In this document: positions 1 to 61,124 of the stretch, one piece after another
How positions within the stretch are numbered: position 1 is the stretch's first letter
How the letters are laid out: every line of letters begins with the position of its first letter
NCBI GenBank assembly: GCA_036504675.1
Contig: DASXUT010000144.1
Coordinates: 1 to 61,124 of the forward strand
Length of the DNA stretch: 61,124 nucleotides
Direction: 5' to 3'
DNA from: Bacillota bacterium
Lineage (GTDB): Bacteria; Bacillota; Sulfobacillia; JAJYWN01; JAJZPE01
Translations under genes and position numbers: made by a program
The notes under the pieces: generated by a model
What the model was told of the DNA's origin: nothing
Seen by the model: only the letters and a program-made list of their open reading frames with translations
The model's database searches: none

Positions 1-358
1 CCTCGGCCCGACCTACCCTGGCCACCCGGTCCCCGTGAACCTGCTGGGCGGCGACCACCGACTCAACCCCGAGCCCCACCGCCGACAGGGCCCGCCGGCG
101 GTTCTCGAGGACGTCCGCGGGGTCATCGCCGACGGCCAGACCCAAGTTGCATTGGGCGAAGTCGCCCTGGCTGACCCCGCCCCGCCTGGTGGTGAAAGCG
201 GCCACCACCGGGGCCGACCGCTCGAGAAAGCTGATCCTGTAGTTCAGGCCGGCCGGGTCGAGGACGACATCCCCGCCACCGTCGGTCGCTTTTGTGAAGA
301 ATCGGATTTGACATTCCCCCGGAGCGTCGGTACCCTGAAAGCGGGAGGGTTGGACCAT
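1..358 (-). CDS. pgeF: PgeF/YfiH (YlmD, DUF152) family protein, N-terminal part; the gene runs off the left window edge
   Basis: My own translation of the minus strand from the ATG at 358-356 gives MVQPSRFQ...VVAAFTTRRGGVSQGDFAQCNLGLAVGDDPADVLENRRRALSAVGL...QQVHGDRV. This carries the family motifs FTTR-GG-S, NLG, NR and Q-HG. It is absent from the ORF track because the window truncates it. There is no clear SD, so the start is uncertain. Confidence 0.65.
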   Translation of the reverse strand, partial: MVQPSRFQGTDAPGECQIRFFTKATDGGGDVVLDPAGLNYRISFLERSAPVVAAFTTRRGGVSQGDFAQCNLGLAVGDDPADVLENRRRALSAVGLGVESVVAAQQVHGDRVARVGRAE

Positions 359-770
359 GACTACCGGCGGTCAGCCGGCTGTCCCCGCCGGTGAGGACTC
401 CACGGCCAGGACCTACGAGGTTGAACTGGCCCGCCTGTCACAGTTGCTGTCGGTCCCGTCGGTCGGGCCGGAGCGGGTGATGCCTTTCATCATCCGCATC
501 CAGGAGCGGCTCCGCCTGGCTCTCGAGATCCTCCAGGCCAACCCGCTCAGCCGCCTCCACTGGACAATCAGGGGCATCGATACCCTCCTGACCGCTAACG
601 GGTCGGATGCCCGCCACCGACCCTTCGCCCTTCTTCGTCACGACCAGTTTTCCTGCCATCGCCCCGGCCCATCCCGGCCGGGGCGAGGTTTCTTGCCCCG
701 TCGCCGAATCCGGCCCCCGGACTGGCCGAGGCGCCGGTCCTTGACGGCCGGCGCCCCGCGGCGGACTTGA
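357..770 (+). CDS. Hypothetical protein (137 aa) with an Arg/Pro-rich C-terminal tail
   Basis: Track ORF. A strong SD (gggaggg) lies 7-8 nt upstream of the ATG. Third-position GC is about 80 percent over the first ~100 codons. I recognise no motif. The start codon overlaps the pgeF ATG head-to-head. An alternative start is the ATG at 480. Confidence 0.35.
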   Translation: MTTGGQPAVPAGEDSTARTYEVELARLSQLLSVPSVGPERVMPFIIRIQERLRLALEILQANPLSRLHWTIRGIDTLLTANGSDARHRPFALLRHDQFSCHRPGPSRPGRGFLPRRRIRPPDWPRRRSLTAGAPRRT

Positions 771-774
771 TCGG

Positions 775-3033
775 TCAACCGCACTTCGAATAGCCGCAAG
801 TCGTGCAGTGCCAACAACCGCTTTCGTGGACCATGATCCCTCCGCACCCTTTCTCGGGGCAGACGATGGCCGACCGCGGGCCACCGAAGACATTCAGGTC
901 GAACTTGTTGGTCCCGTTGGCGAACTTCTCGATGGCCTTGCCGATGGCGTCGGGGCAAGACAGGACGCGGGTGTCGGCATCGATGATACAACCCACACAC
1001 TTGATCCCGCGCAACTGGTCGACGATGGGGTCGATGTCGACACCGGCCCGAAGGGCGATGCTGATCAGCCGGGCGACGGCCTGGGACAAGGACTCGCACC
1101 CCTCCTCGCCGGTGTTGGTGAAGACCTCGCAAATTCCGTTCTCATCGGCGTTTACCGTAACGAAGAGGTGGCCGCAGCCGCCGATCTTGAACTCGCGCGT
1201 GATCCCGTGAGTCTCCTCTGGCCGGGGTCGCGGGCGTGGGGTCACCGGCGGATGGAGCGCGACCGCCGGGGCGGCGCCGGCCCTGGCCGCGGCCGCCTCG
1301 GCTTCCGACCCGGCTTCCTTGGCCCTGGTGCCGGTGGTCAGGACCTGAGCTTCGCGGCTGCCGTCGCGGTAGATGGTTACGCCCTTGCAGCCCATCTCGT
1401 AGGCCAGCTCGAAGACCCGGGCGACGTCCTCCTTGACGGCCGAGTTCGCGAAGTTCACCGTCTTCGAGACGGCGTTGTCGGTGAACTCCTGGAAGGCCGC
1501 CTGGATGGCGATGTGGGCTTCCGGGGTGACATCATGGGCAGTGACGAAGACCCGCTGGACGTCCTCGGGGATCTCCTTCATCCCGTGAACCGTTCCGGCC
1601 TCGGCGATGCGCTGCATCAGGTCGTCGCTGTAGAAGCCCCGTTCCCTGGCGACCTTCTCAAAGAGCGGATTTACCTCCACCAGCTTGGTCTGGTCGAGGA
1701 CGTTGCGCACATACGAAAGGGCGAAGACGGGCTCGATGCCGCTCGAGCAACCGGCGATCATGCTGATCGTCCCGGTCGGGGCGATGGTCGTCGTCGTCGC
1801 GTTGCGGATCGGCCGGTCGCCCTGGAACGTGCTGCGCTGGAAGTTCGGGAAGGCCCCGCGTTTCGCGGCCAGTTCCCGCGAGGCCTCACGGGCCTGGTCG
1901 CGGATGAAGGACATCAGCTTCCTGGCCAGATCGGCGGCTTCATTGGAGCTGTAGGGGACACCCATCAGGATGAGCAGGTCGGCGAAGCCCATCACCCCGA
2001 GGCCGATCTTCCGATTGCCCTTGACCGTCTGTTCGATCTCGACGAGGGGATACTTGCCGGCGTCGATGACGTTGTCGAGGAAGTGGACCGCCTTGGCGAC
2101 AAGGTCGCCGAGCCTGTCCCAATCGACCTCCGGGCGAGGCCCGCGGCGGACCACCAAGCGGGCCAAGTTGATGGAGCCGAGGTTGCACGCTTCGTATGGC
2201 AGGAGCGGCTGCTCCCCGCAGGGGTTCGTGCTCTCGATCTCGCCGAGCTCCGGCGTGGGGTTGTCGCGGTTCAGCCGATCGAGGAAGACGATCCCCGGCT
2301 CGCCGTTCTTCCAGGCCATCTCGACCATCAGGTTCATGATCTCCCGGGCCTTGAGCGTCTTTGTGGCCTCACCGTTGCGGGGGTTGATCAAGGAGAAGTC
2401 CCCGTCGGCCTTGACCGCCTGCATGAAGGCTTCGGTGATGCCCACGGAGAGGTTGAAGTTGGTGATGTCGGCGTTGTTCTGCTTGGCCTGGATAAACTCG
2501 AGGATGTCCGGATGGTCCACCCGGAGGATGCCCATGTTCGCTCCGCGCCGGGTCCCGCCTTGCTTAACGGCCTCGGTGGCGGCGTTGAAGACGCGCATGA
2601 AGGAGACCGGCCCGGAGGCCACCCCGCCGGTCGAGAGAACCTCGTCGTTCTTCGGGCGGAGGCGCGAGAAGGCGAAGCCGGTGCCACCGCCCGACTTGTG
2701 GATCAGGGCGGCGTGCTTGAGGGAGTCGAAGATGGACTCCATCGAGTCACGGACGGGTAGGACAAAACAGGCCGCCAGTTGCTGCAGCTCCCGACCGGCG
2801 TTCATCAACGTCGGGGAGTTGGGCATGAAGTCGAGGTCGGTCATCATCTGATAGAACTCATCGGCCAGCTTTTTCACCGAGCCGGAAGCAACGCCATAGA
2901 TCTCGCCATCGACCGCGGCGATGTTCTCGGCCACCCGCCTGAACATGTCCTCGGCCGTCTCCACCACTCGCCCGTCGACCTTCTTCAGGTACCTCTTCTT
3001 CAGCACCGTCATGGCGTTCTCCGACAGGTTCAC
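775..3033 (-). CDS. nrdJ: Class II (adenosylcobalamin-dependent) ribonucleotide reductase
   Basis: The track ORF 775..3339 was trimmed to the GTG at 3033 (VNLSENAMTVLKKRYLKK, a typical NrdJ N-terminus; alternative ATG at 3012). It has the NPCGEQPL active-site region and a Cys-rich C-terminal tail (CPEKGCGG...CWHCTTCGYSKCG). The upstream part of the ORF overlaps nrdR and is not coding. Confidence 0.9.
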   Translation of the reverse strand: MNLSENAMTVLKKRYLKKVDGRVVETAEDMFRRVAENIAAVDGEIYGVASGSVKKLADEFYQMMTDLDFMPNSPTLMNAGRELQQLAACFVLPVRDSMESIFDSLKHAALIHKSGGGTGFAFSRLRPKNDEVLSTGGVASGPVSFMRVFNAATEAVKQGGTRRGANMGILRVDHPDILEFIQAKQNNADITNFNLSVGITEAFMQAVKADGDFSLINPRNGEATKTLKAREIMNLMVEMAWKNGEPGIVFLDRLNRDNPTPELGEIESTNPCGEQPLLPYEACNLGSINLARLVVRRGPRPEVDWDRLGDLVAKAVHFLDNVIDAGKYPLVEIEQTVKGNRKIGLGVMGFADLLILMGVPYSSNEAADLARKLMSFIRDQAREASRELAAKRGAFPNFQRSTFQGDRPIRNATTTTIAPTGTISMIAGCSSGIEPVFALSYVRNVLDQTKLVEVNPLFEKVARERGFYSDDLMQRIAEAGTVHGMKEIPEDVQRVFVTAHDVTPEAHIAIQAAFQEFTDNAVSKTVNFANSAVKEDVARVFELAYEMGCKGVTIYRDGSREAQVLTTGTRAKEAGSEAEAAAARAGAAPAVALHPPVTPRPRPRPEETHGITREFKIGGCGHLFVTVNADENGICEVFTNTGEEGCESLSQAVARLISIALRAGVDIDPIVDQLRGIKCVGCIIDADTRVLSCPDAIGKAIEKFANGTNKFDLNVFGGPRSAIVCPEKGCGGIMVHESGCWHCTTCGYSKCG

Positions 3034-3152
3034 CCTCGTGTCCCCCCGAGCCTCTTGGTTTGATCTTACTGTCTCTAATGGTTGATGAGCCGTCGCCGCC
3101 GGATGGTCGGAACGAAAAGCGCCGCCGGCCGCCGGCACGTCCCCCTTGGTAC

Positions 3153-3164
3153 GGGGGGGGGGGG
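3153..3164. repeat. G12 homopolymer (C12 in the nrdR-nrdJ transcript) inside a GC-rich hairpin followed by CUUUUCGUU
   Basis: Read directly: acg-g(12)-ccggcg. On the minus strand cgccggcc pairs with ggccggcg and C5 pairs with G5, and the hairpin is followed by a U-rich run. This looks like an attenuator or terminator between nrdR and nrdJ. Confidence 0.5.
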
Positions 3165-3172
3165 CCGGCGAC

Positions 3173-3640
3173 TTACGAGCGCTTTTGAACCAGGGTCTCC
3201 AGTTGCTCCAGGAACCGGTTGATGTCGTTGATGTCCTTGAACGAACGGTAAACCGAGGCGAACCGGACGTAGGCCACCTCGTCCAGCTGTCGCAACCCTT
3301 CCATGGCCAGTTCGCCAATGTCCCGGCTGTCCACCTCATTGGCCGAGCGGTTGCGGATCTGCCGCTCGATGTCAGCGACCAGGGCTTCCAGCTTGGCCAG
3401 GGGAATGGGGCGCTTCTCGCCTGCCCTGAGCAGCCCGTTGAGGAGTTTCACCCGGTCGAAGGACTCCCGGCGGCCGTCCTTCTTGATGACCACCAGGGGC
3501 AGTTCTTCGACCTTCTCGTAGGTAGTGAAACGCCGACCGCAGGCCAGACATTCGCGACGCCGGCGAATGGCCGCGCCTTCCTCGGTCGGCCGGGAGTCCA
3601 ACACCTTGCTTTCCGGTTCTCCGCAGTACGGACAGCGCAT
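3173..3640 (-). CDS. nrdR: Transcriptional repressor NrdR (zinc ribbon plus ATP-cone)
   Basis: The track ORF was trimmed to the ATG at 3640: [22 protein letters not shown]...[12 protein letters not shown], then the ATP-cone [16 protein letters not shown]. Confidence 0.92.
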
Positions 3641-3713
3641 GGAGTCGCTCCCTCGAAAGGCCTGGTCGGATGGCCGAACCTCTGTTCGTCCACGACATTT
3701 GGGCGGCGACTCC

Positions 3714-3742
3714 ATTATATCCCACTAGGTATAGTGTGTCTA
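3714..3742 (-). promoter_or_regulatory. Sigma-A-type promoter (TAGACA-17-TATAAT) with an NrdR box in the spacer
   Basis: Minus strand: tagaca (3742-3737), 17 nt spacer, tataat (3719-3714). The 16-mer ccactaggtatagtgt (3722-3737) matches the NrdR-box palindrome acaCwAtATaTwGtgt at 13 of 16 positions. It lies about 80 nt upstream of the nrdR ATG. Confidence 0.55.
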
Positions 3743-3938
3743 GAAGTTTTCACGGCTTGCCACACGCTGCCTGTTGTCCCGGTAAACCTCGCCCAATCTA
3801 GCACAAGTCACCATGCGCAGGGTCCTCATCCTCTCAAGCATGGCCTGAATAGCTGTGGATTGTTTGTTGGAATAATAGACTCAGCCACTATTTCCGATAT
3901 TCCTAGTGATCCAAGCCTTATGTTTGGGGTGGAGGGTA

Positions 3939-3967
3939 TTGCCACAAAGGGAATCAAGTTATAGAAT
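3939..3967 (+). promoter_or_regulatory. Sigma-A-type promoter for the antitoxin/doc operon (TTGCCA-17-TAGAAT)
   Basis: ttgcca 3939-3944, 17 nt spacer, tagaat 3962-3967. It sits about 35 nt upstream of the ATG at 4002. Confidence 0.5.
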
Positions 3968-4001
3968 TAGGGGAAGAAAGACTGTGGAGGGTGGAGTCAA
4001 G

Positions 4002-4178
4002 ATGACTGAGGCAGAAATGCTTAGGAAGATAAGGTCCGTAGAGATTCCGCCTCATCAACTCTTGGCGCTTGGCCTTGACAGAGACTGGTCTAGGAAGATA
4101 AGGCCGGGGTTCATAGGCAGAGTCTTGACGACAGCAGAGAAGTATAGCCATGTACTGAAGGAGCTCTCGAAAAGATAA
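4002..4178 (+). CDS. Putative antitoxin partner of Doc (58 aa, family not recognised)
   Basis: An internal ATG of track ORF 3906..4178 is preceded by ggagggtggag. The stop lies 5 nt before the doc start. The sequence MTEAEMLRKIRSVEIPPHQLL... does not resemble Phd/YefM by eye. Confidence 0.5.
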   Translation: MTEAEMLRKIRSVEIPPHQLLALGLDRDWSRKIRPGFIGRVLTTAEKYSHVLKELSKR

Positions 4179-4183
4179 GAAGA

Positions 4184-4651
4184 GTGCATTATGTATCGGA
4201 AACTGAAGTCCTAGCAGTTCACTTTGTGGTTGTGGACAAGCACTTCAGTGATCTAGCCACGGATGCAGACCAAAGGGGCGTTCAGAACCCTTCCGGTCTG
4301 CTTTCTGCTGTCTACGCCCCCCGGCAGACTTTCGATAAGAAAGATCTCTTTGAATCCACACTGCTGAAAGCAGCAGCGCTAATGAGATCCTTAGTCGAGA
4401 ACCATCCATTCATCAACGGAAACAAGAGGACAGCTGTGATTTCGACCATAATCTTCCTTCAGGATAACGGGTATGATCTCACAGTCGAAGATAGGAAGCT
4501 CCTTCGCCTGGCAAAAGGAGTCGCGCTTGGCATGTCAATCGAACGCATTCAGCGTTGGCTGAAGAAATACACGTGTCAAGGGCCGGGACATCACGGACTG
4601 CGCCGAACCTATTCTTCACAAATCATCAACTGGATCAGAAGCGTGCGGTAA
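4184..4651 (+). CDS. doc: Doc (death-on-curing) / Fic-fold toxin
   Basis: HPFINGNKRTA matches the Doc variant of the Fic motif, HxFx(D/N)(A/G)NKR. GTG start. The gene lies in a ~1 kb low-GC segment. Confidence 0.8.
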   Translation: MHYVSETEVLAVHFVVVDKHFSDLATDADQRGVQNPSGLLSAVYAPRQTFDKKDLFESTLLKAAALMRSLVENHPFINGNKRTAVISTIIFLQDNGYDLTVEDRKLLRLAKGVALGMSIERIQRWLKKYTCQGPGHHGLRRTYSSQIINWIRSVR

Positions 4652-4720
4652 CGGGTTGAATGTTAATGCTGCCCACTCAAGAATGCTACGGCCACATTTT
4701 TTCTCTCGATCAGAAGGATT

Positions 4721-4814
4721 TAGGGCCCGAAGCGTCGAACTGTGCCCCTGTCACAGGTGCTCCGGCGCGACCTAAGGTATCGAAGAGGGGCACAGTTCGA
4801 CGCTTCGGGCCCTA
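4721..4814. repeat. Perfect 29-nt inverted repeat with a 36-nt loop
   Basis: 4721-4749 tagggcccgaagcgtcgaactgtgcccct is the exact reverse complement of 4786-4814. It sits at the right edge of the low-GC island. Confidence 0.9.
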
Positions 4815-4816
4815 CC

Positions 4817-4841
4817 CCCGACTGCTCAGGGTCGGGTTTTT
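4817..4841 (+). terminator. Intrinsic terminator for the plus-strand doc operon
   Basis: cccgac / gtcggg stem with an 8-nt loop, followed by ttttt. Confidence 0.5.
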
Positions 4842-4846
4842 GATTT

Positions 4847-5113
4847 CTATCGAAGCCTTGGACTCCTTCCAGCCCCCGCCTGCGCCGGTAGGTCCACCAG
4901 AATCACATCGACGCCGATCTTGACCACTTTCTCCCACGGGATGACGCAGTCGTCGTCCCCGCCGAACAGCCCCAAGACCCGTCCCCGCCCCGGGACGACC
5001 AGGGCGGTCACCCGGCCGGACTCCAGGTCGACCTCGATATCCACGAGGCCGCCGAGCTTTCGGCCGTCGGCGATGTTGATGACCTCCCTGACCCTCAGGT
5101 CGGACTTCATCAT
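4847..5113 (-). CDS. ylmC: YlmC/YmxH family sporulation protein (PRC-barrel)
   Basis: MMKSDLRVREVINIADGRKLG...VIPWEKVVKIGVDVILV resembles B. subtilis YlmC. The ATG at 5113 is preceded by ggggggtga. Confidence 0.8.
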   Translation of the reverse strand: MMKSDLRVREVINIADGRKLGGLVDIEVDLESGRVTALVVPGRGRVLGLFGGDDDCVIPWEKVVKIGVDVILVDLPAQAGAGRSPRLR

Positions 5114-5192
5114 CGCACTCACCCCCCGCAACAATATATGTGGCGGTAGCCGATGGCGGCGGGTCGGGCCAAAATGGATTCGCCATCGGCGC

Positions 5193-5224
5193 GGAAAAGC
5201 CTCCCCCGGCGTCGGGGGAGGCTT
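5193..5224 (-). terminator. Intrinsic terminator after spoIIR
   Basis: aagcctccccc / gggggaggctt stem followed by a U-run on the minus strand. Confidence 0.6.
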
Positions 5225-5279
5225 GATGATCGGGATTCAGCTCGACCCCGCGGGCGGGTCGCCCCGCTTGTGACCGCGG

Positions 5280-6089
5280 TCAGGGGTACGGGATCGGCCC
5301 TGACGATCCGACCAGGCGAGCCAGGAGGACCCGGGCGCCCATCCGGGCGGCCTTGGCCCATTCTAGGACTTTCCAGCGGAGCTCCACCGGCAGCTTCTCG
5401 GGGTCGGCGGCCTCGGCCAGCACGGCCACCTCGCCTGGGGAGAAGGGCTCGAGCCGGAAGGTCGGTACGGCGGCCGCGCCGACCGCGGCCCCCGGGGTCG
5501 CCCGGTCGACCCTGGCCGCCAGGTCATTCAGGCAGAGCGGCGGGAAGAGGACGCACCACCAGTTTTGTCCCTCGCCGCGGCCGATGGCCACCTGTAGAGA
5601 CGAGTAGAACCCGGCCGGGACGACCACGGCGCCGTAGGTGCGGGTCGGAAAGAGGCTGGTCCCGACGGTAGCCCTGACGCCGTAGGCCGGCCCGTGCTCG
5701 GCCGCCGCCTTGGCCACCACCGCCTCGATCTCCACCAGGTGCTCGCGGGCGAAAGCCTCCGCCGCTTGGGCGTCGGCCAGGCGGGCCATGGCCGGCCCGA
5801 AGGCCTCCATGATGGCGTCCCTGGCCTTCAGTTTCTGGACCTGGTCGGCGGGGTCGTCGCTGTTCGCCCTTACGTGCAGGCGGAACAGGTTGTAGTGGTT
5901 GTAGGCCACCTGGTTCCGTCCGGACCAGCCGCCCTGGAGGATCACCAAGAGCAGGGCGATGAGGCTCAGGACGGCGGCCACGCGGGCCAGGTCGCGCCGG
6001 GTCGGTCTGGGGACGGGCAGTCGGGGCAACAGCAGCCAGGCGGCCCGTTCGGGCCCGGGCTTGGAGCCGGGTACATGGTCGTCAGGCAA
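5280..6089 (-). CDS. spoIIR: Stage II sporulation protein R
   Basis: FRLHVRANSDDPADQ...KL.ARD and GQNWWCVLFPPLCL are SpoIIR signatures. An N-terminal TM helix is present. Confidence 0.85.
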   Translation of the reverse strand: MPDDHVPGSKPGPERAAWLLLPRLPVPRPTRRDLARVAAVLSLIALLLVILQGGWSGRNQVAYNHYNLFRLHVRANSDDPADQVQKLKARDAIMEAFGPAMARLADAQAAEAFAREHLVEIEAVVAKAAAEHGPAYGVRATVGTSLFPTRTYGAVVVPAGFYSSLQVAIGRGEGQNWWCVLFPPLCLNDLAARVDRATPGAAVGAAAVPTFRLEPFSPGEVAVLAEAADPEKLPVELRWKVLEWAKAARMGARVLLARLVGSSGPIPYP

Positions 6090-6104
6090 GGCACCAAACC
6101 TCCG

Positions 6105-6878
6105 TCAGATATGCTTGCGCATGTGGTTGAGGGCGGCCTTCTCCAGCCGGGAGACCTGGGCCTGGGAGATGCCGATCTCCTCGGCCACCTCCATCTGGGT
6201 CTTACCCTCGAAGAAGCGCTTGGAGAGGATCAGCTTCTCGCGGTCGGACAGCTTGCGCAGGGCTTCCCGGATGGCGATCCCCTCAAGCCAGTTGTGGTCT
6301 TGGTTCTTCTCGTCACTGATCTGGTCCATGACGTAGATCGGGTCACCGCCGTCGTGGTAGATCGGGTCGAACAGGGAGATCGGTTCCTGGATGGCGTCCA
6401 GGGCGAAGACGATCTCCTCGCGGGGGATCTTCAATTCCTTGGCGATCTCGGTGATCGACGGCTCCCGCGAGAACTTGTTAACCAGGCTGTCCCGGACCTG
6501 GAGGGCTTTGTAGGCGATGTCCCGCAAGGACCGGCTGACCCGGATCGGGTTGTTGTCCCTCAGGTAGCGGCGAATCTCGCCGATGATCATGGGTACGGCG
6601 TAGGTCGAGAACTTGACGTTCTGCCCGAGGTCGAAGTTGTCAATCGCCTTCATCAGGCCGATGCAGCCGACTTGGAAGAGGTCGTCGACATACTCGCCTC
6701 GGTTGTTGAACCGTTGGATGACCGATAGGACCAGCCTCAGGTTGCCGTTGATCAGCTGCTGCCGCGCGTCGGGGTTCCCGCTCCGCATCCGCTGGAAGAG
6801 TTCACGCATGTTGGTCGAAGTCAGGACGGACAGCTTCGAGGTGTTGACCCCGCAGATTTCGACCTTGTTGACCAGCAA
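6105..6878 (-). CDS. sigG: Sporulation sigma factor G
   Basis: Near-identical blocks to B. subtilis SigG (NGNLRLVLSVIQRFNNRGEYVDDLFQVGCIGLMKAIDNFDL, GDPIYVMDQISDE, TQMEVAEEIGISQAQVSRLEK). The start was moved to the TTG at 6878, giving LLVNKVEICGV and 258 aa. Confidence 0.93.
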   Translation of the reverse strand: MLVNKVEICGVNTSKLSVLTSTNMRELFQRMRSGNPDARQQLINGNLRLVLSVIQRFNNRGEYVDDLFQVGCIGLMKAIDNFDLGQNVKFSTYAVPMIIGEIRRYLRDNNPIRVSRSLRDIAYKALQVRDSLVNKFSREPSITEIAKELKIPREEIVFALDAIQEPISLFDPIYHDGGDPIYVMDQISDEKNQDHNWLEGIAIREALRKLSDREKLILSKRFFEGKTQMEVAEEIGISQAQVSRLEKAALNHMRKHI

Positions 6879-6972
6879 GTACGCCCACCCCGCGGTTTTC
6901 CAGATTCTTACTGAGCACTCTAGATTATGCCCTGGGCTGGGCGACTTTATTCTGGGCCGGTAGGAACTTACC

Positions 6973-7010
6973 AAGAAAACCCAGGGCCCGACCGCATGGC
7001 GGCCGGGCCC
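6973..7010 (-). terminator. Hairpin plus U-run between sigE and sigG
   Basis: gggcccg..cgggccc stem (6984-7010) followed on the minus strand by tgggttttctt. Confidence 0.5.
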
Positions 7011-7042
7011 CGAGGGGTCACTCCTGGCTGGTCTTGGCTAGC

Positions 7043-7774
7043 TCACTCCATCTTCTTGATCTCCTTGCGCAGGCGCTTGATGATCCTCTTCTCCAGGCGC
7101 GAAATGTACGACTGGGAGATGCCCATCAGGTCGGCGACTTCCTTCTGGGTCCGTTCCCGGCCGTCCTTCAGGCCGAACCGGAGCTCGACGATGCGGCGCT
7201 CGCGGGCGGTCAGACGGCCGATGGCCCGCCGCAAGAGGAGCCGGTCAACCTCCTCTTCGAGGTTGCGGTAGTCGGCGCACTCAGACCCGTAGACGTCGGA
7301 CAGGAGGAGTTCGTTGCCGTCCCAATCGACGTTCAGGGGCTCGTCGAAGGAGATCTCCGAGCGGGTCCGGTTGTTCCGCCTCAGGTACATCAGGATCTCG
7401 TTCTCGATGCACTTGGAGGCGTACGTCGCCAGCTTGATCTTCTTCTCTGGGTCGAAGGTGTTGACCGCCTTGATCAGACCGATCGTCCCGATGGAGACGA
7501 GGTCCTCGATGCCGACCCCGGTGTTCTCGAACTTCTTGGCGATGTAGACCACCAGGCGCAGGTTGCGCTCAATGAGGATCCCCTTGACCGCCTGGTCACC
7601 GTGCTGGAGCCGGCCCAGCAGGAAGGACTCCTCGTCGGCTGAGAGGGGCGGCGGCAGGGCCTCGGTGGTCCCCGCCAGATGGACCCGGCCATGGACTGGA
7701 AGACCAACGGCCTCTCTGAGCCGGATCAGGTTGATGAGGGCTAGCCAGCGGAGCTTAGCGGCCAAGCCGAGCAC
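7043..7774 (-). CDS. sigE: Pro-sigma-E sporulation sigma factor
   Basis: [43 protein letters not shown] and [22 protein letters not shown] match B. subtilis SigE, including an N-terminal pro-sequence. The GTG start lies 3 nt after the spoIIGA stop. Confidence 0.93.
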
Positions 7775-7776
7775 GG

Positions 7777-8718
7777 TCAGTCCCCCTCGCTGATTTGATC
7801 CGCGCCTCCATGGCCCGCGGCCAGGTCGGGATGGAGGAGAGCATTGTAGGTGCCGGCCGCCGAGAGCGCGCCGGCGTACACGCAGACGACAACGTCGCGG
7901 TAACGTGCCCTGCGGCGGTCGTCACGAACGGTCACGGAATCGGGTCGAAAGCCGAGGAGAAGGCCGTTCTCCCGGCCCAGGGAGGTGAAGGGCACCAACC
8001 TCACCCGGGCGGGCCACGGCGGCGGCAGGCGGTCCAGACCGGTGAGTGTGTCGAGGGCCTGGCCTTCAAGACCGGCCGCCGGACCGGTCCCGTAGATGTC
8101 GGCCAGGCCCGCCGGGATGATCTCGCTGACCGCTCCCAGCTCGACGACGACCACGGGATGACCGGAGAACGGGTCCTGCAGCTGATTGCCCGTGTCGACC
8201 AGGGCGGTGAAGTCGGCCCGGCGCCGATCGATCTCGACCTCCAGTTGGAGGAGCCGCCCTTCCTCCCCGGCTCGGCGGCGGAAGTGAGCCCAGGCCGCCC
8301 GCCCGCCGATGAAGGCGATGGCGAGACCCGCGGCGATCGTCCACCAGCCGGTGTCGGCCGGACCGAGGGCGACCCGGAGCCCGATGGACGAAGTCAGGAG
8401 GCTCAGGGCCAGGACGGTCCCGCCAAGAAAGACCGCGGTCAGCAAGAGATAAGCCAAGAGTCCGGCGAAGACCCCCCACCCCACGGGGCAGAAGGCGGCG
8501 GCGAGCATGGCCGCCGCGACGAGCAGGCGAGCCATGAGCCCGCGGGCCATCGGCCACGGACCGGCCAGGGCAAAGAGGGCGTAGCCGGCCCCGAGGGCGG
8601 CTCCCAGAGCCAGGCGCCACGGGCGGGCCGGACGCCGGGCCAAACCGGCCGCGGCCCACAGGAGGGCCAGGTCGATCAGGAAGTTCTCGATGAGGAAGAT
8701 GTCCGCGTAGACCCGCAT
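7777..8718 (-). CDS. spoIIGA: Sigma-E processing peptidase SpoIIGA
   Basis: Trimmed to the ATG at 8718 ([21 protein letters not shown]). It has a multi-TM N-terminal half and a C-terminal [12 protein letters not shown] aspartic protease motif. Confidence 0.88.
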
Positions 8719-8834
8719 CCGGGGCGCGCCTCCCAGAACTGGCCGGGGTTTCCTCCCCATCCAGTGGATTGTATGCCTGTCCCGGGCCGGCCATGCCCGG
8801 CCGCTCCGACGGACCCCCCGAGCGCTCAAGGTGA

Positions 8835-8868
8835 ATTATAGCCGGACCGCCGAGCCGAATTTTGTCAA
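8835..8868 (-). promoter_or_regulatory. spoIIG-type promoter: TTGACA, a 22-nt spacer, then TATAAT
   Basis: Minus strand ttgaca (8868-8863), spacer 8862-8841 (22 nt), tataat (8840-8835). The over-long spacer mirrors the Spo0A-dependent B. subtilis spoIIG promoter. TGTCAAA and CGAA-like half sites are nearby. Confidence 0.5.
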
Positions 8869-8871
8869 ACG

Positions 8872-8907
8872 AAAAACCCCGCCGCCTCTCGGCGACGGGG
8901 TTTTTTT
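8872..8907 (-). terminator. Intrinsic terminator after ftsZ (A-run and T-run on both sides)
   Basis: ccccgccgcc tctc ggcgacgggg stem flanked by aaaaa and ttttttt. Confidence 0.75.
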
Positions 8908-8946
8908 CAGCTATGAAGGGGATCGTCGGCCCCTCGGCCGCGAGTC

Positions 8947-9993
8947 CTAGCCCTTCTTGCGGAGGAAGGCCGGGATGTCGAGGTCGTCCCCGGGGAATGG
9001 CTTGAACTCCAGGTCCTCTTGCGGCTTGTTTTTGCGCTGCCGGTTGTCGAAGCCGGTGGCGATGACGGTCACCCGCACTTGATCCTTCATGTCTTCATTG
9101 ATGACCGCGCCGAAGATGATGTTGGCCTCAGGGTCGGCCGCCTGGGCGATGATCTCGGCCGCCTCGTTGACCTCGAAGAGGCCGAGGTCGGGACCGCCGG
9201 TGATGTTCAGTAGGACACCCTTGGCCCCGTCGATGGAAGTCTCCAGGAGCGGGCTGGAGATGGCCGCCTTGGCCGCGTCCGTCGCCCGGCTATCGCCGGA
9301 GGCCGTCCCGATGCCCATCAGAGCCGACCCGGTGTCGAGCATGATCGTCCGGACGTCGGCGAAGTCCAGGTTGATCAACCCCGGCACGGCGACGAGGTCG
9401 GAGATGCCCTGTACGCCCTGGCGGAGGACGTCGTCGGCGATGCGGAAGGCGTCGACGATGGAGGTCTTCTTCTCGACCACCTGAAGGAGGCGGTCGTTGG
9501 GAATGGTGATCAACGTGTCGACTTTTTCCTTCAGGTCGGCAATCCCTTTCTCGGCCTGAAGCATCCGCTTCCGGCCCTCGAAAGTGAAGGGCTTGGTGAC
9601 CACGCCGACGGTCAGGGCGCCGGTCTCCTTGGCGCATTCGGCGACGATCGGCGCGGCCCCGGTGCCGGTCCCGCCACCCATGCCGGCGGTGATGAAGATC
9701 ATGTCCGCGCCTTTGAGGGCCTGGGCGATGGTCTCCCGGCTCTCTTCGGCGGCCTGATAGCCGACCTCGGGGTTACCACCGGCCCCCAACCCGCGGGTGA
9801 GCTTGGCCCCGAGCTGGATCTTGTGAGGCGCCGACGACAAGTAAAGGGCCTGCGCGTCGGTGTTCAGGGAAATGAACTCCACGCCTTTCAGGCCGGTGGT
9901 GATCATCCGGTTGACGGCGTTGTTCCCGCCGCCGCCGACTCCGACCACCTTTATCAGTGCGAACTGCTCTTTGTCTAGGTCGAGTTCGAGCAT
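8947..9993 (-). CDS. ftsZ: Cell division GTPase FtsZ
   Basis: [27 protein letters not shown] and NLDFADV are tubulin-signature blocks. The C-terminal DIPAFLRK peptide is present. Confidence 0.97.
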
Positions 9994-10065
9994 TAACCCC
10001 TTTACCTCCTTGGACCGGGGCCGGATGGCCCCTGGGCACCGGCCAAAAACCAGGCATATAGGCCC

Positions 10066-10096
10066 AAAAAACGGTCCAGGCCGCTTCAGCCTGGAC
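10066..10096 (-). terminator. Intrinsic terminator after sbp, upstream of ftsZ
   Basis: gtccaggc / gcctggac stem (10074-10096) followed on the minus strand by cgtttttt. Confidence 0.6.
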
Positions 10097-10105
10097 TACT
10101 TATTT

Positions 10106-10507
10106 CTAGGTGGAGGGGGTTTTCCCTTTTTCCGTATCCGGGTTTTTCCCGACTTTCAACCGCCCGGGGGCGGGCCAAAAACGCAAAAGATGGCGACGGA
10201 TGGTGCCGAGGTTGAGAAAGAGTCGATAACCGAGGGCGAACAGGGCGGCGTAGTAAAGCTCCACGCCCAGGCGGTCGCCGATGTAGGTCAGGGCCGCGGC
10301 CAGGAGGGCGTTGCCGAAGAAGCCGCTGACGAAGACGGCCGTGTCGAAGTTGCCTTCCAGACCGGCCCGCAGACCACCGAAAACCGAGTCCAGGGCGGCC
10401 AGGACGGCGATGGACAGGTAACGGGCGTAGACGATAGGCAGGGCGACCGGCAGGAAGAGGCCGACGGCCAGTCCCGCCCCGAGCCCGATGATGGCCAGCC
10501 AGATCAC
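10106..10507 (-). CDS. sbp: Small basic protein Sbp (DUF1290)
   Basis: A small membrane protein with a basic tail, in the position sbp occupies in Bacillus dcw clusters (after DUF881 genes). Contains LDSVFGG.RA motifs. Confidence 0.7.
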   Translation of the reverse strand: MIWLAIIGLGAGLAVGLFLPVALPIVYARYLSIAVLAALDSVFGGLRAGLEGNFDTAVFVSGFFGNALLAAALTYIGDRLGVELYYAALFALGYRLFLNLGTIRRHLLRFWPAPGRLKVGKNPDTEKGKTPST

Positions 10508-11217
10508 TTCGGCTCACCCCCCTTCGCCGGCTTTGCGTAGACGAACTGGAGCGGCCCGTTATAGGCCGGAATCGTCAACTCCTGGACCTTCGACAGCTTG
10601 ATATCGATCTTCCAGAAGCCGAGTTGGTCCAGTACCCCGCCGCGCATCCGCAGGGCGCTCTCCAAGGTGGCCGGGTCGCCGATGGCCAGGATCTCCACGG
10701 GCGGCGCCGTCCGGGTGTTGTTGATCGAAATGGTCGGACCGGCGCAGCGAATCTCCGACCGGGCCACCAGCCGCTGGCCGTTGATGGAGACGGCCTCGGC
10801 CCCGGCCGCCCTCAGCTCGTTGACCACCTTGAGGAGGTCGTCGTCGTGGAGGACGAACAGGTTCGGATCCTCCCCTTGCTGGCGCGGGGTCTTCGAGTCG
10901 TCGAGGACGAGCTTGACGCCAGGGCCCTTGACCGCCGTGGCCCCGGCCATCATCTCTGAGCGCAGAAGGGCATCCTGTAAGGCTTGAGCTGACTGCTGGC
11001 CCTCGGCCGCCTTGGTCAGCTGCTCCCTAAGGGTGGCCACCTCCTGGCGCAATAGGTTGCGCTCGTTCTCCGTCTGTTGCAGCATCACGCTGATCTCCTC
11101 GGAGCGCCCGAAGGTCAGCGGCCCGCGGATGTCGTGCTGCACCTTGATTTGAACGGCCAGCATGACCCCGAGGACCATGCTGACCAGGGCGACAGCCCAC
11201 GCCCCTCCCCTTCTCAT
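10504..11217 (-). CDS. DUF881 (YlxW/YlxX-like) division/sporulation-associated protein
   Basis: N-terminal TM helix, a coiled-coil region, VLHDDDLLKVVNELRAAGAEAVSINGQRL. Position matches dcw synteny. Confidence 0.75.
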   Translation of the reverse strand: MRRGGAWAVALVSMVLGVMLAVQIKVQHDIRGPLTFGRSEEISVMLQQTENERNLLRQEVATLREQLTKAAEGQQSAQALQDALLRSEMMAGATAVKGPGVKLVLDDSKTPRQQGEDPNLFVLHDDDLLKVVNELRAAGAEAVSINGQRLVARSEIRCAGPTISINNTRTAPPVEILAIGDPATLESALRMRGGVLDQLGFWKIDIKLSKVQELTIPAYNGPLQFVYAKPAKGGEPK

Positions 11218-11274
11218 CGCTGATACCTCATTTCATCTATATCCGATCGCTATGTCCAGCTCTGTCCACCTGGT

Positions 11275-12045
11275 TCAACTATCGCCAAGCCGAATCACCG
11301 GTGGGCCGTCATACCTGAGGTCGATCAGCCTGACCCGGAGCTTGGAGGCCCTGGCGTCGTCGACGATCCCGACCAGGGCCTGGATCTTGCGTTTCAGACG
11401 TTCGTCGGGTGCCGCGGGAACGGCCCCGAACAGGACGGTGATGCGGTCGGTCGTGTAGACCGTCACTTCCGCCGAGCCGTCGGCTCGGGGAGCCGCGTGA
11501 ACCTCGGCCAAGAGCGAGCGATGGTCCGGATCGAAAGTGTCGATTACGGCGAGCGCCCCATTGAGGAGGGTCTCATCAACGCTCAGCCCGACCCGCCATT
11601 CCTCGGCCTTGACCCCGGTGAGGACCGGCAGTCCAAGGCCGTAGAGGTTCTCGACCAGGCGAAGGACCCGCCCGTCGGCGTCGACCAAGTAGAAGGTATT
11701 GTTGTTGGGCACGGCGGCCAAGGCTTCGCATTCCTTGATATCGATGATCAACCGCCCGGGGAATTCCCGCCGGACGGCGACCTCCTTGATCCACGGTTCA
11801 GCCGCCAGACGCTGTCTCACCTCCGCCAGCTTGACCTGCCACAGGTTGGCCTTCGGCGGCAGCTGGGCCGCGTTGATGACCTCCTGGCTGGATAGCTTGA
11901 CGTTGCCGGTGACGCTCACCGTGGCCACTCGGAAGTAGCTAGAACTCAAGAAGAAAAAAAGACCGATCCCGCCGATCAGGAGAAGATCAAAGATCAGGAA
12001 AACGCGGCGCTGCGCGCGCCACCTTCGTCTGGTGGACTTCTCCAC
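11275..12045 (-). CDS. divIB: Cell division protein DivIB/FtsQ (POTRA)
   Basis: A TM helix, then FRVATVSVTGNVKLSSQEVINAA...AAEPWIKEVAVRREFPGRLIIDIKE, which is a POTRA pattern. Confidence 0.85.
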   Translation of the reverse strand: MEKSTRRRWRAQRRVFLIFDLLLIGGIGLFFFLSSSYFRVATVSVTGNVKLSSQEVINAAQLPPKANLWQVKLAEVRQRLAAEPWIKEVAVRREFPGRLIIDIKECEALAAVPNNNTFYLVDADGRVLRLVENLYGLGLPVLTGVKAEEWRVGLSVDETLLNGALAVIDTFDPDHRSLLAEVHAAPRADGSAEVTVYTTDRITVLFGAVPAAPDERLKRKIQALVGIVDDARASKLRVRLIDLRYDGPPVIRLGDS

Positions 12046-12121
12046 TACCCTGGTACCTCCGCCGCCGGAAGTCGAGAACGCCCGGAAAAACCCCGCAAGG
12101 ACGGGCCCGCATCAACAATAA

Positions 12122-12150
12122 ATTGTAAGGCCCGGCCGGCGTTATGTCAA
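12122..12150 (-). promoter_or_regulatory. Near-consensus sigma-A promoter upstream of divIB (TTGACA-17-TACAAT)
   Basis: Minus strand ttgaca (12150-12145), 17 nt spacer, tacaat (12127-12122). Confidence 0.55.
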
Positions 12151-12262
12151 ACCACGGCCGTAAGCCTCTTTTGTCGGCGGACTCCCAACGCACGGCCTGT
12201 CCACCTCGCCAGCTCGAGAAGGCCCGCCGGTCGTGACTTGGCGGCGAGCTCGGGTTCAAGCC

Positions 12263-13531
12263 CTACGGCTCCCGGCGGATGATCGCTCCCAGACCCGTCA
12301 ACTTGACCTCGAACCCATCGTAGCCGCGGTCGATGTGGTCCGTCCCCTTGACCTTGGACACTCCCTCGGCGGCCAGACCGGCGATGACCAGGGCCGCCCC
12401 ACCTCTCAGGTCGGGGACGGTCACTTCGGTCCCTGACAGACTATCCACCCCTTCGACCACGGCGGCCCGCCCCTCGACCCGGATCCTGGCGCCCATCCGG
12501 GTGAGTTCCTCGACGTGGTTGAAGCGCTTGTCGAAGACCGTCTCGGTGATCAGCGAGGTCCCTTCGGTCACGCTCATCAGGGCCATCGCCTGCGGCTGCA
12601 GGTCGGTCGGGAAGCCCGGGTAGGGCAGGGTCTTGAAATCCACCGACCGAAGCCGCCCCGAGGCCCTGGCCTCGAGGGTGTCCCGGCCCTCGCGGATCAG
12701 CAGACCGGCTTCCCGCAACTTGGCCACCGCCGATTCGATGTGGTCCTCGACGATGTTGGCCAGTTCCACGCACCCACCGGTGGCGGCCACGGCGGCCAGC
12801 ATCGTCCCCGCCTCGATGCGGTCCGGGATGACTGAATGCTCCGCGCCGTGCAGGCGCCTGACCCCGTCAATCCGGATGGAGTCCGAACCGGCTCCCCTGA
12901 CCTGAGCCCCCATCGAGTTGAGGAAGTTCTGCAGGTCGACGATCTCCGGCTCGCGGGCCGTGTTGCGGATGATCGTCGTCCCCTCGGCCAGGACGGCGGC
13001 CATCATGATGTTCTCGGTCGCGCCGACGCTCGGGAAGTCGAGATGGACCTCGTTCCCGGTGAGGTTTGGAGCCTCGGCCTCGATGCGGCCATAACGCTCC
13101 CTGAACCTGGCCCCGAGCGCCGAAAGCCCCCTCAGGTGAAGGTCGATCGGTCGCGGGCCGATGGCGCAACCACCCGGGTAGGTCACCGTCACCCGGCCCA
13201 GCCGACCGAGGAGGGGCCCCATGACGAAGATGGACGAGCGCATCTGGCCCATCAGGTCGCTGGGACCGATGTGCGTCCGGAACTGCCCTGCCTTGGTCGA
13301 AATGCTCCGCCTGCGGCCCCCTTCGGAGGTCCGGGTCTCGACTTCGACCCCGAGGTACCGGAGGATGTCGAGCATGACCGTCACATCGCGCAGTTCCGGA
13401 ACCTCATGGATCAGGCACTCCTCCGGACAGAGCAACGCCGCGGCCAGGATCGGCAGGATGGCGTTCTTCGCCCCACTGATCCTGACCTGCCCCGAAAGCC
13501 GGTGCCCGCCCTCAATAACAAAAGAGCCCAC
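12263..13531 (-). CDS. murA: UDP-N-acetylglucosamine 1-carboxyvinyltransferase
   Basis: ISGAKNAILPILAAALL and YPGGCAIGPRPIDLHL (active-site Cys loop). Confidence 0.93.
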   Translation of the reverse strand: MGSFVIEGGHRLSGQVRISGAKNAILPILAAALLCPEECLIHEVPELRDVTVMLDILRYLGVEVETRTSEGGRRRSISTKAGQFRTHIGPSDLMGQMRSSIFVMGPLLGRLGRVTVTYPGGCAIGPRPIDLHLRGLSALGARFRERYGRIEAEAPNLTGNEVHLDFPSVGATENIMMAAVLAEGTTIIRNTAREPEIVDLQNFLNSMGAQVRGAGSDSIRIDGVRRLHGAEHSVIPDRIEAGTMLAAVAATGGCVELANIVEDHIESAVAKLREAGLLIREGRDTLEARASGRLRSVDFKTLPYPGFPTDLQPQAMALMSVTEGTSLITETVFDKRFNHVEELTRMGARIRVEGRAAVVEGVDSLSGTEVTVPDLRGGAALVIAGLAAEGVSKVKGTDHIDRGYDGFEVKLTGLGAIIRREP

Positions 13532-13635
13532 ATGGCCACCCCCGATGACGCACCACCTGAACGGCTGCCCACTATCATACGCGGGCCCACCGGGATTGTG
13601 AGCCAGAGTGGCGGGCGCTCCCCGGAGACGAGCGG

Positions 13636-15015
13636 CTAGGGGCCCTGGAGCACGCGGAGCAGTTCCGGTCCTAGGTTGGTGACGTTGCCGGCACCGACGG
13701 TCAGGACGAGGTCTCCGGGTCGGACGTCGCGGGCAAGGGTCTCGACGAGCTCTTCGCGATGGCAGTGGTAAGAGACGTGCTTGTAGCCGGAGGCCGCGAC
13801 CTGATCCAAGATGGTCCGGCCGCTGACCCCCGGGATGGGCAGTTCCCCGGCCGGGTAGATGTCCATCAGATAAAGCTGGTCGGCCGCGGTGAAGGCCCCT
13901 CCGAACTGGCCGGCCAGGTGCTGGGTTCGAGTGTAGCGGTGGGGCTGGAAGACGCAGATGACCCGACCATATCCGAGCTGGCGGGCCGACCGCAGGGTGG
14001 CGGCGATCTCCGTGGGATGATGGGCGTAATCGTCGACGATGGTCACCCCGCGGGCCTCCCCGACTTTCTGGAAGCGCCTCTCCGCGCCGGTGAAACCCTT
14101 GAGGGCCGTGGCGATGTCCACGAAGCTGAGCCCGGCCTCGAGGCCGACGGCCACGGCGGCCAGGGCATCCTGGACGTTGTGCCGACCGGGGACGGCCAGC
14201 TCCAAACGGCCCAGTTGCTTCCCCCGCAGGTAGGCCGTACAGCTCGTCCCGATCCCGCGCAGCCCGATGGCCGAGGTCGTCAGGTCGGCCTTCTCATCCA
14301 GCGCGTAGGTGACCTTGCGGCCGCCGTGGCGACCGCCGATCTGGCGGACCCATTCGTTGTCGTAACCCAGGACGGCCAAGCCGGCCTGAGGCAGGCGCCG
14401 CAGGAACGCCTCGAAGGCCTCGATGATGTGGCCCAGGTCTCCGTAGTGGTCGAGGTGGTCGGCCTCGATGTTGGTGACCACCGCGATCACCGGGGACAGG
14501 TCCAAGAAGGAACCGTCGCTCTCGTCGGCCTCGGCCACGACGTAGGCCCCGCGGCCCAAGGCGGCGTTGGTGCCGAGGTCGCGGACCTCCCCGCCGACGA
14601 CAAAGGTCGGGTCCAACCCGGCGCCCTCCATCATCAGGGCGATCATCGACGAGGTCGTCGTCTTACCGTGGCAGCCGGCCACCGCCACGCCGCGGCCGGT
14701 GCGCATGATCTCGGCCAGGACCTCCGCTCTCCGCCGGATGGGCAGCCCCGATCGACGGGCCGCGTCCAACTCCTCGTTCCCCGGCCGGATGGCCGAAGAA
14801 ACGACGACCACGTCAGGGCGATCCCCCCCAGCGGGCCCGGCCAGGTTATCGGCCCGGTGGCCGAGCTTGACCTCGGCCCCCATCCCGGTCAGGCGGCGGG
14901 TATTGGCCGACGCGGCCAGGTCTGAGCCACTCACCCGGTGCCCCATCTGCAAGAGGACCTTGGCGATGCCGCTCATCCCCGACCCGCCGATGCCAATGAA
15001 GTGATAGTGGCTCAA
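13636..15015 (-). CDS. murC: UDP-N-acetylmuramate--L-alanine ligase
   Basis: HFIGIGGSGMSGIAKVL and AVAGCHGKTTTSSM. The MurC-type N-terminus rules out MurD. Confidence 0.93.
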   Translation of the reverse strand: MSHYHFIGIGGSGMSGIAKVLLQMGHRVSGSDLAASANTRRLTGMGAEVKLGHRADNLAGPAGGDRPDVVVVSSAIRPGNEELDAARRSGLPIRRRAEVLAEIMRTGRGVAVAGCHGKTTTSSMIALMMEGAGLDPTFVVGGEVRDLGTNAALGRGAYVVAEADESDGSFLDLSPVIAVVTNIEADHLDHYGDLGHIIEAFEAFLRRLPQAGLAVLGYDNEWVRQIGGRHGGRKVTYALDEKADLTTSAIGLRGIGTSCTAYLRGKQLGRLELAVPGRHNVQDALAAVAVGLEAGLSFVDIATALKGFTGAERRFQKVGEARGVTIVDDYAHHPTEIAATLRSARQLGYGRVICVFQPHRYTRTQHLAGQFGGAFTAADQLYLMDIYPAGELPIPGVSGRTILDQVAASGYKHVSYHCHREELVETLARDVRPGDLVLTVGAGNVTNLGPELLRVLQGP

Positions 15016-15060
15016 GGTGACTCTCCTTATCGCAACGCGGTCACGGTCGGGCCATCGCGG

Positions 15061-16185
15061 CTACCGACGCCGGCGGTTGAGGACCAGGGAACGGATCTCC
15101 CGCCCGATCTCGGCCGCCGCCGACGGCCGACCCATCTGCCTCGAAGCCCCGGCCATCTCCCCCAGCCTCCCCGGGTCGTCCAGGATGGCGCCGACCTGTC
15201 GCGAGAGGACCTCCCCGGTCAACTCGGAGTCGGCGATGATCGTCGCCGCTCCGCGAGAGGCGAGCGCCCTGGCGTTGAACTCCTGATGATTGTGGGTGAC
15301 GTTGGGCGACGGGACGAGGATCGCCGGAATGCCCAGGGCCGTCAGTTCGGCCAGGGTGATTCCTCCGGCCCGGGTCAGGGCCAGGTCGGCGCAGGCCAGG
15401 GCGGCGTCCTGTTGGTAAAGGTAGGCCACGAGGACGAGGCCTTCCAACCGGCCCGGGTCCACTCCCCGCTGCCTCAGCTCTTTGAGGGTCGCTTCGTGGT
15501 GGGCCGTCCCGGTGGCCCAGACGACCTGGAGATCCCGCCGGGCCAGGAGCCCCGGCAAGGCCTCGACCATCGCTCGGTTGAGGGTCTCGGCGCCCCGGCT
15601 GCCGCCGAAGACGAGGAGGGTCCGCCGGCCCGGGTCGAGGCCCATCTCGGCGATGGCCTCCGGTCGCTTCTTGTCCATGATCTCAGTCCGGATGGGGTTG
15701 CCGGTGACGACGACCTTCCCCGGAGTCGCGAAATGCCGGCGGGCTTCCTCGAAGGGCACGGCGATCCGGCTGACGAAGCGGGCCAGCATCCGGTTGGTCA
15801 GCCCGGGGAAGACGTTCTGCTCCTGGATCAGCGTCGGCAACCCGGCCAGTGACCCGGCCAGGACAACCGGTCCGCAGACGTAGCCGCCGGTCCCGACGAC
15901 GACGTCGGGCTTGAATCGCCGGATGATCAGCCAGGCCTGAAGAACGGCTCCGGCCGCCTTGCAGGCCCCGGAAACCCGCTCGGCGGGCGACTTGCGCAAG
16001 AGGCCGCTGACATCGATGGTGGCAAAGACCAGACCCGTCCGGGGGACGAGGTCGGCCTCCAGGCCGTGTTTGGTCCCGACGTAAAGAATCTCGCCCTTGG
16101 GGTCCTGTTCGGCCAGGACCTTGGCGATGGCCAGGGCCGGGTTGACGTGCCCGCCGGTGCCCCCCCCGGCGATCAGAGTGCGCAA
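15061..16185 (-). CDS. murG: Lipid II glycosyltransferase MurG
   Basis: IAGGGTGGHVNPALAIA and VFGGSRGA blocks. Confidence 0.93.
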   Translation of the reverse strand: MRTLIAGGGTGGHVNPALAIAKVLAEQDPKGEILYVGTKHGLEADLVPRTGLVFATIDVSGLLRKSPAERVSGACKAAGAVLQAWLIIRRFKPDVVVGTGGYVCGPVVLAGSLAGLPTLIQEQNVFPGLTNRMLARFVSRIAVPFEEARRHFATPGKVVVTGNPIRTEIMDKKRPEAIAEMGLDPGRRTLLVFGGSRGAETLNRAMVEALPGLLARRDLQVVWATGTAHHEATLKELRQRGVDPGRLEGLVLVAYLYQQDAALACADLALTRAGGITLAELTALGIPAILVPSPNVTHNHQEFNARALASRGAATIIADSELTGEVLSRQVGAILDDPGRLGEMAGASRQMGRPSAAAEIGREIRSLVLNRRRR

Positions 16186-16227
16186 GGACCCACCGCCTTG
16201 AACGAATGGCCGGCCGCCGGGCGCGAC

Positions 16228-17376
16228 CTAGACCACCGAGTACTTGGAGATGTTCAGGAGGACCCCCACCCCCATCATCGTGAAGACCAGCGACGACCCG
16301 CCGGAGCTGATGAGCGGCAGGGGGATGCCGGTGATCGGCAGAGAGGCCGTCACCACGCCGACGTTGATGATCAACTGGAGGGCGATCATCACCGTCAGGC
16401 CGGCCGCCAGGACGCTGGAAAAGGAGTCGGGGGCGGAGATGGCCACCTTGAAGCCGCGCCAGATGAGGAAGAAGAAGAGCACCAAGATGGCGGCGGAACC
16501 GATGAAGCCGAGTTCTTCGGCGATGATGGCGAAGATGAAGTCGGTGTGGGCCTCCGGCAGGTAGAAGAGCTTCTGCCGGCTACGGCCGAGGCCGACCCCG
16601 AAGAGACCGCCTGAACCCAGGGCGTAAAGGGCTTGGATGATGTGGTACCCGGTGTCGCTGGGATCCGCCCAGGGGTTGAGGAAGGCCAAGAAACGCCGCC
16701 GCCGGTACTCCTCACCGAAGATCAGGGCCCCGAGCACGGGCAGGGCGGCCAGGGCCAGCCCGCCGAGGTGGGCCAGGTTGGCGCCGGCCGCGAAGAGCAT
16801 CAGGAAGACCGTGCCGGCCAGGGCCACCGAGGTCCCCAGGTCGGGCTCCATCATGATCAGGGCCCCGGCGACCCCGAGGATGGCCAGGGTCGGCATGATG
16901 CCCCGCCAGAAGTCGATGGTCCGCCCCGCCGACCGCGACGACTCGGGAGCCCGCCACGGATCGGCGGACCGCCGCGGTCCTCGCGTCAGGAAATGGGCCA
17001 AGTAGATGACAATGGTCAGTTTGGCCAGTTCGGACGGCTGGATGGCGTAGGTGCCGAAGCCGACCCACCGCCGGGCCCCGTTGATCTCCCGGCCGATTCC
17101 CGGGATGAGCACGATGACCAGCAGGAAGAACGATCCGAGGATGATCGGCGTGGCGTACCGGCGCAGCACCCAGTAGTCCACGTTCATCATCACCATCATC
17201 GCGGTTATGCCAACGACGGCCCAGGCCAGCTGGCGCTTAAGGAAGTAGTAGGCGTCGTTGTACTGCGTCTCGGACCTGACCGAGCTGGCCGAGAAGACCA
17301 TTACCAGGCCGATGGCCAGGAGGGCCATGACCACGGCGAAGATGGCGAAGTCGGGGCTGCGCTTACGACGGGCCAA
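16228..17376 (-). CDS. ftsW: SEDS-family FtsW/SpoVE peptidoglycan polymerase
   Basis: A multi-TM protein with PSELAKL, LEPDLGT and TGIPLPLISSGGSS motifs. Confidence 0.9.
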   Translation of the reverse strand: MARRKRSPDFAIFAVVMALLAIGLVMVFSASSVRSETQYNDAYYFLKRQLAWAVVGITAMMVMMNVDYWVLRRYATPIILGSFFLLVIVLIPGIGREINGARRWVGFGTYAIQPSELAKLTIVIYLAHFLTRGPRRSADPWRAPESSRSAGRTIDFWRGIMPTLAILGVAGALIMMEPDLGTSVALAGTVFLMLFAAGANLAHLGGLALAALPVLGALIFGEEYRRRRFLAFLNPWADPSDTGYHIIQALYALGSGGLFGVGLGRSRQKLFYLPEAHTDFIFAIIAEELGFIGSAAILVLFFFLIWRGFKVAISAPDSFSSVLAAGLTVMIALQLIINVGVVTASLPITGIPLPLISSGGSSLVFTMMGVGVLLNISKYSVV

Positions 17377-17430
17377 CGGTCACCGCCCCTTTCGAACCAG
17401 CGCCACGCCGGACGATTCCCACCCGGAGTC

Positions 17431-18402
17431 TTAGCCCCAGTTGCGGAGGCCCAGGAAGCCGACCACGGCGAAGATCGTCGCCAGGAGCCAGAAGCGCGTC
17501 GTCACTTGGTTCTCCGTCCACCCGGACAGCTCGAAATGGTGGTGCAGCGGGGCCATCAGGAAGACCCGCTTCCCCGTGGTCCGAAAATAGAGGACCTGGA
17601 TGATGTCGGACAGGCCCTCGATGACAAAGAGCCCGCCGGTGATGACCAGGAGGAGTTCGGTCTTGCTCAGGACGGCCAGGGCCGAGAGGGCTCCACCGAG
17701 GGACAGCGCGCCCAGATCGCCCATGATGACGCGGGCCGGATGCAGGTTGTAGACCAGGTAGCCGAGACAGGCGCCGGTGATGGCCAGGGCCACCAGGCCC
17801 AGCTCGACACGATCGAGGGCGAGGGCGATCACGGCGTAGGCGGCCGAGGTGATGACCATCGCCCCCCCCGCCAGCCCGTCGACCCCATCGGTCAGGTTGA
17901 CCGTATTGGCCGTGGCGATGAGGAGGACGGTCACGAAAACGGGATAGAAGTAGCCGAGGTTGACGACGATGCCGGTGAAGGGGACGCCGACCGTCGGCGG
18001 CAGCCCGGCGAGATTGGTCGCCCCCAGGCTGAGGACGATGGCGATGAGCATCTGACCGAGCAGTTTCTCCCGGGCCTTCAAACCGAGCGGCCGGTGGAGG
18101 ACGACCTTCCGATAGTCGTCGACGAGGCCGATCGCCCCGAGGGCCAAAGTAGTGAAGAGAACCAGGAGGACGGGCACGGTCAGAGGGACGAAGGCGACGG
18201 TCCCGACAACGACCCCGAGGAGGAAGATGAAGCCACCCATGGTCGGGACGCCGGCCTTCCTGAGGTGGGTCCGCGGTCCGTCGCTGCGAATGCTCTGCCC
18301 GACCTTGAGGCGTTGCAGGAAGCGGATGATGGCCGGCCCCGCGGCGACGGCGACGACGAAAGCCAGGCCCGGGGCCAGGATCAATTTCTCCATGAGGACC
18401 AC
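17431..18402 (-). CDS. mraY: Phospho-N-acetylmuramoyl-pentapeptide transferase
   Basis: PTMGG, NLTDGVDGLA and APLHHHFE motifs. Confidence 0.95.
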   Translation of the reverse strand: MVLMEKLILAPGLAFVVAVAAGPAIIRFLQRLKVGQSIRSDGPRTHLRKAGVPTMGGFIFLLGVVVGTVAFVPLTVPVLLVLFTTLALGAIGLVDDYRKVVLHRPLGLKAREKLLGQMLIAIVLSLGATNLAGLPPTVGVPFTGIVVNLGYFYPVFVTVLLIATANTVNLTDGVDGLAGGAMVITSAAYAVIALALDRVELGLVALAITGACLGYLVYNLHPARVIMGDLGALSLGGALSALAVLSKTELLLVITGGLFVIEGLSDIIQVLYFRTTGKRVFLMAPLHHHFELSGWTENQVTTRFWLLATIFAVVGFLGLRNWG

Positions 18403-18424
18403 TCCCGATGACCGGTTGACCTTG

Positions 18425-19870
18425 CTATCCGCGGGCCAATGAGCCGCGGAGGGCGGCGACGATCTCCTCCATCTTCATCCCGCGCGATCCCTTGACCAGC
18501 ACGGTGTCCCCGGGACGAAGGACGGCCATGGCCGCCGCGGCCGCCGCCCGGTTGTCCCCGCAGGTGGTAACCCTGGCCGGGTCGAGGCCCGCCGTCACCG
18601 CCGCCCGGCCGATGATCGCCCCGAGGTCCCCGACCGTGACGAGGTGGTCGACGCCGGCCTCGCGGGCCGCCAGACCCACCTCTTCATGCCCGGCTTCAGC
18701 CGCCGAACCGAGCTCGAGCATCGTCCCAAGGACGGCCAGCGAACGGCCGCCGACGGAGAGCTCCCTGAGGATCTCCAGGGCCGCCCGAGTCGAGGCCGGT
18801 CCAGCGTTGTAAGTGTCATCGATAATCGTCACGCCGCCCTCGTGATGGACCTCCAGACGCATGGCCGTGCGCCGCGGCTCCGCCAGACCGGCGGCGATCT
18901 CCGGCATGGTCATCCCGAGGGACCGGCCGACGGCGATCGCCGCCAGGGCATTGCCCACGGTGTGAAGACCGGGAATCGGTACGGTGACCTCGTGAACGCG
19001 CCCTGGGTCATCGCCCGCCAGGGCAACGGTCACCCTGACCCCCTCTTCCCCACGGGTCTGGAAATCGACCGCCCGCACCTGGCAGTCCGTCCCTCGGCCG
19101 TAGTAGACGACCGGGGCCGCCGAGCGGTGGGCGACCTCCCGGCAGCGCGGGTCATCGCCGTTGAGGACGGCCAGTCCGTCCGGGGGGAGGGCCTCAATCA
19201 GTTCGGCCTTAGCCCGGGCAATGTTCTCGACCGAGCCGAGGAGTTCCAGGTGGGTCAGTCCGATGTTGGTGACGAGGCCGACCGAGGGCTTGGCAATCCC
19301 AGACAGATAAGCGATCTCGCCGATCCCTCGCATGGCCAACTCGAAGACGGCCGCCTGATGATGGCGCTCCAATTCAAGAACGGTCAAAGGGAGGCCGACC
19401 TCGGTGTTCAGGTTCCCCTCCGTGGCCAGGGTGTCGAAGCGCCGCTCGAGAACCCCCGCGACAAGGTCCTTGGTGGTGGTCTTACCGACGCTCCCGGTCA
19501 CGCCGACAACCGGGAGTCTGAACCGTTGACGGTAGGCGGCCGCCAACTTGCCAAGGGCGGCCACGGCCTCCTCGACGACGATGACCGCCGCTCCCGGCGG
19601 ACCCTCGACCGGCCGTTGAACCAGAGCCCCGGTCGCCCCCCTGGCGACGGCCTCGGCGACATAGGCGTGACCATCCACCCGCTCGCCGGGGATGGCCACG
19701 AAGAGGTCGCCACCCTTGACCTTCCGGCTGTCTGAAGCAGCCCCGGTGAAGACCGCGTCGGGCGGCCCGGCGACCAGGCGCCCGCCGCACGCGGCGGCCG
19801 CCTCGGCGGCCGTGAAGCGTACCTCCCGGGCCTGGCCCTCGACCATCGGGCCCTCCCCGCCTCCGCTCAT
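18425..19870 (-). CDS. murF: UDP-MurNAc-tripeptide--D-Ala-D-Ala ligase
   Basis: DSRKVKGGDLFVA and VGVTGSVGKTTTKD. The start overlaps the murE stop. Confidence 0.9.
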   Translation of the reverse strand: MSGGGEGPMVEGQAREVRFTAAEAAAACGGRLVAGPPDAVFTGAASDSRKVKGGDLFVAIPGERVDGHAYVAEAVARGATGALVQRPVEGPPGAAVIVVEEAVAALGKLAAAYRQRFRLPVVGVTGSVGKTTTKDLVAGVLERRFDTLATEGNLNTEVGLPLTVLELERHHQAAVFELAMRGIGEIAYLSGIAKPSVGLVTNIGLTHLELLGSVENIARAKAELIEALPPDGLAVLNGDDPRCREVAHRSAAPVVYYGRGTDCQVRAVDFQTRGEEGVRVTVALAGDDPGRVHEVTVPIPGLHTVGNALAAIAVGRSLGMTMPEIAAGLAEPRRTAMRLEVHHEGGVTIIDDTYNAGPASTRAALEILRELSVGGRSLAVLGTMLELGSAAEAGHEEVGLAAREAGVDHLVTVGDLGAIIGRAAVTAGLDPARVTTCGDNRAAAAAAMAVLRPGDTVLVKGSRGMKMEEIVAALRGSLARG

Positions 19871-21393
19871 TTCGTCCTTTCCCCCAGGGCCTGCCTGGCC
19901 ACTTCCCGATCGTCAAAGTGGATGGTCCGGTCGCGAAAGATCTGGTAGGTCTCGTGGCCCTTGCCGGCGATGACGACGACGTCGTCCTTCCCGGCCCGGG
20001 CGACGGCCTGGCGGATGGCTTCCTCGCGGTCGGCCGTGGTCGTGTAACCCCACCGCGGCGGCCGGGTCTCGAGGCCGGCCTCGACCTCGTGGATGATCGA
20101 CATGGGGTCCTCACTCCGGGGGTTGTCGCTGGTGATGATGGCACAATCGGCATAGCGTCCGGCGATGTCGCCCATGATCGGCCGCTTCTTCCGGTCGCGG
20201 TCGCCGCCGCACCCGAAGACCAGGATGACCCGGCCCCGGGCCAAGTCGCGGGCCGTTTGAAGCAGGTTCTCCAGACCGTCCGGGGTGTGGGCGTAGTCGA
20301 CGATGACCGCGAAGTCCTGGCCGGCGTCGACCCGCTCGAAGCGACCGGGGACGACGTCCGCACGGGACAGGACCTCGATCATCTCCTCCGGGGCGAGGCC
20401 GTCGGCCAAGCCGACGCCCATCGCCGCCAGCGCGTTGTAGGCGTTGAACCTCCCGGTCAGCTGCAGCTTCAGGGGTAGGCGGCGGCCGCCCGCCTCGATC
20501 ACCAAGCTGACCCCGGAGGCCTCGACGATGACGTCGTGCCCTCGGAGGTCGGCCGGCTTGGTCAGGGAGTAGGTGATCACCGGGACCCTGCAGGCCCGGA
20601 CGAAGAAATCGTGGTTGGGGTCATCGGCATTGATCACGGCCGCCTTGGGCCCCGCCTTCGGTCTCCCGACGTAGGTCTCCCCGAGCATCGCGAAGAGCTT
20701 GGCCTTGGCCTTCATATACTGCTCGAAGGTGTGATGGAAGTCCAGGTGGTCCTGGGTGACGTTGGTCAGGACGGCCACATCGAACTCACAGGCGGCCACC
20801 CGGTGCAGCTCGAGGGCGTGCGAAGAGACCTCCATGGCCGCCCCGTACGAGCCAACGTCGACCATCTGCCGGAATAGGAGTTCGAGGTCCGAGGATTCGG
20901 GGGTGGTCCGTTCGACCGGGCGGGGCAGGTCGTCGACGATGTTGTGGATTGTCCCGATCAGACCCACCTTGCGCCCCCTGGCTGAGAGCAGTGAGCGAAC
21001 AAGGTGAGTGGTGGTCGTCTTGCCGTTGGTCCCGGTCACCCCGATGACCTTCAGGTCCTTCGACGGATGGCCGTAGAATTCGGCTGAGCCCAGGGCCAGG
21101 GTTCGCCGCGAACTCTCGACCCCGACCACGGTGACCCCGGCCGGGATGGCCGGGACCATCACCGCCGGCTTCTCGATGAAGACCGCCCGAGCCCCCTTGG
21201 ACAGGGCCTGAGGGATGAAGTCGTGGCCGTCGCGGACGAAGCCCTGGATGGCGAAGAAGGCGCCGCCCGGCTCGAGCCGCCTGGAGTCGTAGGCCAGTCC
21301 GGTGAGGTCGATGTCGACCGGTCCGGTCACCTTGGCCGGGCCAATGGCCTGCAGCATCCGGCTCAACTGCACATGGATTCCCCCTGCGGGCAA
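19867..21393 (-). CDS. murE: UDP-MurNAc-L-Ala-D-Glu--2,6-diaminopimelate ligase
   Basis: DSRRLEPGGAFFAI, IGVTGTNGKTTTTH and the DNPR motif (TSDNPRSEDP). Confidence 0.92.
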   Translation of the reverse strand: MPAGGIHVQLSRMLQAIGPAKVTGPVDIDLTGLAYDSRRLEPGGAFFAIQGFVRDGHDFIPQALSKGARAVFIEKPAVMVPAIPAGVTVVGVESSRRTLALGSAEFYGHPSKDLKVIGVTGTNGKTTTTHLVRSLLSARGRKVGLIGTIHNIVDDLPRPVERTTPESSDLELLFRQMVDVGSYGAAMEVSSHALELHRVAACEFDVAVLTNVTQDHLDFHHTFEQYMKAKAKLFAMLGETYVGRPKAGPKAAVINADDPNHDFFVRACRVPVITYSLTKPADLRGHDVIVEASGVSLVIEAGGRRLPLKLQLTGRFNAYNALAAMGVGLADGLAPEEMIEVLSRADVVPGRFERVDAGQDFAVIVDYAHTPDGLENLLQTARDLARGRVILVFGCGGDRDRKKRPIMGDIAGRYADCAIITSDNPRSEDPMSIIHEVEAGLETRPPRWGYTTTADREEAIRQAVARAGKDDVVVIAGKGHETYQIFRDRTIHFDDREVARQALGERTK

Positions 21394-21484
21394 TGCCCTA
21401 TCCCCTAGTGTATACGTAATGTACCGGTTTTATCAAGGAGTCGGCCATTGGAACAGCCATTGGAGCCGCCCGCGGTTGACCGGC

Positions 21485-23626
21485 TTACGGCGGCGGCGGC
21501 TCGAAGCGGGCATTGACAATCGACCCGCGCGGGACCTTCACTCCAGGCCTGGGGTCCTGGGCCTTGGCCAGACCGGTCCCGGTCGGGTTGATCTTCAAGC
21601 CGAAGGACCCGAGAATCTCACCCGCCTCGCGAATGGTCTTCCCTATTACCGACGGCACCAAGACCTCGCTGGTTCCCGTCTGGCCGGAGTCCGTCCCTGA
21701 TCCTCCCCCGGTGCTGCCGACCCTCAGGATGATCGTGGTCCCGGCCGGGACCTGAACGCCGCCCGGCGGGGTCTGCTCGTAGACGCGGTCCCCATCCCCC
21801 TCGACCCGCCACTCCAGGCCTCTCTGGTGGAGATCGTTCTTGGCCTTGGCCAACTCGCTCCCGACCACATCGGGCACGCCGACGGAGGTCTTCGTGTCCG
21901 CCGGGGCCTTGGCCGGGTCGTAGCTGATCGGAATCTCGAGGTAGCGGTACGCGTCGCGCATGATCGCCTGGAAGACCGGGCCGGCGACCTGGCCGCCGAA
22001 GTACAGACCGGTCGACGGTTCATCGACCACCACCAGGACCAGAAGGCGAGGGGTATCGGCCGGGCCGTAGCCGATGAACGAAGCGATGTAGGAGTCTGAG
22101 GAGACCCGGCCGCCGACCGACTTTTGCGAGGTGCCGGTCTTACCGGCCAGGTGATAGCCTTCGATGAAGGCGGTCTTGCCGGTGCCCTCTTCAATCACCC
22201 GCTCCATCGCCTGGCGCAGCTCGCGGGAGGACACCTCGGTCATCACCCGGCGGACCTCGGTCTTGCCAATGGTGGCCACGGTCTTCCCCTGCGGGTCGCG
22301 AATCTCCTTCACCACGTGCGGCTTGACCAGGGTCCCCCCGTTGGCGATGACGCTCATCGCCGTGGCCATCTGGATCGGAGTGACCGTCAGGGTCTGGCCG
22401 AAGGACATCACCGCGGTGTCCACGGGCTTGGCGTCCTTCTGGGCCGGCATGATGGCCTTGGCCTCACCCGGCAGGTCGATCCCGGTCAGGTCCATGAACC
22501 CGAAGGCCTGAAGGTACTTGTAAAACTTGTCGGTCCCCAGCCGGTTCAGGCCGACCTGGACAAAGCCGACGTTGCACGAGTTCTTGATGACATCGGAGAA
22601 GGTCTCCGCTCCGTGACCGCTGGCCTTCCAGCAGTTGATGGTCGCGCCCGGGACCTTGACGAACCCAGGACAGTAGAAGGAATCCGTCATTCGCACGACG
22701 CCCTCTTCGAGGGCGGCCGCGGCGGTGACCGGCTTGAAGACGGAGCCGGGGTAGTATGTGTCCGAGACGGGGATGATCCGTCGGTTGGCGGCCGGGTAGT
22801 CCTGCCAGTGGTTGGGGTCGTAGTCGGGCCGCTGAGCCAGGGCGAGGACCTCACCGTTGTTGGGGTCCATCACGATGACCGTCCCTGAAGCCGCTTGGTG
22901 CTCGAGCATCGCCTTCTCCAGGTCCCGCTCGGCGATGAACTGCAAGGTCTCGTCGATGGTCAGGACAAGGGTGTCCCCGTCGACGGGTTGGAAGTAGCGG
23001 TAGTTGGCATCGGGGATCTGCCGGCCGCGGGCGTCGTACTCGCCGACCAACCGCCCCGGCTCGCCCTTGAGGTACTTGTCATACTGGTACTCGAGCCCGC
23101 CAAGGCCCTGGCTGTCGATGCCCGAGATGCCGATGACCGACGAGGCCAGATTGCCCTTGGGGTAGAACCGTTTCGACTCCTGGGTCAGGGCGATCCCCTC
23201 GAGCTTGCCCTCTTTCTTGAGGGCCTTGATCTTGTTCGAGGTCTCATCGTCGACCTTCCGCTTCACCCAGACGAAGAAGGTCCTCTTCTTCAGCTCAGTC
23301 AAAAGGCCGTTCTCTTCCAGCCCGAGGATCCCCGCGAGGAGCTTGGCCGACTCCTCGGGGGCCTTGACCTGGATGGGGACGGCGTAGACCGAATCGACGT
23401 TGACGCTGATCGCCAGTTCTTTGAGGTTCCGGTCGAGGATGGCCCCACGGCGGGCCTCGATCGGCGTGTCCCGAGTGCGGGCCTCGTCGCCCTTGGACCG
23501 CAGCTCCTCCCCGCGGACCAATTGCAGCCAGCCCAGACGCCCGACCAGCAGACCCAGACAAGCCAGGGAAAAAAGAAAAAGAAAGGCTACTCTCTTCCTC
23601 ATGCTGAAGCCGGGTACGGAACCCAA
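21485..23626 (-). CDS. spoVD: Class B penicillin-binding protein (SpoVD/PBP2B/FtsI-like) with two C-terminal PASTA domains
   Basis: Dimerisation and transpeptidase blocks (PGSVFKP, SCN, KTGT), then two PASTA-like repeats. The start may be the ATG at 23602 (MRKRVAFLFL). Confidence 0.88.
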   Translation of the reverse strand: MGSVPGFSMRKRVAFLFLFSLACLGLLVGRLGWLQLVRGEELRSKGDEARTRDTPIEARRGAILDRNLKELAISVNVDSVYAVPIQVKAPEESAKLLAGILGLEENGLLTELKKRTFFVWVKRKVDDETSNKIKALKKEGKLEGIALTQESKRFYPKGNLASSVIGISGIDSQGLGGLEYQYDKYLKGEPGRLVGEYDARGRQIPDANYRYFQPVDGDTLVLTIDETLQFIAERDLEKAMLEHQAASGTVIVMDPNNGEVLALAQRPDYDPNHWQDYPAANRRIIPVSDTYYPGSVFKPVTAAAALEEGVVRMTDSFYCPGFVKVPGATINCWKASGHGAETFSDVIKNSCNVGFVQVGLNRLGTDKFYKYLQAFGFMDLTGIDLPGEAKAIMPAQKDAKPVDTAVMSFGQTLTVTPIQMATAMSVIANGGTLVKPHVVKEIRDPQGKTVATIGKTEVRRVMTEVSSRELRQAMERVIEEGTGKTAFIEGYHLAGKTGTSQKSVGGRVSSDSYIASFIGYGPADTPRLLVLVVVDEPSTGLYFGGQVAGPVFQAIMRDAYRYLEIPISYDPAKAPADTKTSVGVPDVVGSELAKAKNDLHQRGLEWRVEGDGDRVYEQTPPGGVQVPAGTTIILRVGSTGGGSGTDSGQTGTSEVLVPSVIGKTIREAGEILGSFGLKINPTGTGLAKAQDPRPGVKVPRGSIVNARFEPPPP

Positions 23627-23756
23627 GGAGCCTTCCTCCTCTTGGGCGGACAGTTCAGTTTATCGAGCTCCCAGCGATGCAAGAGAAGCGAGCTCGCGGA
23701 CCAAAACGTCACCCCTTATCCTTGGCCCAGCCGTCCCGCGGGTCGGAACCGGCGCA

Positions 23757-24341
23757 TCAGTCCCAACTGCCCGCGTTGGCCTGGCGAACGGTGGTCAGCC
23801 AGCGCAGGATGCGGTGGAAGGTGTCGGCGATGACCTTAGCCGCCGGCTGGGCGGAGGCCTGGGCCACGACCAGGCCGGCCGTTTCCTGGGCCGGGCCCTC
23901 ATCCATGGGGGCCTTGGCCGCTTGACTCCCGCCCGCCAGGTCGGTCCGGAAGCCATAGGCGTTGGCGTCGGCGGCCACGGTTACGGAGGCGAATCGGAAG
24001 GTGTCCGGTTCTTTCATCCTAAGCTTGGAGGTGGCCACGGCGCGGATCCGCTCCAGGCTTTGGGCCTGGGCCAGTTGCAGTTCGAGGGACTCCCTATCCC
24101 GCTGGAGCTGGGCCAGTTGACTCTGGAGTTGATCGATTTGATACCCTTCCCTGACCGTGCCAAGGGCCCGGGCGGCGATGCCGAAGGCGACCACAAAGCA
24201 AAGCACAAGGCACAGGAGGTAGAGCGCCGGCAGACTGAAAGCTAGTTTTCGGCCTGCTACCCGCTCTCTCCTGTTCCCGGTGACCAGCCTCCGGCGGGAA
24301 AAGTCTCTTTGTCCCCGTGCTAGTTCCTCTGCTGCAATCAA
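23757..24341 (-). CDS. ftsL: Cell division protein FtsL-like
   Basis: A single TM helix followed by a leucine-zipper-like coiled coil (LQSQLAQLQRDRESLELQLAQ). It sits between rsmH and the PBP gene. Confidence 0.7.
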   Translation of the reverse strand: MIAAEELARGQRDFSRRRLVTGNRRERVAGRKLAFSLPALYLLCLVLCFVVAFGIAARALGTVREGYQIDQLQSQLAQLQRDRESLELQLAQAQSLERIRAVATSKLRMKEPDTFRFASVTVAADANAYGFRTDLAGGSQAAKAPMDEGPAQETAGLVVAQASAQPAAKVIADTFHRILRWLTTVRQANAGSWD

Positions 24342-24364
24342 GGAATATTCGCCTCCCGAGGCCG

Positions 24365-25405
24365 TTAGAACGCGGCCCGAACAGCCCGAAGCTTGGCGCT
24401 CCTGGCCCTGGGGTTGCCGGCGACCTCCGGGTCGCTCGGCTCCACCGGTTTCTTAGTCAGTATCTCGAAGCGGCCATCCATTGCCGCCGCCTTGAACGTC
24501 CTCTTCACCAAGCGATCCTCGAGGGAGTGGAAGGAGATGGCGACCACCCGACCACCTTCCCGGACGGCCACGAGAGCCGCCCCCAAACCCGTTTCGATGG
24601 CCCCGAGTTCACCATTGACGGCAATCCGCAGGGCCTGGAAAGTCCGCTTGGCTGGGTGCGGCCCTCGCCGCCTGGCCCCGGCCGGGATGGCCGCCTTGAT
24701 CACCTCGACCAAGTCTCCGGTGGTCTCTAGGGGCCGCCGGGCGCGGGCCTCGCCGATGAACTCGGCGATCCTCCGCGCCCAGCGCTCTTCACCGTATTCG
24801 TAAAGGATGCGGGTCAGGTCGGCCGGACTCCAGTGGTTGACCACGTCGGCCGCGGTCAAGTCCCGGCTCACATCCATCCTCATGTCAAGGGGGGCGTCTT
24901 GCATGTAGCTGAAGCCCCTTGAGGCCTGATCGAACTGTCTTGATGACGCCCCCAGGTCAAATAAGACGCCGTCCACGGAAGGGATTGCCCGAGACGCAAG
25001 GACCTCGGATAACTCGGCGAAGTTGGCGTGAACCAAAGTCGCCGACGAGCCGGCCGGGCTCCCTAACTCCATTTCGTCCCTGGTGACCGGGTCAGGACTT
25101 GGGAGCCATCCCTGGCTCACTAGTCTCTCGGCGGCTATCGCTAGTGCCCCGGCATCCTGGTCGATGCCGATGAGCTTTCCGCCAGGCCCGATCCTGGCCA
25201 AGATCTCGGAAGTGTGTCCTCCCTCGCCCAGGGTGCAATCAACATAGATGCCCCCGGGACGGCAGTCGAGAAACTCGATGGCCTCCTTCAACAAGACCGG
25301 CTGGTGGTAGCCTCCCTGGTCGACCGTCACCGGCTCCCCCTCGGGGCCTTCCCCACCGCTCTCATCAAATCCCGATGTCCACGATTTTCTCGGCGATTTC
25401 TTCAT
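24365..25405 (-). CDS. rsmH: 16S rRNA (cytosine1402-N4)-methyltransferase RsmH (MraW)
   Basis: HQPVLLKEAIEFL, YVDCTLGEGGHT and SFHSLEDR. The ATG at 25405 overlaps the mraZ 3' end by 41 nt; the GTG at 25330 is the alternative start. Confidence 0.88.
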   Translation of the reverse strand: MKKSPRKSWTSGFDESGGEGPEGEPVTVDQGGYHQPVLLKEAIEFLDCRPGGIYVDCTLGEGGHTSEILARIGPGGKLIGIDQDAGALAIAAERLVSQGWLPSPDPVTRDEMELGSPAGSSATLVHANFAELSEVLASRAIPSVDGVLFDLGASSRQFDQASRGFSYMQDAPLDMRMDVSRDLTAADVVNHWSPADLTRILYEYGEERWARRIAEFIGEARARRPLETTGDLVEVIKAAIPAGARRRGPHPAKRTFQALRIAVNGELGAIETGLGAALVAVREGGRVVAISFHSLEDRLVKRTFKAAAMDGRFEILTKKPVEPSDPEVAGNPRARSAKLRAVRAAF

Positions 25406-25796
25406 ATGATTCTCCCGCCTTACGGCGGAAGCTCTCCCACTCGGCCTTGGCCCAGACCTCGACGCGGGTGGCCACTCCGACGATGACCACGTCCCGCTCG
25501 ATCTTGGCATGCTCCTTGAGGTTGGCCGGGATGATGACCCGCCCTTGCTTGTCAGGCTCAGCGTCGGCGGCTCCGGAGAAGAACATCCGGGAAAAGGCCC
25601 GAGCGTCGGCCCGTGTGAAGGGCAGGCCCTTCAGCTTTTCCTCTAACTTCGCCCACTCGTCATCCGGGTATACGAAAAGACAGCTGTCCAGGCCGCGGGT
25701 GATGGTAAAGTGATCACCCAGCCGCTCCCGGAACTTGGAGGGCATCGTCAGGCGATTCTTTTCGTCCAGCGAGTGCTCGAATTCGCCTTTGAACAT
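25365..25796 (-). CDS. mraZ: Transcriptional regulator MraZ
   Basis: MFKGEFEHSLDEKNRLTMPSKFR and a second DKQGRVIIP repeat (two SpoVT/AbrB-like halves). Confidence 0.93.
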   Translation of the reverse strand: MFKGEFEHSLDEKNRLTMPSKFRERLGDHFTITRGLDSCLFVYPDDEWAKLEEKLKGLPFTRADARAFSRMFFSGAADAEPDKQGRVIIPANLKEHAKIERDVVIVGVATRVEVWAKAEWESFRRKAGESYEEIAEKIVDIGI

Positions 25797-25997
25797 GACC
25801 CTCCACCTATCGGTCCGACCGGCCGTGGGCGGCCGGGGCCCTTAAAGAGAATCGCGGCGCCAGGGGCAAATGGGGGTTTTCAAGCAAGGGGTTTTGGCGT
25901 CGCGGTGCGAAACCTTCGGTGTCCGTGGTTGACCCGAGGGCCCAAACCTCAGATCCGGCGGGGGCGGGTCCGGTTCTGACCGGTCCCGGGGACCTTC

Positions 25998-26022
25998 CCC
26001 ACTTCTACCCACTTTCACCCAC
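25998..26022 (-). promoter_or_regulatory. Three direct GTGGG repeats at exact 10-nt phasing: candidate MraZ operator
   Basis: The plus strand has cccac at 25998, 26008 and 26018. The minus strand reads gtgggtgaaagtgggtagaagtggg. It lies about 200 nt upstream of mraZ, downstream of a weak TTGGAA-17-GAAAAT promoter-like element. Confidence 0.55.
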
Positions 26023-26135
26023 CAATGCCTATTTTTCTCCATGCCAGTCTCGACTCCTGCTGGCCGGGGAAGAAAATTTTCCATTTGCGTAGGGGCCGTT
26101 CCAATGCCGGTGCGGAAGGCCAGCCCCCTGTAGAT

Positions 26136-26170
26136 GTGAAAAGCCCGACTGTCAATTGACAGCCGGGCTT
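26136..26170 (-). terminator. Intrinsic terminator after the ABC permease genes
   Basis: A 13-bp stem agcccggctgtca / tgacagtcgggct (one G-U pair) followed by uuuu on the minus strand. Confidence 0.7.
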
Positions 26171-26261
26171 CTTGTCCTCGTCGGCTTTGACTGAGAAGCT
26201 TCTCCTCCACCGGCGGTGGTGCAAACGCACGTTCGTCAAGCCTTGGCCAAGCAGGGCTACT

Positions 26262-27137
26262 CTAGCGCAGGCGCGGGTCCGAGCGTTCGGCCAACCCGTC
26301 GGCCAGCAGGTTGAACCCGAGGATGGTCAGGGCGATCAGGAGCCCCGGGAAGATGGCCATCCAGGGAGCCTGGTAAAGGAAGTTCTGGGCCTCCTGCAGC
26401 ATCAACCCCCAGCTCGCGGCGGGCGGCTGGACGCCCAGGCCGAGGAAGGACAGGGCGGCCTCGGCCAGCACCGCCGTGGAGAAAGCGATACTGGCCTGGA
26501 CGAAGAGGGCCGGGGCGGCGTTGGGGAGCAGGTGGGTCCGGACGATCTGCCAGTCGCCGGCCCCGATCGACTTGGCCGCCTCGATGTAAAGCTGCTTCCT
26601 CAAGGTGATCACGAGACTCCGGGTGAGCCTGGCAAAGGCCGGGACCTCGGCGAGGCCGATGGCCACGGTCACCTGATGGAGGCCGGGACCCAGGGCGGCC
26701 ACCAAGGCCAGGGCCATGATCAAGGGAGGGAAGGCGTAAAGGCCGTCGATGAAGCGCATGAGGAATTCATCGAGTGGTCCGCCTCGGAAACCGCCGGCGG
26801 CCCCGAGGATGACCCCGAGGGCGGCGGCGATGGCCGCCACGCCCAGGCCCACCTGGACCGCCGAGCCGGCCCCCTTGAGGACCCGGCTGAGGGCGTCCCG
26901 CCCGAACTGATCGGTTCCGAAGGGGTGGTTCAAAGAGGGCGGGGCGGCCCGCTCGGAGAGATCCATCCGCTCCGGGTCGTGAGGGGTCCAGACCGCCCCG
27001 AGTCCCGCCAGGGCGAGGACGATCGAGACCAGGATCAGCCCGACGACGAGGTTCAGGCAACGACGCCGGCCAAGCTGGAACGGGGCGCCGGCGGGCCGCC
27101 CGGGGCGAGGTCGGTTGAGGTCGAAACGGCCGATCAT
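26262..27137 (-). CDS. ABC peptide/nickel-type transporter permease (DppC/OppC/NikC-like)
   Basis: Six-TM BPD permease with the EAA-loop region (IEAAKSIGAGDWQIVRTHLLPNA). Confidence 0.85.
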   Translation of the reverse strand: MIGRFDLNRPRPGRPAGAPFQLGRRRCLNLVVGLILVSIVLALAGLGAVWTPHDPERMDLSERAAPPSLNHPFGTDQFGRDALSRVLKGAGSAVQVGLGVAAIAAALGVILGAAGGFRGGPLDEFLMRFIDGLYAFPPLIMALALVAALGPGLHQVTVAIGLAEVPAFARLTRSLVITLRKQLYIEAAKSIGAGDWQIVRTHLLPNAAPALFVQASIAFSTAVLAEAALSFLGLGVQPPAASWGLMLQEAQNFLYQAPWMAIFPGLLIALTILGFNLLADGLAERSDPRLR

Positions 27138-28096
27138 CCCCCGTCCCCCTCCCCCACCCTGGTCCGTGGGTCGATGACCCCGTAACTGAGATCCACGGCC
27201 AGGTTGATAAGGGAGACGATAAGCACGAAGAAAACGACCAGCCCCTGGACGAGGGGCAGGTCGCGGTCGGCGACGCCGAGGAGCAGGAGGGTGCCCAGGC
27301 CCGGCAGGGCGAAGACCCGCTCGATCACGACGCTGCCGGCCAGGAGCGCTCCGACCTGCAGGCCGGCCGTGGTCAGGACGGGGATGACCGCGTTGCGGAG
27401 GCCGTGGCGAAAGAGGACGCCGGCCTCGGTCACGCCCTTGCCCCGGGCGGCCTGGACGTAGTTGGCCGAGAGGGCTTCACCCATCGCGGCCCGGGTCAAC
27501 CGGGTCAGCACGGCCGCCCGCCCGACGGCCAGGGTCAGGGCGGGCAGGACGAGATAACCCAGTCCGGCCAGGAAGCCCTCCCCCGAGCCGGCATAGCCAC
27601 CGGCCGGGAAGATGTGAAGGCCGAGGGAGAAAGCCATGATCGCCATGATTCCCAGCCAGAATCCGGGGACGGCCAGGCCGAGCTGCAAGAAGAAGGTGGC
27701 CGCCCAATCGACTCCTCGGCCGCGGCGGGCCGCGGCCAGGACGCCCAAGGGTACCCCGATGAGGGCGGCGACAAAGATGGCCATCGCCGCCAGGGTGGCC
27801 GTCAGGGGCAGGCGGCTGAGGATGAGGGTCAATACCGGCTCCTCGTAATGGACCGAGCGCCCGAGGTCGCCCCGGGACAGCCCGCTGAGCCAGCCGAGGA
27901 AGCGCACGCCTAAAGGCCGGTCGAGGCCCAGTTCGGCCCGGACGGCCTGGATCGACTCGGGCGACCCTTCGAGGCCGACGATGACCGCGGCCGGGTCCCC
28001 AGGCAGGATATTGAAGACGAAAAAACTGAGGGTCGAGGCGATGAGGACGGTCAGGACAAGTCCGGCGAGGCGCCTCATCAGGGCTTGGATGGTCAA
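27134..28096 (-). CDS. ABC peptide/nickel-type transporter permease (DppB/OppB/NikB-like)
   Basis: N-terminus typical of DppB (LLRRL-like, FVFNILPGDPA), plus YVQAARGKGVTEAGVLFRHGLRNA. Confidence 0.85.
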   Translation of the reverse strand: MTIQALMRRLAGLVLTVLIASTLSFFVFNILPGDPAAVIVGLEGSPESIQAVRAELGLDRPLGVRFLGWLSGLSRGDLGRSVHYEEPVLTLILSRLPLTATLAAMAIFVAALIGVPLGVLAAARRGRGVDWAATFFLQLGLAVPGFWLGIMAIMAFSLGLHIFPAGGYAGSGEGFLAGLGYLVLPALTLAVGRAAVLTRLTRAAMGEALSANYVQAARGKGVTEAGVLFRHGLRNAVIPVLTTAGLQVGALLAGSVVIERVFALPGLGTLLLLGVADRDLPLVQGLVVFFVLIVSLINLAVDLSYGVIDPRTRVGEGDGG

Positions 28097-28159
28097 TCGT
28101 TGGGCCTCCGGATGACCGGCCGGCCTTGACGGCCGGCCGGTTATATGGCGTCCGGACTG

Positions 28160-29689
28160 CTACTTTCCCTTGGACACCCCGCGCAGGTCGTAGATGTCGA
28201 TGGGATAGACCTGCCACCCCTGGACGGCCTTGTTCAGGCCGACCACCTGCATCGGCGACTGGAGATAGACGGCCGGACACTGATCGGCCAGGATCTCCTG
28301 AGCCCGTCGGTAGAGCTGCTTGCGCTGGTTCGGGTCGGACACGGTGGCCGCCTGGGCGATGATCTGGTCGTATTCGGGATCCGAGAAGTTCATGTAGTTC
28401 TCTTTGCTGGTACTGACGTATCGATTCAAGAACGGGTCCGGGTCGAGCCGCCCGGTGTGGCCGATGACGGTCAACTCGTAATGGCGACCGCTGTAGACTT
28501 CCTTAAGCCAGGTGGCCCAGTCGATGACCTTCAGGTCGGCCTGAACCCCGATCGCCTTGAGCTGTTCGGCCACCACCTGCCCGGCCTTGCGGTGCAGCAT
28601 GTAGGGCTCAGGGAGAATGATCGTCGTCTTGAAGCCGTTCGGCCAGCCGGCCTCGACCAAGAGAGCCTTGGCCTTGGCCACGTCCTGAGCGTGTCTGGCC
28701 GTGAGGTCGTTGTACCAATCGCTCGAGGCCGGCATGTGGGTGGCGATGGGCGTCCCGTAACCCCAGACCGAGCCGTCGATGACCGCCTTCCGGTCGACGG
28801 CTAGGGCGAGCGCCTGCCGGACCCGGACGTCGTCAAAGGGCTTCTTCTTGTTGTTGATCGCCATCAGCTGTACGGCGTTCATCGGCACCGCCAGAAGCTT
28901 CAGGCCGGCGTCGGCCTCGACGTCCTTGGCGTTCTCCGGCGGGACATCCGGGACGACGTCGACCGTCCCCGACTTGAGGGCCATCAGCCGGGCGGCCGGG
29001 TCGGGGATGACCTGGAAGACCACCTGATCGACCTTGGCCGCGCCGCGCCCGAAGTACTGGTCAAAGCGCTCCAGGACGACCTCCTGGTCCTTCTTCCACT
29101 CGACAAACTTGAAGGGTCCGGTGCCGACGGGCGCCGTGCTCATCGTCCCGGCCGCTTCCTTGGGGACGATGGCCGCCCAGCCCATGGCCAGGTTGGACAA
29201 GAAGGAGGCCTGCGGCGCCTTGAGGGTGATGGTCACCTGGGCCGGGCCGCTCACCGCCACCGAGGCCACGGCGGCGAAATCGGCCGCCCGCTTGTTGGCG
29301 CCGGGGTCGCGGATCTGGTCGAGGCTCCACTTGACATCCTCGGCCGTCATCTTCCGGCCGTTGTGGAAGAAGACGTCGGGGCGGAGGTTGAAAGTCCAGG
29401 TCAGCCCGTCAGGGGAGACCTTCCAGTCGGTGGCCAGGTCGGGGCCCAGCCGTCCGGCCGGGTCCGTCTGGACCAGGTTGTCGAAGATGTTCCGGGTCAG
29501 GTTGAAGGTGGCCGCGGCCACCGTCTTATACGGGTCGAGTCCGTCCGGATCGGTGTTGATGGCCACTCGCAGGGCTTGCTGCCGGGCGCACCCGGCCGTT
29601 CCGGGAAGGATCACGGTCGCCAGAAACGCCACCACCAAGAGCCCGATCAGGGCTCCGCGCGTCCTCTTGCCGCCGCCCGTCTTTCCCAA
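28160..29689 (-). CDS. ABC transporter substrate-binding protein, family 5 (DppA/OppA/NikA-like)
   Basis: TTG start with a ggagggg SD, a lipoprotein-like signal (LPGTAGC), and family-5 blocks (DPYKT, NLFDNLV, W.F.LR..V.FH.G). The ligand cannot be told from the sequence. Confidence 0.85.
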   Translation of the reverse strand: MGKTGGGKRTRGALIGLLVVAFLATVILPGTAGCARQQALRVAINTDPDGLDPYKTVAAATFNLTRNIFDNLVQTDPAGRLGPDLATDWKVSPDGLTWTFNLRPDVFFHNGRKMTAEDVKWSLDQIRDPGANKRAADFAAVASVAVSGPAQVTITLKAPQASFLSNLAMGWAAIVPKEAAGTMSTAPVGTGPFKFVEWKKDQEVVLERFDQYFGRGAAKVDQVVFQVIPDPAARLMALKSGTVDVVPDVPPENAKDVEADAGLKLLAVPMNAVQLMAINNKKKPFDDVRVRQALALAVDRKAVIDGSVWGYGTPIATHMPASSDWYNDLTARHAQDVAKAKALLVEAGWPNGFKTTIILPEPYMLHRKAGQVVAEQLKAIGVQADLKVIDWATWLKEVYSGRHYELTVIGHTGRLDPDPFLNRYVSTSKENYMNFSDPEYDQIIAQAATVSDPNQRKQLYRRAQEILADQCPAVYLQSPMQVVGLNKAVQGWQVYPIDIYDLRGVSKGK

Positions 29690-29939
29690 GGCGATCCCCT
29701 CCTATGCGATTTGAGGGCCAGCGAGGGCTCAGTGCGAGAAGAGTGGCGGCCCGGCCTTGAACAAAAACAGCCTTCCCGCGGGGGAAGGCTGACAAAGCCA
29801 TGGCCGGCAGGTCAGCTCCCTGTCTCGGTCCGCGGTCGGATCCAAGCATGGCTGTTCCTGAGCTTCGACGAAGCTGCGTAGGCACCAGGGAATAAACTCG
29901 AGGTGTAGCCCTCTGTGCTACCCTTCCTGTATTATATCA
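29690..29939 (-). promoter_or_regulatory. Structured ~235-nt leader of unknown class (extended -10 TGATATAAT, several hairpins, internal terminator)
   Basis: Minus strand tgatataat at 29939-29931. Helices include guagc/gcuac and agccaug/cauggcu. The 5' GGAAGG can pair with the terminator 5' arm CCUUCC (antiterminator). The segment GAGACAGGGAGCUGACCUGCCGGCC is only loosely B12-box-like. Confidence 0.45.
29762..29791 (-). terminator. Intrinsic terminator inside the leader of the ABC operon
   Basis: A 10-bp stem cagccuuccc / gggaaggcug with loop ccgc, followed by guuuuug. It sits about 75 nt upstream of the SBP start codon. Confidence 0.7.
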
Positions 29940-30048
29940 CCGCTCCGGAAGGCTGGAAAGGGTCAAGAAGCGAGGAAACCCCCAGGCGCAAAGGACGGTA
30001 TGAGCCGGCCTCAGCCAGAAGGGGAAAGCGTGGACGGGCCAGACAGAA

Positions 30049-30070
30049 AGGAACCCCCGAAGGGGTTCCT
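30049..30070 (-). terminator. Hairpin terminator after the small zinc-ribbon gene
   Basis: aggaacccc / ggggttcct stem with loop cgaa, followed on the minus strand by tttctgtct. Confidence 0.55.
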
Positions 30071-30075
30071 CGATT

Positions 30076-30282
30076 TCACGGCATCACCGCGGCCAACCAG
30101 CCAGGACGGAGGGCTACCGTCAAGACCGGCGAACCGCACCTCGGACAGCGTAGGGCTTGAGCCTTCCCACGTTTTTCCTCGCCGACCGGCCCCCGATCCT
30201 CCGGGGCCGTTCCCCGGGCAACCTCCAGACCTTGCACTCCGCAGCTCAGACACAAGTACTCAACCGCGTCGACCACCTTCAA
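30076..30282 (-). CDS. Small zinc-ribbon protein (68 aa, CxxC...CxxC), function unknown
   Basis: TTG start 8 nt downstream of a perfect AAGGAGG. The sequence is MKVVDAVEYLCLSCG....CPRCGSPV. It has its own terminator. Confidence 0.55.
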   Translation of the reverse strand: MKVVDAVEYLCLSCGVQGLEVARGTAPEDRGPVGEEKRGKAQALRCPRCGSPVLTVALRPGWLAAVMP

Positions 30283-30491
30283 TGGCGTCGCCTCCTTGGT
30301 CTCTTTGGGGTGCCGCTGCTATTCGGTTGTCCTTTACCCTATTCGTCTTTGGCCGGGAGATTCCTTTGGCAAGAGCCGGCCGCTGGGCAAAGGAATATTC
30401 ACCTTGGACGAACCTTAGAAGAAGAGACCGAAGAAAAGGGACAAACGCGTCGAGGACGGTCGCATCTGGGGGCGCGGGGCCGTGCCGGCTG

Positions 30492-31112
30492 CTAGCCCGA
30501 CCGGCCGCCGCGATCACCGTTCCCCTCAGGTTCAGCCCCGAAGAGCATCTCCGGGGCCCCCTCCGGGTCGACCGCCCGGTCCCGCCAGTAGGCCTGGTAG
30601 AGCTCCAGGTAAGGCCGGTTGGTGCCGTCGGCCAGGTCCAGCCCGAGGAGGGCGGCCGCCCGGGTGATGGCCCGCCGGGGGCCTTCGATTTCAACGTAAT
30701 CGCCAAGGAACGGCAAGCGGTCCAGGCAGACAGCGACCTCCCCGAGGTCGAAGGTCTCCCGGACCTTTTCCTTACGCCGCACCGGGAGGTATCCGAGGGC
30801 TCCGAGAAGGGCCATCATCCGGTCGAAGTCGGCCACCCCGCACTCAAGCTCCTCCCGCTCGGCGAAGATGGTCCCGCCGGCCGGAGGGCCCTTGTAGGTC
30901 AGCACCAACCCCGCTTGATCCCGCCGGAGCCTGAGGACGCGCCCCTCGGCGGCCAGCCGGCCGCCGACCTGGTCGAGGTAGACATCGGCTTCGTGGACCG
31001 GCCCCCGGCCTTTGGCGCCGACTTCCTGTAGACGGCGCCGGACGGCCGCCGGGCCGGCCCCCAGCCGGAATTTTATCTCGATCTCCTTGGGCGGTTCGGG
31101 CAAGGTCTGCAC
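30492..31112 (-). CDS. CYTH-domain protein (class IV adenylate cyclase / triphosphatase family)
   Basis: The EIEIKFRL start motif and the following beta-strand pattern (VLRLRRD..LTYKG, ETFDLGEVAVCLDRLPFLGDYVEIE) fit the family. Confidence 0.75.
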   Translation of the reverse strand: MQTLPEPPKEIEIKFRLGAGPAAVRRRLQEVGAKGRGPVHEADVYLDQVGGRLAAEGRVLRLRRDQAGLVLTYKGPPAGGTIFAEREELECGVADFDRMMALLGALGYLPVRRKEKVRETFDLGEVAVCLDRLPFLGDYVEIEGPRRAITRAAALLGLDLADGTNRPYLELYQAYWRDRAVDPEGAPEMLFGAEPEGNGDRGGRSG

Positions 31113-31139
31113 CCCCGCGAAGTGATTGGTCGACCCATG

Positions 31140-31166
31140 GGAAAGCGGCAGGCTCGGCCTGCCGCT
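31140..31166 (-). terminator. Hairpin after the MTHFS gene
   Basis: agcggcagg / cctgccgct stem followed on the minus strand by ttccc. The U-run is weak. Confidence 0.4.
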
Positions 31167-31176
31167 CGCAGCTTGC

Positions 31177-31818
31177 TTATCCCTGGGCGGTCGAGGAGTC
31201 CCGGGCGGTCCCTTTGGTCCGTCGGTTGGCCCGGCAGTCGATGACCCTCTTCTCGGTGACGACCAGGTCCATCGGGACGTCGAATCGCCCGGGTTTGAGG
31301 CTCTCCACCAGCTGGACCTCGAAGGCCAGGGCCACGGCCAGTCTCCCCGGCCTCAGATTCTTCAGGAAGCGGTCGTAGTAACCGCCGCCGTAACCGAGCC
31401 GGTTTCCCAGCCGGTCGAAGGCCACTCCGGGCACGAAGACAAGGTCGATGGAGGGCGACTCGAGGGGGCGCAGGGATTCCACCTTCGGCTCGAGGATGCC
31501 GTAGTTGCCCAGGGCCAAGTCGGCGGCCGGATCGAGCAGCCGCGACGGGATCATCCGGCGCTCGGCCGGGAAGATCTTGGGGACGGCCACCACCTTGCCC
31601 CTCAAGAGCCCTTCCCGAATCAGTCCGCCGCTGTCCACCTCGTGCTTGAACGAGCAGTAGACCATGATCGTCCCGGCCTTCTGGAACTCGGGGAGCGAGG
31701 TGGCCAGGGCGACCACGGCTCGCGAGCGGGCGGCCACCTCTTCGCCGGAAAGAGCCTTCCGGCGCTGGAGGATCTCCCGTCGGAGCCGAGCCTTCTCTTC
31801 TCGGGTGCCCGTGTTCAC
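31177..31818 (-). CDS. 5-formyltetrahydrofolate cyclo-ligase
   Basis: KARLRREILQRR and VPGVAFDRLGNRLGYGGGYYDRFL. Trimmed to the GTG at 31818, just after the ASCH gene stop. Confidence 0.85.
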   Translation of the reverse strand: MNTGTREEKARLRREILQRRKALSGEEVAARSRAVVALATSLPEFQKAGTIMVYCSFKHEVDSGGLIREGLLRGKVVAVPKIFPAERRMIPSRLLDPAADLALGNYGILEPKVESLRPLESPSIDLVFVPGVAFDRLGNRLGYGGGYYDRFLKNLRPGRLAVALAFEVQLVESLKPGRFDVPMDLVVTEKRVIDCRANRRTKGTARDSSTAQG

Positions 31819-31822
31819 CGGC

Positions 31823-32170
31823 TCACTCGATGACCTCGGAGAAGTAGACCACTGTGACCTGGTCGTCCGGGCCAATCTCCCGGCCATAGATCGACTTCAG
31901 GAAGGCCGCGGCGTCGGCCGGGCTTTTCATGTCGGGGTTCTCTCCCGAGAGGTCCTCCGGGGTCAGTTCGGATACCTTCTTCAGGGTGACTCGGTCGACG
32001 ACCGCCGTGAAGACTTTTTGGCGGGGACGGAAGCGATTACCGTGGGTCACCCAGACCAGGTCCCCCTCGTCGTACTTGGCGCGCTTGTCTCCCAGCCGAA
32101 TGGTGCAACGCTTGTCGCGGACGACGAGGATGCCGTGGTAGACCGAGGAGTAGAAGTTCAGGGCTTTCAC
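31823..32170 (-). CDS. ASCH-domain (PUA-like fold) protein
   Basis: The 115-aa size and the pattern KRCTIRLGDKRAKYDEGDLVWV...VTLKKVSELTPEDL are typical of ASCH proteins. The call is by eye only. Confidence 0.5.
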   Translation of the reverse strand: MKALNFYSSVYHGILVVRDKRCTIRLGDKRAKYDEGDLVWVTHGNRFRPRQKVFTAVVDRVTLKKVSELTPEDLSGENPDMKSPADAAAFLKSIYGREIGPDDQVTVVYFSEVIE

Positions 32171-32353
32171 GGGGGTCCCTCCCGAGCGGCGGTTTCGGAA
32201 TACTATTCAACGGACCGATGGCTAATCCTACCGTGTCCGGAAAAGGTCGAGACGATTAGGACCGGGACCGCCGGACGAGGGGGTGATGGCCGGTCACAGA
32301 CCGGCGCCCCCGCGGCTTGGCGGGGGCGTCGGAGGGTCGCCGTTCATCCCTGG

Positions 32354-33298
32354 TCAGCGGCTTAGGTAGTCGACGATACCCTCGGCGATTCCGTCGGCGG
32401 CCTTGGCCCGGAAGTCATCATCCTTGAGGGCCAGGGCGTCGTCACGGTTGCTCAGGAAGCCCACCTCGACCAAGACCGAGGCGCTCAGAGAGCTGTTGCG
32501 GATGACGTAGAAGTCGGCCGTCTGCAGGCCGCGATTCTGCAGGCCGGTGGAGGCGACCAGTGACGACTGGATGGCCGAAGCCAGGCCACGGTTGTCCGCG
32601 GTGTGGCCATTGCCGGTCGAGTAGAACGTCATCGCCCCGCGGACCTGGTTACTCTGGTCGTAGAAGTTGTTGTGGAGGCTGACGAAGATGTCGGCCCCAG
32701 CCTTGTTGGCGATGGACGTCCTGACCGCCAGTTGTCCCGCCGCGTTGCCGGGGAAGTACATCCCGGTCCGGGTCATGTAGACCTTCGCCCCGGCCTGGGT
32801 CAGAAGACTCCGGACCCGGTTGGCGATAGCCAGGACATTCGTGGCTTCGTCGGAGCCGAACCCAGAGGCCCCGCTGCCGGCGGTGCCGTGCCCGGGGTCA
32901 ACGACCACGCTCCTGCCGGCCAGGGGTTGTCGGTCCCCGCCGCGCGACGGTTCAGGCGACGGGGTGGGGGCCGGCTTGGGGGCCGGGGTCGGCGCGGGGG
33001 CCGGGGTCGGCTTGGGGGCTGGGGTCGGCGCGGGCTTGGGGGCGGTCACCGGCGCGGATGGGGCCTGCGAGTCGGTGGGAGCGGCCGGCTCAGCCGGCGG
33101 CGTGACCGACGGCTCCGCGGCCGCCTGCCCCGGGTCGATCGGGGCCCGGCCGGTCCCAGCCAGGACGACGGTAGCCGTCATCAACCAGGCCACCAGGATC
33201 GTCGCTCCAACGATTCTCAGATACGGGAGCTGGAGATGCGCCGGGGTCCTCCCCGACGACGCCCGCGCGGGCTTGGCGCGCTTGGGCTCATCGGCCAT
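32354..33298 (-). CDS. N-acetylmuramoyl-L-alanine amidase (Amidase_3) with TM anchor and Pro-rich linker
   Basis: VVVDPGHG, DIFVSLHNN and VLVEVGFLSNRDD blocks. The PAPTPAPKPTPAPAPTPAPKPAPTPSP linker is encoded by imperfect DNA repeats at about 32960-33050. Confidence 0.88.
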   Translation of the reverse strand: MADEPKRAKPARASSGRTPAHLQLPYLRIVGATILVAWLMTATVVLAGTGRAPIDPGQAAAEPSVTPPAEPAAPTDSQAPSAPVTAPKPAPTPAPKPTPAPAPTPAPKPAPTPSPEPSRGGDRQPLAGRSVVVDPGHGTAGSGASGFGSDEATNVLAIANRVRSLLTQAGAKVYMTRTGMYFPGNAAGQLAVRTSIANKAGADIFVSLHNNFYDQSNQVRGAMTFYSTGNGHTADNRGLASAIQSSLVASTGLQNRGLQTADFYVIRNSSLSASVLVEVGFLSNRDDALALKDDDFRAKAADGIAEGIVDYLSR

Positions 33299-33317
33299 TG
33301 GGTAAGCTACCTCCTTC

Positions 33318-33492
33318 GTCTGCCTCCGGGGTTAGCTGTCGGGTTAGGTGGAAGGAACGCCTGGCGGACTGGACGTTGACCGCTGGTCATCAGCGCAACG
33401 GCGCAACCGCCTTCACCCCGAGTCGCCATTTACGGCTCAAAGCCGCGACGACTGTTTCTCCCCCGTACCGCCAGAGCTTCGGATGACCCAGG
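33318..33492 (-). promoter_or_regulatory. Cyclic-di-AMP riboswitch (ydaO-yuaA class)
   Basis: The minus-strand RNA contains GGUACGGGGGAG, UCGGGGUGAAGG and CACCUAACCCGACAGCUAACCCCGGAGGCAG. These closely match the two pseudo-symmetric cores and the 3' block ACCCGACAGCUAACUCCGGAGGCA of known ydaO RNAs. It ends directly at the amidase SD (gaaggagg). Confidence 0.8.
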
Positions 33493-33679
33493 ATCGCGGT
33501 CTCAAGCGCTGGCGGATTCGGCTAGATGGGCTTTCAATTCGACAATCGGGCCAGCTATCCTGCCATTTTTGGCAAACTGGGGGACAGCTGGCTGGTGGTA
33601 ATTTCGGCCAAATTTAGGGCCCGGGTGACAACTCTTCTCGGCAAGTCAGCGGTCCGCCGGTCCAGACCGGCGGACCAAG

Positions 33680-34807
33680 TCACCGTTCTGGAACGACCTC
33701 CTGTCCGAGCTCCATCCACCACGAATCGTCCTCGTCGCCGAGGCGCCACAGGACCACTCCGCGCAGCCCATAGGTTTTCGCCATCCTGACGCGGCTCAAG
33801 AAGGACTGCCCGTCCAGGTACCAGGCCTGGCTCTGCAGGCCGGAACGGGTGACGTACCTGACTTCGGTTTCCGCGGCCTGGACCGAGCGAACGGCGGTTC
33901 CCTCGGTCCGGCCCAAGGCCGCCACGTCTCTGCCCCTTCGAACCGCCGCCTGGTCCCCGTCGACCGGCCAATCGTAGGCGAAGGCCGGCAAGGCCAGACT
34001 GACCTGGCGCGGCCCAACCCGGGCCAGCAAGGCGTCGAGGTTCCCGGTCAGCCACTCCAGACCGCCCATCGGTCCCGGGCGACTGCCCGGCCAGTGCTCG
34101 CCCCATCCTTGGAGGATGATCCAGTCGGCGACCCCGGTCAGGGAGGCCGGATCGATGGGAAACGGCTGCTCGCGCGGAGCCGTCAGGGCCGGGATGACCA
34201 CGCCGAGGGTCCCGCGGCGCCCCATCGCCCGGCGGGTCTCCTCCATGAGGGCGACGACCTGCGTTTCGACGGCAGCCCCCCCGGTGACCGCGACCGGCGA
34301 TAAGTCGATGACGAGGCCGTCGTATAGCTCCGTGACCACTACGTCGGCCAGCCTGCCGGCAGTGGACCGGCGGACGGCCGGGGTGGCCAGGTAGGCCGGG
34401 GCGGCGCCGCCCGACCCGGCTTGCAGAGTGACCAGGGCCCAGACGCCGGCCTCGATCGATCTGGCAAAGCCCACGGCCTGGCCGTCCAGACCGGCTTGAC
34501 CGACCCGGCCGCTCTCGTCGACCACATACCAATCAGCCAGGATCCCGTCGACCAGGCCGGAGTTTTCGCTCAAGACTCCGAAGGAGGCCGAGATTGGCAG
34601 ACCGTCCACCCCTTGGCCGGCCCGATCATAGACGCCAACGACCTCGAAGGCCGAGCGTCCCAGGTGCTTTCGGACCGGCGGGATGAGGCGCATCGCCCCG
34701 TGGGGGTCAAGCCCGGGCAGGGCGGCCAGGACCAATAGGGCCGCCAGGCCGAGGGCGACGGTCGGCCAAGCCCGTCTCCAAGCAACGCGTAGACGACGCA
34801 AGGGCAA
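33680..34807 (-). CDS. GH18-like (YaaH/YdhD-like) secreted protein with a degenerate catalytic motif
   Basis: Signal/TM N-terminus. The C-terminal GLRGVVLWRLGDEDDSWW is typical of GH18-like spore peptidoglycan hydrolases. The DGxDxDxE position reads DGLVIDLS. Confidence 0.55.
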   Translation of the reverse strand: MPLRRLRVAWRRAWPTVALGLAALLVLAALPGLDPHGAMRLIPPVRKHLGRSAFEVVGVYDRAGQGVDGLPISASFGVLSENSGLVDGILADWYVVDESGRVGQAGLDGQAVGFARSIEAGVWALVTLQAGSGGAAPAYLATPAVRRSTAGRLADVVVTELYDGLVIDLSPVAVTGGAAVETQVVALMEETRRAMGRRGTLGVVIPALTAPREQPFPIDPASLTGVADWIILQGWGEHWPGSRPGPMGGLEWLTGNLDALLARVGPRQVSLALPAFAYDWPVDGDQAAVRRGRDVAALGRTEGTAVRSVQAAETEVRYVTRSGLQSQAWYLDGQSFLSRVRMAKTYGLRGVVLWRLGDEDDSWWMELGQEVVPER

Positions 34808-34876
34808 CCCTCCTCTTGGGGTTGCCCTTAGTATTACCAGTTTGTTCCACGTCTTTCCGCCCCCGATTTCCGGCCC

Positions 34877-35305
34877 TCAGCCCTTGAGGACCGCCAGGAG
34901 TTGGCCGACGCCGACCGAGACCCCCTTGCCCACCTCGACCCGGAGCACCTCGCCGGCCCGCGGAGCGGTGATCTCGTTCTCCATCTTCATTGCTTCGAGG
35001 ATGAACAGGACCTGGCCGGCCTTGACCGCCTGGCCGGGCGAAACCCGTACGTCCAGGATGACCCCCGGGAGCGGCGCGGTGATGCCGTCGGCCCCCGGCG
35101 GCAGGATGATCGCCGGGGCTTTGGCCACGGCGGCCTTTCGGGCCGGAGCCGCCGGGCCCGGCACGGCCGGCGGGACGGCCGGTCCGCCGGGCGGGGTCGG
35201 CCGGTCTCCGGCTCGGACCGGCCGCCCCGCGGCGAGTCCGATCTCCTCTATCTCCACGTCGTAGCTTTGTCCGTCGACGGTCACCCGGAACTTCCTGACG
35301 GTCAT
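34877..35305 (-). CDS. Biotin carboxyl carrier subunit (biotinyl domain, EAMKME)
   Basis: Trimmed to the ATG at 35305 (MTVRKFRVTVDGQSYDVEIEE). It has a Pro/Ala linker and the C-terminal FILEAMKMENEITAP. Confidence 0.88.
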   Translation of the reverse strand: MTVRKFRVTVDGQSYDVEIEEIGLAAGRPVRAGDRPTPPGGPAVPPAVPGPAAPARKAAVAKAPAIILPPGADGITAPLPGVILDVRVSPGQAVKAGQVLFILEAMKMENEITAPRAGEVLRVEVGKGVSVGVGQLLAVLKG

Positions 35306-35625
35306 CTCCCGGACCCCTTTCGCCAATCCATTCTCATCCCGGACTGCATCAGACCGCGCCGGCCGGCGGCCGACCAGTCCGCCCTCGGGCGAACCTCGGC
35401 GCCGGGCGTCGGCCGCCCGGGATTGATGGAGACCCGCCACCCCGAACCGCGAAGGTCGCCGGCATCGTCAGACAGGCCGGCGGTTCCTTCCGTTGACCGC
35501 CCCTCCGCCAGCATGTACTCATCGATGGCGGCGATGATCGCTGCGGCCACCTCCGGCGGCGGCTCCCCGCCGGCCGTCAGCTTCAGCCGCCGCTCCCCGG
35601 CCGGTCGGGCCTTGCCCTTCGCCAT
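35302..35625 (-). CDS. Small OadG/MmdD-like decarboxylase/carboxyltransferase accessory subunit (no obvious TM helix)
   Basis: PPEVAAAIIAAIDEYM resembles the conserved OadG-family segment. An ATGA overlap links it to the BCCP gene. Confidence 0.4.
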   Translation of the reverse strand: MAKGKARPAGERRLKLTAGGEPPPEVAAAIIAAIDEYMLAEGRSTEGTAGLSDDAGDLRGSGWRVSINPGRPTPGAEVRPRADWSAAGRRGLMQSGMRMDWRKGSGR

Positions 35626-35659
35626 CTCGCTCCCCTCCGCGTCCCGAAGCCCCCGGTCG

Positions 35660-37237
35660 TCAGACCGGGAGGTTGCCGTGTTTTTTGGGCGGCCGAGTCT
35701 CCCGCTTGGAACTGAAGACTTCCAGCGCGGCCGCCAAGGCCGCCCGCGTCCGCCGCGGGTCTATGACCGCGTCGATGTAACCCCGGGCCGCCGCCACATA
35801 CGGGTGATGGAGCTTCTCGCGGTACTCCTCGATCTTCTGGCGACGAGTCTCGGGGGGGTTCGGCGACGAGGCGATGTCGTCTCTGAAGATGATGTTGGCC
35901 GCGCCCTCGGGTCCCATCACGGCAATCTCCGCCTGCGGCCAGGCGAAGGCCTGGTCGGCTCCGAGGGACCGGCTGCACATGGCCAGATAGGCCCCGCCGT
36001 AGGCTTTCCGGAGGACCACGGTCAGCTTGGGGACGGTTGCTTCAGAGTAAGCATAGAGCAGCTTCGCGCCGTGGCGGATGATCCCGCCGTACTCCTGATC
36101 CGTCCCCGGGAGATAGCCCGGCGTGTCGACCAGGGTCAGCAGGGGCACATTGAAGGCGTCGCAGAACCGGACGAAGCGCGAAGCCTTGTCCGAGGCGTTG
36201 ATGTCGATGCAGCCGGCCAGCACCTTGGGCTGGTTGGCGATGATCCCGATGGGGCGCCCACCGAGCCTGGCGAATCCGGTAACCATGTTGGTCGCCCAAT
36301 AGGGCTGGGACTCGAAGAAATCGCCATCATCGATGATGGGGACGATAACGTCCCGAACGTCGTAGGCCTTGTTCGGGTCGTCCGGGATCACCGCCAGGAG
36401 GCTTTCCCCCACCCGGTCGACGGGGTCGGCGGTCGGTGAGGCCGGCGGATCGCCGAGGTTGTTCGGGGGCAGGAAGCTCAGGAGCCTCTTCACCAGAGCC
36501 AGGCAGTCGTCCTCACTCTGGGCGTAGAAATGAGCCACCCCGCTGATCTGGTTGTGGGTCAGGGCCCCGCCCAGCTGATCGGCCGAGACCTCCTCACCGG
36601 TCACCGCCTTGATCACCTGTGGCCCGGTGATGAACATCTGGCTGGTCTGGTCGACCATGAAGACGAAGTCGGTCAGGGCCGGGGAGTAAACCGCTCCGCC
36701 GGCGCAGGGTCCGAGGATGACCGAAAGTTGCGGGATGACCCCCGAGTTGAGGGTGTTGCGGTAGAAGATGCTGCCGTACCCGTTGAGAGCGTCGACGCCC
36801 TCCTGGATCCTGGCCCCGCCTGAATCGTTCAGGCCGATGAACGGCACGCCCGCCTTGGCCGCAAGGTCCATGGCCTTGCAGATCTTGGCCGCGTGCATCT
36901 CCCCGAGCGTGCCGCCGATGACCGTGAAGTCCTGAGCGAAGGCAAAGGCGGGCCGGCCGTCAATCGTTCCATGACCGGTGACCACGCCTTCGGCCGGGGC
37001 CTCGATCCCGGTCATGCCGAACTCGGTCGCCCGGTGCCTGACGAACAGGTCGAGCTCGTTGAAGGTGCCCGGGTCGAAGAGGCGGTCGAGGCGTTCACGG
37101 GCGGTCAGCTTGCCCGCCTCGTGCTGACGCTCAACCCGCTTGGGGCCGCCGCCGGCCCGGGCCACAGCCTCCCGTCTTTCCAGGTCCTCCAGCTTGGCCG
37201 GCCGGTCGGCCCGGTCCGCCTTGACGACATCAGCCAT
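35660..37237 (-). CDS. Methylmalonyl-CoA/propionyl-CoA carboxyltransferase (12S / PccB / MmdA family)
   Basis: Two crotonase-like halves: GKLTARERLD, GGARIQEG, CFGGAAY-like VILGPCAGGAVYSPALTD, and TVVLRKAYGGAYLAM. Confidence 0.92.
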   Translation of the reverse strand: MADVVKADRADRPAKLEDLERREAVARAGGGPKRVERQHEAGKLTARERLDRLFDPGTFNELDLFVRHRATEFGMTGIEAPAEGVVTGHGTIDGRPAFAFAQDFTVIGGTLGEMHAAKICKAMDLAAKAGVPFIGLNDSGGARIQEGVDALNGYGSIFYRNTLNSGVIPQLSVILGPCAGGAVYSPALTDFVFMVDQTSQMFITGPQVIKAVTGEEVSADQLGGALTHNQISGVAHFYAQSEDDCLALVKRLLSFLPPNNLGDPPASPTADPVDRVGESLLAVIPDDPNKAYDVRDVIVPIIDDGDFFESQPYWATNMVTGFARLGGRPIGIIANQPKVLAGCIDINASDKASRFVRFCDAFNVPLLTLVDTPGYLPGTDQEYGGIIRHGAKLLYAYSEATVPKLTVVLRKAYGGAYLAMCSRSLGADQAFAWPQAEIAVMGPEGAANIIFRDDIASSPNPPETRRQKIEEYREKLHHPYVAAARGYIDAVIDPRRTRAALAAALEVFSSKRETRPPKKHGNLPV

Positions 37238-37661
37238 GCTTCTCGTTCCCCCCGGTCCGCTCTACGAACTCGATCAAGACTCCGCCCGTGCTCTTGGGAT
37301 GAACGAAGGCGACCAGCGTCCCGGAGGCGCCGGGCCGGGGCCGCTCGTCGAGGAGCCGGACCCCCCGCTCCTTGGCCCGCCGCAGGGTCGCCTCGAGGTC
37401 ATCGACGCCGATGGCGATGTGTTGCAGCCCCTCTCCCCTGGATTCGAGGAACTTGGCCACCGGGCTTTCGGGCCCGGTCGGCTCCATCAACTCGATCCGT
37501 GATTCCCCTAAGGGTAGCATAGCCACTTTGACCTTCTGATCGGCAACCGTTTCCACGTGCGTGACCTCGAGGCCCAGGGCCTCCCGATAGAACCCGAGGG
37601 CCTGGTCGATGGAGTGAACCGCCACTCCCAGGTGGTCAATCCGCTTGATCAACCGTTCCAC
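37230..37661 (-). CDS. mce: Methylmalonyl-CoA epimerase (VOC/glyoxalase fold)
   Basis: IDHLGVAV, RIELMEP, GLQHIAIGVDD and GVLIEFVE. Confidence 0.88.
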   Translation of the reverse strand: MERLIKRIDHLGVAVHSIDQALGFYREALGLEVTHVETVADQKVKVAMLPLGESRIELMEPTGPESPVAKFLESRGEGLQHIAIGVDDLEATLRRAKERGVRLLDERPRPGASGTLVAFVHPKSTGGVLIEFVERTGGNEKHG

Positions 37662-37745
37662 CTCCGCATGGTCATGCCCGCGGACGGACGCCGCGGGCGG
37701 TGCCCCTAATCACAAGTCTTAAGACTAACTCCTAGTATCCCAGGA

Positions 37746-38239
37746 TTATGGTTCAACGTCCCGCCCCGATTCCCTCTCGGCCCCAACCATTTTCCGGATG
37801 AACTCGACCACTTTGGCCGTGGGCGTGCCCGGTCCGAAGAGCTCGGCGATGCCCTGCCGCTTGAGCTCCGGTACATCCTCGGTCGGGATGATCCCCCCGC
37901 CGATGACCAGCACGTCGCCCAAACCCTTGCGGCGGAGGGCCTCGACGACCCGCGGAAAGAGGTGGCGATGGGCGCCGGAAAGGATTGACAGCCCCACCAC
38001 GTCGACGTCTTCCTGCAAGGCCGCCTCAGCGATCTGCTCGGGGGTCTGCCGGAGGCCGGTGTAGATGACTTCCATCCCGGCGTCCCGTAAGGCCCGGGCG
38101 ATCACCTTGGCCCCCCGGTCGTGGCCGTCCAAGCCCGGCTTGGCCACCAGCACCCTGATCTTCTCCTGTGCCACAGGCCTCAACTCCACATAATTAGTGT
38201 TATGTACCCAGGCTCCGCCCCGCCGGCCCGTCGCCCGGA

Positions 38240-38243
<4 letters not shown>
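37746..38243 (-). CDS. Methylmalonyl-CoA mutase, B12-binding small subunit
   Basis: [36 protein letters not shown] contains the DxHxxG cobalamin motif. A GTGA overlap links it to the large subunit. The N-terminus is uncertain. Confidence 0.9.
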
Positions 38244-39976
<1,733 letters not shown>

Positions 39977-40017
39977 ACGCTTCCCTCCTTGTCAATCCCT
40001 TATGACCATGATTCCCC

Positions 40018-40060
40018 GTAAAAGCCCGGCCCCGCTGCCCAAGAGCGCGGCGGGGCCGGG
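40018..40060 (-). terminator. Intrinsic terminator after gdh
   Basis: cccggccccgc / gcggggccggg stem followed by cuuuu on the minus strand. Confidence 0.7.
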
Positions 40061-40105
40061 TTGCCTGCTTCGTCTAGTGCGGCGGCGAGTGGTGGAGTGG
40101 GTCGA

Positions 40106-41356
40106 TCAATGCAGCCAGCCGCGGACGCGCATGGCCTGGGCGACCCGGTCGACGGCGACCATGAAGGCCGCCTGCCGCATGTCGACATTCTGCTTCTGGT
40201 GCATGTTGAAGACGGAGTTGAACGACTCGATCATCATCCGCTCGAGCCGCTGGTTGACTTCCTCTTCGGTCCAGTAGAAGCTCATCAGGTTCTGGACCCA
40301 TTCGAAGTAGGAGACGGTGACGCCGCCGGCCGACGCCAGGATGTCGGGAATGACGAAGATGCCCCGCTTGAAGAGGATCTCGTTGGCCTCTGGGGTGGTC
40401 GGCCCGTTGGCGGCCTCGCCGATGATCTTGGCCTTGACGTTCGGAGCGATGGCCGCGGTGATCTGGTTCTCCAGGGCCGCCGGGATGAGGATGTCGACAT
40501 CCAACGTCAAAAGGGCCTCGTTGGAGATGTCCTCTGTCCCGGGGGCGCCCTTGACCGAGCCGGTCTTGTCCTTCCAGGCCAGGATGGCCTTGAGGTCGAG
40601 GCCGTGAAGGTTGTAGGCGCCGCCCTTGGAGTCGTTGACCGCGACGACCTTGGCCCCGAGGTCGCTCATGAGCTGGGCGGCAAAGCTGCCGGCGTTGCCG
40701 AAGCCTTCGACGGCGACCTTGGCCCCCTTGGGGTTGATCCCGAGCTTCTGGGCCGCTTCCTTGATGACGAAGACGCAGCCGCGGGCGGTGGCCGTGTTCC
40801 GGCCGGCGGAACCGCCGATGATCAAAGGCTTGCCGGTCATCAGGCCGAAGTTGTTGTACTGCCGGATCTTCGAGAACTCGTCGACCATCCAGGCCATGAT
40901 CTGCGGGTTGGTATAGACGTCGGGAGCCGGGACGTCCCTCTCCGGCCCGATCAGCGGGGCGACCTTGTCGACCCAACCACGGCTGAGTCGCTCCAGTTCT
41001 CGCTGGGACAGCTCCTTGGGGTTGACTCTGATGCCGCCCTTGCCGCCGCCGTATGGCAGGCCGAGGACGGCGCATTTGAAGGTCATCCACATGGAGAGGG
41101 CCTTGACCTCATCGACATGCACGGCTGGGTGGAAACGAAGGCCGCCCTTGGTGGGGCCGGGGGCGTCGTTGTGCAACGACCGCCAGCCGCTGAACACCTT
41201 GACGGTCCCGTCGTCCATGGTCACGGGGATGGCCACCTCGATGACCCTCAGGGGCTGCTTGAGGAGCTCATACGCGGCAGGCTCGAGTTTCAAGGCATCG
41301 CAGGCCTTCTTGATCTGCTGCTGGACGATGATAAACGGGTTCATGGTCTCGCTCAT
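40106..41356 (-). CDS. gdhA: Glutamate dehydrogenase (Glu/Leu/Phe/Val dehydrogenase family)
   Basis: LPYGGGKGGI (catalytic Lys region) and GFGNAG (Rossmann). Start set to the ATG at 41356, which has a gggggga SD. Confidence 0.9.
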   Translation of the reverse strand: MSETMNPFIIVQQQIKKACDALKLEPAAYELLKQPLRVIEVAIPVTMDDGTVKVFSGWRSLHNDAPGPTKGGLRFHPAVHVDEVKALSMWMTFKCAVLGLPYGGGKGGIRVNPKELSQRELERLSRGWVDKVAPLIGPERDVPAPDVYTNPQIMAWMVDEFSKIRQYNNFGLMTGKPLIIGGSAGRNTATARGCVFVIKEAAQKLGINPKGAKVAVEGFGNAGSFAAQLMSDLGAKVVAVNDSKGGAYNLHGLDLKAILAWKDKTGSVKGAPGTEDISNEALLTLDVDILIPAALENQITAAIAPNVKAKIIGEAANGPTTPEANEILFKRGIFVIPDILASAGGVTVSYFEWVQNLMSFYWTEEEVNQRLERMMIESFNSVFNMHQKQNVDMRQAAFMVAVDRVAQAMRVRGWLH

Positions 41357-41411
41357 TTGGACAGTTCCCCCCAAATCATCAGTCTGCTGCTAAGTCTATA
41401 GGCTGCGTCCC

Positions 41412-41978
41412 TTACCGCGATGGTCGCGCGACCCGGCGGATTATCTCGTCTCCGGCGGCCAACCCCGCTTCCAGGGCTCGCCGGTTCAAGTCCTCGGTGC
41501 CCTTCGGGACGCGGCTCAATACGGCCTGCTCGATGGCCGGTCGGGAGACCACGCCGGTGAGGGCGGTGACGGTTCCGAGAGCGACGATGTTGGCGACGAT
41601 GTCCCGCTTGAAGGCCTCCCGGGCGATCCCAGTGATGGGTACGGAATAGGCCTTTCCGTCGATCTTCGGGATTTCCTTCACAAATGTTTCGTCGACGATC
41701 AACGTCCCGCCCGGGGCCAGGGACGGAGCGTACTTCTCACAGGCCTCCGGGTTCATCGCCAGGAGGATCTGAGGCCTCTGGACCTCCGGGTAATCGATGT
41801 TCCCCTCGTCCAGGATGACCTCGGCCTTGGAGGCTCCGCCCCGCGATTCGGGGCCGTAGGATTGGGTCTGGACGGCGTTCTTGCCGTCATAGATGGCCGC
41901 CGCTTCGGCCAGGATGATCCCGGCCAGGATGATCCCCTGACCGCCCTCGCCGGACAGCCTGATTTCGACCCGGGCCAT
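41412..41978 (-). CDS. korC: 2-oxoglutarate:ferredoxin oxidoreductase gamma subunit
   Basis: RLSGEGGQGIILAGIILAEAA and SYGPESRGG. Confidence 0.88.
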   Translation of the reverse strand: MARVEIRLSGEGGQGIILAGIILAEAAAIYDGKNAVQTQSYGPESRGGASKAEVILDEGNIDYPEVQRPQILLAMNPEACEKYAPSLAPGGTLIVDETFVKEIPKIDGKAYSVPITGIAREAFKRDIVANIVALGTVTALTGVVSRPAIEQAVLSRVPKGTEDLNRRALEAGLAAGDEIIRRVARPSR

Positions 41979-41979
41979 C

Positions 41980-42795
41980 TCACCGCCCCCCCTTCAACCG
42001 CTCGGAGAGTCTGGCGTACTCCTCCGTGTACTCGGGGGCCTCGGTCTCGAAGTACTTGCCGATGATGAACTTGCCGGCCATCTCTTCCGGGGACAGGGCG
42101 GCCGCCTTCTCCGCCGTCACGGCGTGGGTCCGCTGCCATTCCAGCATGTCCGGGGCGGTCCCGATCTTGTTCCGCCGTCCATAATAGGTGGGACATTGGC
42201 TGACCGCCTCGACGAAGGAGAAACCCTTGTGTTTGATGGCCTGCTCGATCAGGCCCGAGAGAGCCCGGGCATAGTAAGCCGCCCCGCGGGCTACGAAAGT
42301 CGCCCCGGCCGCCCGGGTCAGGTCACAGAGGTCGAAGTTGCGCTCGATGTTCCCGAAAGGGGCCGTCGTGGCCACTTTGCCGGTCGGCGTCATCGGCGAG
42401 CACTGCCCGCTGGTCATCCCGTAGATCTCGTTGTTGAAGCAGACCGTGGTGAGGTCGATATTCCGGCGACAGGCATGAATCAGGTGGTTGCCACCGATGG
42501 CCGCCAGGTCACCATCACCGGCGACGACGATCACTCTCAAGTCGGGGCGGGCCAGCTTCAACCCGGTAGCGAAAGCCAGGGCCCGGCCGTGGGTCGTATG
42601 CAGGGTGTTGAAATCCAGGTATCCCGGGGCTCGAGAGGCGCAGCCGATGCCCGAGACCACGGCCACCTTATCCTTGTCCAGGCTCAAGCGGTCGATGGCC
42701 CGGACGACGGCCCCGAGGACGATCCCGTGGCCGCAGCCGGGACACCAGAGGTGGGGCATGTGGTTGGTCCGGAAGTAGGTCGAGAGGTCGGGCAC
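41980..42795 (-). CDS. korB: 2-oxoglutarate:ferredoxin oxidoreductase beta (TPP-binding) subunit
   Basis: WCPGCGHG and GDGD...IGGNH. Typical KorB length. Confidence 0.9.
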   Translation of the reverse strand: MPDLSTYFRTNHMPHLWCPGCGHGIVLGAVVRAIDRLSLDKDKVAVVSGIGCASRAPGYLDFNTLHTTHGRALAFATGLKLARPDLRVIVVAGDGDLAAIGGNHLIHACRRNIDLTTVCFNNEIYGMTSGQCSPMTPTGKVATTAPFGNIERNFDLCDLTRAAGATFVARGAAYYARALSGLIEQAIKHKGFSFVEAVSQCPTYYGRRNKIGTAPDMLEWQRTHAVTAEKAAALSPEEMAGKFIIGKYFETEAPEYTEEYARLSERLKGGR

Positions 42796-42797
42796 GG

Positions 42798-43958
42798 TCA
42801 GGCCTCCTCGCTTATCCTGGCGAGGATCTCGTCAGGGGTAAAGAGTTCGGTGTCGACTCGGGCGAAGGGAACCACCCGTGCCGCTCCGTGGAGAGCCCGC
42901 TCGACCTCGCGGGAGACCTGGCCAAGGTTCATCTCTGGAACGATGAAGACCCGGCCGGTGTTGGCCGTCTCTTGAATGACCTCGTCGGCGAACGGCCAGA
43001 TGGTCACCAGGCGGAGGAGCCCGGCCTTGATTCCCCGGGCCCGCGCCTCGCGGACGGCGCTCACGGCCGGCCTGGCCGTGCAGCCATAGGCGACCACGAC
43101 GACCTCGGCGTCGCTCAGGCTTTCCCGAGCGACCTGGATGATCTCCGATCGCCTGGTCTCGATCTTGGCATTGATCCGCCGGAGGAGGAAATCCGATTCC
43201 GCGTGGTCGCCCGTGGGGAACCCATCGAGGCCGTGGAAGAGAGCGGTCACGTGATACCGGTACCCATCCCCGAAGTCGGCCATCGGGGGGATGTAGCCCT
43301 CCTGTCCCTCGTCACCGGGGGCCGGGCCATACGCCAGGTACTCATCCGCGTCGACTGTCGGCCGGCGCCGGTCGACGACCTCAATCGAGGCCGGGTCGGG
43401 CAACTCGACCTTTTCGCGCATGTGGGCGATGACCTCATCGGACAGCAGGATGACCGGGGTCCGCAGCTTCTCGGCCAAGTTGAAAGCCCTGACCGTCAGG
43501 TCAAAGGTCTCCCTGACGGACCAGGGGCTTAGGACCACCGCGGGATGGTCACCGTGGGTCCCCCACCTCGCCGCCATCACATCACCCTGGCCCGGCGAGG
43601 TAGGCTGCCCGGTGCTCGGACCGAACCGCTGGACGTCCACGATGACGCACGGGACTTCGGTCACCGCGGCGAAGCCGATGTTCTCTTGCTTCAGGGAGAA
43701 GCCCGGCCCGCTGGTGGCGGTCATCGCCTTGCGCCCGCCAAGGGAAGCCCCGATGACCGCGGCCATGCTCCCAATCTCATCCTCCATCTGGATGAACCGG
43801 CCGCCGATTCTTGGTAAACGCTCGCTCATCAGCTCGGCGATCTCGGTCGACGGGGTGATCGGGTATCCGGCGTAGAACCGGCACCCGGCGGCGATGGCTC
43901 CTTCGACGCAGGCTTCGTTCCCCTGCATCAACCTGATGCGGCTGCGCTCAGGATTCAT
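42798..43958 (-). CDS. korA: 2-oxoglutarate:ferredoxin oxidoreductase alpha subunit
   Basis: Trimmed to the ATG at 43958 (MNPERSRIRLMQGNEACVEGAIAAG). Contains YPITPSTEI. Confidence 0.9.
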   Translation of the reverse strand: MNPERSRIRLMQGNEACVEGAIAAGCRFYAGYPITPSTEIAELMSERLPRIGGRFIQMEDEIGSMAAVIGASLGGRKAMTATSGPGFSLKQENIGFAAVTEVPCVIVDVQRFGPSTGQPTSPGQGDVMAARWGTHGDHPAVVLSPWSVRETFDLTVRAFNLAEKLRTPVILLSDEVIAHMREKVELPDPASIEVVDRRRPTVDADEYLAYGPAPGDEGQEGYIPPMADFGDGYRYHVTALFHGLDGFPTGDHAESDFLLRRINAKIETRRSEIIQVARESLSDAEVVVVAYGCTARPAVSAVREARARGIKAGLLRLVTIWPFADEVIQETANTGRVFIVPEMNLGQVSREVERALHGAARVVPFARVDTELFTPDEILARISEEA

Positions 43959-44211
43959 CCCCGGCACCTCTTTTCTTCGGTCGGGGACTGACCACGGCGG
44001 CGTAGTCGGGGCAAAGGTTCTCGCAGAGTCCACAGCGGGTGCATTCGTCCGGGCGGGCCAGGGCGGGAAACCCGGACGGCCCGGTCTCGAGGGCCTTGAC
44101 CGGGCAGAACCTGACGCAGACTCCGCACTTCTTGCACCATTCTTGGTTGAAGGTCACCGGCAGCGGTTCCACTTTGACCGCCCCGGCGGTCTGGGAAGCC
44201 ACGGTAATCAC
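43948..44211 (-). CDS. korD: 4Fe-4S ferredoxin-type delta subunit of the 2-oxoacid:ferredoxin oxidoreductase
   Basis: Two CxxCxxCxxxCP motifs (CKKCGVCVRFCP and CTRCGLCENLCP). The start codon is uncertain; internal GTGs are possible. Confidence 0.8.
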   Translation of the reverse strand: MITVASQTAGAVKVEPLPVTFNQEWCKKCGVCVRFCPVKALETGPSGFPALARPDECTRCGLCENLCPDYAAVVSPRPKKRGAGDES

Positions 44212-44382
44212 TCACCTCGGTTGGATCAATGTATGCGGCGATTAGAGGGCGTCTGGTGGTGTGTCCACAAAGAAATGACCCGGTTTGGCCGGGCCAGGTG
44301 AACGAATTTCATATCGATCAGCGGCCGCGGTCGGCGTCGGGTATTCCCAGGGCGCTGGTTCCCGGCTTACGCGCTCGCCGGA

Positions 44383-44748
44383 CTATTCCTTCTTCTCGCC
44401 GCCGGTCTCTTGGGCCTCTGCCTTCTTCTCTTCGGCCTTGGCCTCATCCTCATCCTTCTCTTTGGGCCGGTCCGACTTGGGGCCCTCGGTACGGACGTGG
44501 TCGACGCCAGCCTTGGCCATCTCGACCTCGACTCTGTCGGCGATCCTCAACTTGACCCGATCATCCTTGACTTCGGTGACGGTCCCGTACATCCCGCCGA
44601 TGGTCACCACCCGGTCGCCCTTGTGGAGACCGGTCATCATCTGCTGGCGTTTCTTCTGATTGGTCTGCTGAGGCCGGATGATCAGGAAGTAGAACAGGAC
44701 GACCAAGAGTAACAAGGGGAGAAGGCCTGCGAGTTGCTGACTAGTCAT
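44383..44748 (-). CDS. yajC: Preprotein translocase subunit YajC
   Basis: Trimmed to the ATG at 44748, which has an aaggaga SD. Contains FYFLIIRPQQ..KK...M...L.KGDRVVTIGGMYG. Confidence 0.9.
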   Translation of the reverse strand: MTSQQLAGLLPLLLLVVLFYFLIIRPQQTNQKKRQQMMTGLHKGDRVVTIGGMYGTVTEVKDDRVKLRIADRVEVEMAKAGVDHVRTEGPKSDRPKEKDEDEAKAEEKKAEAQETGGEKKE

Positions 44749-44814
44749 CGCTCGTCTCCTTTCGTGTGCCGGGGCACTCATACTGCCATTCGACGCCCAG
44801 GGAAATTCCCCTTC

Positions 44815-45978
<1,164 letters not shown>

Positions 45979-47004
45979 TCATAGGATCAGCATGGCGTCC
46001 CCGAAGCTGAAGAAGCGGTAGCGCCGGGTGACGGCGTCGGCGTAGGCCCGCATGATCAAATCGCGCCCGGCGAAGGCCGAAACCAGAAGGATCAGGGACG
46101 ACTTCGGGAGATGGAAATTAGTGACCATGGCGTCGACCGCCCTGAACCGATAACCCGGATAGATGTACTTGTCGGTCATCCCGGCCGCCGGGCGGACCAG
46201 GCCATCCTCGGCGGCCACCGTCTCCAGGGTCCGAACGGCGGTCGTCCCCACGGCCACCACTCGCCCGCCGTTCCGCCTGGTCGCGTTGACCAGGTCGGCC
46301 GCCTCCGCCCCAAGCTCGAAGTACTCTTCGTGCATCTGGTGCTCCTCGATGACTTCCTCACGGATCGGTCGGAAGGTGCCGAGGCCGATGTGGAGGGTCA
46401 AGTAGGCCGTTCCGACGCCCATCCGGCGGCAACCCTCGAGGAGTTCGGGGGTGAAGTGGAGGCCGGCCGTGGGGGCCGCCGACGCCCCCCTGACCGTGGC
46501 GTAAACGGTCTGGTAGCGCTCGTCGTCGGCCAGCTCCCGGGTGATGTACGGCGGCAGGGGCACCCGGCCGAGGTGGTCCAGGATCTCCTCAAAGATCCCC
46601 TGGTATTCGAACCTGACCAGACGCGCCCCTTCGGCCACCCGGCCTTCGACGACCGCTTCCAGCCTGCCCCCGGCGAAAGAGATCCGGGCTCCCGGTTTCA
46701 GCCGTCGCCCCGGCCGGACCAGGGCCTCCCAGCGGTCCCGGTCGAGCCTCCGGAGGAGCAGCAGCTCGGCCGCCCCCCCGGTGGGTACCCGGCGCCCGAT
46801 CAGCCGGGCCGGGATGACCCGCGTCTGATTGAGCACCAGGCAATCCCCGGACTTCAGGTAACCGGGGAGGTCTCGGAAAATGACGTGTTCGAAACGGCCG
46901 CTTTCCCGGTGGACGACCAAGAGCCGCGAGGCATCCCGCGGCTCGACCGGTTCCTGAGCGATCAGTTCGGGGGGCAAGTCATAATCGAATTCCGCTAGTC
47001 GCAC
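45979..47004 (-). CDS. queA: S-adenosylmethionine:tRNA ribosyltransferase-isomerase
   Basis: [24 protein letters not shown] and [12 protein letters not shown]. Confidence 0.95.
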
Positions 47005-47010
47005 GCCGAC

Positions 47011-48588
47011 CTATCTGACCTCCACCTTCACGCCCTGGTAGTAATATTGGAGAATCCGCTGGTAATTATACCCTTTCTGGGCCGCCAGGGCTTGGGCGCC
47101 GGCTTGCGACATCCCGAGCCCGTGGCCATATCCGCGCCCGTCCACCCGGACGCCGGCCGGCACCAGTCGCCGGTTGATGACCACGCCGGCCGCCAACTTG
47201 GCCTGCTTCCCGTCCGCCCCGAGGACGGCCAGGCTGCCGGTAGGCGCCTTGACGGTCACCCCCCCGGCCCCGACGACGACCAACTCGCCCCCCTCGGTCA
47301 GTGGTGACGGGGTATCCTCCCAGTGTTCTAACTGGTTGACCAGGGTGTAGAGAGTGCTCCGGAGGTTGAGGATCCGGCGGAAGTCGTTGGCCTTCATCTC
47401 GGCCGTGCCAAAGCTGCCGGTCAGCCGGACCGAGGTATAACGGCCAGAGACGCCGCGGGTGCCGGCGGGGGCCGCCGCGTACAGTCGGCCTTTGGCATAG
47501 CCACCTTCGTTGACCTTCTTCTCCAGGTCACCGAGGGGGATCTCGGCGGTCCAATCATAGTACTGGTAGCTCTGGTCGAAATCGGGCACCCCACGGAGGT
47601 AAGGGGTGGCGGCGCTGAAGACGATCTCCGCGTTCTCGGTATGCCCGCCGGAGGAGGCATGGAAGAGGGCGTCGGCGACCCACCCGTTGTAGGTGATGAC
47701 CTGGCCGGCAGTGGCTTGGACGGCGGCGTCGGTCCGCGGGTCCTCCCCGTCGATCCCCCCGAAGACCTGGGAGTCGACCGTGGCCAGGAGATCGAAGGCC
47801 TGGTCCGAAGAACCGCCCGAGGACATCTGGTAAAGGGCGTAACTGCGGGCCGCCACGGCCTGGGCTTTCAGCGCTTCCGGGGCCCAACTGGCCGGCATCT
47901 CCCGGGGGACGACCCCGCGAAGGTAATCCTCCAGGGGCAGTTGATCGACGGCCGTCAGCCCCTTGGCGCTGAGGCTGATCCGGAACTCGCCGCGATACGA
48001 CGGGCCGTCGTCGAGCCGCATGAAGGCCACCGGCTGGGGGGCCGTCCCGGCCGGAGAGCCAGGCGGGATCTGAGGCACCGGGGCGACCTGGACGGGACCG
48101 GCGAATGAGCCGAAAGCGCCGGCGCGAATCACCCCGCCGGTCACCGTGAACTCGACCTCCCCCAAAGGCAGGGCCGCAACGACCTGCCCCGTGGCTAGGT
48201 TGACGACCTGGAAAGGCCCGGTGCAGCTGAGCTTGACCGAGGGGCGGTCAACGACCAGGCCGACCCGGATGGTGGGGTTGGACCCGACCGGTTGGCCGAC
48301 GGGTGTGGTCCCCGGCCCGGGCGGCGGGGTCGTCGGCTCGTTGCCGGTCTGAGCCCAGGCGCTCGGGCCGAGGCTGACCAGGATGAGGATCAGGGACAAG
48401 GCGATGAGGCCGGCGAACCTCAGGCGAGAAGGCGGTCTGATCAAAGGGCTCTCCTTCCGGCTTTTCGACGTGACCCCCGACGAAGGGCCAGGTTTCGACG
48501 GCCCGACCGTCTTCTTCGACCAGGGCACCGCCATTCCCTGCCGCTTAGGTCCACGCCGCCCAACTCCACTTCCCCCGGACGCGCGCAT
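47011..48588 (-). CDS. spoIID: SpoIID/LytB-domain protein (lytic transglycosylase / amidase enhancer family)
   Basis: YLRGVVPREMPASW..EALKAQAVAARSYAL and FHASSGGHTENAE. Start moved to the ATG at 48588 (alternative 48534) to clear the rsgI 3' end. Confidence 0.85.
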   Translation of the reverse strand: MRASGGSGVGRRGPKRQGMAVPWSKKTVGPSKPGPSSGVTSKSRKESPLIRPPSRLRFAGLIALSLILILVSLGPSAWAQTGNEPTTPPPGPGTTPVGQPVGSNPTIRVGLVVDRPSVKLSCTGPFQVVNLATGQVVAALPLGEVEFTVTGGVIRAGAFGSFAGPVQVAPVPQIPPGSPAGTAPQPVAFMRLDDGPSYRGEFRISLSAKGLTAVDQLPLEDYLRGVVPREMPASWAPEALKAQAVAARSYALYQMSSGGSSDQAFDLLATVDSQVFGGIDGEDPRTDAAVQATAGQVITYNGWVADALFHASSGGHTENAEIVFSAATPYLRGVPDFDQSYQYYDWTAEIPLGDLEKKVNEGGYAKGRLYAAAPAGTRGVSGRYTSVRLTGSFGTAEMKANDFRRILNLRSTLYTLVNQLEHWEDTPSPLTEGGELVVVGAGGVTVKAPTGSLAVLGADGKQAKLAAGVVINRRLVPAGVRVDGRGYGHGLGMSQAGAQALAAQKGYNYQRILQYYYQGVKVEVR

Positions 48589-48631
48589 GGCAAAGGCCGC
48601 GCCCACCGGCGCGGCCCCATCAGCCAACGGG

Positions 48632-50089
48632 CTAGTGCATTTTGACCTCGTGCTTGTGCCCTTTGCCCTTGTCCCCGGAATCGGATTGGGCCGGCCTCCC
48701 GCCGTCCCAGCCCTTCTCCAAAATTGAAGAGCCAAAGGAGCCCTTGGGCTCATTTGGCCTCGAGTTCTCAGCGATGCTGCCGGGCGAAGCGGTCAGGGCC
48801 GCCCCCTGGCCTGGTTCGAGCTGACCGGAGCCGGTTCCGGGCCCCGCTCGGCTCGAGTCCCCCGGACTGGCGGTGCCGGTGCCCTTGTCGTCCGACCCCT
48901 GTCCGCCCGGTTTTTCCCGGTCGTTGCCACCGTTGCCATCTTTGCCCGTGTCGTCCTTGGTGCCGGCGCCCTTATCGCCAGCTTGTTGGACGTCGTCGCC
49001 GGGCTTGGAGTCCTTGCCCTGGCCCTCCGTGCTCATCACGCCGGCCCCGTTCTGGCCGCCGGAGCCCTGGCCGCCGGAACCCTGGCCGCCCGTCTCCGCC
49101 CGCTCGCTGTCCCGCTCCTTCTTCTCCTTCTCCAATTTGCCCTTGTACTTCTCCGACAGTTTGTTGAAGTCTTTTTCGGTGTGAGCCCTCCCGACGATCT
49201 CGCCGACCTGGCCGCCCGCTTCCCGGATCGCCCGGCCGACGCCCTTCTCCAGGTCGTAAACCTTCAGGGGCAGCCCGGCGTCGGATGCGACGAGGTAGAT
49301 GGCGTACTTACCGACGGACAGACCTTGTTCCTTGGCCAATTCGCGGGTGGCTTCGTCGGTGACGATCGTCTGGACCACCACGCCCAGTTCCTTCTGGCTC
49401 AGGAAGGACTCGGCGCCGGCCGCAGCCTCTTCGAGCGCCTTGTTGAAGGACTGGGGCAACGCCGCTCCGGGCTTGACCGGCACCGCGGCCACGATGACCA
49501 GGTTGTTCTGATCGGTCATGAAGCCGGCCTTGATGGCCGCCTCGGCCAGCTTCTTAAGGGCTTCGTCGAGTCTCATCCGGACCACGCTGGTCTGGGCCAG
49601 GACGGCGGCTCCGTCGTCGTTGGTCGGCGCGGCCGATACCACCCCGCCGCGCGCGTCTACGCCAAGGTCCATCCCGGGATTGATGTCGACGCTGACGTAG
49701 GCCAGGGCCGGCAAGGGCCGATTAGCATAGATGAAGGCGCCGGGAGCCATCAGGACCAGAGCCAGCACGGCGGCCGCGGCGACCAGGCGGAGGCGGGTCC
49801 AGGCGAAGGCCGGCCGACGCGCGGGGACCGCCCCAAGGCCCATCCTGGGCCTCTCCTGCTCACGGACAGCGCCGGACACCGTCACCTCGGCCTCGCCGAA
49901 GGTCACCTCTTGCCCTACGGACCATCCCGCCTCCGGAACCCGAACCCTGACGAACCGGCCCCCCGGCGTCAGCAGAACGGCCTTCCTCCCGGCTACCTCC
50001 AGGACGACCCCTCGATCGGCGGTCACTCGACTCGCCCCTCTCCCGCCCGACCTCTCGGGACCGGACGTCTCCTCGTGCGGCGTATTCAC
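48632..50089 (-). CDS. rsgI: Anti-sigma-I factor RsgI-like with a long Gly/Asp/Lys-rich disordered C-terminal region
   Basis: An N-terminal RsgI_N pattern (GVVLEVAGRKAVLLTPGGRFVRVRVP...VGQEVTF), a TM helix and a middle domain. The last ~160 aa are low complexity (GGQGSGGQGSGGQ...). The start overlaps the sigI stop. Confidence 0.75.
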   Translation of the reverse strand: MNTPHEETSGPERSGGRGASRVTADRGVVLEVAGRKAVLLTPGGRFVRVRVPEAGWSVGQEVTFGEAEVTVSGAVREQERPRMGLGAVPARRPAFAWTRLRLVAAAAVLALVLMAPGAFIYANRPLPALAYVSVDINPGMDLGVDARGGVVSAAPTNDDGAAVLAQTSVVRMRLDEALKKLAEAAIKAGFMTDQNNLVIVAAVPVKPGAALPQSFNKALEEAAAGAESFLSQKELGVVVQTIVTDEATRELAKEQGLSVGKYAIYLVASDAGLPLKVYDLEKGVGRAIREAGGQVGEIVGRAHTEKDFNKLSEKYKGKLEKEKKERDSERAETGGQGSGGQGSGGQNGAGVMSTEGQGKDSKPGDDVQQAGDKGAGTKDDTGKDGNGGNDREKPGGQGSDDKGTGTASPGDSSRAGPGTGSGQLEPGQGAALTASPGSIAENSRPNEPKGSFGSSILEKGWDGGRPAQSDSGDKGKGHKHEVKMH

Positions 50090-50832
50090 CAGCGAACGTA
50101 CTCCTTCATGTATGGCAGGTCTTCCGACAGGATCAGGGCCAGGGCGATGATGTACTTGCGCTGTCGCTCCAGGGTCTTGCGGCTGACCCGGACCTCCTCG
50201 GCCAGGTTCTTCAAGGGCAACTCACGCCTTAGGCGCAGGTAAGCAAGGTATTCGGGGTTTCCGGCGACGACCCGCGCCGCCTCCTTCGCGTTCTGGCGGG
50301 CGTCCTCGTGGCGAGGGCACACCTCGGCCAGCTCAACAAGGGAAATCCCGTACTCCTCGAGGATCTCTCCGTAGCGCAAGACTTCCTCCCGGCGTTCCTC
50401 GGCCTCCTGGTTCTCCGAATGAGCCCGAATGGCCTGATCCCGCTCGATGGGGTTGAGGACATTGCCTTCCTCGTCCTCTTCCTCCAGGCTGGTCAGGGGA
50501 ATCTCGCGCCGGCCCGACTCCTTGCGGTAGTGATCAACCAACCGCCGTTTGATGACTGTCTCGGAGAAGGCCAGGAACGATATCCCACGCGTCCCATCGA
50601 AAGCATCGATGGCCTCGTTGAAGGCCCCCAGGGCGATGCTTGCCTCGTCGTCCGCGCCAAGGCGGATGTAGCGACCACAAACCCGGGCCGCAACTCGCAG
50701 GGCGAACGGGGTGAACCCGCGGATCAGGTCCTCGCGGGCCTGTGCGTTTCCATGCTTGGCCTCATCGACCAGGAATTCCGGTTTTGCCTGAGGTTTGATG
50801 GGTTTTTCTTTCTGTCCGAAAAGAAAACCCAC
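50086..50832 (-). CDS. sigI: RNA polymerase sigma factor SigI
   Basis: Collinear similarity to B. subtilis SigI (AFNEAIDAFD, LLAFSETVIKRRLVDHYRKE, CPRHEDARQNA, RKTLERQRKYIIA). GTG start. Confidence 0.88.
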   Translation of the reverse strand: MGFLFGQKEKPIKPQAKPEFLVDEAKHGNAQAREDLIRGFTPFALRVAARVCGRYIRLGADDEASIALGAFNEAIDAFDGTRGISFLAFSETVIKRRLVDHYRKESGRREIPLTSLEEEDEEGNVLNPIERDQAIRAHSENQEAEERREEVLRYGEILEEYGISLVELAEVCPRHEDARQNAKEAARVVAGNPEYLAYLRLRRELPLKNLAEEVRVSRKTLERQRKYIIALALILSEDLPYMKEYVRW

Positions 50833-50928
50833 TCTTCCACCCCATTCACGGTACAGGATTTCGAGGCTTTCGGCGCCTTTCTGGGGGCCGGGCGCGGTTC
50901 CCCGGCGCGCCCCAGCGGCTCTTGCCCA

Positions 50929-51165
50929 TCACCGCCGCCGAAAGACCAGGTTGAGCAGGATAGTCAGGACGGTCGACAAGAGGAGCATGGTGACCACCGG
51001 GAAGTAGAAGGTGAAATTGCCCCGGCGGATCAGGATGTCGCCCGGCAGGCGCCCCAGGCCCAGGTGCCGGCCGCCGAGGAGGAAACCGGCGCCGGCCAGG
51101 GTGGTGACGACCCCGATGATGATCATGACCCGCCCGAAGCCTTCAAACGGGGTTTGACCCGGCAT
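50929..51165 (-). CDS. DUF2905 small membrane protein
   Basis: LGRLPGDILIRRGNFTFYFP is the hallmark of this family. Confidence 0.75.
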   Translation of the reverse strand: MPGQTPFEGFGRVMIIIGVVTTLAGAGFLLGGRHLGLGRLPGDILIRRGNFTFYFPVVTMLLLSTVLTILLNLVFRRR

Positions 51166-51170
51166 CTCGC

Positions 51171-51707
51171 CTATCCCCCCAGACAGCGTTCCTTCTCGCT
51201 GAAGACGCAGCCACAGTAGTTCTGACGGTACAGCCCGTGCTCGACCGCCAGCCGCCGGCCTTCCCGCCAGCCCGGTCGGAAGTCCTGATAAAGGAAGCGA
51301 ACCCCGTATCGCTCACCGGCCCGCTCTCCTTCCTCCCGGATGACCGCGTGGTCCTGATGCGGGCTGACCAGGAGGGTGGTGGTAAAGGCATTGAACCCGC
51401 CGGCGGCGGCCTCGGCCGCCGCCCGGTCCAGGCGATAGCGATAGCAGGCCCGGCAGCGGGCCGGTTTGGCTGGATTCTCGACCGCCGCCTTCAGGTATCC
51501 GGCCAGGTCATAGTCGCCGGGGGGAAGCAAACGAAGGCCGCTCTGGCCGGCATACTGCCAAAGGGTCGCCAGGCGGCGCTGGTACTCTGAATAGGGGTGG
51601 ATGTTGGGGTTGAAGAAGTAGCCGGCAACCTCATGCCCCTCGTCCTTGAGGGCCTGGTGCGGGTATGTCGCGCATGGCCCGCAGCAAACGTGCAGCAAGA
51701 CGGGCAA
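51171..51707 (-). CDS. queH: Epoxyqueuosine reductase QueH (DUF208)
   Basis: LLHVCCGPC, FFNPNIHPYSEY and NYCGCVFSE. Confidence 0.88.
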   Translation of the reverse strand: MPVLLHVCCGPCATYPHQALKDEGHEVAGYFFNPNIHPYSEYQRRLATLWQYAGQSGLRLLPPGDYDLAGYLKAAVENPAKPARCRACYRYRLDRAAAEAAAGGFNAFTTTLLVSPHQDHAVIREEGERAGERYGVRFLYQDFRPGWREGRRLAVEHGLYRQNYCGCVFSEKERCLGG

Positions 51708-51719
51708 TCGGGTCCCTCC

Positions 51720-52865
51720 TTAGAGCAACCTGCCCTGACCGGCTCCAGACCCGCCTGAGTCTTCCGGCCCTTCTCCCTCCGGCCGGCCGGGCCCCCCGGA
51801 GGCGACCGGTCCGCCGGGCCCGGTTCGTCCGGGCGTACCGTCTTGGACGGCTTGGGTCCTCTCGGGGGGACGAAGTCCGAGGTACTGGTAGCCCGAACGG
51901 GTGACAACGCGTCCGCGCGGGGTCCGTTGCAGGAAACCGATCTGGATCAAGAAGGGCTCATAGAAGTCTTCGATGGTTTCGACCTCTTCGCTTAGCCCGG
52001 CGGCCAGCGACTCCACTCCCACCGGGCCGCCGTCGAACTTCTCGACAATCGCCGCAATGAGGTTCTTGTCGGTCCGGTCGAGGCCGAGGGAGTCGATGCC
52101 CAGAAGGTCCAGCCCCTCCCCGGCGATCTGCCTGTCGATGACCCCGTCCCCGCGGACCTGAGCATAGTCGCGGACGCGCTTAAGGACCCGGTTGGCGACC
52201 CGGGGTGTGCCCCGTGATCGCCGGGCGATTTCCGCCGCTCCCTCCCCGTCGATCTCGACCCCGAGGATGGAAGCCGATCGGCGGACGATGTTCTCAAGTT
52301 CCTCGACGGAGTAGAATTCCAGCCGACTCAGGACCCCAAACCGGTCTCGCATCGGGGAGGTCAACATGCCGGCCCGGGTGGTCGCCCCGACCAGGGTGAA
52401 GCGGGGCAGGTCCAACCTCAGCGTCCGGGCGCTGGGGCCCTTGCCGATGACGATGTCGAGGGCGAAGTCCTCCATCGCCGGGTAGAGGATCTCCTCCACG
52501 GTCCGGTTCAGGCGGTGAACCTCGTCGATGAAAAGAACGTCCCGGTCGGCCAGGTTGGTCAGGATGGCGGCCAGATCCCCCGGCCGTTCGATGGCCGGCC
52601 CGGAGGTGATCCGGAGGTTGACCCCCAGCTCGTTGGCGATGACGTGGGCCAGGGTGGTCTTGCCGAGTCCCGGCGGTCCGTAGAGGAGGACGTGGTCGAG
52701 GGGCTCCCCGCGATCCTTGGCCGCCTGGATGAAGATGCCGAGGCGCTCCTTGACCGTTTCCTGGCCGGGAAACTCGGCCATCGTCCGGGGCCTGAGGGTG
52801 AGGGCCAGCCCGCCGTCTTCCGGCCGCGGCCGGGGAGTCATGATGCGCTGCTCTTCTTCTGCCAC
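51720..52865 (-). CDS. ruvB: Holliday junction helicase RuvB with a Pro/Gly-rich C-terminal extension
   Basis: [23 protein letters not shown] and RGTPRVANR. About 45 extra low-complexity residues follow the winged-helix domain. Confidence 0.95.
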
Positions 52866-52867
52866 GA

Positions 52868-53479
52868 TCAGGCCTCCTTAGCCCGGGCGACCAGGCGCAG
52901 AGCCAGGCGCACGAGCTCCTCGGGGCGACTCCCGGCGGACTGCCGGGCCGCCCGCTCCACCGCTTGGCCCGCCTCGAGCCGGCCGTATCCCAGGGCGACC
53001 AGGGCCTCCATGGCCTCGGCCCGGGAGTCGGCGGCTCTCGGCTCGATGACCTCGGGCGGACGGGTCTTCTCGATGAACGAGCCGACCTTGTCCTTGAGGT
53101 CGAGGATGATCCGCTGGGCGGTCTTCTTGCCCACCCCGGGGAGGCCCTTGAGGACCTCCTCATCCTGGAAGGCCACGGCCCGAAGGAAATCGCCGGGGGT
53201 GATCCCCGACAACACCCCGACGGCCACCTTGGGGCCGACCCCGGTGACGGTGAGGAGGAGGTCGAAGGTCTCCAACTCCTCGCGGGTGGCGAAGCCGTAG
53301 AGGACCAGGGCATCCTCGCGGACGTGGAGGTGGGTATGGAGGAGGACTTCGGCCCCGGCGCCGGGTAGGCGCGAACGAGTAGAGACGGGGACCTGGACTC
53401 GGAACCCGACCCCGCCGGTCTCGACGATGACCCAATCCTGTTCGACGTGGGCGAGGACGCCCCGCAAGAGGGCGATCAA
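52868..53479 (-). CDS. ruvA: Holliday junction DNA-binding protein RuvA
   Basis: MIALLRGVL....[12 protein letters not shown] and the HhH motifs ([19 protein letters not shown]). Confidence 0.95.
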
Positions 53480-54003
53480 CGGCCTTCCCTCCTCTGACCG
53501 GCTCCGCTCACCGGGCCGCCCCGGACGGCCGCCGCCAGGCCGCTATGAAGGGCGCAGATGGCGATGGCCAGGGCATCGGCGGCGTCATCCGGGCGCGGGA
53601 TCTCGGACAGGCCCAGGATGACCCGGACCATGTTTTGGACCTGCTGCTTATCGGCCCGGCCGTAGCCGACCACGGCCTGCTTGACCAGCATCGGGTTGTA
53701 CTCCTCGACCGGCAGGCCCGCCCGGTGGGCGGCCAGCAGGACGATTCCGCGGGCCTCGCCGACCGACAGAGCCGTGGTCACGTTACGGTTGAAGAACAGC
53801 TCCTCGATGGCCAGACGATCGGGCCGGTGCCGGTCGATCAGCCCGTTGATCTCGTCGTACAGAGACGACAGGCGTTCCCCGCGCGGGCGGCCGGCGGAGG
53901 TCCGCAGGCAACCGTACTCGAGGGCCTTGACCTTCTGATTCTCTTCTTCGACGACTCCGAAGCCCATCAGGGACGTGCCGGGGTCGATACCCAGGACGAT
54001 CAA
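53476..54003 (-). CDS. ruvC: Holliday junction resolvase RuvC
   Basis: Start set to the TTG at 54003 (LIVLGIDPGTSLMGFGVV). Also contains AIEELFF and the C-terminal DAADALAIA. Confidence 0.9.
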   Translation of the reverse strand: MIVLGIDPGTSLMGFGVVEEENQKVKALEYGCLRTSAGRPRGERLSSLYDEINGLIDRHRPDRLAIEELFFNRNVTTALSVGEARGIVLLAAHRAGLPVEEYNPMLVKQAVVGYGRADKQQVQNMVRVILGLSEIPRPDDAADALAIAICALHSGLAAAVRGGPVSGAGQRREGR

Positions 54004-54114
54004 GGAGCGCCCGCCCTTCCCGCCCGGACCATTTTTCCTCAGGTTTGCCAGGCGTTCTTGGTTATTCCACGTCCGGGCGAGCTTTCCCTTTTCTGGTCGA
54101 TCGAGGCTTGACTG

Positions 54115-54148
54115 GCAAAACATAACCGCCGCAAGGATTTGCGGCGGC
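54115..54148 (-). terminator. Intrinsic terminator after the bofC-like gene
   Basis: ccgccgcaa / ttgcggcgg stem with loop ggat, followed on the minus strand by ttatgtttt. Confidence 0.7.
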
Positions 54149-54233
54149 TGTCCGACAGGCCGTAAGGTCGGTAAGGCCGCAGCGCCGTCGGCCTGGCGCC
54201 CGGCCGGTGAGGCCCGGACGGCGGGGACCGGGT

Positions 54234-54968
54234 TCAGTCCCCCAACCCCTCCAGCAGCTCGGCCACGCCGTCGTCGCCCTCGACGGTGACCCCCTGGGAC
54301 AGTCGGTCGCGGTCGGCCTGGCGGAGGCCCTCGACCTCGAGGACGATGAACTCCTTGAACATCAACTTGGGCGGCCGCCCGTAGTAGATGTTGACCCGAT
54401 CACCTTCCAGCTTGACATAGCGGAAGCGCTCCATATCCGGGCACAACCCGTCGATCGACCTCGTCAGCTGGGCCTTCCCCTTCTCGAAGGTGGCCACGGT
54501 CCATTCGGGGTAGAGGTTGCGGATCCCCTCCAGGTTCAGTCCGATCATCTCCTGGGGCGGCGGACCGGTATCGATGACGGTGTCCCCACACTGCCGGTAG
54601 GTGGTGCTGAAGATGACCACCCAGTCCCCGCCGACCAGGACCCGCTCCGACGGGCCGACCGGCGTGTTCTGACCGCCCGGGACTCGCCCCAGCAGCCTGG
54701 GCAGCAGGCGACCAGGGCTGGGTAGGCCGGTGACCAGGGCCAAGACCATCCCGACGACCAGGGACGCCGCGAAGACGGCCGCCAGGAGTTTCCACGGCCA
54801 TTTTCTCAAGCGAGCTCTCCCCCTTCGAGGGTCACTGACCCTCTCCTGGCTATGATTGCCAGCGGGGGGGCGGTCTATGCGCCCGCTTGCCCGGCGTTCG
54901 GCGGCCGTACGGGTCTCGGGTCGAGACAATAAGGGCCGGTTCAGCCCAAGGCTGACCGACCCTGCCAT
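54234..54968 (-). CDS. bofC: BofC-like (bypass-of-forespore C) sporulation protein
   Basis: A TM/signal segment, then YRQCGD....L.GIRNLYPEWTV..F....A.L.RSIDGLCP......FRYVKLEGDRVNIYYG.P, ending in L.QGVTVEGDD...ELLEGL. The start codon is uncertain. Confidence 0.6.
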   Translation of the reverse strand: MAGSVSLGLNRPLLSRPETRTAAERRASGRIDRPPAGNHSQERVSDPRRGRARLRKWPWKLLAAVFAASLVVGMVLALVTGLPSPGRLLPRLLGRVPGGQNTPVGPSERVLVGGDWVVIFSTTYRQCGDTVIDTGPPPQEMIGLNLEGIRNLYPEWTVATFEKGKAQLTRSIDGLCPDMERFRYVKLEGDRVNIYYGRPPKLMFKEFIVLEVEGLRQADRDRLSQGVTVEGDDGVAELLEGLGD

Positions 54969-55018
54969 GACCTTCTGTTCCGATGATCCGTCGGCCGCCG
55001 CCCGGCCTGATCCTGGCC

Positions 55019-55750
55019 CTAGCCCTTGACCTCCAGGTTGGCGTGGACCTGCTGAACGTCGTCGTGCTCTTCGAGGAGGTCAAGGAGCCGCATGGCCTGG
55101 TCGGCCTTGTCCCCACTGAGCTCGGTATTGGTCGTGGGAACGTAGGTCAACTCGGCCTCGGCCGTCTTGATTCCCCGCTTGACCAGGTTCGACCGGACCT
55201 TCTCGAGTTGCTCCGGGACGGTGTAGATGACGTACTGGTCCTCTTCCTTCTGGAAGTCCTCGCCTCCAGCGTCCAAGCTGAGCATCATCAGGTCGTCCTC
55301 GGAGAGCTTGACGTCCTCCAGGTTGACCAGAATCTGCCCCCGCCGCTTGAACATCCAGGCGACGCAGCCGGTTGCCCCGAGGCTGCCCCCGTTCCGGTCG
55401 AAGATGTGGCGAATCTCAGCCGCCGTGCGATTCCGGTTATCGGTCATCACTTCCAGCATGACCGCCACGCCGGCCGGTCCGTAGCCCTCGTAGACGACCT
55501 CTTCGAAGTGGTCGGCCTCGCCGGCGCCGCTGCCGCGCTGGATGGCCCGCTGGATGTTCTCCCCCGGCATGTTGGCCGCCTTGGCCTTATCGATGACCAT
55601 CTTCAGTCGGAAGTTGCCGTCGGGGTTGGGCCCTCCCTCGCGCGCCGCGATGATCAGCTCCCGGGCGATCTTGCTGAAGACCTTCCCCCGGGCCGCGTCG
55701 ACCCTGGCCTTCTGTCTCTTGGTGGTGGCCCACTTGGAATGGCCTGACAA
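55019..55750 (-). CDS. yebC: YebC/PmpR family DNA-binding regulator
   Basis: MSGHSKWATTKRQKA and GPNPDGNFRL. Full-length collinearity with the family. Confidence 0.93.
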   Translation of the reverse strand: MSGHSKWATTKRQKARVDAARGKVFSKIARELIIAAREGGPNPDGNFRLKMVIDKAKAANMPGENIQRAIQRGSGAGEADHFEEVVYEGYGPAGVAVMLEVMTDNRNRTAAEIRHIFDRNGGSLGATGCVAWMFKRRGQILVNLEDVKLSEDDLMMLSLDAGGEDFQKEEDQYVIYTVPEQLEKVRSNLVKRGIKTAEAELTYVPTTNTELSGDKADQAMRLLDLLEEHDDVQQVHANLEVKG

Positions 55751-55794
55751 GCGTCTCTCCCCCTACGAGCTGATTGACGTAAGACCCGAGTCTA

Positions 55795-55824
55795 ATTCTA
55801 GCACATCTCTGGCTCCCCTGGCAA
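55795..55824 (-). promoter_or_regulatory. Sigma-A-type promoter upstream of yebC (TTGCCA-18-TAGAAT)
   Basis: Minus strand ttgcca (55824-55819), 18 nt spacer, tagaat (55800-55795). Confidence 0.5.
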
Positions 55825-55854
55825 AAGTGGAAAAGGGCGCCCGGACGGGCGCCT
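55825..55854 (-). terminator. Intrinsic terminator closing the sulfur-carrier operon
   Basis: ggcgccc / gggcgcc stem (55836-55853) with a 4-nt loop, followed by cuuuuccacuuuu on the minus strand. Confidence 0.65.
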
Positions 55855-55895
55855 ACCCATCGGCGCCATGAAGCGCCCCTGGGTTCGTTCCACCT

Positions 55896-56648
55896 CTAGA
55901 CCATGGCAATCGGGGGCAGCCGGCGCTTGTGCTCACTCCCGGTCATCCGGGACCGGATCTTGGCGACCACGTCGGCGGGTCCATTCCCGGTCAGGAGGAA
56001 CTCATCGAGCTGGGCATAGGTCAGGCCCATCTCCCCCTCGTCGGTCTGCCCCGGCCAAAGGCCGGCGGTCGGCGGCTTATCGACGACCCTGACCGGCACG
56101 CCGAGTTCCCTGGCGACCTCGCGGACCTCGGCCTTGACCAGGTTGCCCAGGGGAAGCAGGTCCACTCCTCCGTCGCCGTACTTGGTGAAGTAGCCCATCG
56201 CCAGCTCACTGCGGTTCCCCGTGCCGATCACCAGGTAGCCCCGGAGATTGGCGTGGTAATAGACGGTCATCATTCGCAGCCTGGGCTTGATGTTGGCCAG
56301 GGCGAGGGCCTCGGACGAACCCCCGGGCGGTGGCGGTCCTTCGGCCATCCCGAGGACCTCGATGAAGCGGTCATAGATGGGGCTCAGGTCGACGGTCTTG
56401 ATCGGGACCCCGAGCGCTGAAGCGACCAGAAGGGCATCCTCCTGGTCGACGGGTTGGCTGTGGCAAGGCATGATGAGGCCGAGGCAGCCGTCGGGAAAGG
56501 CGCGCCGACAAAGGCCGGCCACGACCGCCGAGTCGATCCCCCCGGACAGGCCGAAGGCGCAGCCCTTGCCGCCGGCCGCCGTGACCTGGTCCCTGATCCA
56601 TCGGACCAGGCGGTCGACCCGTCCGGCGACGTCAGTCATCGGTGTCAC
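55896..56648 (-). CDS. nadE: NH3-dependent NAD+ synthetase (PP-loop)
   Basis: FGLSGGIDSAVVAGL, GTGNRSELAMGYFTKYGDGG and KPPTAGLWPGQTDE. The start overlaps the upstream LarE-like gene stop. Confidence 0.85.
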   Translation of the reverse strand: MTPMTDVAGRVDRLVRWIRDQVTAAGGKGCAFGLSGGIDSAVVAGLCRRAFPDGCLGLIMPCHSQPVDQEDALLVASALGVPIKTVDLSPIYDRFIEVLGMAEGPPPPGGSSEALALANIKPRLRMMTVYYHANLRGYLVIGTGNRSELAMGYFTKYGDGGVDLLPLGNLVKAEVREVARELGVPVRVVDKPPTAGLWPGQTDEGEMGLTYAQLDEFLLTGNGPADVVAKIRSRMTGSEHKRRLPPIAMV

Positions 56649-57538
56649 GACGATCCGCCCTTTCGTGTCCCCTTCAGAGTCTCGTTCATGCTCCCCGTGC
56701 GGTATCCCCCGAGGTCCATCGTCACGTAGGTGAACCCGAGCTCCTTCAAGCGGGCGGCGACCCGCTCACGAGCCTCGACGAGCCGGGCCATATCACCGGG
56801 CGCGACTTCGATTCGGGCCACGTCTCCGTGATTCCTCACCCGGAGTTGCCCCAGACCCAGCTGATGGAGGAACTGTTCCGCTCCGGCCACCCGCTTGAGT
56901 TCCGGTCGGGTGATCCGCCGCCCGTACGGGAAACGCGAAGCGAGGCAGGCCAGGGCCGGCTTGTCCCAGGTGGGCAGGGCGTGGGCGCGCGACAAGGCCC
57001 GGATGTCGGCCTTGCCAAGCCCGGCCTCCAAGAGCGGACTTCTGACCCCCAACTCCGCCGCCGCCTGGCGGCCCGGCCGGTGATCGGACAGATCGTCGGC
57101 GTTGGTACCGTCGAGGACCGACCCGAGCCCCTTCGTCCGAGCGATCTCGGCCAACTTCCCAAAGAGCTCTTGCTTGCAGTAGTAGCAGCGGTTTGACGGG
57201 TTGACGGCGAACTCCTCGTTCTCGAGTTCCGCCGTCTCGATGAGCTCGAACCGCACCCCGAAGGCGGTGGCCAGGTCCCGGGCGGCGACGATCTCCTCAG
57301 GGAAATAGGTCTCCGATGAGGCGGTGACCGCCAGGACCCGTTCTCCGAGGGCTTCTTTGGCCTCCCAGAGCAGGAGGGTGCTATCGACACCGCCGGAGAA
57401 GGCCACCACCGCCCCGCCCAGCCCGGCCAGGACCTCGCGGAGATGGGCCTCCTTCTCGGCCAGCTCCGGCCCGATCGACTGGCCGGCGTTCACGACGGTG
57501 GGCTGGCCCAAGCGAAACGCACCTACCCTCTCAACCAC
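56645..57538 (-). CDS. larE: LarE-like PP-loop ATP-dependent sulfur transferase (three-Cys, Fe-S-type pattern)
   Basis: VAFSGGVDSTLL, NRCYYCKQELF and PALACLASRFPYG, plus the C-terminal LRVRNHGDVARIEV, which is typical of the LarE family. The GTG start is uncertain. Confidence 0.75.
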   Translation of the reverse strand: MVERVGAFRLGQPTVVNAGQSIGPELAEKEAHLREVLAGLGGAVVAFSGGVDSTLLLWEAKEALGERVLAVTASSETYFPEEIVAARDLATAFGVRFELIETAELENEEFAVNPSNRCYYCKQELFGKLAEIARTKGLGSVLDGTNADDLSDHRPGRQAAAELGVRSPLLEAGLGKADIRALSRAHALPTWDKPALACLASRFPYGRRITRPELKRVAGAEQFLHQLGLGQLRVRNHGDVARIEVAPGDMARLVEARERVAARLKELGFTYVTMDLGGYRTGSMNETLKGTRKGGSS

Positions 57539-57851
57539 AAGTATTCCCGCCGCAACAGCCGCCGTGGCCGGCGTGGGGCGGGGGCTCGGCCGGGGCCTCT
57601 CCCGACTGGGCCCCGTCTTTCAAGACCAGCAGACGGAAGCACGGCCCTTCGGGGGTGATCCTAACCACCAGGTGGCCGGCCCCCTTCAGGCTCCTGGGGA
57701 CATCGCGAACCGGCTGCCCGTCGTCAAGGAGCACCGAAAGATACCCCCCGCTGGGGATATCCTCCAAGGCCAGCATGGTGTGGATAAAAGTATAAGGGCA
57801 GAACTCGCCGCGCAGGTCGAGTTGGGGAACCTCACGATTATCTTGGTCCAT
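57531..57851 (-). CDS. TusA/SirA-like sulfur carrier with a Cys-rich C-terminal tail
   Basis: LDLRGEFCPYTF....L......G..L.VLLDD......VPRSL...GH is the TusA pattern. The tail is HAGHGGCCGGNTCG. The ATG at 57851 is preceded by gaagggag. Confidence 0.7.
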   Translation of the reverse strand: MDQDNREVPQLDLRGEFCPYTFIHTMLALEDIPSGGYLSVLLDDGQPVRDVPRSLKGAGHLVVRITPEGPCFRLLVLKDGAQSGEAPAEPPPHAGHGGCCGGNTCG

Positions 57852-58269
57852 TCTCCGGACTCCCTTCAACGATCAGCGACGCCTCCTCCACCCGGCCGTC
57901 GACGATGTGGAAGGCCCTGACCGCCGGCTCCCCTCGGAGGGAGACGATCACCTGAAAGGCCTCCGGGTAGTAAGCCAGCCGGACATCCTTCGGCGAGGGT
58001 CTGGCGTCGCTGGTCGGGTGGGAGTGGTAGATGGCGGTCAGCTCCAGGCCGTCCCGCTCCATCTCCTGCATCACTCGGAACTGGTCCTCCGGGTCGACTC
58101 GGTAGTCGAAGGGGCTTCCCTCGACGTTCCTCACCTTGCAGACCCGGGTGACCCGGCCGCCGAGACCGACCAGGAGCCCGCAGGCCTCGTTCGGCCGCTC
58201 GTCCAGGCAGTGGACGATGATCTCACGCATTTGTCCCGCCGACAGGCGGAGCGCCGCAGAATGCTTCAT
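57838..58269 (-). CDS. JAMM/MPN+ metalloprotease (Mec+/HcyD/QbsD-like)
   Basis: The E-x-CG ... HSHPTSDARPSPKD motif is a complete JAMM motif (E, HxH, S, D). Confidence 0.85.
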   Translation of the reverse strand: MKHSAALRLSAGQMREIIVHCLDERPNEACGLLVGLGGRVTRVCKVRNVEGSPFDYRVDPEDQFRVMQEMERDGLELTAIYHSHPTSDARPSPKDVRLAYYPEAFQVIVSLRGEPAVRAFHIVDGRVEEASLIVEGSPENGPR

Positions 58270-59140
58270 AATCGATCAATCCCTTGATGGTCGGGTGGTC
58301 TCCGCAGACCGCGCAACCGAGGTCGCTCCGCAGCCGGACTTCGTCGAACCGCATTGACAGGCCGTCGAAGAGGAGCAGGCGGCCGGCCAGGGTCTGTCCG
58401 GCTCCCGTCAGGAGCTTGAGCGTCTCCAGCGCCTGGATGGTGCCGATGATCCCGGGCACGGGTCCGAGGACGCCGGCTTCCTGGCAGCTGGGGACCGTGC
58501 CGGGAGCCGGTGGGGACGGATAAAGGCAACGGTAGCAGGGGCCCGCCCCCGGGATGAAGGTGCTGGCCTGCCCCTCGAAACGGAGGACACTGCCGTGGAC
58601 GAAGGGCCGCTTGGTCAACACGCAGGCGTCGTTGATCAGGTATCGGGTGGTGAAATTGTCGGTAGCGTCGACGATGACATCGTACCCGGCGAACAGCTCG
58701 AGGGCGTTGGCGCTCGTCAGACGGCCGTCGTGGGCGACCACCTCGATGTCCGGGTTCAGCCGGTCGAGCTTCTCTTTGGCCGACTCGACCTTCAATCGCC
58801 CGACGTCAGGCGTGTGGTGGATGATCTGCCGCCCAAGGTTGGAGAGGTCGACCGTGTCGCCGTCGATGATCCCGAGGCGGCCGACCCCGGCCGCGGCCAG
58901 GTAGCAGGCGGCCGGTGAGCCGAGCCCGCCGGTGCCGACGATCAGGACCCGACCGGCGGCGATCTTCCGCTGGCCGGCCGGACCGATCTCAGGCAGCAGC
59001 ATGTGCCGCGAATAGCGCTTGATCTGATCGGAGCTGAGACCGCCCCGACCTGGAGAACGTGTTCCTTGCTCTCCCATTGGTGGCCCTCCCTCCTTGGGCT
59101 TTTCCGCCTCAATCCTAACCGTCCGCGAACGGGCTGTCAA
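58223..59140 (-). CDS. ThiF/MoeB-type E1-like adenylyltransferase, no rhodanese domain
   Basis: YSRHMLLPEIG..GQ.K.....VLIVGTGGLGSP, two CxxC pairs (CYRC, CAVC) and SCQEAGVLG. TTG start overlapping the carrier stop; the ATG at 59077 is the alternative. Confidence 0.88.
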   Translation of the reverse strand: MTARSRTVRIEAEKPKEGGPPMGEQGTRSPGRGGLSSDQIKRYSRHMLLPEIGPAGQRKIAAGRVLIVGTGGLGSPAACYLAAAGVGRLGIIDGDTVDLSNLGRQIIHHTPDVGRLKVESAKEKLDRLNPDIEVVAHDGRLTSANALELFAGYDVIVDATDNFTTRYLINDACVLTKRPFVHGSVLRFEGQASTFIPGAGPCYRCLYPSPPAPGTVPSCQEAGVLGPVPGIIGTIQALETLKLLTGAGQTLAGRLLLFDGLSMRFDEVRLRSDLGCAVCGDHPTIKGLIDYEAFCGAPPVGGTNA

Positions 59141-59439
59141 CCGAACCGCGGCCGGGGAGCCCCGCCGGCGATGGCCGGGATGATCGAGACCTCATCGCCG
59201 TCCTTCAGCAGGGTGGTGAGACCGTCGGCGAAACGGACATCCTCCTGGTTGACGTAGATGTTGATGAACCGACGGATGTTCCCGCCCTCGTCGAGGAGCT
59301 TCCCGGCAAAGCCGGGGTAGTCCTGGTCGAGCTGGCGGATGAGTCCGCCGACGGTCCCGGCCTCCACCGAAAGCTCGGCCGAGTTCCCGGCCATCCGGCG
59401 CAGCGGGGTCGGGATTCGTACTTTGCAGCTCAAGGTCAA
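59137..59439 (-). CDS. CysO/MoaD/ThiS-family ubiquitin-fold sulfur carrier with a 7-residue extension after the Gly-Gly
   Basis: KVRIPTPLR.....FINIYVNQEDVRFADGLTTLLKDGDEVSIIPAIAGG is collinear with M. tuberculosis CysO as I recall it. The protein ends ...AGG-APRPRFG. A TTGA overlap links it to the ThrC-like gene. Confidence 0.85.
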   Translation of the reverse strand: MTLSCKVRIPTPLRRMAGNSAELSVEAGTVGGLIRQLDQDYPGFAGKLLDEGGNIRRFINIYVNQEDVRFADGLTTLLKDGDEVSIIPAIAGGAPRPRFG

Positions 59440-60674
59440 GCCCCCTCCTTTTGGCGCAGGGTCTTCTCGAACTCCTCGAAGCGCGGCTCAATGGCCCCGG
59501 GAGCGCCGGCCAGGCAGCCGTCGATGGCCTCCACCGTCTTCAGACCGTTGCCGGTGATGTAGGCCACGGTCACTCCCTCCACGTCCAGCCGCCCTTGCTC
59601 GGCCAGTTTCCGCAGGACGGCCACGGTCACTCCGCCGGCCGTCTCGGTGAAGACCCCCTCGGTCCGAGCCAGGAGCCGCATGCCGTCGACAATCTGGTCG
59701 TCGCTCACGTCGTCGATGTACCCGCCGGTCCTTCTCACCGTGCGCAGGGCGTACTCGCCGTCGGCCGGACTGCCGATGGCCAGGGACTTGGCGATGGTCG
59801 CCGGCTTGACCGGACTGACCACCTCGGCCCCGGCCTTGAAGGCCCGGGCCACCGGGGCGCACCCGGTCGCCTGGGCGCCATAGACCCTCGGTTCCTTCCC
59901 CTCGACCAGCCCCAGCTTGAGGAGTTCACGGAAGCCCTTGTTGATCTTGGTCAGGACCGAACCGCCGGCGATCGGCGAGACGACCTGATCCGGGATCTTC
60001 CAGCCGAGTTGCTCGGCGGTCTCGTAGGCCAGGGTCTTCGAGCCTTCGGAGTAGAAGGCCCGGAGGTTGATGTTGACGAAGGCCCACCCGTAGCGGTCGG
60101 CGACTTCGCTGGCCAACCGGTTGACTTCATCGTAGTTGCCCCTGACCGTGACCAGGTTGGGCTGGTAGATCAAGGTCCCCAGGACCTTCCCCACCTCGAG
60201 CCCAGCCGGGATGAAGACATAGCACTTCAAACCGGCCCGCGCGGCGTGGGCGGCGACCGAATTGGCCAGGTTGCCCGTGGAGGCGCAGGCGACGGTGTCG
60301 AAACCGAACTCGATGGCCTTGGAGACGGCCACGCTGACGACCCGGTCCTTGAAGGAGTAGGTCGGGTTGACCGAGTCATTCTTCAGGTAGAGGTTCCTCA
60401 GACCGAGTTCCCGCCCGAGGTTCTCGGCCCTCAGCAGCGGGGTGAAGCCGGTCCCCAGGTCGATCACCCGCTGGCCGTCAACGGGCAGGAGTGACCGGTA
60501 CCGCCACATCGACGGCGGCCCGCTCTCGATGGAGAAGCGACTGACGGCCGCCCTCAGGGCGTCATAATCGTAGTCGACCTCGAGCGGTCCAAAACACTCG
60601 GAGCAAATGCTGATCGGGCCGACCGGGTAGGTCTGGCCGCATTCGCGGCACCTCAGCCCTTTGACGTAAGACAC
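59436..60674 (-). CDS. Threonine-synthase-family PLP enzyme with an N-terminal zinc ribbon (candidate homocysteine synthase)
   Basis: LRCRECGQTYP....CSECFGPLEV and NPTYSFKDR (PLP lysine). Collinear with the short archaeal-type ThrC. Start moved from 60815 to the GTG at 60674, which has an aaggggggg SD, because 60690-60910 is a riboswitch plus terminator. Confidence 0.85.
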   Translation of the reverse strand: MSYVKGLRCRECGQTYPVGPISICSECFGPLEVDYDYDALRAAVSRFSIESGPPSMWRYRSLLPVDGQRVIDLGTGFTPLLRAENLGRELGLRNLYLKNDSVNPTYSFKDRVVSVAVSKAIEFGFDTVACASTGNLANSVAAHAARAGLKCYVFIPAGLEVGKVLGTLIYQPNLVTVRGNYDEVNRLASEVADRYGWAFVNINLRAFYSEGSKTLAYETAEQLGWKIPDQVVSPIAGGSVLTKINKGFRELLKLGLVEGKEPRVYGAQATGCAPVARAFKAGAEVVSPVKPATIAKSLAIGSPADGEYALRTVRRTGGYIDDVSDDQIVDGMRLLARTEGVFTETAGGVTVAVLRKLAEQGRLDVEGVTVAYITGNGLKTVEAIDGCLAGAPGAIEPRFEEFEKTLRQKEGA

Positions 60675-60689
60675 GCCGAACCCCCCCTT

Positions 60690-60725
60690 AGAAAAATCAA
60701 AGACCTCTTCCGGACGGAAGAGGTC
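60690..60725 (-). terminator. Expression-platform terminator of the SAM-I riboswitch
   Basis: gaccucuuccg / cggaagagguc stem (60702-60725) followed by uuugauuuuu. It lies immediately upstream of the SD and GTG. Confidence 0.8.
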
Positions 60726-60764
60726 GAAATGACCAAAGCCACGAAGGGCGCGGTCGGATCGCCT

Positions 60765-60910
60765 CCTCTCATCTTTCAGGACGCCGCCACTAGGCGTTCC
60801 TGTCGGAGTTGGCACCTTTTCCCCGCCGCCCGGCCTGATGGAAGCCGGGGGCTGCGGACGGTTGCCGAGGCTTCATCGGGCCGTTCCCTTCGCCTCTCTG
60901 GATAAGGGAG
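60765..60910 (-). promoter_or_regulatory. SAM-I (S-box) riboswitch aptamer
   Basis: The minus-strand RNA reads CUUAUCCAGAGAGGCGAAGGGAACGGCCCGAUGAAGCCUCGGCAACC...GGUGCCAACUCCGACAGG...CUGAAAGAUGAG. This reproduces the S-box consensus CUUAUCAAGAGAGGUGGAGGGACUGGCCCGAUGAAACCCGGCAACC..GGUGCUAAUUCC.GCAG..CUG..AGAUAAG. Confidence 0.9.
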
Positions 60911-60939
60911 CAATTGCTGCTATTTGGTTGTTGGAACCT

Positions 60940-60968
60940 ATATTAGCACCCCCAGGGGGTATCGTCAA
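60940..60968 (-). promoter_or_regulatory. Sigma-A promoter of the riboswitch operon (TTGACG-17-TAATAT)
   Basis: Minus strand ttgacg (60968-60963), 17 nt spacer, taatat (60945-60940). It lies about 25 nt upstream of the aptamer P1. Confidence 0.6.
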
Positions 60969-61039
60969 GAGTCAAGTTTGGTTCGGTGTTGTTGGACTGT
61001 GATATTGTCACCCTTAAGTGGGACTGAGAGAATGTCACC

Positions 61040-61124
61040 ATGAGAGGGGACATTTTTTCTTTGAGCGACAAGGAAGTGATCCGGCTTTACGAGATAAGGC
61101 AGGCGGTTGAGGGCCTCAAGACGG
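61040..61124 (+). mobile_element. 5' end of a transposase-like gene (N-terminal HTH of the IS481/ISNCY-like type), truncated by the window edge
   Basis: The ATG at 61040 translates to MRGDIFSLSDKEVIRLYEIRQAVEGLKT. This resembles the MSQKE..RL.VI..V.EG..T N-termini of such transposases. Local GC drops from about 60960 onward. Confidence 0.4.

What the first reader, a model, noticed from the sequence alone, without database searches (positions are those of the whole stretch)
55825..60968. SAM-riboswitch operon linking a ThrC-family PLP enzyme to a CysO-like sulfur carrier, E1, JAMM protease, TusA-like and LarE-like proteins: a candidate protein-thiocarboxylate route to homocysteine/methionine
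Seen in the sequence:
- Seven minus-strand genes have overlapping or abutting stop and start codons: ThrC-like 59436-60674, CysO/MoaD-like 59137-59439, ThiF/MoeB E1 58223-59140, JAMM 57838-58269, TusA-like 57531-57851, LarE-like 56645-57538, NadE 55896-56648.
- They are bracketed by a promoter, SAM-I aptamer and terminator (60690-60968) on one side and an intrinsic terminator (55825-55854) on the other.

Established knowledge: carrier + E1 + JAMM sets deliver sulfur as a protein thiocarboxylate in CysO-CysM-Mec-MoeZ (M. tuberculosis cysteine), HcyS-HcyD-HcyF-MetY (Wolinella homocysteine) and QbsE-QbsD-QbsC. SAM-I riboswitches control methionine/SAM genes.

Inference: here the PLP partner is a threonine synthase homologue, whose normal substrate is O-phosphohomoserine, rather than CysM or MetY. 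The likely chemistry is gamma-replacement of phosphate by the carrier thiocarboxylate to give homocysteine. The JAMM enzyme would mature or release the carrier.

From memory, a ThrC-homologue route from O-phosphohomoserine has been reported in actinomycetes (MetM/MetO). This is unverified. I cannot tell whether the present seven-gene architecture, in a sporulating Bacillota genome, has been described.
Basis: partly seen in the sequence, partly recalled or inferred. Interest (0 to 1): 0.85.

Follow-up and report, generated by a model that had tools for sequence, protein, structure and literature searches.

The report
SAM-controlled MetM/MetO homocysteine operon
This is a real SAM-riboswitch-controlled gene cluster that most likely makes homocysteine from O-phosphohomoserine using a sulfur-carrier protein, but this MetM/MetO pathway was described in Streptomyces in 2024, so only its extra sulfur-supply genes (TusA, LarE) are new.

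Summary
A SAM-I riboswitch (79 bits) with a terminator and antiterminator precedes seven tightly packed minus-strand genes: ThrC-like, ThiS/MoaD-like carrier, ThiF-type E1, JAMM peptidase, TusA-like, LarE and NadE. One correction: E1 most likely starts at 59077, which leaves a 59-nt spacer holding a conserved promoter-like element.

The ThrC-like protein is not a canonical threonine synthase. It belongs to a very large clade, 58-83% identical across more than 15 phyla. In 76 of 80 genome loci a CysO-like carrier lies next to or near the gene. The clade carries its own active-site signature and an N-terminal zinc ribbon. In some genomes it coexists with a canonical thrC (38% identity) directly beside thrB. 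An actinomycete (Nonomuraea) has the same SAM riboswitch-ThrC-like-carrier layout at 57% and 55% identity. This matches the published MetM/MetO route (Hasebe 2024, now included in GapMind).

E1, JAMM, TusA and sulfite reductase are variable accessories of the module. LarE and NadE are lineage-specific add-ons. LarE looks like a genuine [4Fe-4S] LarE. Whether it draws sulfur from this relay is the one open and novel question.

The parts
60940..60968 (-). sigma-70-type promoter-like site, TTGACG-17-(TG)TAATAT
   Evidence: Consensus match only. It lies about 30 nt upstream of the aptamer.
60766..60908 (-). SAM-I (S-box) riboswitch aptamer
   Evidence: RF00162, 79.2 bits (gathering score 44.4), E = 5e-17, model positions 1-108 of 108.
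60692..60776 (-). Expression platform: terminator hairpin 60725-60702 plus U-tract, and an antiterminator formed by the P1 3' strand and following bases (about 60776-60760) pairing with the terminator 5' arm
59436..60674 (-). MetM-type ThrC-family PLP enzyme (412 aa, GTG start, N-terminal CxxC...CxxC ribbon); predicted carrier-thiocarboxylate-dependent homocysteine synthase
   Evidence: PALP 238 bits; 58-83% identical to 86 carrier-linked homologues; 38% to canonical ThrC; carries the whole MetM-type signature.
59137..59439 (-). MetO/CysO-type ThiS/MoaD sulfur-carrier protein (100 aa), ending ...PAIAGG followed by APRPRFG
   Evidence: PF02597 67 bits; best solved relative is M. tuberculosis CysO (3dwg_C, E = 2e-21).
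59112..59140 (-). Internal promoter-like site TTGACA-17-TAGGAT in the metO 3' end and metO-E1 spacer
   Evidence: Both hexamers are conserved in L001 and L082, while the rest of the spacer has diverged. The -35 hexamer overlaps the metO stop codon, so part of its conservation may be coding constraint.
58223..59077 (-). ThiF/MoeB/UbaA-type E1 adenylyltransferase (284 aa from ATG 59077) with two CxxC zinc motifs and no rhodanese domain
   Evidence: PF00899 285 bits; MoeB, MoeZ and UbaA models all score below their cut-offs; only the ThiF domain is present.
57838..58269 (-). JAMM/MPN+ metallopeptidase (Mec/HcyD-like); motif E..HSHPTSDARPSPKD intact; start at 58269 or 58230
57531..57851 (-). TusA-like sulfur-relay protein (106 aa) with the conserved Cys-Pro and a Cys-rich tail GGCCGGNTCG
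   Evidence: PF01206, 58 bits. In relatives L001, L082 and L083 this domain is fused to a small sulfite-reductase module.
56645..57538 (-). LarE, [4Fe-4S]-type (PP-loop SGGVDS; CYYC...C motif)
   Evidence: TIGR00268, 335 bits, cut-off 150. (clear match to L. plantarum LarE, E = 4e-55 over residues 17-280; Ser180 and Arg212/214 equivalents conserved). Motif definition from PMC9283937.
55896..56648 (-). NH3-dependent NAD+ synthetase NadE (250 aa)
   Evidence: PF02540 237 bits; TIGR00552 236 bits.
55825..55853 (-). Terminator-like hairpin GGCGCCC-GUCC-GGGCGCC plus CUUUUCC after nadE
   Evidence: z = -4.0. The U-tract is too short for the scan. yebC follows with its own promoter-like site at 55824-55795.

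Best explanation
This is a self-contained version of the MetM/MetO protein-thiocarboxylate pathway for homocysteine, controlled by a transcription-terminating SAM-I riboswitch.

1. When SAM is high, the aptamer locks the P1 3' strand, the terminator forms and transcription stops before metM. When SAM is low, the P1 3' strand pairs with the terminator 5' arm and transcription reads through. The structures are computed; the regulation is inferred.
2. The carrier is made as a precursor with seven residues after Gly-Gly. The JAMM peptidase trims them (inferred).
3. The rhodanese-less E1 adenylates the terminal Gly (inferred from family).
4. Sulfur arrives as a persulfide on the TusA-like protein, or as sulfide, and gives carrier-COSH. 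Close relatives have a sulfite reductase fused to TusA here. This step is inferred from gene context.
5. The MetM-type PLP enzyme replaces the phosphate of O-phosphohomoserine with the carrier thiocarboxylate. Homocysteine is then released, probably after an S-to-N acyl shift and JAMM hydrolysis, as in the CysO/Mec and HcyS/HcyD systems. This is inferred by homology to the characterised Streptomyces system.
6. LarE and NadE are genuine nickel-pincer-cofactor and NAD enzymes. They share the transcription unit only in this lineage. Together with E1, JAMM and TusA they are probably also expressed from an internal promoter.
For: Riboswitch:
- The aptamer, terminator and antiterminator are all present.

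The ThrC-like protein belongs to a distinct, carrier-linked clade:
- The carrier gene lies next to or near the ThrC-like gene in 76 of 80 genome loci from Bacillota, Chloroflexota, Nitrospinota, Nitrospirota, Armatimonadota, Cyanobacteria, Actinomycetota and archaea. Identity to the window protein is 58-82%.
- A SAM-I riboswitch precedes the ThrC-like gene in several phyla: L001, L002, L044 and L082 (Bacillota), L004 and L023 (Chloroflexota), L052 (Methylomirabilota), L093 and L160, and the actinomycete Nonomuraea (L167).
- Nonomuraea has riboswitch-ThrC-like (57%)-carrier (55%) with no E1 or JAMM nearby. This is the layout reported for Streptomyces metM-metO (PMC12172450).
- Canonical thrC coexists with the MetM-type gene. 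In L078 and L033 the order is ask-hom-thrC-thrB-MetM-MetO, with 38% identity between the two paralogues. thrB also abuts MetM in L068, and hom lies nearby in L044.
- 38 positions are at least 95% conserved in the 86 MetM-type sequences and differ in the canonical ThrC of L033 and L078. The motifs checked also differ in four solved ThrCs. They include KDRVV vs KDRGM, STGNL vs STGNT and AGGS vs GNAGN. The N-terminal zinc ribbon is also absent from the solved ThrCs.

Accessory proteins:
- The carrier's best solved relative is CysO.
- 49 of the carrier homologues carry 1-9 extra residues after GG, so processing is common.
- The JAMM motif is intact.
- TusA and/or sulfite reductase sit beside the module in several lineages: Sir-TusA fusions in L001, L082 and L083; Sir in L009; 2 x Sir plus TusA in L071 and L073; TusA in L054; TusA in L039.

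Literature:
- The pathway is summarised in bioRxiv 10.1101/2024.10.14.618325.
Against: - There is no biochemical or genetic data for this organism.
- The S. albulus MetM sequence could not be obtained, so orthology to the characterised enzyme is indirect.
- The rest of the genome is not available. I could not check whether it has a canonical thrC, thrB or the classical metA/metX/metY genes. The window contains none of these.
- NadE is normally essential, which fits poorly with SAM-only control. This is why an internal promoter is invoked, and that promoter is only a conserved consensus match.
- The Microcystis homologue studied in PMC12172450 showed threonine synthase and deaminase activity and no clear MetM activity in vitro with Na2S.
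Confidence: 0.8

Rival explanations
1. The sulfur relay of this operon (TusA persulfide and/or carrier thiocarboxylate) also feeds the [4Fe-4S] LarE. The unit would then supply sulfur to two acceptors, homocysteine and the nickel-pincer nucleotide cofactor, in the way TtuB-COSH feeds the [4Fe-4S] enzyme TtuA. This extends the best explanation rather than excluding it.
For: - LarE directly follows JAMM or TusA in two separately arranged gene orders. The first is the window lineage (window, L001, L082, L083; in L084 it is JAMM-LarE-NadE). The second is L093 and L160: Rrf2-CysM-[CysO fused to E1]-JAMM-LarE, convergent with SAM riboswitch-MetM-MetO.
- Another close LarE homologue sits behind a cysteine desulfurase and MnmA (L170), so LarE tends to sit next to sulfur donors.
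- The physiological donor of Fe-S LarE is unknown. E. coli IscS works in vitro, Na2S does not, and the authors themselves draw the TtuA-TtuB parallel (PMC9283937).
- No paper in the held library links LarE to TusA or to thiocarboxylate carriers.
Against: - Only 5 of 85 LarE loci, from 2 lineages, show the association. Twelve have larB/larC, and most have neither.
- Only 1 of 80 MetM loci has LarE.
- Shared synteny with yebC, bofC and ruvCAB in this clade could explain the adjacency without any functional link.
- No larB, larC or larA is visible in the window.
Confidence: 0.25
2. LarE and NadE are functionally unrelated passengers. The locus would be two units placed side by side by local synteny: a riboswitch-controlled metM-metO(-E1-JAMM-TusA) unit, and a housekeeping (JAMM-)larE-nadE unit driven by its own promoter.
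For: - L084 has JAMM-LarE-NadE-YebC with its own TTGTGC...TATAAT promoter, no riboswitch, and no MetM, carrier or E1.
- LarE homologues at 62-63% identity lie in larB-larE(-larC) clusters.
- The LarE substrate-binding residues are conserved.
- The internal promoter-like site is conserved.
Against: - In the window the TusA-LarE and LarE-NadE junctions overlap or are less than 25 nt apart, with no terminator before 55853. The genes are therefore co-transcribed with the sulfur-relay genes.
- LarE recurs next to JAMM in a differently organised locus (L093).
Confidence: 0.45
3. The LarE-like PP-loop enzyme, not the E1, is the enzyme that thiocarboxylates the carrier. It would use the same carboxylate-to-thiocarboxylate chemistry that LarE performs on its nucleotide substrate.
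For: - LarE chemistry is AMPylation of a carboxylate followed by sulfur attack (PMC9283937).
- A different PP-loop ATPase (ThiI/HUP plus NFACT-R_2) sits between MetM and TusA-MetO in L039, which has no E1 on its contig.
Against: - The window already encodes a complete E1 with its zinc motifs.
- The P2CMN-phosphate ligands (Ser180 and Arg212/214 equivalents) are conserved, and 63% identical homologues lie in lar clusters.
- The L039 contig is only 6.6 kb, so an E1 may lie elsewhere.
Confidence: 0.05
4. The ThrC-like protein is an ordinary threonine synthase, as automated annotation says. The carrier, E1 and JAMM genes would then serve another thiolation pathway such as cysteine, molybdopterin, thiamin or tRNA.
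For: - It passes TIGR00260 thrC (302 bits, cut-off 167) and NF006050 (307 bits, cut-off 303).
- All database homologues are named threonine synthase.
- The carrier's nearest solved relative is the cysteine-pathway carrier CysO.
- CysM-type genes flank the module in 43 of 81 loci.
- The Microcystis homologue showed ThrC and deaminase activity (PMC12172450).
Against: - Control by SAM rather than by threonine.
- Near-universal adjacency to the carrier gene.
- Coexistence with a canonical thrC at 38% identity in the same threonine operon.
- Clade-specific changes in active-site loops.
- NF006050 scores only 196 bits on the canonical ThrC of L078, so that model appears to describe the MetM type.
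- GapMind states that MetM is often misannotated as threonine synthase.
Confidence: 0.04

Closest known systems
MetM/MetO of Streptomyces albulus (Hasebe et al. 2024, Appl Environ Microbiol 90:e01247-24; summarised in bioRxiv 10.1101/2024.10.14.618325 and PMC12172450)
   Same: A ThrC-homologous PLP enzyme next to a MoaD/CysO-like carrier gene, preceded by a SAM riboswitch. The proposed chemistry is O-phosphohomoserine plus carrier-COSH giving homocysteine. The actinomycete Nonomuraea has this layout, with 57% and 55% identity to the window proteins.
   Different: In Streptomyces the activating enzyme is MoeZ (an E1 fused to a rhodanese domain), and the peptidase Mec is listed as a separate pathway step. 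In Nonomuraea neither gene lies near metM-metO. Here a rhodanese-less E1, a JAMM peptidase and a TusA-like protein are encoded in cis, and LarE and NadE are appended. The carrier has a 7-residue C-terminal extension. Direct sequence comparison with S. albulus MetM was not possible.
HcyS-HcyD-HcyF-MetY(-Sir) of Wolinella succinogenes (Krishnamoorthy and Begley 2011, JACS 133:379; cited in PMC5764234; details from my own knowledge)
   Same: A carrier with a C-terminal extension, a JAMM peptidase that trims it and releases homocysteine, and a dedicated E1. A sulfite reductase in the cluster supplies the sulfur; relatives of the window lineage have a sulfite reductase fused to TusA.
   Different: The PLP partner there is MetY (fold type I), which acts on O-acetylhomoserine. 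Here it is a ThrC-family (fold type II) enzyme, presumed to act on O-phosphohomoserine.
CysO-CysM-Mec-MoeZ of Mycobacterium tuberculosis
   Same: The carrier is most similar to CysO among solved structures (3dwg_C, E = 2e-21). The JAMM and E1 logic is the same, and the PLP enzyme is fold type II and acts on a phosphorylated amino acid. Many MetM loci also encode a CysM-type enzyme (43 of 81).
   Different: The product there is cysteine, made from O-phosphoserine. The window operon has no CysM. Regulation here is by SAM. The E1 lacks the rhodanese domain of MoeZ.
[4Fe-4S] LarE of Thermotoga maritima, and TtuA-TtuB of Thermus thermophilus (PMC9283937)
   Same: The window LarE has the SGGxDS PP-loop and the CxxC...C cluster motif that define Fe-S LarE. 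TtuA is the precedent for a [4Fe-4S] PP-loop enzyme that takes sulfur from a carrier thiocarboxylate.
   Different: No LarE has been shown to use a carrier thiocarboxylate or TusA. T. maritima larE is not next to its candidate sulfur donors (its two cysteine desulfurase genes lie distant), whereas here larE sits inside a thiocarboxylate/TusA operon.

Membership tests
MetM (carrier-thiocarboxylate-dependent homocysteine synthase) | ThrC-family, fold-type-II PLP enzyme with the Schiff-base lysine motif | tested here: met
   PF00291 238 bits; the SFKDR motif aligns with the PLP-lysine motif of solved ThrCs.
MetM (carrier-thiocarboxylate-dependent homocysteine synthase) | Gene adjacent to a MoaD/ThiS-type carrier gene (metO) | tested here: met
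   Stop and start overlap at 59436-59439. The carrier gene lies next to or near the ThrC-like gene in 76 of 80 homologous loci.
MetM (carrier-thiocarboxylate-dependent homocysteine synthase) | SAM riboswitch upstream, as reported for S. albulus metM | tested here: met
   It recurs in 10 other loci from several phyla, including an actinomycete. The S. albulus feature is reported in PMC12172450.
MetM (carrier-thiocarboxylate-dependent homocysteine synthase) | A clade separate from canonical threonine synthase | tested here: met
   57-83% identity to carrier-linked homologues against 38% to the co-resident canonical ThrC. 38 clade-specific positions and an N-terminal zinc ribbon.
MetM (carrier-thiocarboxylate-dependent homocysteine synthase) | Direct sequence orthology to the characterised S. 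albulus MetM | tested here: inconclusive
   The sequence could not be obtained. The paper is not held, and the last homology search returned only Streptosporangiales. Indirect evidence: 57% identity to the Nonomuraea homologue in the same layout. Published figures for S. albulus MetM are 51.6% identity to the Microcystis homologue and 33% to B. subtilis ThrC.
MetM (carrier-thiocarboxylate-dependent homocysteine synthase) | Catalyses O-phosphohomoserine + carrier-COSH -> homocysteine | not testable with these tools
   Requires enzymology.
MetO/CysO-type sulfur carrier | Beta-grasp ThiS/MoaD domain ending in Gly-Gly | tested here: met
   PF02597 67 bits; conserved ...SIIPAIAGG. Here GG is followed by APRPRFG, so proteolytic maturation is required.
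SAM-I riboswitch (RF00162) with terminator platform | Full aptamer above the gathering score, plus mutually exclusive terminator and antiterminator | tested here: met
MoeZ (E1 fused to rhodanese) | C-terminal rhodanese domain carrying the persulfide | tested here: not met
   Only the ThiF domain is present, at residues 43-272 of the 305-aa TTG-start ORF (284 aa from ATG 59077). The MoeZ model NF005902 scores 342 bits against a cut-off of 647 and aligns only to model positions 14-275 of 392. The protein is a MoeB/ThiF/UbaA-type E1.
Mec/HcyD-type JAMM peptidase | E...HxHx7Sx2D metal-binding motif | tested here: met
   EACG ... HSHPTSDARPSPKD; PF14464 80 bits; solved relatives are 2kks and JAMM1 5ld9.
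HcyS/HcyD/HcyF/MetY system | The PLP partner is MetY (O-acetylhomoserine sulfhydrylase, fold type I) | tested here: not met
   The PLP partner is ThrC-family. The operon works like this system but is not a member of it.
LarE ([4Fe-4S] type) | SGGxDS PP-loop, CxxC...C cluster ligands, and P2CMN-phosphate ligands (Ser180, Arg212, Arg214 of L. plantarum LarE) | tested here: met
   FSGGVDST; NRCYYCK...ALACLASRF; LRVRNH aligns with VRVRFH. The motifs are defined in PMC9283937. TIGR00268 scores 335 bits against a cut-off of 150.
LarE ([4Fe-4S] type) | larB and larC (and a LarA-family user) present in the same genome | not testable with these tools
   None is in the 61-kb window. The rest of the genome is unavailable.
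TusA | TusA fold with the conserved Cys-Pro persulfide site | tested here: met
   PF01206 58 bits; LDLRGEFCPYT.

The most novel reading that the evidence does not exclude
In this lineage the thiocarboxylate/TusA relay would be the physiological sulfur donor for a [4Fe-4S] LarE. One SAM-linked sulfur-carrier system would then feed both homocysteine synthesis (through MetM) and nickel-pincer nucleotide cofactor synthesis (through LarE). This would identify the missing in-vivo sulfur source of Fe-S LarE enzymes and give a second TtuA/TtuB-like partnership.
Probability: 0.25. Interest if true: 0.6.

Novelty: new member of a known kind. Interest (0 to 1): 0.4.

Why it matters
- The MetM/MetO route is only two years old and has been characterised only in Streptomyces. 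The data here show that the same module is very widespread, across Bacillota, Chloroflexota, Nitrospinota, Nitrospirota, Armatimonadota, Cyanobacteria, Actinomycetota and archaea.
- The module is highly conserved, and every database name I saw for it was "threonine synthase". Metabolic reconstructions will therefore miss a methionine pathway and may over-count thrC.
- The window is a compact example in which the activation, maturation and sulfur-delivery genes are all in cis. That makes it a convenient system for in-vitro reconstitution.
- Comparison across loci shows which accessories are interchangeable: a rhodanese-fused E1 versus TusA, a sulfite reductase, and CysM sharing the carrier.
- The LarE link, if real, would answer an open question about how the nickel-pincer cofactor gets its sulfur.

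Tried and rejected
- Hasebe 2024 (PMC11497804) and Krishnamoorthy and Begley 2011 (PMC3089676) are not held. I relied on papers that cite them.
- I tried to obtain a Streptomyces MetM sequence. A tblastn against PLSDB found only Nonomuraea above 50% identity. A homology search seeded with the Nonomuraea protein returned only Streptosporangiales in its top 120 hits.
- There is no solved MetM structure. The nearest PDB entries are canonical ThrCs.
- I looked in the window for thrC, thrB, hom, metA/X/Y and larB/C. By ORF inspection and spot Pfam checks, the rest of the window holds the dcw cell-division cluster, sporulation genes, 2-oxoacid:ferredoxin oxidoreductase, methylmalonyl-CoA genes, tgt/queA and ruvABC.
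- I rejected the idea that LarE is a diverged paralogue with a new substrate. Its substrate-binding residues are conserved, and homologues at 62-63% identity lie in larB-larE(-larC) clusters.
- I considered that the generic terminator scan might support the operon boundaries statistically. It does not: it found 2 sites against 3.8 expected. The leader terminator is supported instead by its position and by the antiterminator.
- A search for earlier S-box, thrC and moaD literature found nothing in the held library.

Full report
**1. Observation**

Rfam finds a complete SAM-I aptamer at 60766-60908 on the minus strand, scoring 79.2 bits against a gathering score of 44.4 (E = 5e-17). Upstream is a TTGACG-17-TAATAT promoter-like site with an extended TG at 60968-60940. 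Downstream is a 10-bp hairpin at 60725-60702 followed by UUUGAUUUUU.

When the 3' arm of the terminator is left out of the fold, its 5' arm pairs with GAUGAGAGGAGGCG. That stretch contains the P1 3' strand. The duplex energy is -19 kcal/mol. This is the classic S-box choice between terminator and antiterminator.

Seven minus-strand ORFs follow. Their family assignments hold:

| Gene | Coordinates | Family evidence |
|---|---|---|
| ThrC-like | 59436-60674 | PALP; TIGR00260 thrC |
| Carrier | 59137-59439 | ThiS/MoaD |
| E1 | 58223-59077 | ThiF |
| JAMM peptidase | 57838-58269 | Prok-JAB |
| TusA-like | 57531-57851 | TusA |
| LarE | 56645-57538 | TIGR00268, 335 bits |
| NadE | 55896-56648 | NAD synthase |

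A hairpin with a short U-tract at 55853-55825 closes the unit (fold z = -4.0). yebC follows with its own promoter-like site.

- E1 most likely starts at ATG 59077, behind AAGGAGGGAGGG, and not at TTG 59140. This leaves a 59-nt spacer after the carrier gene.
- That spacer holds a TTGACA-17-TAGGAT site. Both hexamers are conserved in two relatives, while the rest of the spacer has diverged.
- The starts of JAMM, LarE and NadE are each uncertain by 9-39 nt.

**2. What the ThrC-like protein is**

A homology search returned thousands of proteins. The best 120 are 62-83% identical, come from many phyla, and every name a source gave them is "threonine synthase". A genome scan gave 80 loci at 58-82% identity, from Bacillota, Chloroflexota, Nitrospinota, Nitrospirota, Armatimonadota, Cyanobacteria, Actinomycetota, deltaproteobacterial MAGs, Aquificota and archaea.

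I ran tblastn with the seven window proteins against these loci:
- The carrier gene lies next to or near the ThrC-like gene in 76 of 80.
- An E1 is nearby in 47.
- A JAMM is nearby in 11.
- A TusA-like gene is nearby in 5.
- LarE and NadE appear only in L001, the closest relative.

A SAM-I riboswitch precedes the ThrC-like gene in L001, L002, L004, L023, L044, L052, L082, L093 and L160.

The actinomycete Nonomuraea gerenzanensis has SAM riboswitch-ThrC-like (57%)-carrier (55%) with no E1 or JAMM nearby. This is the arrangement reported for Streptomyces metM-metO (PMC12172450).

In Ktedonobacter (L078) and a related Chloroflexota MAG (L033) the gene order is aspartate kinase, homoserine dehydrogenase, canonical thrC, thrB, MetM-type gene, carrier. 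The canonical copy is only 38% identical to the window protein. It lacks the N-terminal ribbon and scores 196 bits on NCBIfam NF006050 (cut-off 303), where the window protein scores 307 bits. thrB also abuts the MetM-type gene in L068.

I aligned 86 MetM-type sequences with the canonical ThrC of L033 and L078. Thirty-eight positions are at least 95% conserved in the MetM type and differ in these two canonical sequences. I read the main motifs against four solved ThrCs (2zsj, 1uim, 6cgq, 2d1f), and they differ there too:

| MetM type | Canonical ThrC |
|---|---|
| KDRVV | KDRGM |
| STGNL | STGNT |
| NINxRPYY | N-SVNPxR |
| AGGS | GNAGN |
| AKSxAIGNPADG | ATAIxIGNPAS |

The window protein carries the whole MetM-type signature. 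The alternative that it is an ordinary thrC is therefore very unlikely.

**3. Literature**

Hasebe et al. 2024 described MetM, a ThrC homologue, and MetO, a sulfur carrier, in Streptomyces albulus. Together they convert O-phospho-L-homoserine to homocysteine, and a SAM riboswitch lies upstream of metM. I could not read the paper itself. It is summarised in three sources:
- PMC12172450.
- bioRxiv 10.1101/2024.10.14.618325. This lists the steps MetO, Mec, MoeZ and MetM, and notes that MetM is often misannotated as threonine synthase.
- bioRxiv 10.64898/2026.09.15.751699.

**4. The accessory proteins**

- **Carrier.** Among solved structures it is most similar to M. tuberculosis CysO (3dwg_C, E = 2e-21). 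Its homologues end in a conserved ...SI(I/V)PAIAGG. Of the carrier-like hits across the held loci, 33 stop there and 49 carry 1-9 more residues. The window protein carries seven, APRPRFG. It must therefore be trimmed before adenylation.
- **JAMM peptidase.** The metal-binding motif HSHPTSDARPSPKD is intact.
- **E1.** It has two CxxC zinc motifs but no rhodanese domain. The persulfide-carrying function that the rhodanese domain provides in MoeZ must come from elsewhere.
- **TusA-like protein.** It is the obvious candidate for that function. In the closest relatives (L001, L082, L083) the same TusA domain is the C-terminal part of a 402-426-aa protein. The N-terminal part of that protein is a small sulfite reductase: NIR_SIR_ferr, NIR_SIR and a ferredoxin domain.
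- **Recurrence of sulfite reductase and TusA.** Sulfite-reductase-like genes also flank the module in an Actinomycetota MAG (L009) and in archaeal loci (L071, L073). These archaeal loci and L054 also carry TusA. A deltaproteobacterial locus (L039) has two TusA genes.
- **Parallel.** The Wolinella HcyS/HcyD/HcyF/MetY cluster also uses a sulfite reductase as its sulfur source (my own knowledge; the paper is cited in PMC5764234).
- **Cysteine synthase.** In 43 of 81 loci a CysM-type cysteine synthase flanks the module. The carrier and E1 therefore probably often serve both cysteine and homocysteine synthesis.

**5. LarE and NadE**

The LarE-like protein aligns over residues 17-280 with L. plantarum LarE (E = 4e-55). 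It has the SGGxDS PP-loop. It has the CxxC...C motif that defines [4Fe-4S] LarE enzymes. It also has the Ser180 and Arg212/214 equivalents that bind the substrate phosphate (PMC9283937). Homologues at 62-63% identity sit in larB-larE(-larC) clusters (L085, L169). It is therefore most likely a genuine LarE.

Among 85 LarE loci, 12 have larB/larC nearby and 5 have a thiocarboxylate module. Those five fall into two differently arranged gene orders:
- The window lineage.
- L093 and L160: Rrf2-CysM-[ThiS domain fused to E1]-JAMM-LarE, convergent with SAM riboswitch-MetM-MetO.

A more distant relative (L084) has only JAMM-LarE-NadE-YebC, with its own promoter and no riboswitch. Another LarE sits behind a cysteine desulfurase and MnmA (L170).

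Two readings remain open. LarE and NadE may be passengers held in place by local synteny and expressed from the internal promoter. Alternatively, LarE may draw its sulfur from this relay, as TtuA does from TtuB. The physiological sulfur donor of Fe-S LarE is unknown, and no paper in the held library links LarE to TusA or to a thiocarboxylate carrier. I give the second reading about 25%.

**6. Mechanism and what is shown**

- Computed from the sequence: the riboswitch and its alternative structures, the gene content, the clade membership and the conserved gene context.
- Inferred by homology to characterised systems: carrier trimming by JAMM, adenylation by E1, thiocarboxylate formation, gamma-replacement on O-phosphohomoserine by MetM, and release of homocysteine.
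- Inferred from context only: TusA as the sulfur relay, and the internal promoter.
- Not testable here: enzyme activities, the rest of the genome (a canonical thrC, thrB, the classical met genes, larB/larC) and in-vivo regulation.

**7. Verdict**

However, it is a new member of a known kind, the MetM/MetO protein-thiocarboxylate homocysteine pathway under SAM-I control. It differs in two ways: a self-contained accessory set (rhodanese-less E1, JAMM, TusA) and a lineage-specific LarE-NadE tail. Its value lies in three things. It shows how widespread and how consistently misannotated this pathway is. It is a compact system for reconstitution. It also raises the untested possibility of a link to LarE sulfur supply.

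Noticed in passing
window 33306-33494 (-) and 32354-33298 (-): A c-di-AMP (ydaO-type) riboswitch, RF00379 at 42.4 bits, lies directly upstream of an N-acetylmuramoyl-L-alanine amidase gene (Amidase_3). This is a typical cell-wall target of this riboswitch class.
   Followed up: partly
L001:6115-7323; L082:6609-7889; L083:6652-7932: In the closest relatives the TusA domain is fused to an N-terminal small sulfite-reductase module (NIR_SIR_ferr + NIR_SIR + 4Fe-4S ferredoxin). The window has only the stand-alone TusA domain, with a Cys-rich tail.
   Followed up: partly
L008, L011-L014, L022, L024-L026, L029-L031, L040, L043, L053, L074, L077 and others: In Nitrospinota the module reads CysM-type synthase, MetM, MetO, E1, then a second CysK/M-like gene. 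In all, 43 of 81 MetM loci carry a CysM-type gene. One carrier and E1 probably serve both cysteine and homocysteine synthesis.
   Followed up: partly
L093:4308-5618; L160:4691-5848; L056, L058, L069: A ThiS/MoaD carrier domain is fused in frame to the N-terminus of the E1 (ThiS + ThiF in one ORF) and followed by a JAMM gene. The carrier would have to be cut out at its Gly-Gly.
   Followed up: no
L039:4741-5319; L021 and L010 carrier genes: The MetO-type carrier is fused after its Gly-Gly to a C-terminal extension. In L039 this is confirmed as a NIL domain, the domain also found in methionine transporters and in the archaeal DUF39/NIL-ferredoxin homocysteine pathway. L021 has a similar C-terminal sequence; the L010 extension was not characterised.
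   Followed up: no
L039:3473-4516: A different PP-loop ATPase (ThiI/HUP domain + NFACT-R_2) sits between MetM and TusA-MetO in a deltaproteobacterial MAG that shows no E1 on its 6.6-kb contig.
   Followed up: no
NCBIfam NF006050 (PRK08197) scored on window 59436-60674 and on L078:7137-8237: The 'threonine synthase' equivalog NF006050 scores 307 bits (cut-off 303) on the MetM-type protein but 196 bits on a canonical ThrC. It probably models MetM-type proteins and spreads the misannotation.
   Followed up: partly
L084:5592-7646: A more distant relative keeps only JAMM-LarE-NadE-YebC in the same syntenic position (yunB upstream, bofC downstream). It has its own sigma-A-like promoter, no riboswitch, and no MetM, carrier or E1.
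   Followed up: partly
L071:11509-11979 and 13038-13943; L054; L073: The archaeal MetM loci carry a conserved CxxCxxCC-domain protein between the carrier and E1, and a DUF169 protein after TusA. Neither has a known role in this pathway.
   Followed up: no

Follow-up and report, generated by a model that had tools for sequence, protein, structure and literature searches.

A larE gene between a carrier-dependent methionine module and nadE in a Sulfobacillia genome: likely two separate modules placed head to tail

Gene neighbourhoods that encode a ThiS/MoaD-like carrier together with a JAB peptidase, an E1-like enzyme, a SirA/TusA protein, sulfite reductase, sulfhydrylase and others have been described as class 4e ‘sulfur metabolism’ neighbourhoods (Iyer, Burroughs, Aravind 2006; PMC1779556), and MoaD-like genes are already known in the setting of tungsten aldehyde-oxidoreductases (PMC1779556). 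In Streptomyces, a MetM/MetO pathway comprising the MetO carrier, the Mec hydrolase, MoeZ and MetM is experimentally supported according to GapMind 2026 (PMC13759103), and metM of S. albulus has an upstream SAM riboswitch (PMC12172450). The LarE of T. maritima is a [4Fe-4S]-dependent sulfur insertase; cluster-type LarE works in vitro with E. coli IscS plus cysteine and not with sulfide, and Ser180, Arg212 and Arg214 have been named as substrate-phosphate residues of the L. plantarum enzyme (PMC9283937).

The locus described here brings relatives of several of these together on one strand. The window, that is, the whole stretch of 61,124 nucleotides that was analysed, belongs to a 199-contig assembly that is 96% complete; the sequencing run that best contains this DNA is a soil metagenome, probably the sample of origin, and no RNA run was listed for it. 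The original prediction had read its TusA-like and LarE-like genes, followed by nadE, as a possible new sulfur relay serving an E1 that lacks a rhodanese domain. All of the genes it named are present on the minus strand, in the order SAM-I riboswitch, metM, metO, E1, JAMM, TusA-like, larE, nadE, and profile scores and coordinates confirm the genes, the riboswitch and the overlaps. Functional assignments are predictions from homology, motifs, phyletic patterns and synteny. The features are:

60940..60968, minus strand: promoter-like site P1 (TTGACG-17-TAATAT), 5' of the riboswitch, from a consensus scan
60766..60908, minus strand: SAM-I (S-box) riboswitch aptamer (Rfam RF00162, 79.2 bits against a gathering score of 44.4, E 5.7e-18)
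60702..60725, minus strand: intrinsic terminator of the riboswitch expression platform, 10-bp stem and T-run
59436..60674, minus strand: ThrC-family PLP enzyme, MetM-like (PALP 237 bits, TIGR00260 301.6 bits)
59137..59439, minus strand: ThiS/MoaD-family carrier, MetO/CysO-like (Pfam ThiS 66.9 bits, TIGR01687 52.9 bits)
59112..59140, minus strand: promoter-like site P2 (TTGACA-17-TAGGAT) between the carrier gene and E1
58223..59077 (to 59140 as first stated), minus strand: E1-like adenylyltransferase, MoeB/ThiF type (Pfam ThiF 285.5 bits)
57838..58269, minus strand: JAMM/Mec+-type metallopeptidase (Prok-JAB 80 bits)
57531..57869 (probable start ATG 57851), minus strand: TusA/SirA-family protein (Pfam TusA 58.5 bits)
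56645..57538, minus strand: LarE, predicted [4Fe-4S]-type PP-loop sulfur insertase (TIGR00268 334.7 bits)
55896..56648, minus strand: NadE, NH3-dependent NAD+ synthetase (TIGR00552 236.5 bits)
55795..55824, minus strand: promoter-like site P3 (TTGCCA-18-TAGAAT with TG) in front of yebC
55019..55750, minus strand: YebC/PmpR-family gene, the first of a yebC-ruvCAB block (NF001030 334.8 bits)

Because the genes from JAMM to nadE overlap (JAMM with TusA, TusA with larE by 8 nt, larE with nadE by 4 nt), they almost certainly share a transcript and may be translationally coupled, which leaves room for a functional tie. We nevertheless consider it likely that the locus consists of two functionally separate modules arranged head to tail, with LarE having no part in carrier loading, so that the proposed new relay would instead be two ordinary modules side by side.

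The upstream part is, judged by homology and gene content, a known type of protein-thiocarboxylate methionine (homocysteine) pathway. The MetM-like protein, a candidate carrier-thiocarboxylate-dependent homocysteine synthase, belongs to a set of four ThrC-family paralogues in this genome; its gene adjoins the ThiS/MoaD carrier gene and follows a SAM riboswitch, and the best-scoring ThrC, a separate housekeeping copy, lies elsewhere. Its longest open reading frame (to 60815) crosses the riboswitch, so the real start should be GTG 60674. The carrier is encoded as a pro-protein, ...AIAGG-APRPRFG, with a seven-residue tail behind the Gly-Gly, and the predicted role of the JAMM peptidase, whose overlap with the end of E1 is kept in the sister genomes L026 and L027, is to trim this tail and/or release the product adduct. 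Pfam finds ThiF alone in the E1, confirming that it carries no rhodanese domain; it has two CxxC motifs and does not end right after the second, as had been supposed, since about 27 residues follow. An own-genome search turned up no second strong ThiF-family gene, compared with six ThiS-family carriers. Translation of E1 most likely begins at ATG 59077, which a Shine-Dalgarno sequence precedes; metO and E1 would then lie about 60 nt apart, with a promoter-like site inside the gap, and not overlap.

The TusA-like protein exceeds the gathering cut-off of PF01206 (58.5 against 28.6 bits), and its catalytic cysteine lies within FCPYTF, at the start of helix 1, with Cys24-Pro25 invariant in nine sequences. 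The CPYT motif and the cysteine-rich tail to which the original prediction drew attention are both there. CPYT, CPIN and CPIT mark a subfamily, with YedF (1JE3) as the closest relative, and do not represent a defect; the protein is YedF-like only (52.4 bits on the equivalog model NF008242, cut-off 79). The Cys/Gly/His tail, HAGHGGCCGGNTCG, is matched in the closest homologue (P0079, 80% identical) by a different end, ...PGPGEERCVVPWTKR, and the remaining relatives lack a tail altogether. The idea of a conserved metal or sulfur site in the tail was rejected, as the tail is absent or different in all relatives. The protein is 73% identical to residues 324-400 of a 402-aa NIR_SIR+Fer4+TusA protein of L026 and is, by this alignment, a remnant of the sulfite reductase-TusA fusion found in sister genomes. 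NIR_SIR was not found in the present genome (96% complete), and the window holds no linked sulfate or sulfite reduction genes (sulfite reductase, PAPS reductase, others). In other families TusA adjoins E1, JAMM, ThiS and CysM, and in sister genomes it is fused to a small sulfite reductase; by gene neighbourhood it belongs to the carrier module, which, with ThiS/MoaD-like carrier, JAB, rhodanese-less E1 and SirA encoded together, corresponds to class 4e of Iyer et al. (2006). Sulfur must reach an E1 without rhodanese in trans, and its likely source is the TusA-like protein. This half of the predicted relay therefore stands, as something already known since 2006; the LarE half does not.

LarE scores far above its equivalog cut-off (334.7 against 150 bits), has the invariant SGGVDS motif, and carries, as foreseen, C118-Y-Y-C121 and the ACLASR cysteine (C198), all three cysteines being invariant in 15 homologues from the class. 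This CxxC...C set occupies the cluster-binding position of the T. maritima enzyme (PMC9283937). LarE aligns end to end with L. plantarum LarE (5UDQ, 190 bits), its S201, R233 and R235 aligning with Ser180, Arg212 and Arg214, the substrate-phosphate, P2CMN-binding residues. Homology begins near residue 26, which leaves the start codon uncertain; in the LarE search, the closest relatives with a name are Bacillota MAGs. As had been noted, larB and larC are absent from the window, and from this a nickel-pincer role had been judged unsupported locally. The rest of the genome supplies what the window lacks: LarB (NF033503, 291.7 against 175 bits), LarC1 and LarC2, both above their cut-offs and overlapping larB on contig C35, and two LarA-family genes on other contigs (460 and 331 bits to NPN-racemase models), whereas an own-genome search found no other LarE. 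In a genome that also encodes LarB, LarC and LarA-family proteins to use the cofactor, LarE is predicted to be an ordinary [4Fe-4S]-type nickel-pincer cofactor sulfur insertase. Complex prediction of LarE (26-297) with the TusA-like protein (10-90) gave no verdict (score 0.00 in both runs, controls not folded) and counts neither for nor against an interaction, and a literature search for LarE together with TusA found no paper.

Comparison across relatives separates the two modules further. Among 41 genomes of the class, LarC occurs in 13 of the 14 that have LarE and in none of the 27 that lack it; LarE thus follows LarC, not the carrier genes, and all 13 genomes with a larE-nadE/yebC arrangement have LarC on another contig. 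NadE, whose identity is borne out by a full-length match to TIGR00552 (236.5 bits, cut-off 63.65, profile positions 6-242), is the sole NAD synthetase, the only above-cut-off match in the genome. YebC follows NadE in most of the 29 NadE loci examined in relatives, and nadE-yebC is kept with or without larE; by this synteny, NadE belongs to a class-wide nadE-yebC(-ruvCAB) block. Five genomes that lack both LarE and LarC (G004, G013, G018, G020 and G025) have E1, JAMM and/or TusA directly upstream of nadE-yebC, so that inherited synteny explains the adjacency of larE to the carrier genes. On a provisional tree, the LarE of a same-order genome, beside larC-larB, is among the rows close by path to the clade of the window's LarE, which by its placement nests among LarEs of canonical lar clusters. 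A separate paralogue subfamily of LarEs in the nadE context was considered and rejected, as these form no clade on that tree. Three genomes (G022, G031 and G206) have a second LarE, the other copy in G022 sitting with larB and larC, and a specialised role of the nadE-context copy is possible there.

Regulation, too, appears to be divided. Promoter-like sites, defined as consensus matches, were compared in three genomes (that of the window, L026 and L027); they fall at three corresponding positions, the expectation per region being 0.3-0.6. P1-equivalent sites lie 5' of the riboswitch-like leader in L026 and L027, where the riboswitch terminator hairpin is also found, and P3 is identical in both. 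The P2 hexamers are the same and at the same position in these sister genomes; the -35 and -10 hexamers and the downstream Shine-Dalgarno/ATG align, with indels in the flanks. P2, sigma-70-like and kept in position in three genomes, is a probable internal promoter, probably constitutive, and the SAM-I riboswitch therefore probably gates metM-metO only. The only strong E1 for six ThiS-family carriers and the only NadE should both need SAM-independent expression. Why NadE should stand in a SAM-controlled operon, a puzzle raised by the original prediction, probably ceases to be a question, given the conserved nadE-yebC block and a P2 between metO and E1.

We thus envisage that the SAM-I riboswitch would gate metM and metO, the carrier being made with its GG-APRPRFG tail, and that the second, probably constitutive promoter would drive the shared E1, the JAMM peptidase and the TusA/SirA protein. 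E1 would adenylate the carrier Gly-Gly, JAMM would trim the tail and/or free the product, and the TusA active-site cysteine would replace the missing rhodanese domain. The larE-nadE pair would mark the start of the nadE-yebC(-ruvCAB) block, with larE an optional insert between the carrier genes and nadE; LarE would work with the LarB and LarC of another contig for the LarA-family racemases/epimerases of the genome, and NadE would serve as a housekeeping NAD synthetase.

Other readings of the gene order deserve weighing. That the TusA-like and LarE-like proteins jointly load adenylated MetO, LarE then not being a nickel-pincer enzyme here, draws on the overlapping genes, on the absence of larB and larC from the window, and on the possibility, in principle, of sulfide delivery by a PP-loop [4Fe-4S] enzyme. 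The original prediction had itself named larA, larB and larC elsewhere as evidence to the contrary, and all of them are on other contigs; to this are added a sole larE with conserved P2CMN-binding residues, the tracking of LarC by LarE, and the five LarE-less relatives that keep E1, JAMM and/or TusA next to nadE. As E1 already activates the carrier, a second adenylating enzyme would have no obvious role. By its own yardstick this relay is close to refuted, and we find it scarcely credible. Perhaps, instead, larE and nadE are co-expressed so that flux is balanced between NAD and the nickel-pincer cofactor, NaAD being a substrate of both LarB and NadE. The two genes are adjacent in 12 loci, including the window, across several families of the class, and both enzymes are PP-loop ATPases acting on a pyridine carboxylate, but nadE-yebC is conserved regardless of larE, and it is LarB, encoded elsewhere, and not LarE that acts on NaAD. 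We sampled 80 LarE loci from many other phyla (a pattern scan matched >600 stretches); their commonest neighbours are LarB and LarC, and NadE is a neighbour in none. Such a pairing is very improbable.

It is more tempting to speculate that the coupling runs in reverse, the nickel-pincer LarE taking sulfur for the open iron site of its cluster from a neighbouring TusA persulfide or carrier thiocarboxylate, on the model of thionucleotide-tRNA enzymes, which likewise have a tricoordinated [4Fe-4S] cluster; the position of larE behind E1, JAMM and TusA would then be functional, not accidental. The sulfur source shown for cluster-type LarE, IscS plus cysteine, is an in vitro one (PMC9283937). At least five families of the class (f1, f28, f32, f21 and f4) have carrier-module genes immediately 5' of larE, and an unrelated Desulfitobacterium (L101) has a TusA gene 25 nt ahead of it. 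The cysK/cysM genes directly precede larE in Desulfuromonadota loci and occur near it in one Actinomycetota locus (CysK/M directly upstream in 3 of the 80 sampled loci, within the flanks in 6). LarE is also fused in frame to JAMM (G029) and to a MoaD-like carrier ending AGG-ASPP (G014), and elsewhere to ThiF (P0059), a PALP/cysteine-synthase-like domain (P0006, P0012, P0037) and a class-V aminotransferase (P0069). Against this, genomes that lack LarE have the carrier genes in the same position beside nadE, 29 of the 53 LarE loci of the class have larB and larC and no carrier genes, and TusA, ThiS and JAMM each appear once in the 80 loci. The JAMM and MoaD fusions, moreover, are singletons in searches of 5.8 billion and 1.84 billion proteins: the JAMM part of L028 gave one partial match and no additional fusion, and among 1.84 billion representatives only the MoaD-LarE query matched itself as a fusion. 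Other matches in the latter search begin no earlier than query residue 80, most of them around 95-110, and two N-terminally extended ones carry an RNase H-like domain or nothing recognisable; the MoaD-LarE fusion itself lies in a tungsten aldehyde-oxidoreductase cluster. Reverse coupling is therefore, in our judgement, unlikely, and it is quite unlikely that the [4Fe-4S] LarE of this lineage obtains its nickel-pincer sulfur from a co-transcribed TusA/E1/ubiquitin-like-carrier relay and not directly from a cysteine desulfurase. If true, such feeding would provide LarE with a physiological sulfur donor of its own and would explain why larE is repeatedly placed beside, and occasionally fused with, carrier, TusA, E1 and cysteine-synthase genes.

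Under the favoured reading of separate modules, an attractive ‘new sulfur relay’ would be a synteny mosaic in which a known carrier/JAB/E1/TusA methionine module adjoins two genes of housekeeping or cofactor function. The locus would offer a MetM/MetO-type pathway in a high-GC soil bacterium, with TusA in place of the MoeZ rhodanese domain, and a modest lead on the in vivo sulfur donor of cluster-type LarE. The probable internal promoter also counsels caution against extending riboswitch control over a whole string of overlapping genes.

Set beside the known systems, the upstream module resembles class 4e in that carrier, JAB, rhodanese-less E1 and SirA/TusA occur together, with sulfite reductase fused to TusA in sister genomes; it differs in that the PLP enzyme is ThrC-family and MetM-like, not an O-acetylhomoserine sulfhydrylase, that the sulfite reductase half has been lost from this genome, and that a SAM riboswitch would gate the first two genes. 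By family and gene arrangement it also resembles the Streptomyces MetM/MetO system (ThrC-family enzyme, ThiS/MoaD carrier, SAM riboswitch, E1 and JAMM/Mec-type peptidase), whose E1 is MoeZ, whereas here an E1 without rhodanese is encoded with a TusA-like protein. The closest solved relatives of the latter, E. coli YedF (1JE3) and T. maritima TM0983 (1JDQ), share the CPY motif around the active cysteine but score only 32-36 bits and differ from it in its non-conserved Cys/Gly/His tail; that TM0983 adjoins T. maritima LarE is, by our own estimate from the locus numbers given in PMC9283937, presumably not the case. LarE shares with the T. maritima enzyme the PP-loop, the CxxC...C triad (its cluster here being predicted), the substrate-binding residues and a genome containing larB and larC, and differs in lying away from larB/larC, behind carrier-module genes and in front of nadE. 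From the sacrificial L. plantarum LarE, despite the end-to-end alignment and the equivalents of its phosphate-binding residues, it is set apart at the sulfur site: the sacrificial Cys176 aligns with Ala197, which C198 adjoins, and the L. plantarum protein has W97 and A100 at the positions of C118 and C121, without the cluster-type motif.

The system is a further case of a known kind, adjoining ordinary genes. All of the motifs quoted in the original prediction are present, confirming the observation itself, and the gene string is laid out as follows.

55019-60968, minus strand: whole gene string, promoter-like site to yebC, with ruvCAB beyond
First element, before the riboswitch, minus strand: promoter-like site (consensus scan)
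60766-60908, minus strand: SAM-I riboswitch (79.2 bits)
60702-60725, minus strand: riboswitch terminator
From GTG 60674 (real start), after the terminator, minus strand: ThrC-family PLP enzyme
After the ThrC-family gene, minus strand: ThiS/MoaD carrier, C-terminal end AIAGG-APRPRFG
59112-59140, minus strand (sister loci: L026 10186-10214; L027 6463-6491): sigma-70-like promoter, TTGACA-17-TAGxAT, between carrier gene and E1
From ATG 59077 (probable real start), minus strand: E1 of MoeB/ThiF type, two CxxC, without rhodanese domain
After E1, minus strand: JAMM peptidase
Between JAMM and LarE, minus strand: TusA-family protein
Between TusA and NadE, minus strand: LarE
After LarE, minus strand: short NadE
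145 nt beyond NadE, minus strand: yebC, ruvCAB

Genes from JAMM through NadE overlap by 4 to 47 nt. The longest ThrC-like ORF (59436-60815) runs across the riboswitch and terminator, and its first 47 codons are non-coding.

A consensus scan of the window and both sister loci, with a chance expectation of 0.3-0.6 matches per region, placed promoter-like sites at three matching positions in all of them: ahead of the riboswitch, in the gap between carrier gene and E1, and ahead of yebC. The window has two extra matches, on the plus strand, that neither sister locus shares. When the metO/E1 gap was aligned as DNA, the TTGACA and TAGxAT hexamers proved conserved, as did the Shine-Dalgarno sequence and start codon further down (ATG in the window and G001, GTG in G002), with indels in the sequence separating them. 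The site between carrier gene and E1 implies that the riboswitch would gate metM-metO only, and that the E1 TTG start at 59140 is spurious. In addition, the window's genome has no strong ThiF-family gene other than the E1, against six ThiS-family carriers, and no NAD synthetase other than NadE; the E1 and NadE should both need SAM-independent expression. We infer two putative transcription units, riboswitch-metM-metO and E1-JAMM-tusA-larE-nadE.

The window LarE is, judged by homology, a genuine LarE and the sole copy in its genome. It scores 334.7 bits against TIGR00268 (cut-off 150), aligns end to end with Lactobacillus plantarum LarE 5UDQ (190 bits), and retains the substrate-phosphate-binding residues of the latter (S201, R233 and R235); no second LarE was found in the genome (199 contigs, 96% complete). 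Its cysteines C118, C121 and C198 make up the CxxC...C triad with which T. maritima LarE binds a [4Fe-4S] cluster (PMC9283937). The original prediction, in which the TusA-like and LarE-like proteins may load sulfur onto the carrier, had named larA, larB and larC elsewhere in the genome as its refutation, and these genes exist on other contigs: larB (291.7 bits, cut-off 175) overlaps larC on contig C35, both LarC1 and LarC2 exceeding their cut-offs, and two LarA-family genes lie on contigs C165 and C173.

The distribution of LarE follows that of LarC. Of 41 same-class genomes, 14 encode LarE and 13 encode LarC; LarC is present in 13 of the 14 LarE genomes versus 0 of the 27 that lack LarE. LarE was detected in 50 of 210 genomes of the whole class sample, and all 53 class loci were fetched and annotated by phmmer: LarE adjoins larB and/or larC in 29, stands ahead of nadE-yebC in 13 (once directly before yebC), and lies in other settings or on short contigs in 11. 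LarC sits on a separate contig in 13/13 genomes with the nadE arrangement. On a quick tree, the nadE-context LarEs do not form a clade of their own, and a LarE adjoining larC-larB in a same-order genome is among the sequences that are path-close to the window's clade. G022, G031 and G206 each carry two LarE copies; in G206 the second copy follows an E1-like gene of the ThiF family, a cysteine-desulfurase-type class-V aminotransferase and a regulator resembling Rrf2 (whole stretch L141:5764-10314, plus strand).

NadE occurs exactly once in 40 of 41 relatives (G034 has two matches, on short contigs), and in the 29 relatives' NadE loci examined, yebC mostly comes next. Five genomes without LarE and LarC keep carrier-module genes directly upstream of nadE:

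G018: E1-JAMM
G004: TusA
G025: E1-TusA-JAMM
G020: E1-TusA
G013: JAMM

The conserved arrangement thus reads [carrier module]-[optional larE]-nadE-yebC. Carrier loading cannot depend on LarE as an obligatory component.

Could cluster-type LarE nevertheless be fed by neighbouring sulfur-mobilising proteins? In 80 LarE loci of many phyla, drawn from among the matches listed, larB and larC are the neighbours most often seen; NadE is a neighbour in none, and TusA, ThiS and JAMM occur once each. A cysteine-synthase-like gene (PALP) stands directly upstream of larE in three Desulfuromonadota-type loci (L086, L087, L109) and near it in L057, L104 and L126, and a Desulfitobacterium has a TusA gene 25 nt upstream of larE. 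Database fusion partners of LarE include LarB, LarC, radical-SAM/BATS domains, PALP enzymes, ThiF and class-V aminotransferase. Within the class, JAMM is fused in frame to LarE in G029 (434 aa, L028:4765-6069, plus strand, followed by nadE-yebC), and a MoaD/MetO-like carrier (…PLAGG-ASPP…) is fused in frame to LarE in G014 (356 aa, L036:676-1746, minus strand). However, the former has no second example among 5.8 billion proteins and the latter is the sole instance among 1.84 billion representatives. Upstream of the G014 fusion, moreover, are genes for an aldehyde ferredoxin oxidoreductase, a ferredoxin and a cupin; the fusion belongs to a tungsten aldehyde-oxidoreductase cluster, where MoaD-like genes are expected. 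These hints allow such feeding without establishing it, and we consider it improbable.

Among the database fusions are PALP-LarE (P0006, P0012, P0037), LarE with radical-SAM/BATS (BioB/HydE-like) domains (P0003, P0004, P0009, P0011, P0017), LarE-ThiF (P0059) and LarE-class-V aminotransferase (P0069).

TusA is part of the carrier module, as already known. In both same-family genomes, a 402-aa protein between JAMM and LarE combines a small sulfite reductase (NIR_SIR_ferr, NIR_SIR, ferredoxin inserted) with a C-terminal TusA domain:

L026:7690-8898, minus strand: sulfite reductase-TusA fusion, between JAMM and LarE
L027:7694-9073, plus strand: sulfite reductase-TusA fusion, between JAMM and LarE

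The window TusA is 73% identical to the C-terminal part of this fusion, and no NIR_SIR gene was found anywhere in the window's genome, where the reductase half has been lost. In other families, TusA is accompanied by sulfite reductase, E1, JAMM, a ThiS ending GGGR and a CysM-like enzyme. The TusA tail HAGHGGCCGGNTCG is not conserved among relatives; the closest homologue (80% identical, stand-alone, 106 aa) has an unrelated ending after PAEPPP, and the remaining relatives end earlier. We ascribe no function to this tail.

Of the proposed sulfur relay in trans, then, the TusA part holds but had been published before; support is lacking for the part concerning LarE and NadE. Iyer, Burroughs and Aravind 2006 (PMC1779556) describe ThiS/MoaD-JAB-E1 neighbourhoods for sulfur assimilation whose E1 'always lacks' rhodanese and in which SirA, predicted to replace that domain, is 'always' present; the window matches this description exactly in its rhodanese-less E1 and SirA/TusA protein. 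The window's genome has four ThrC-family genes; on contig C198, a ThiS-like gene (27402-27674) lies about 1.4 kb from a ThrC-family paralogue (29130-30104, 214.8 bits), and together they may form another carrier-dependent PLP enzyme pair. Finally, the window resembles the Streptomyces MetM/MetO methionine route in having a ThrC-like enzyme and carrier behind a SAM riboswitch (PMC13759103; PMC12172450).
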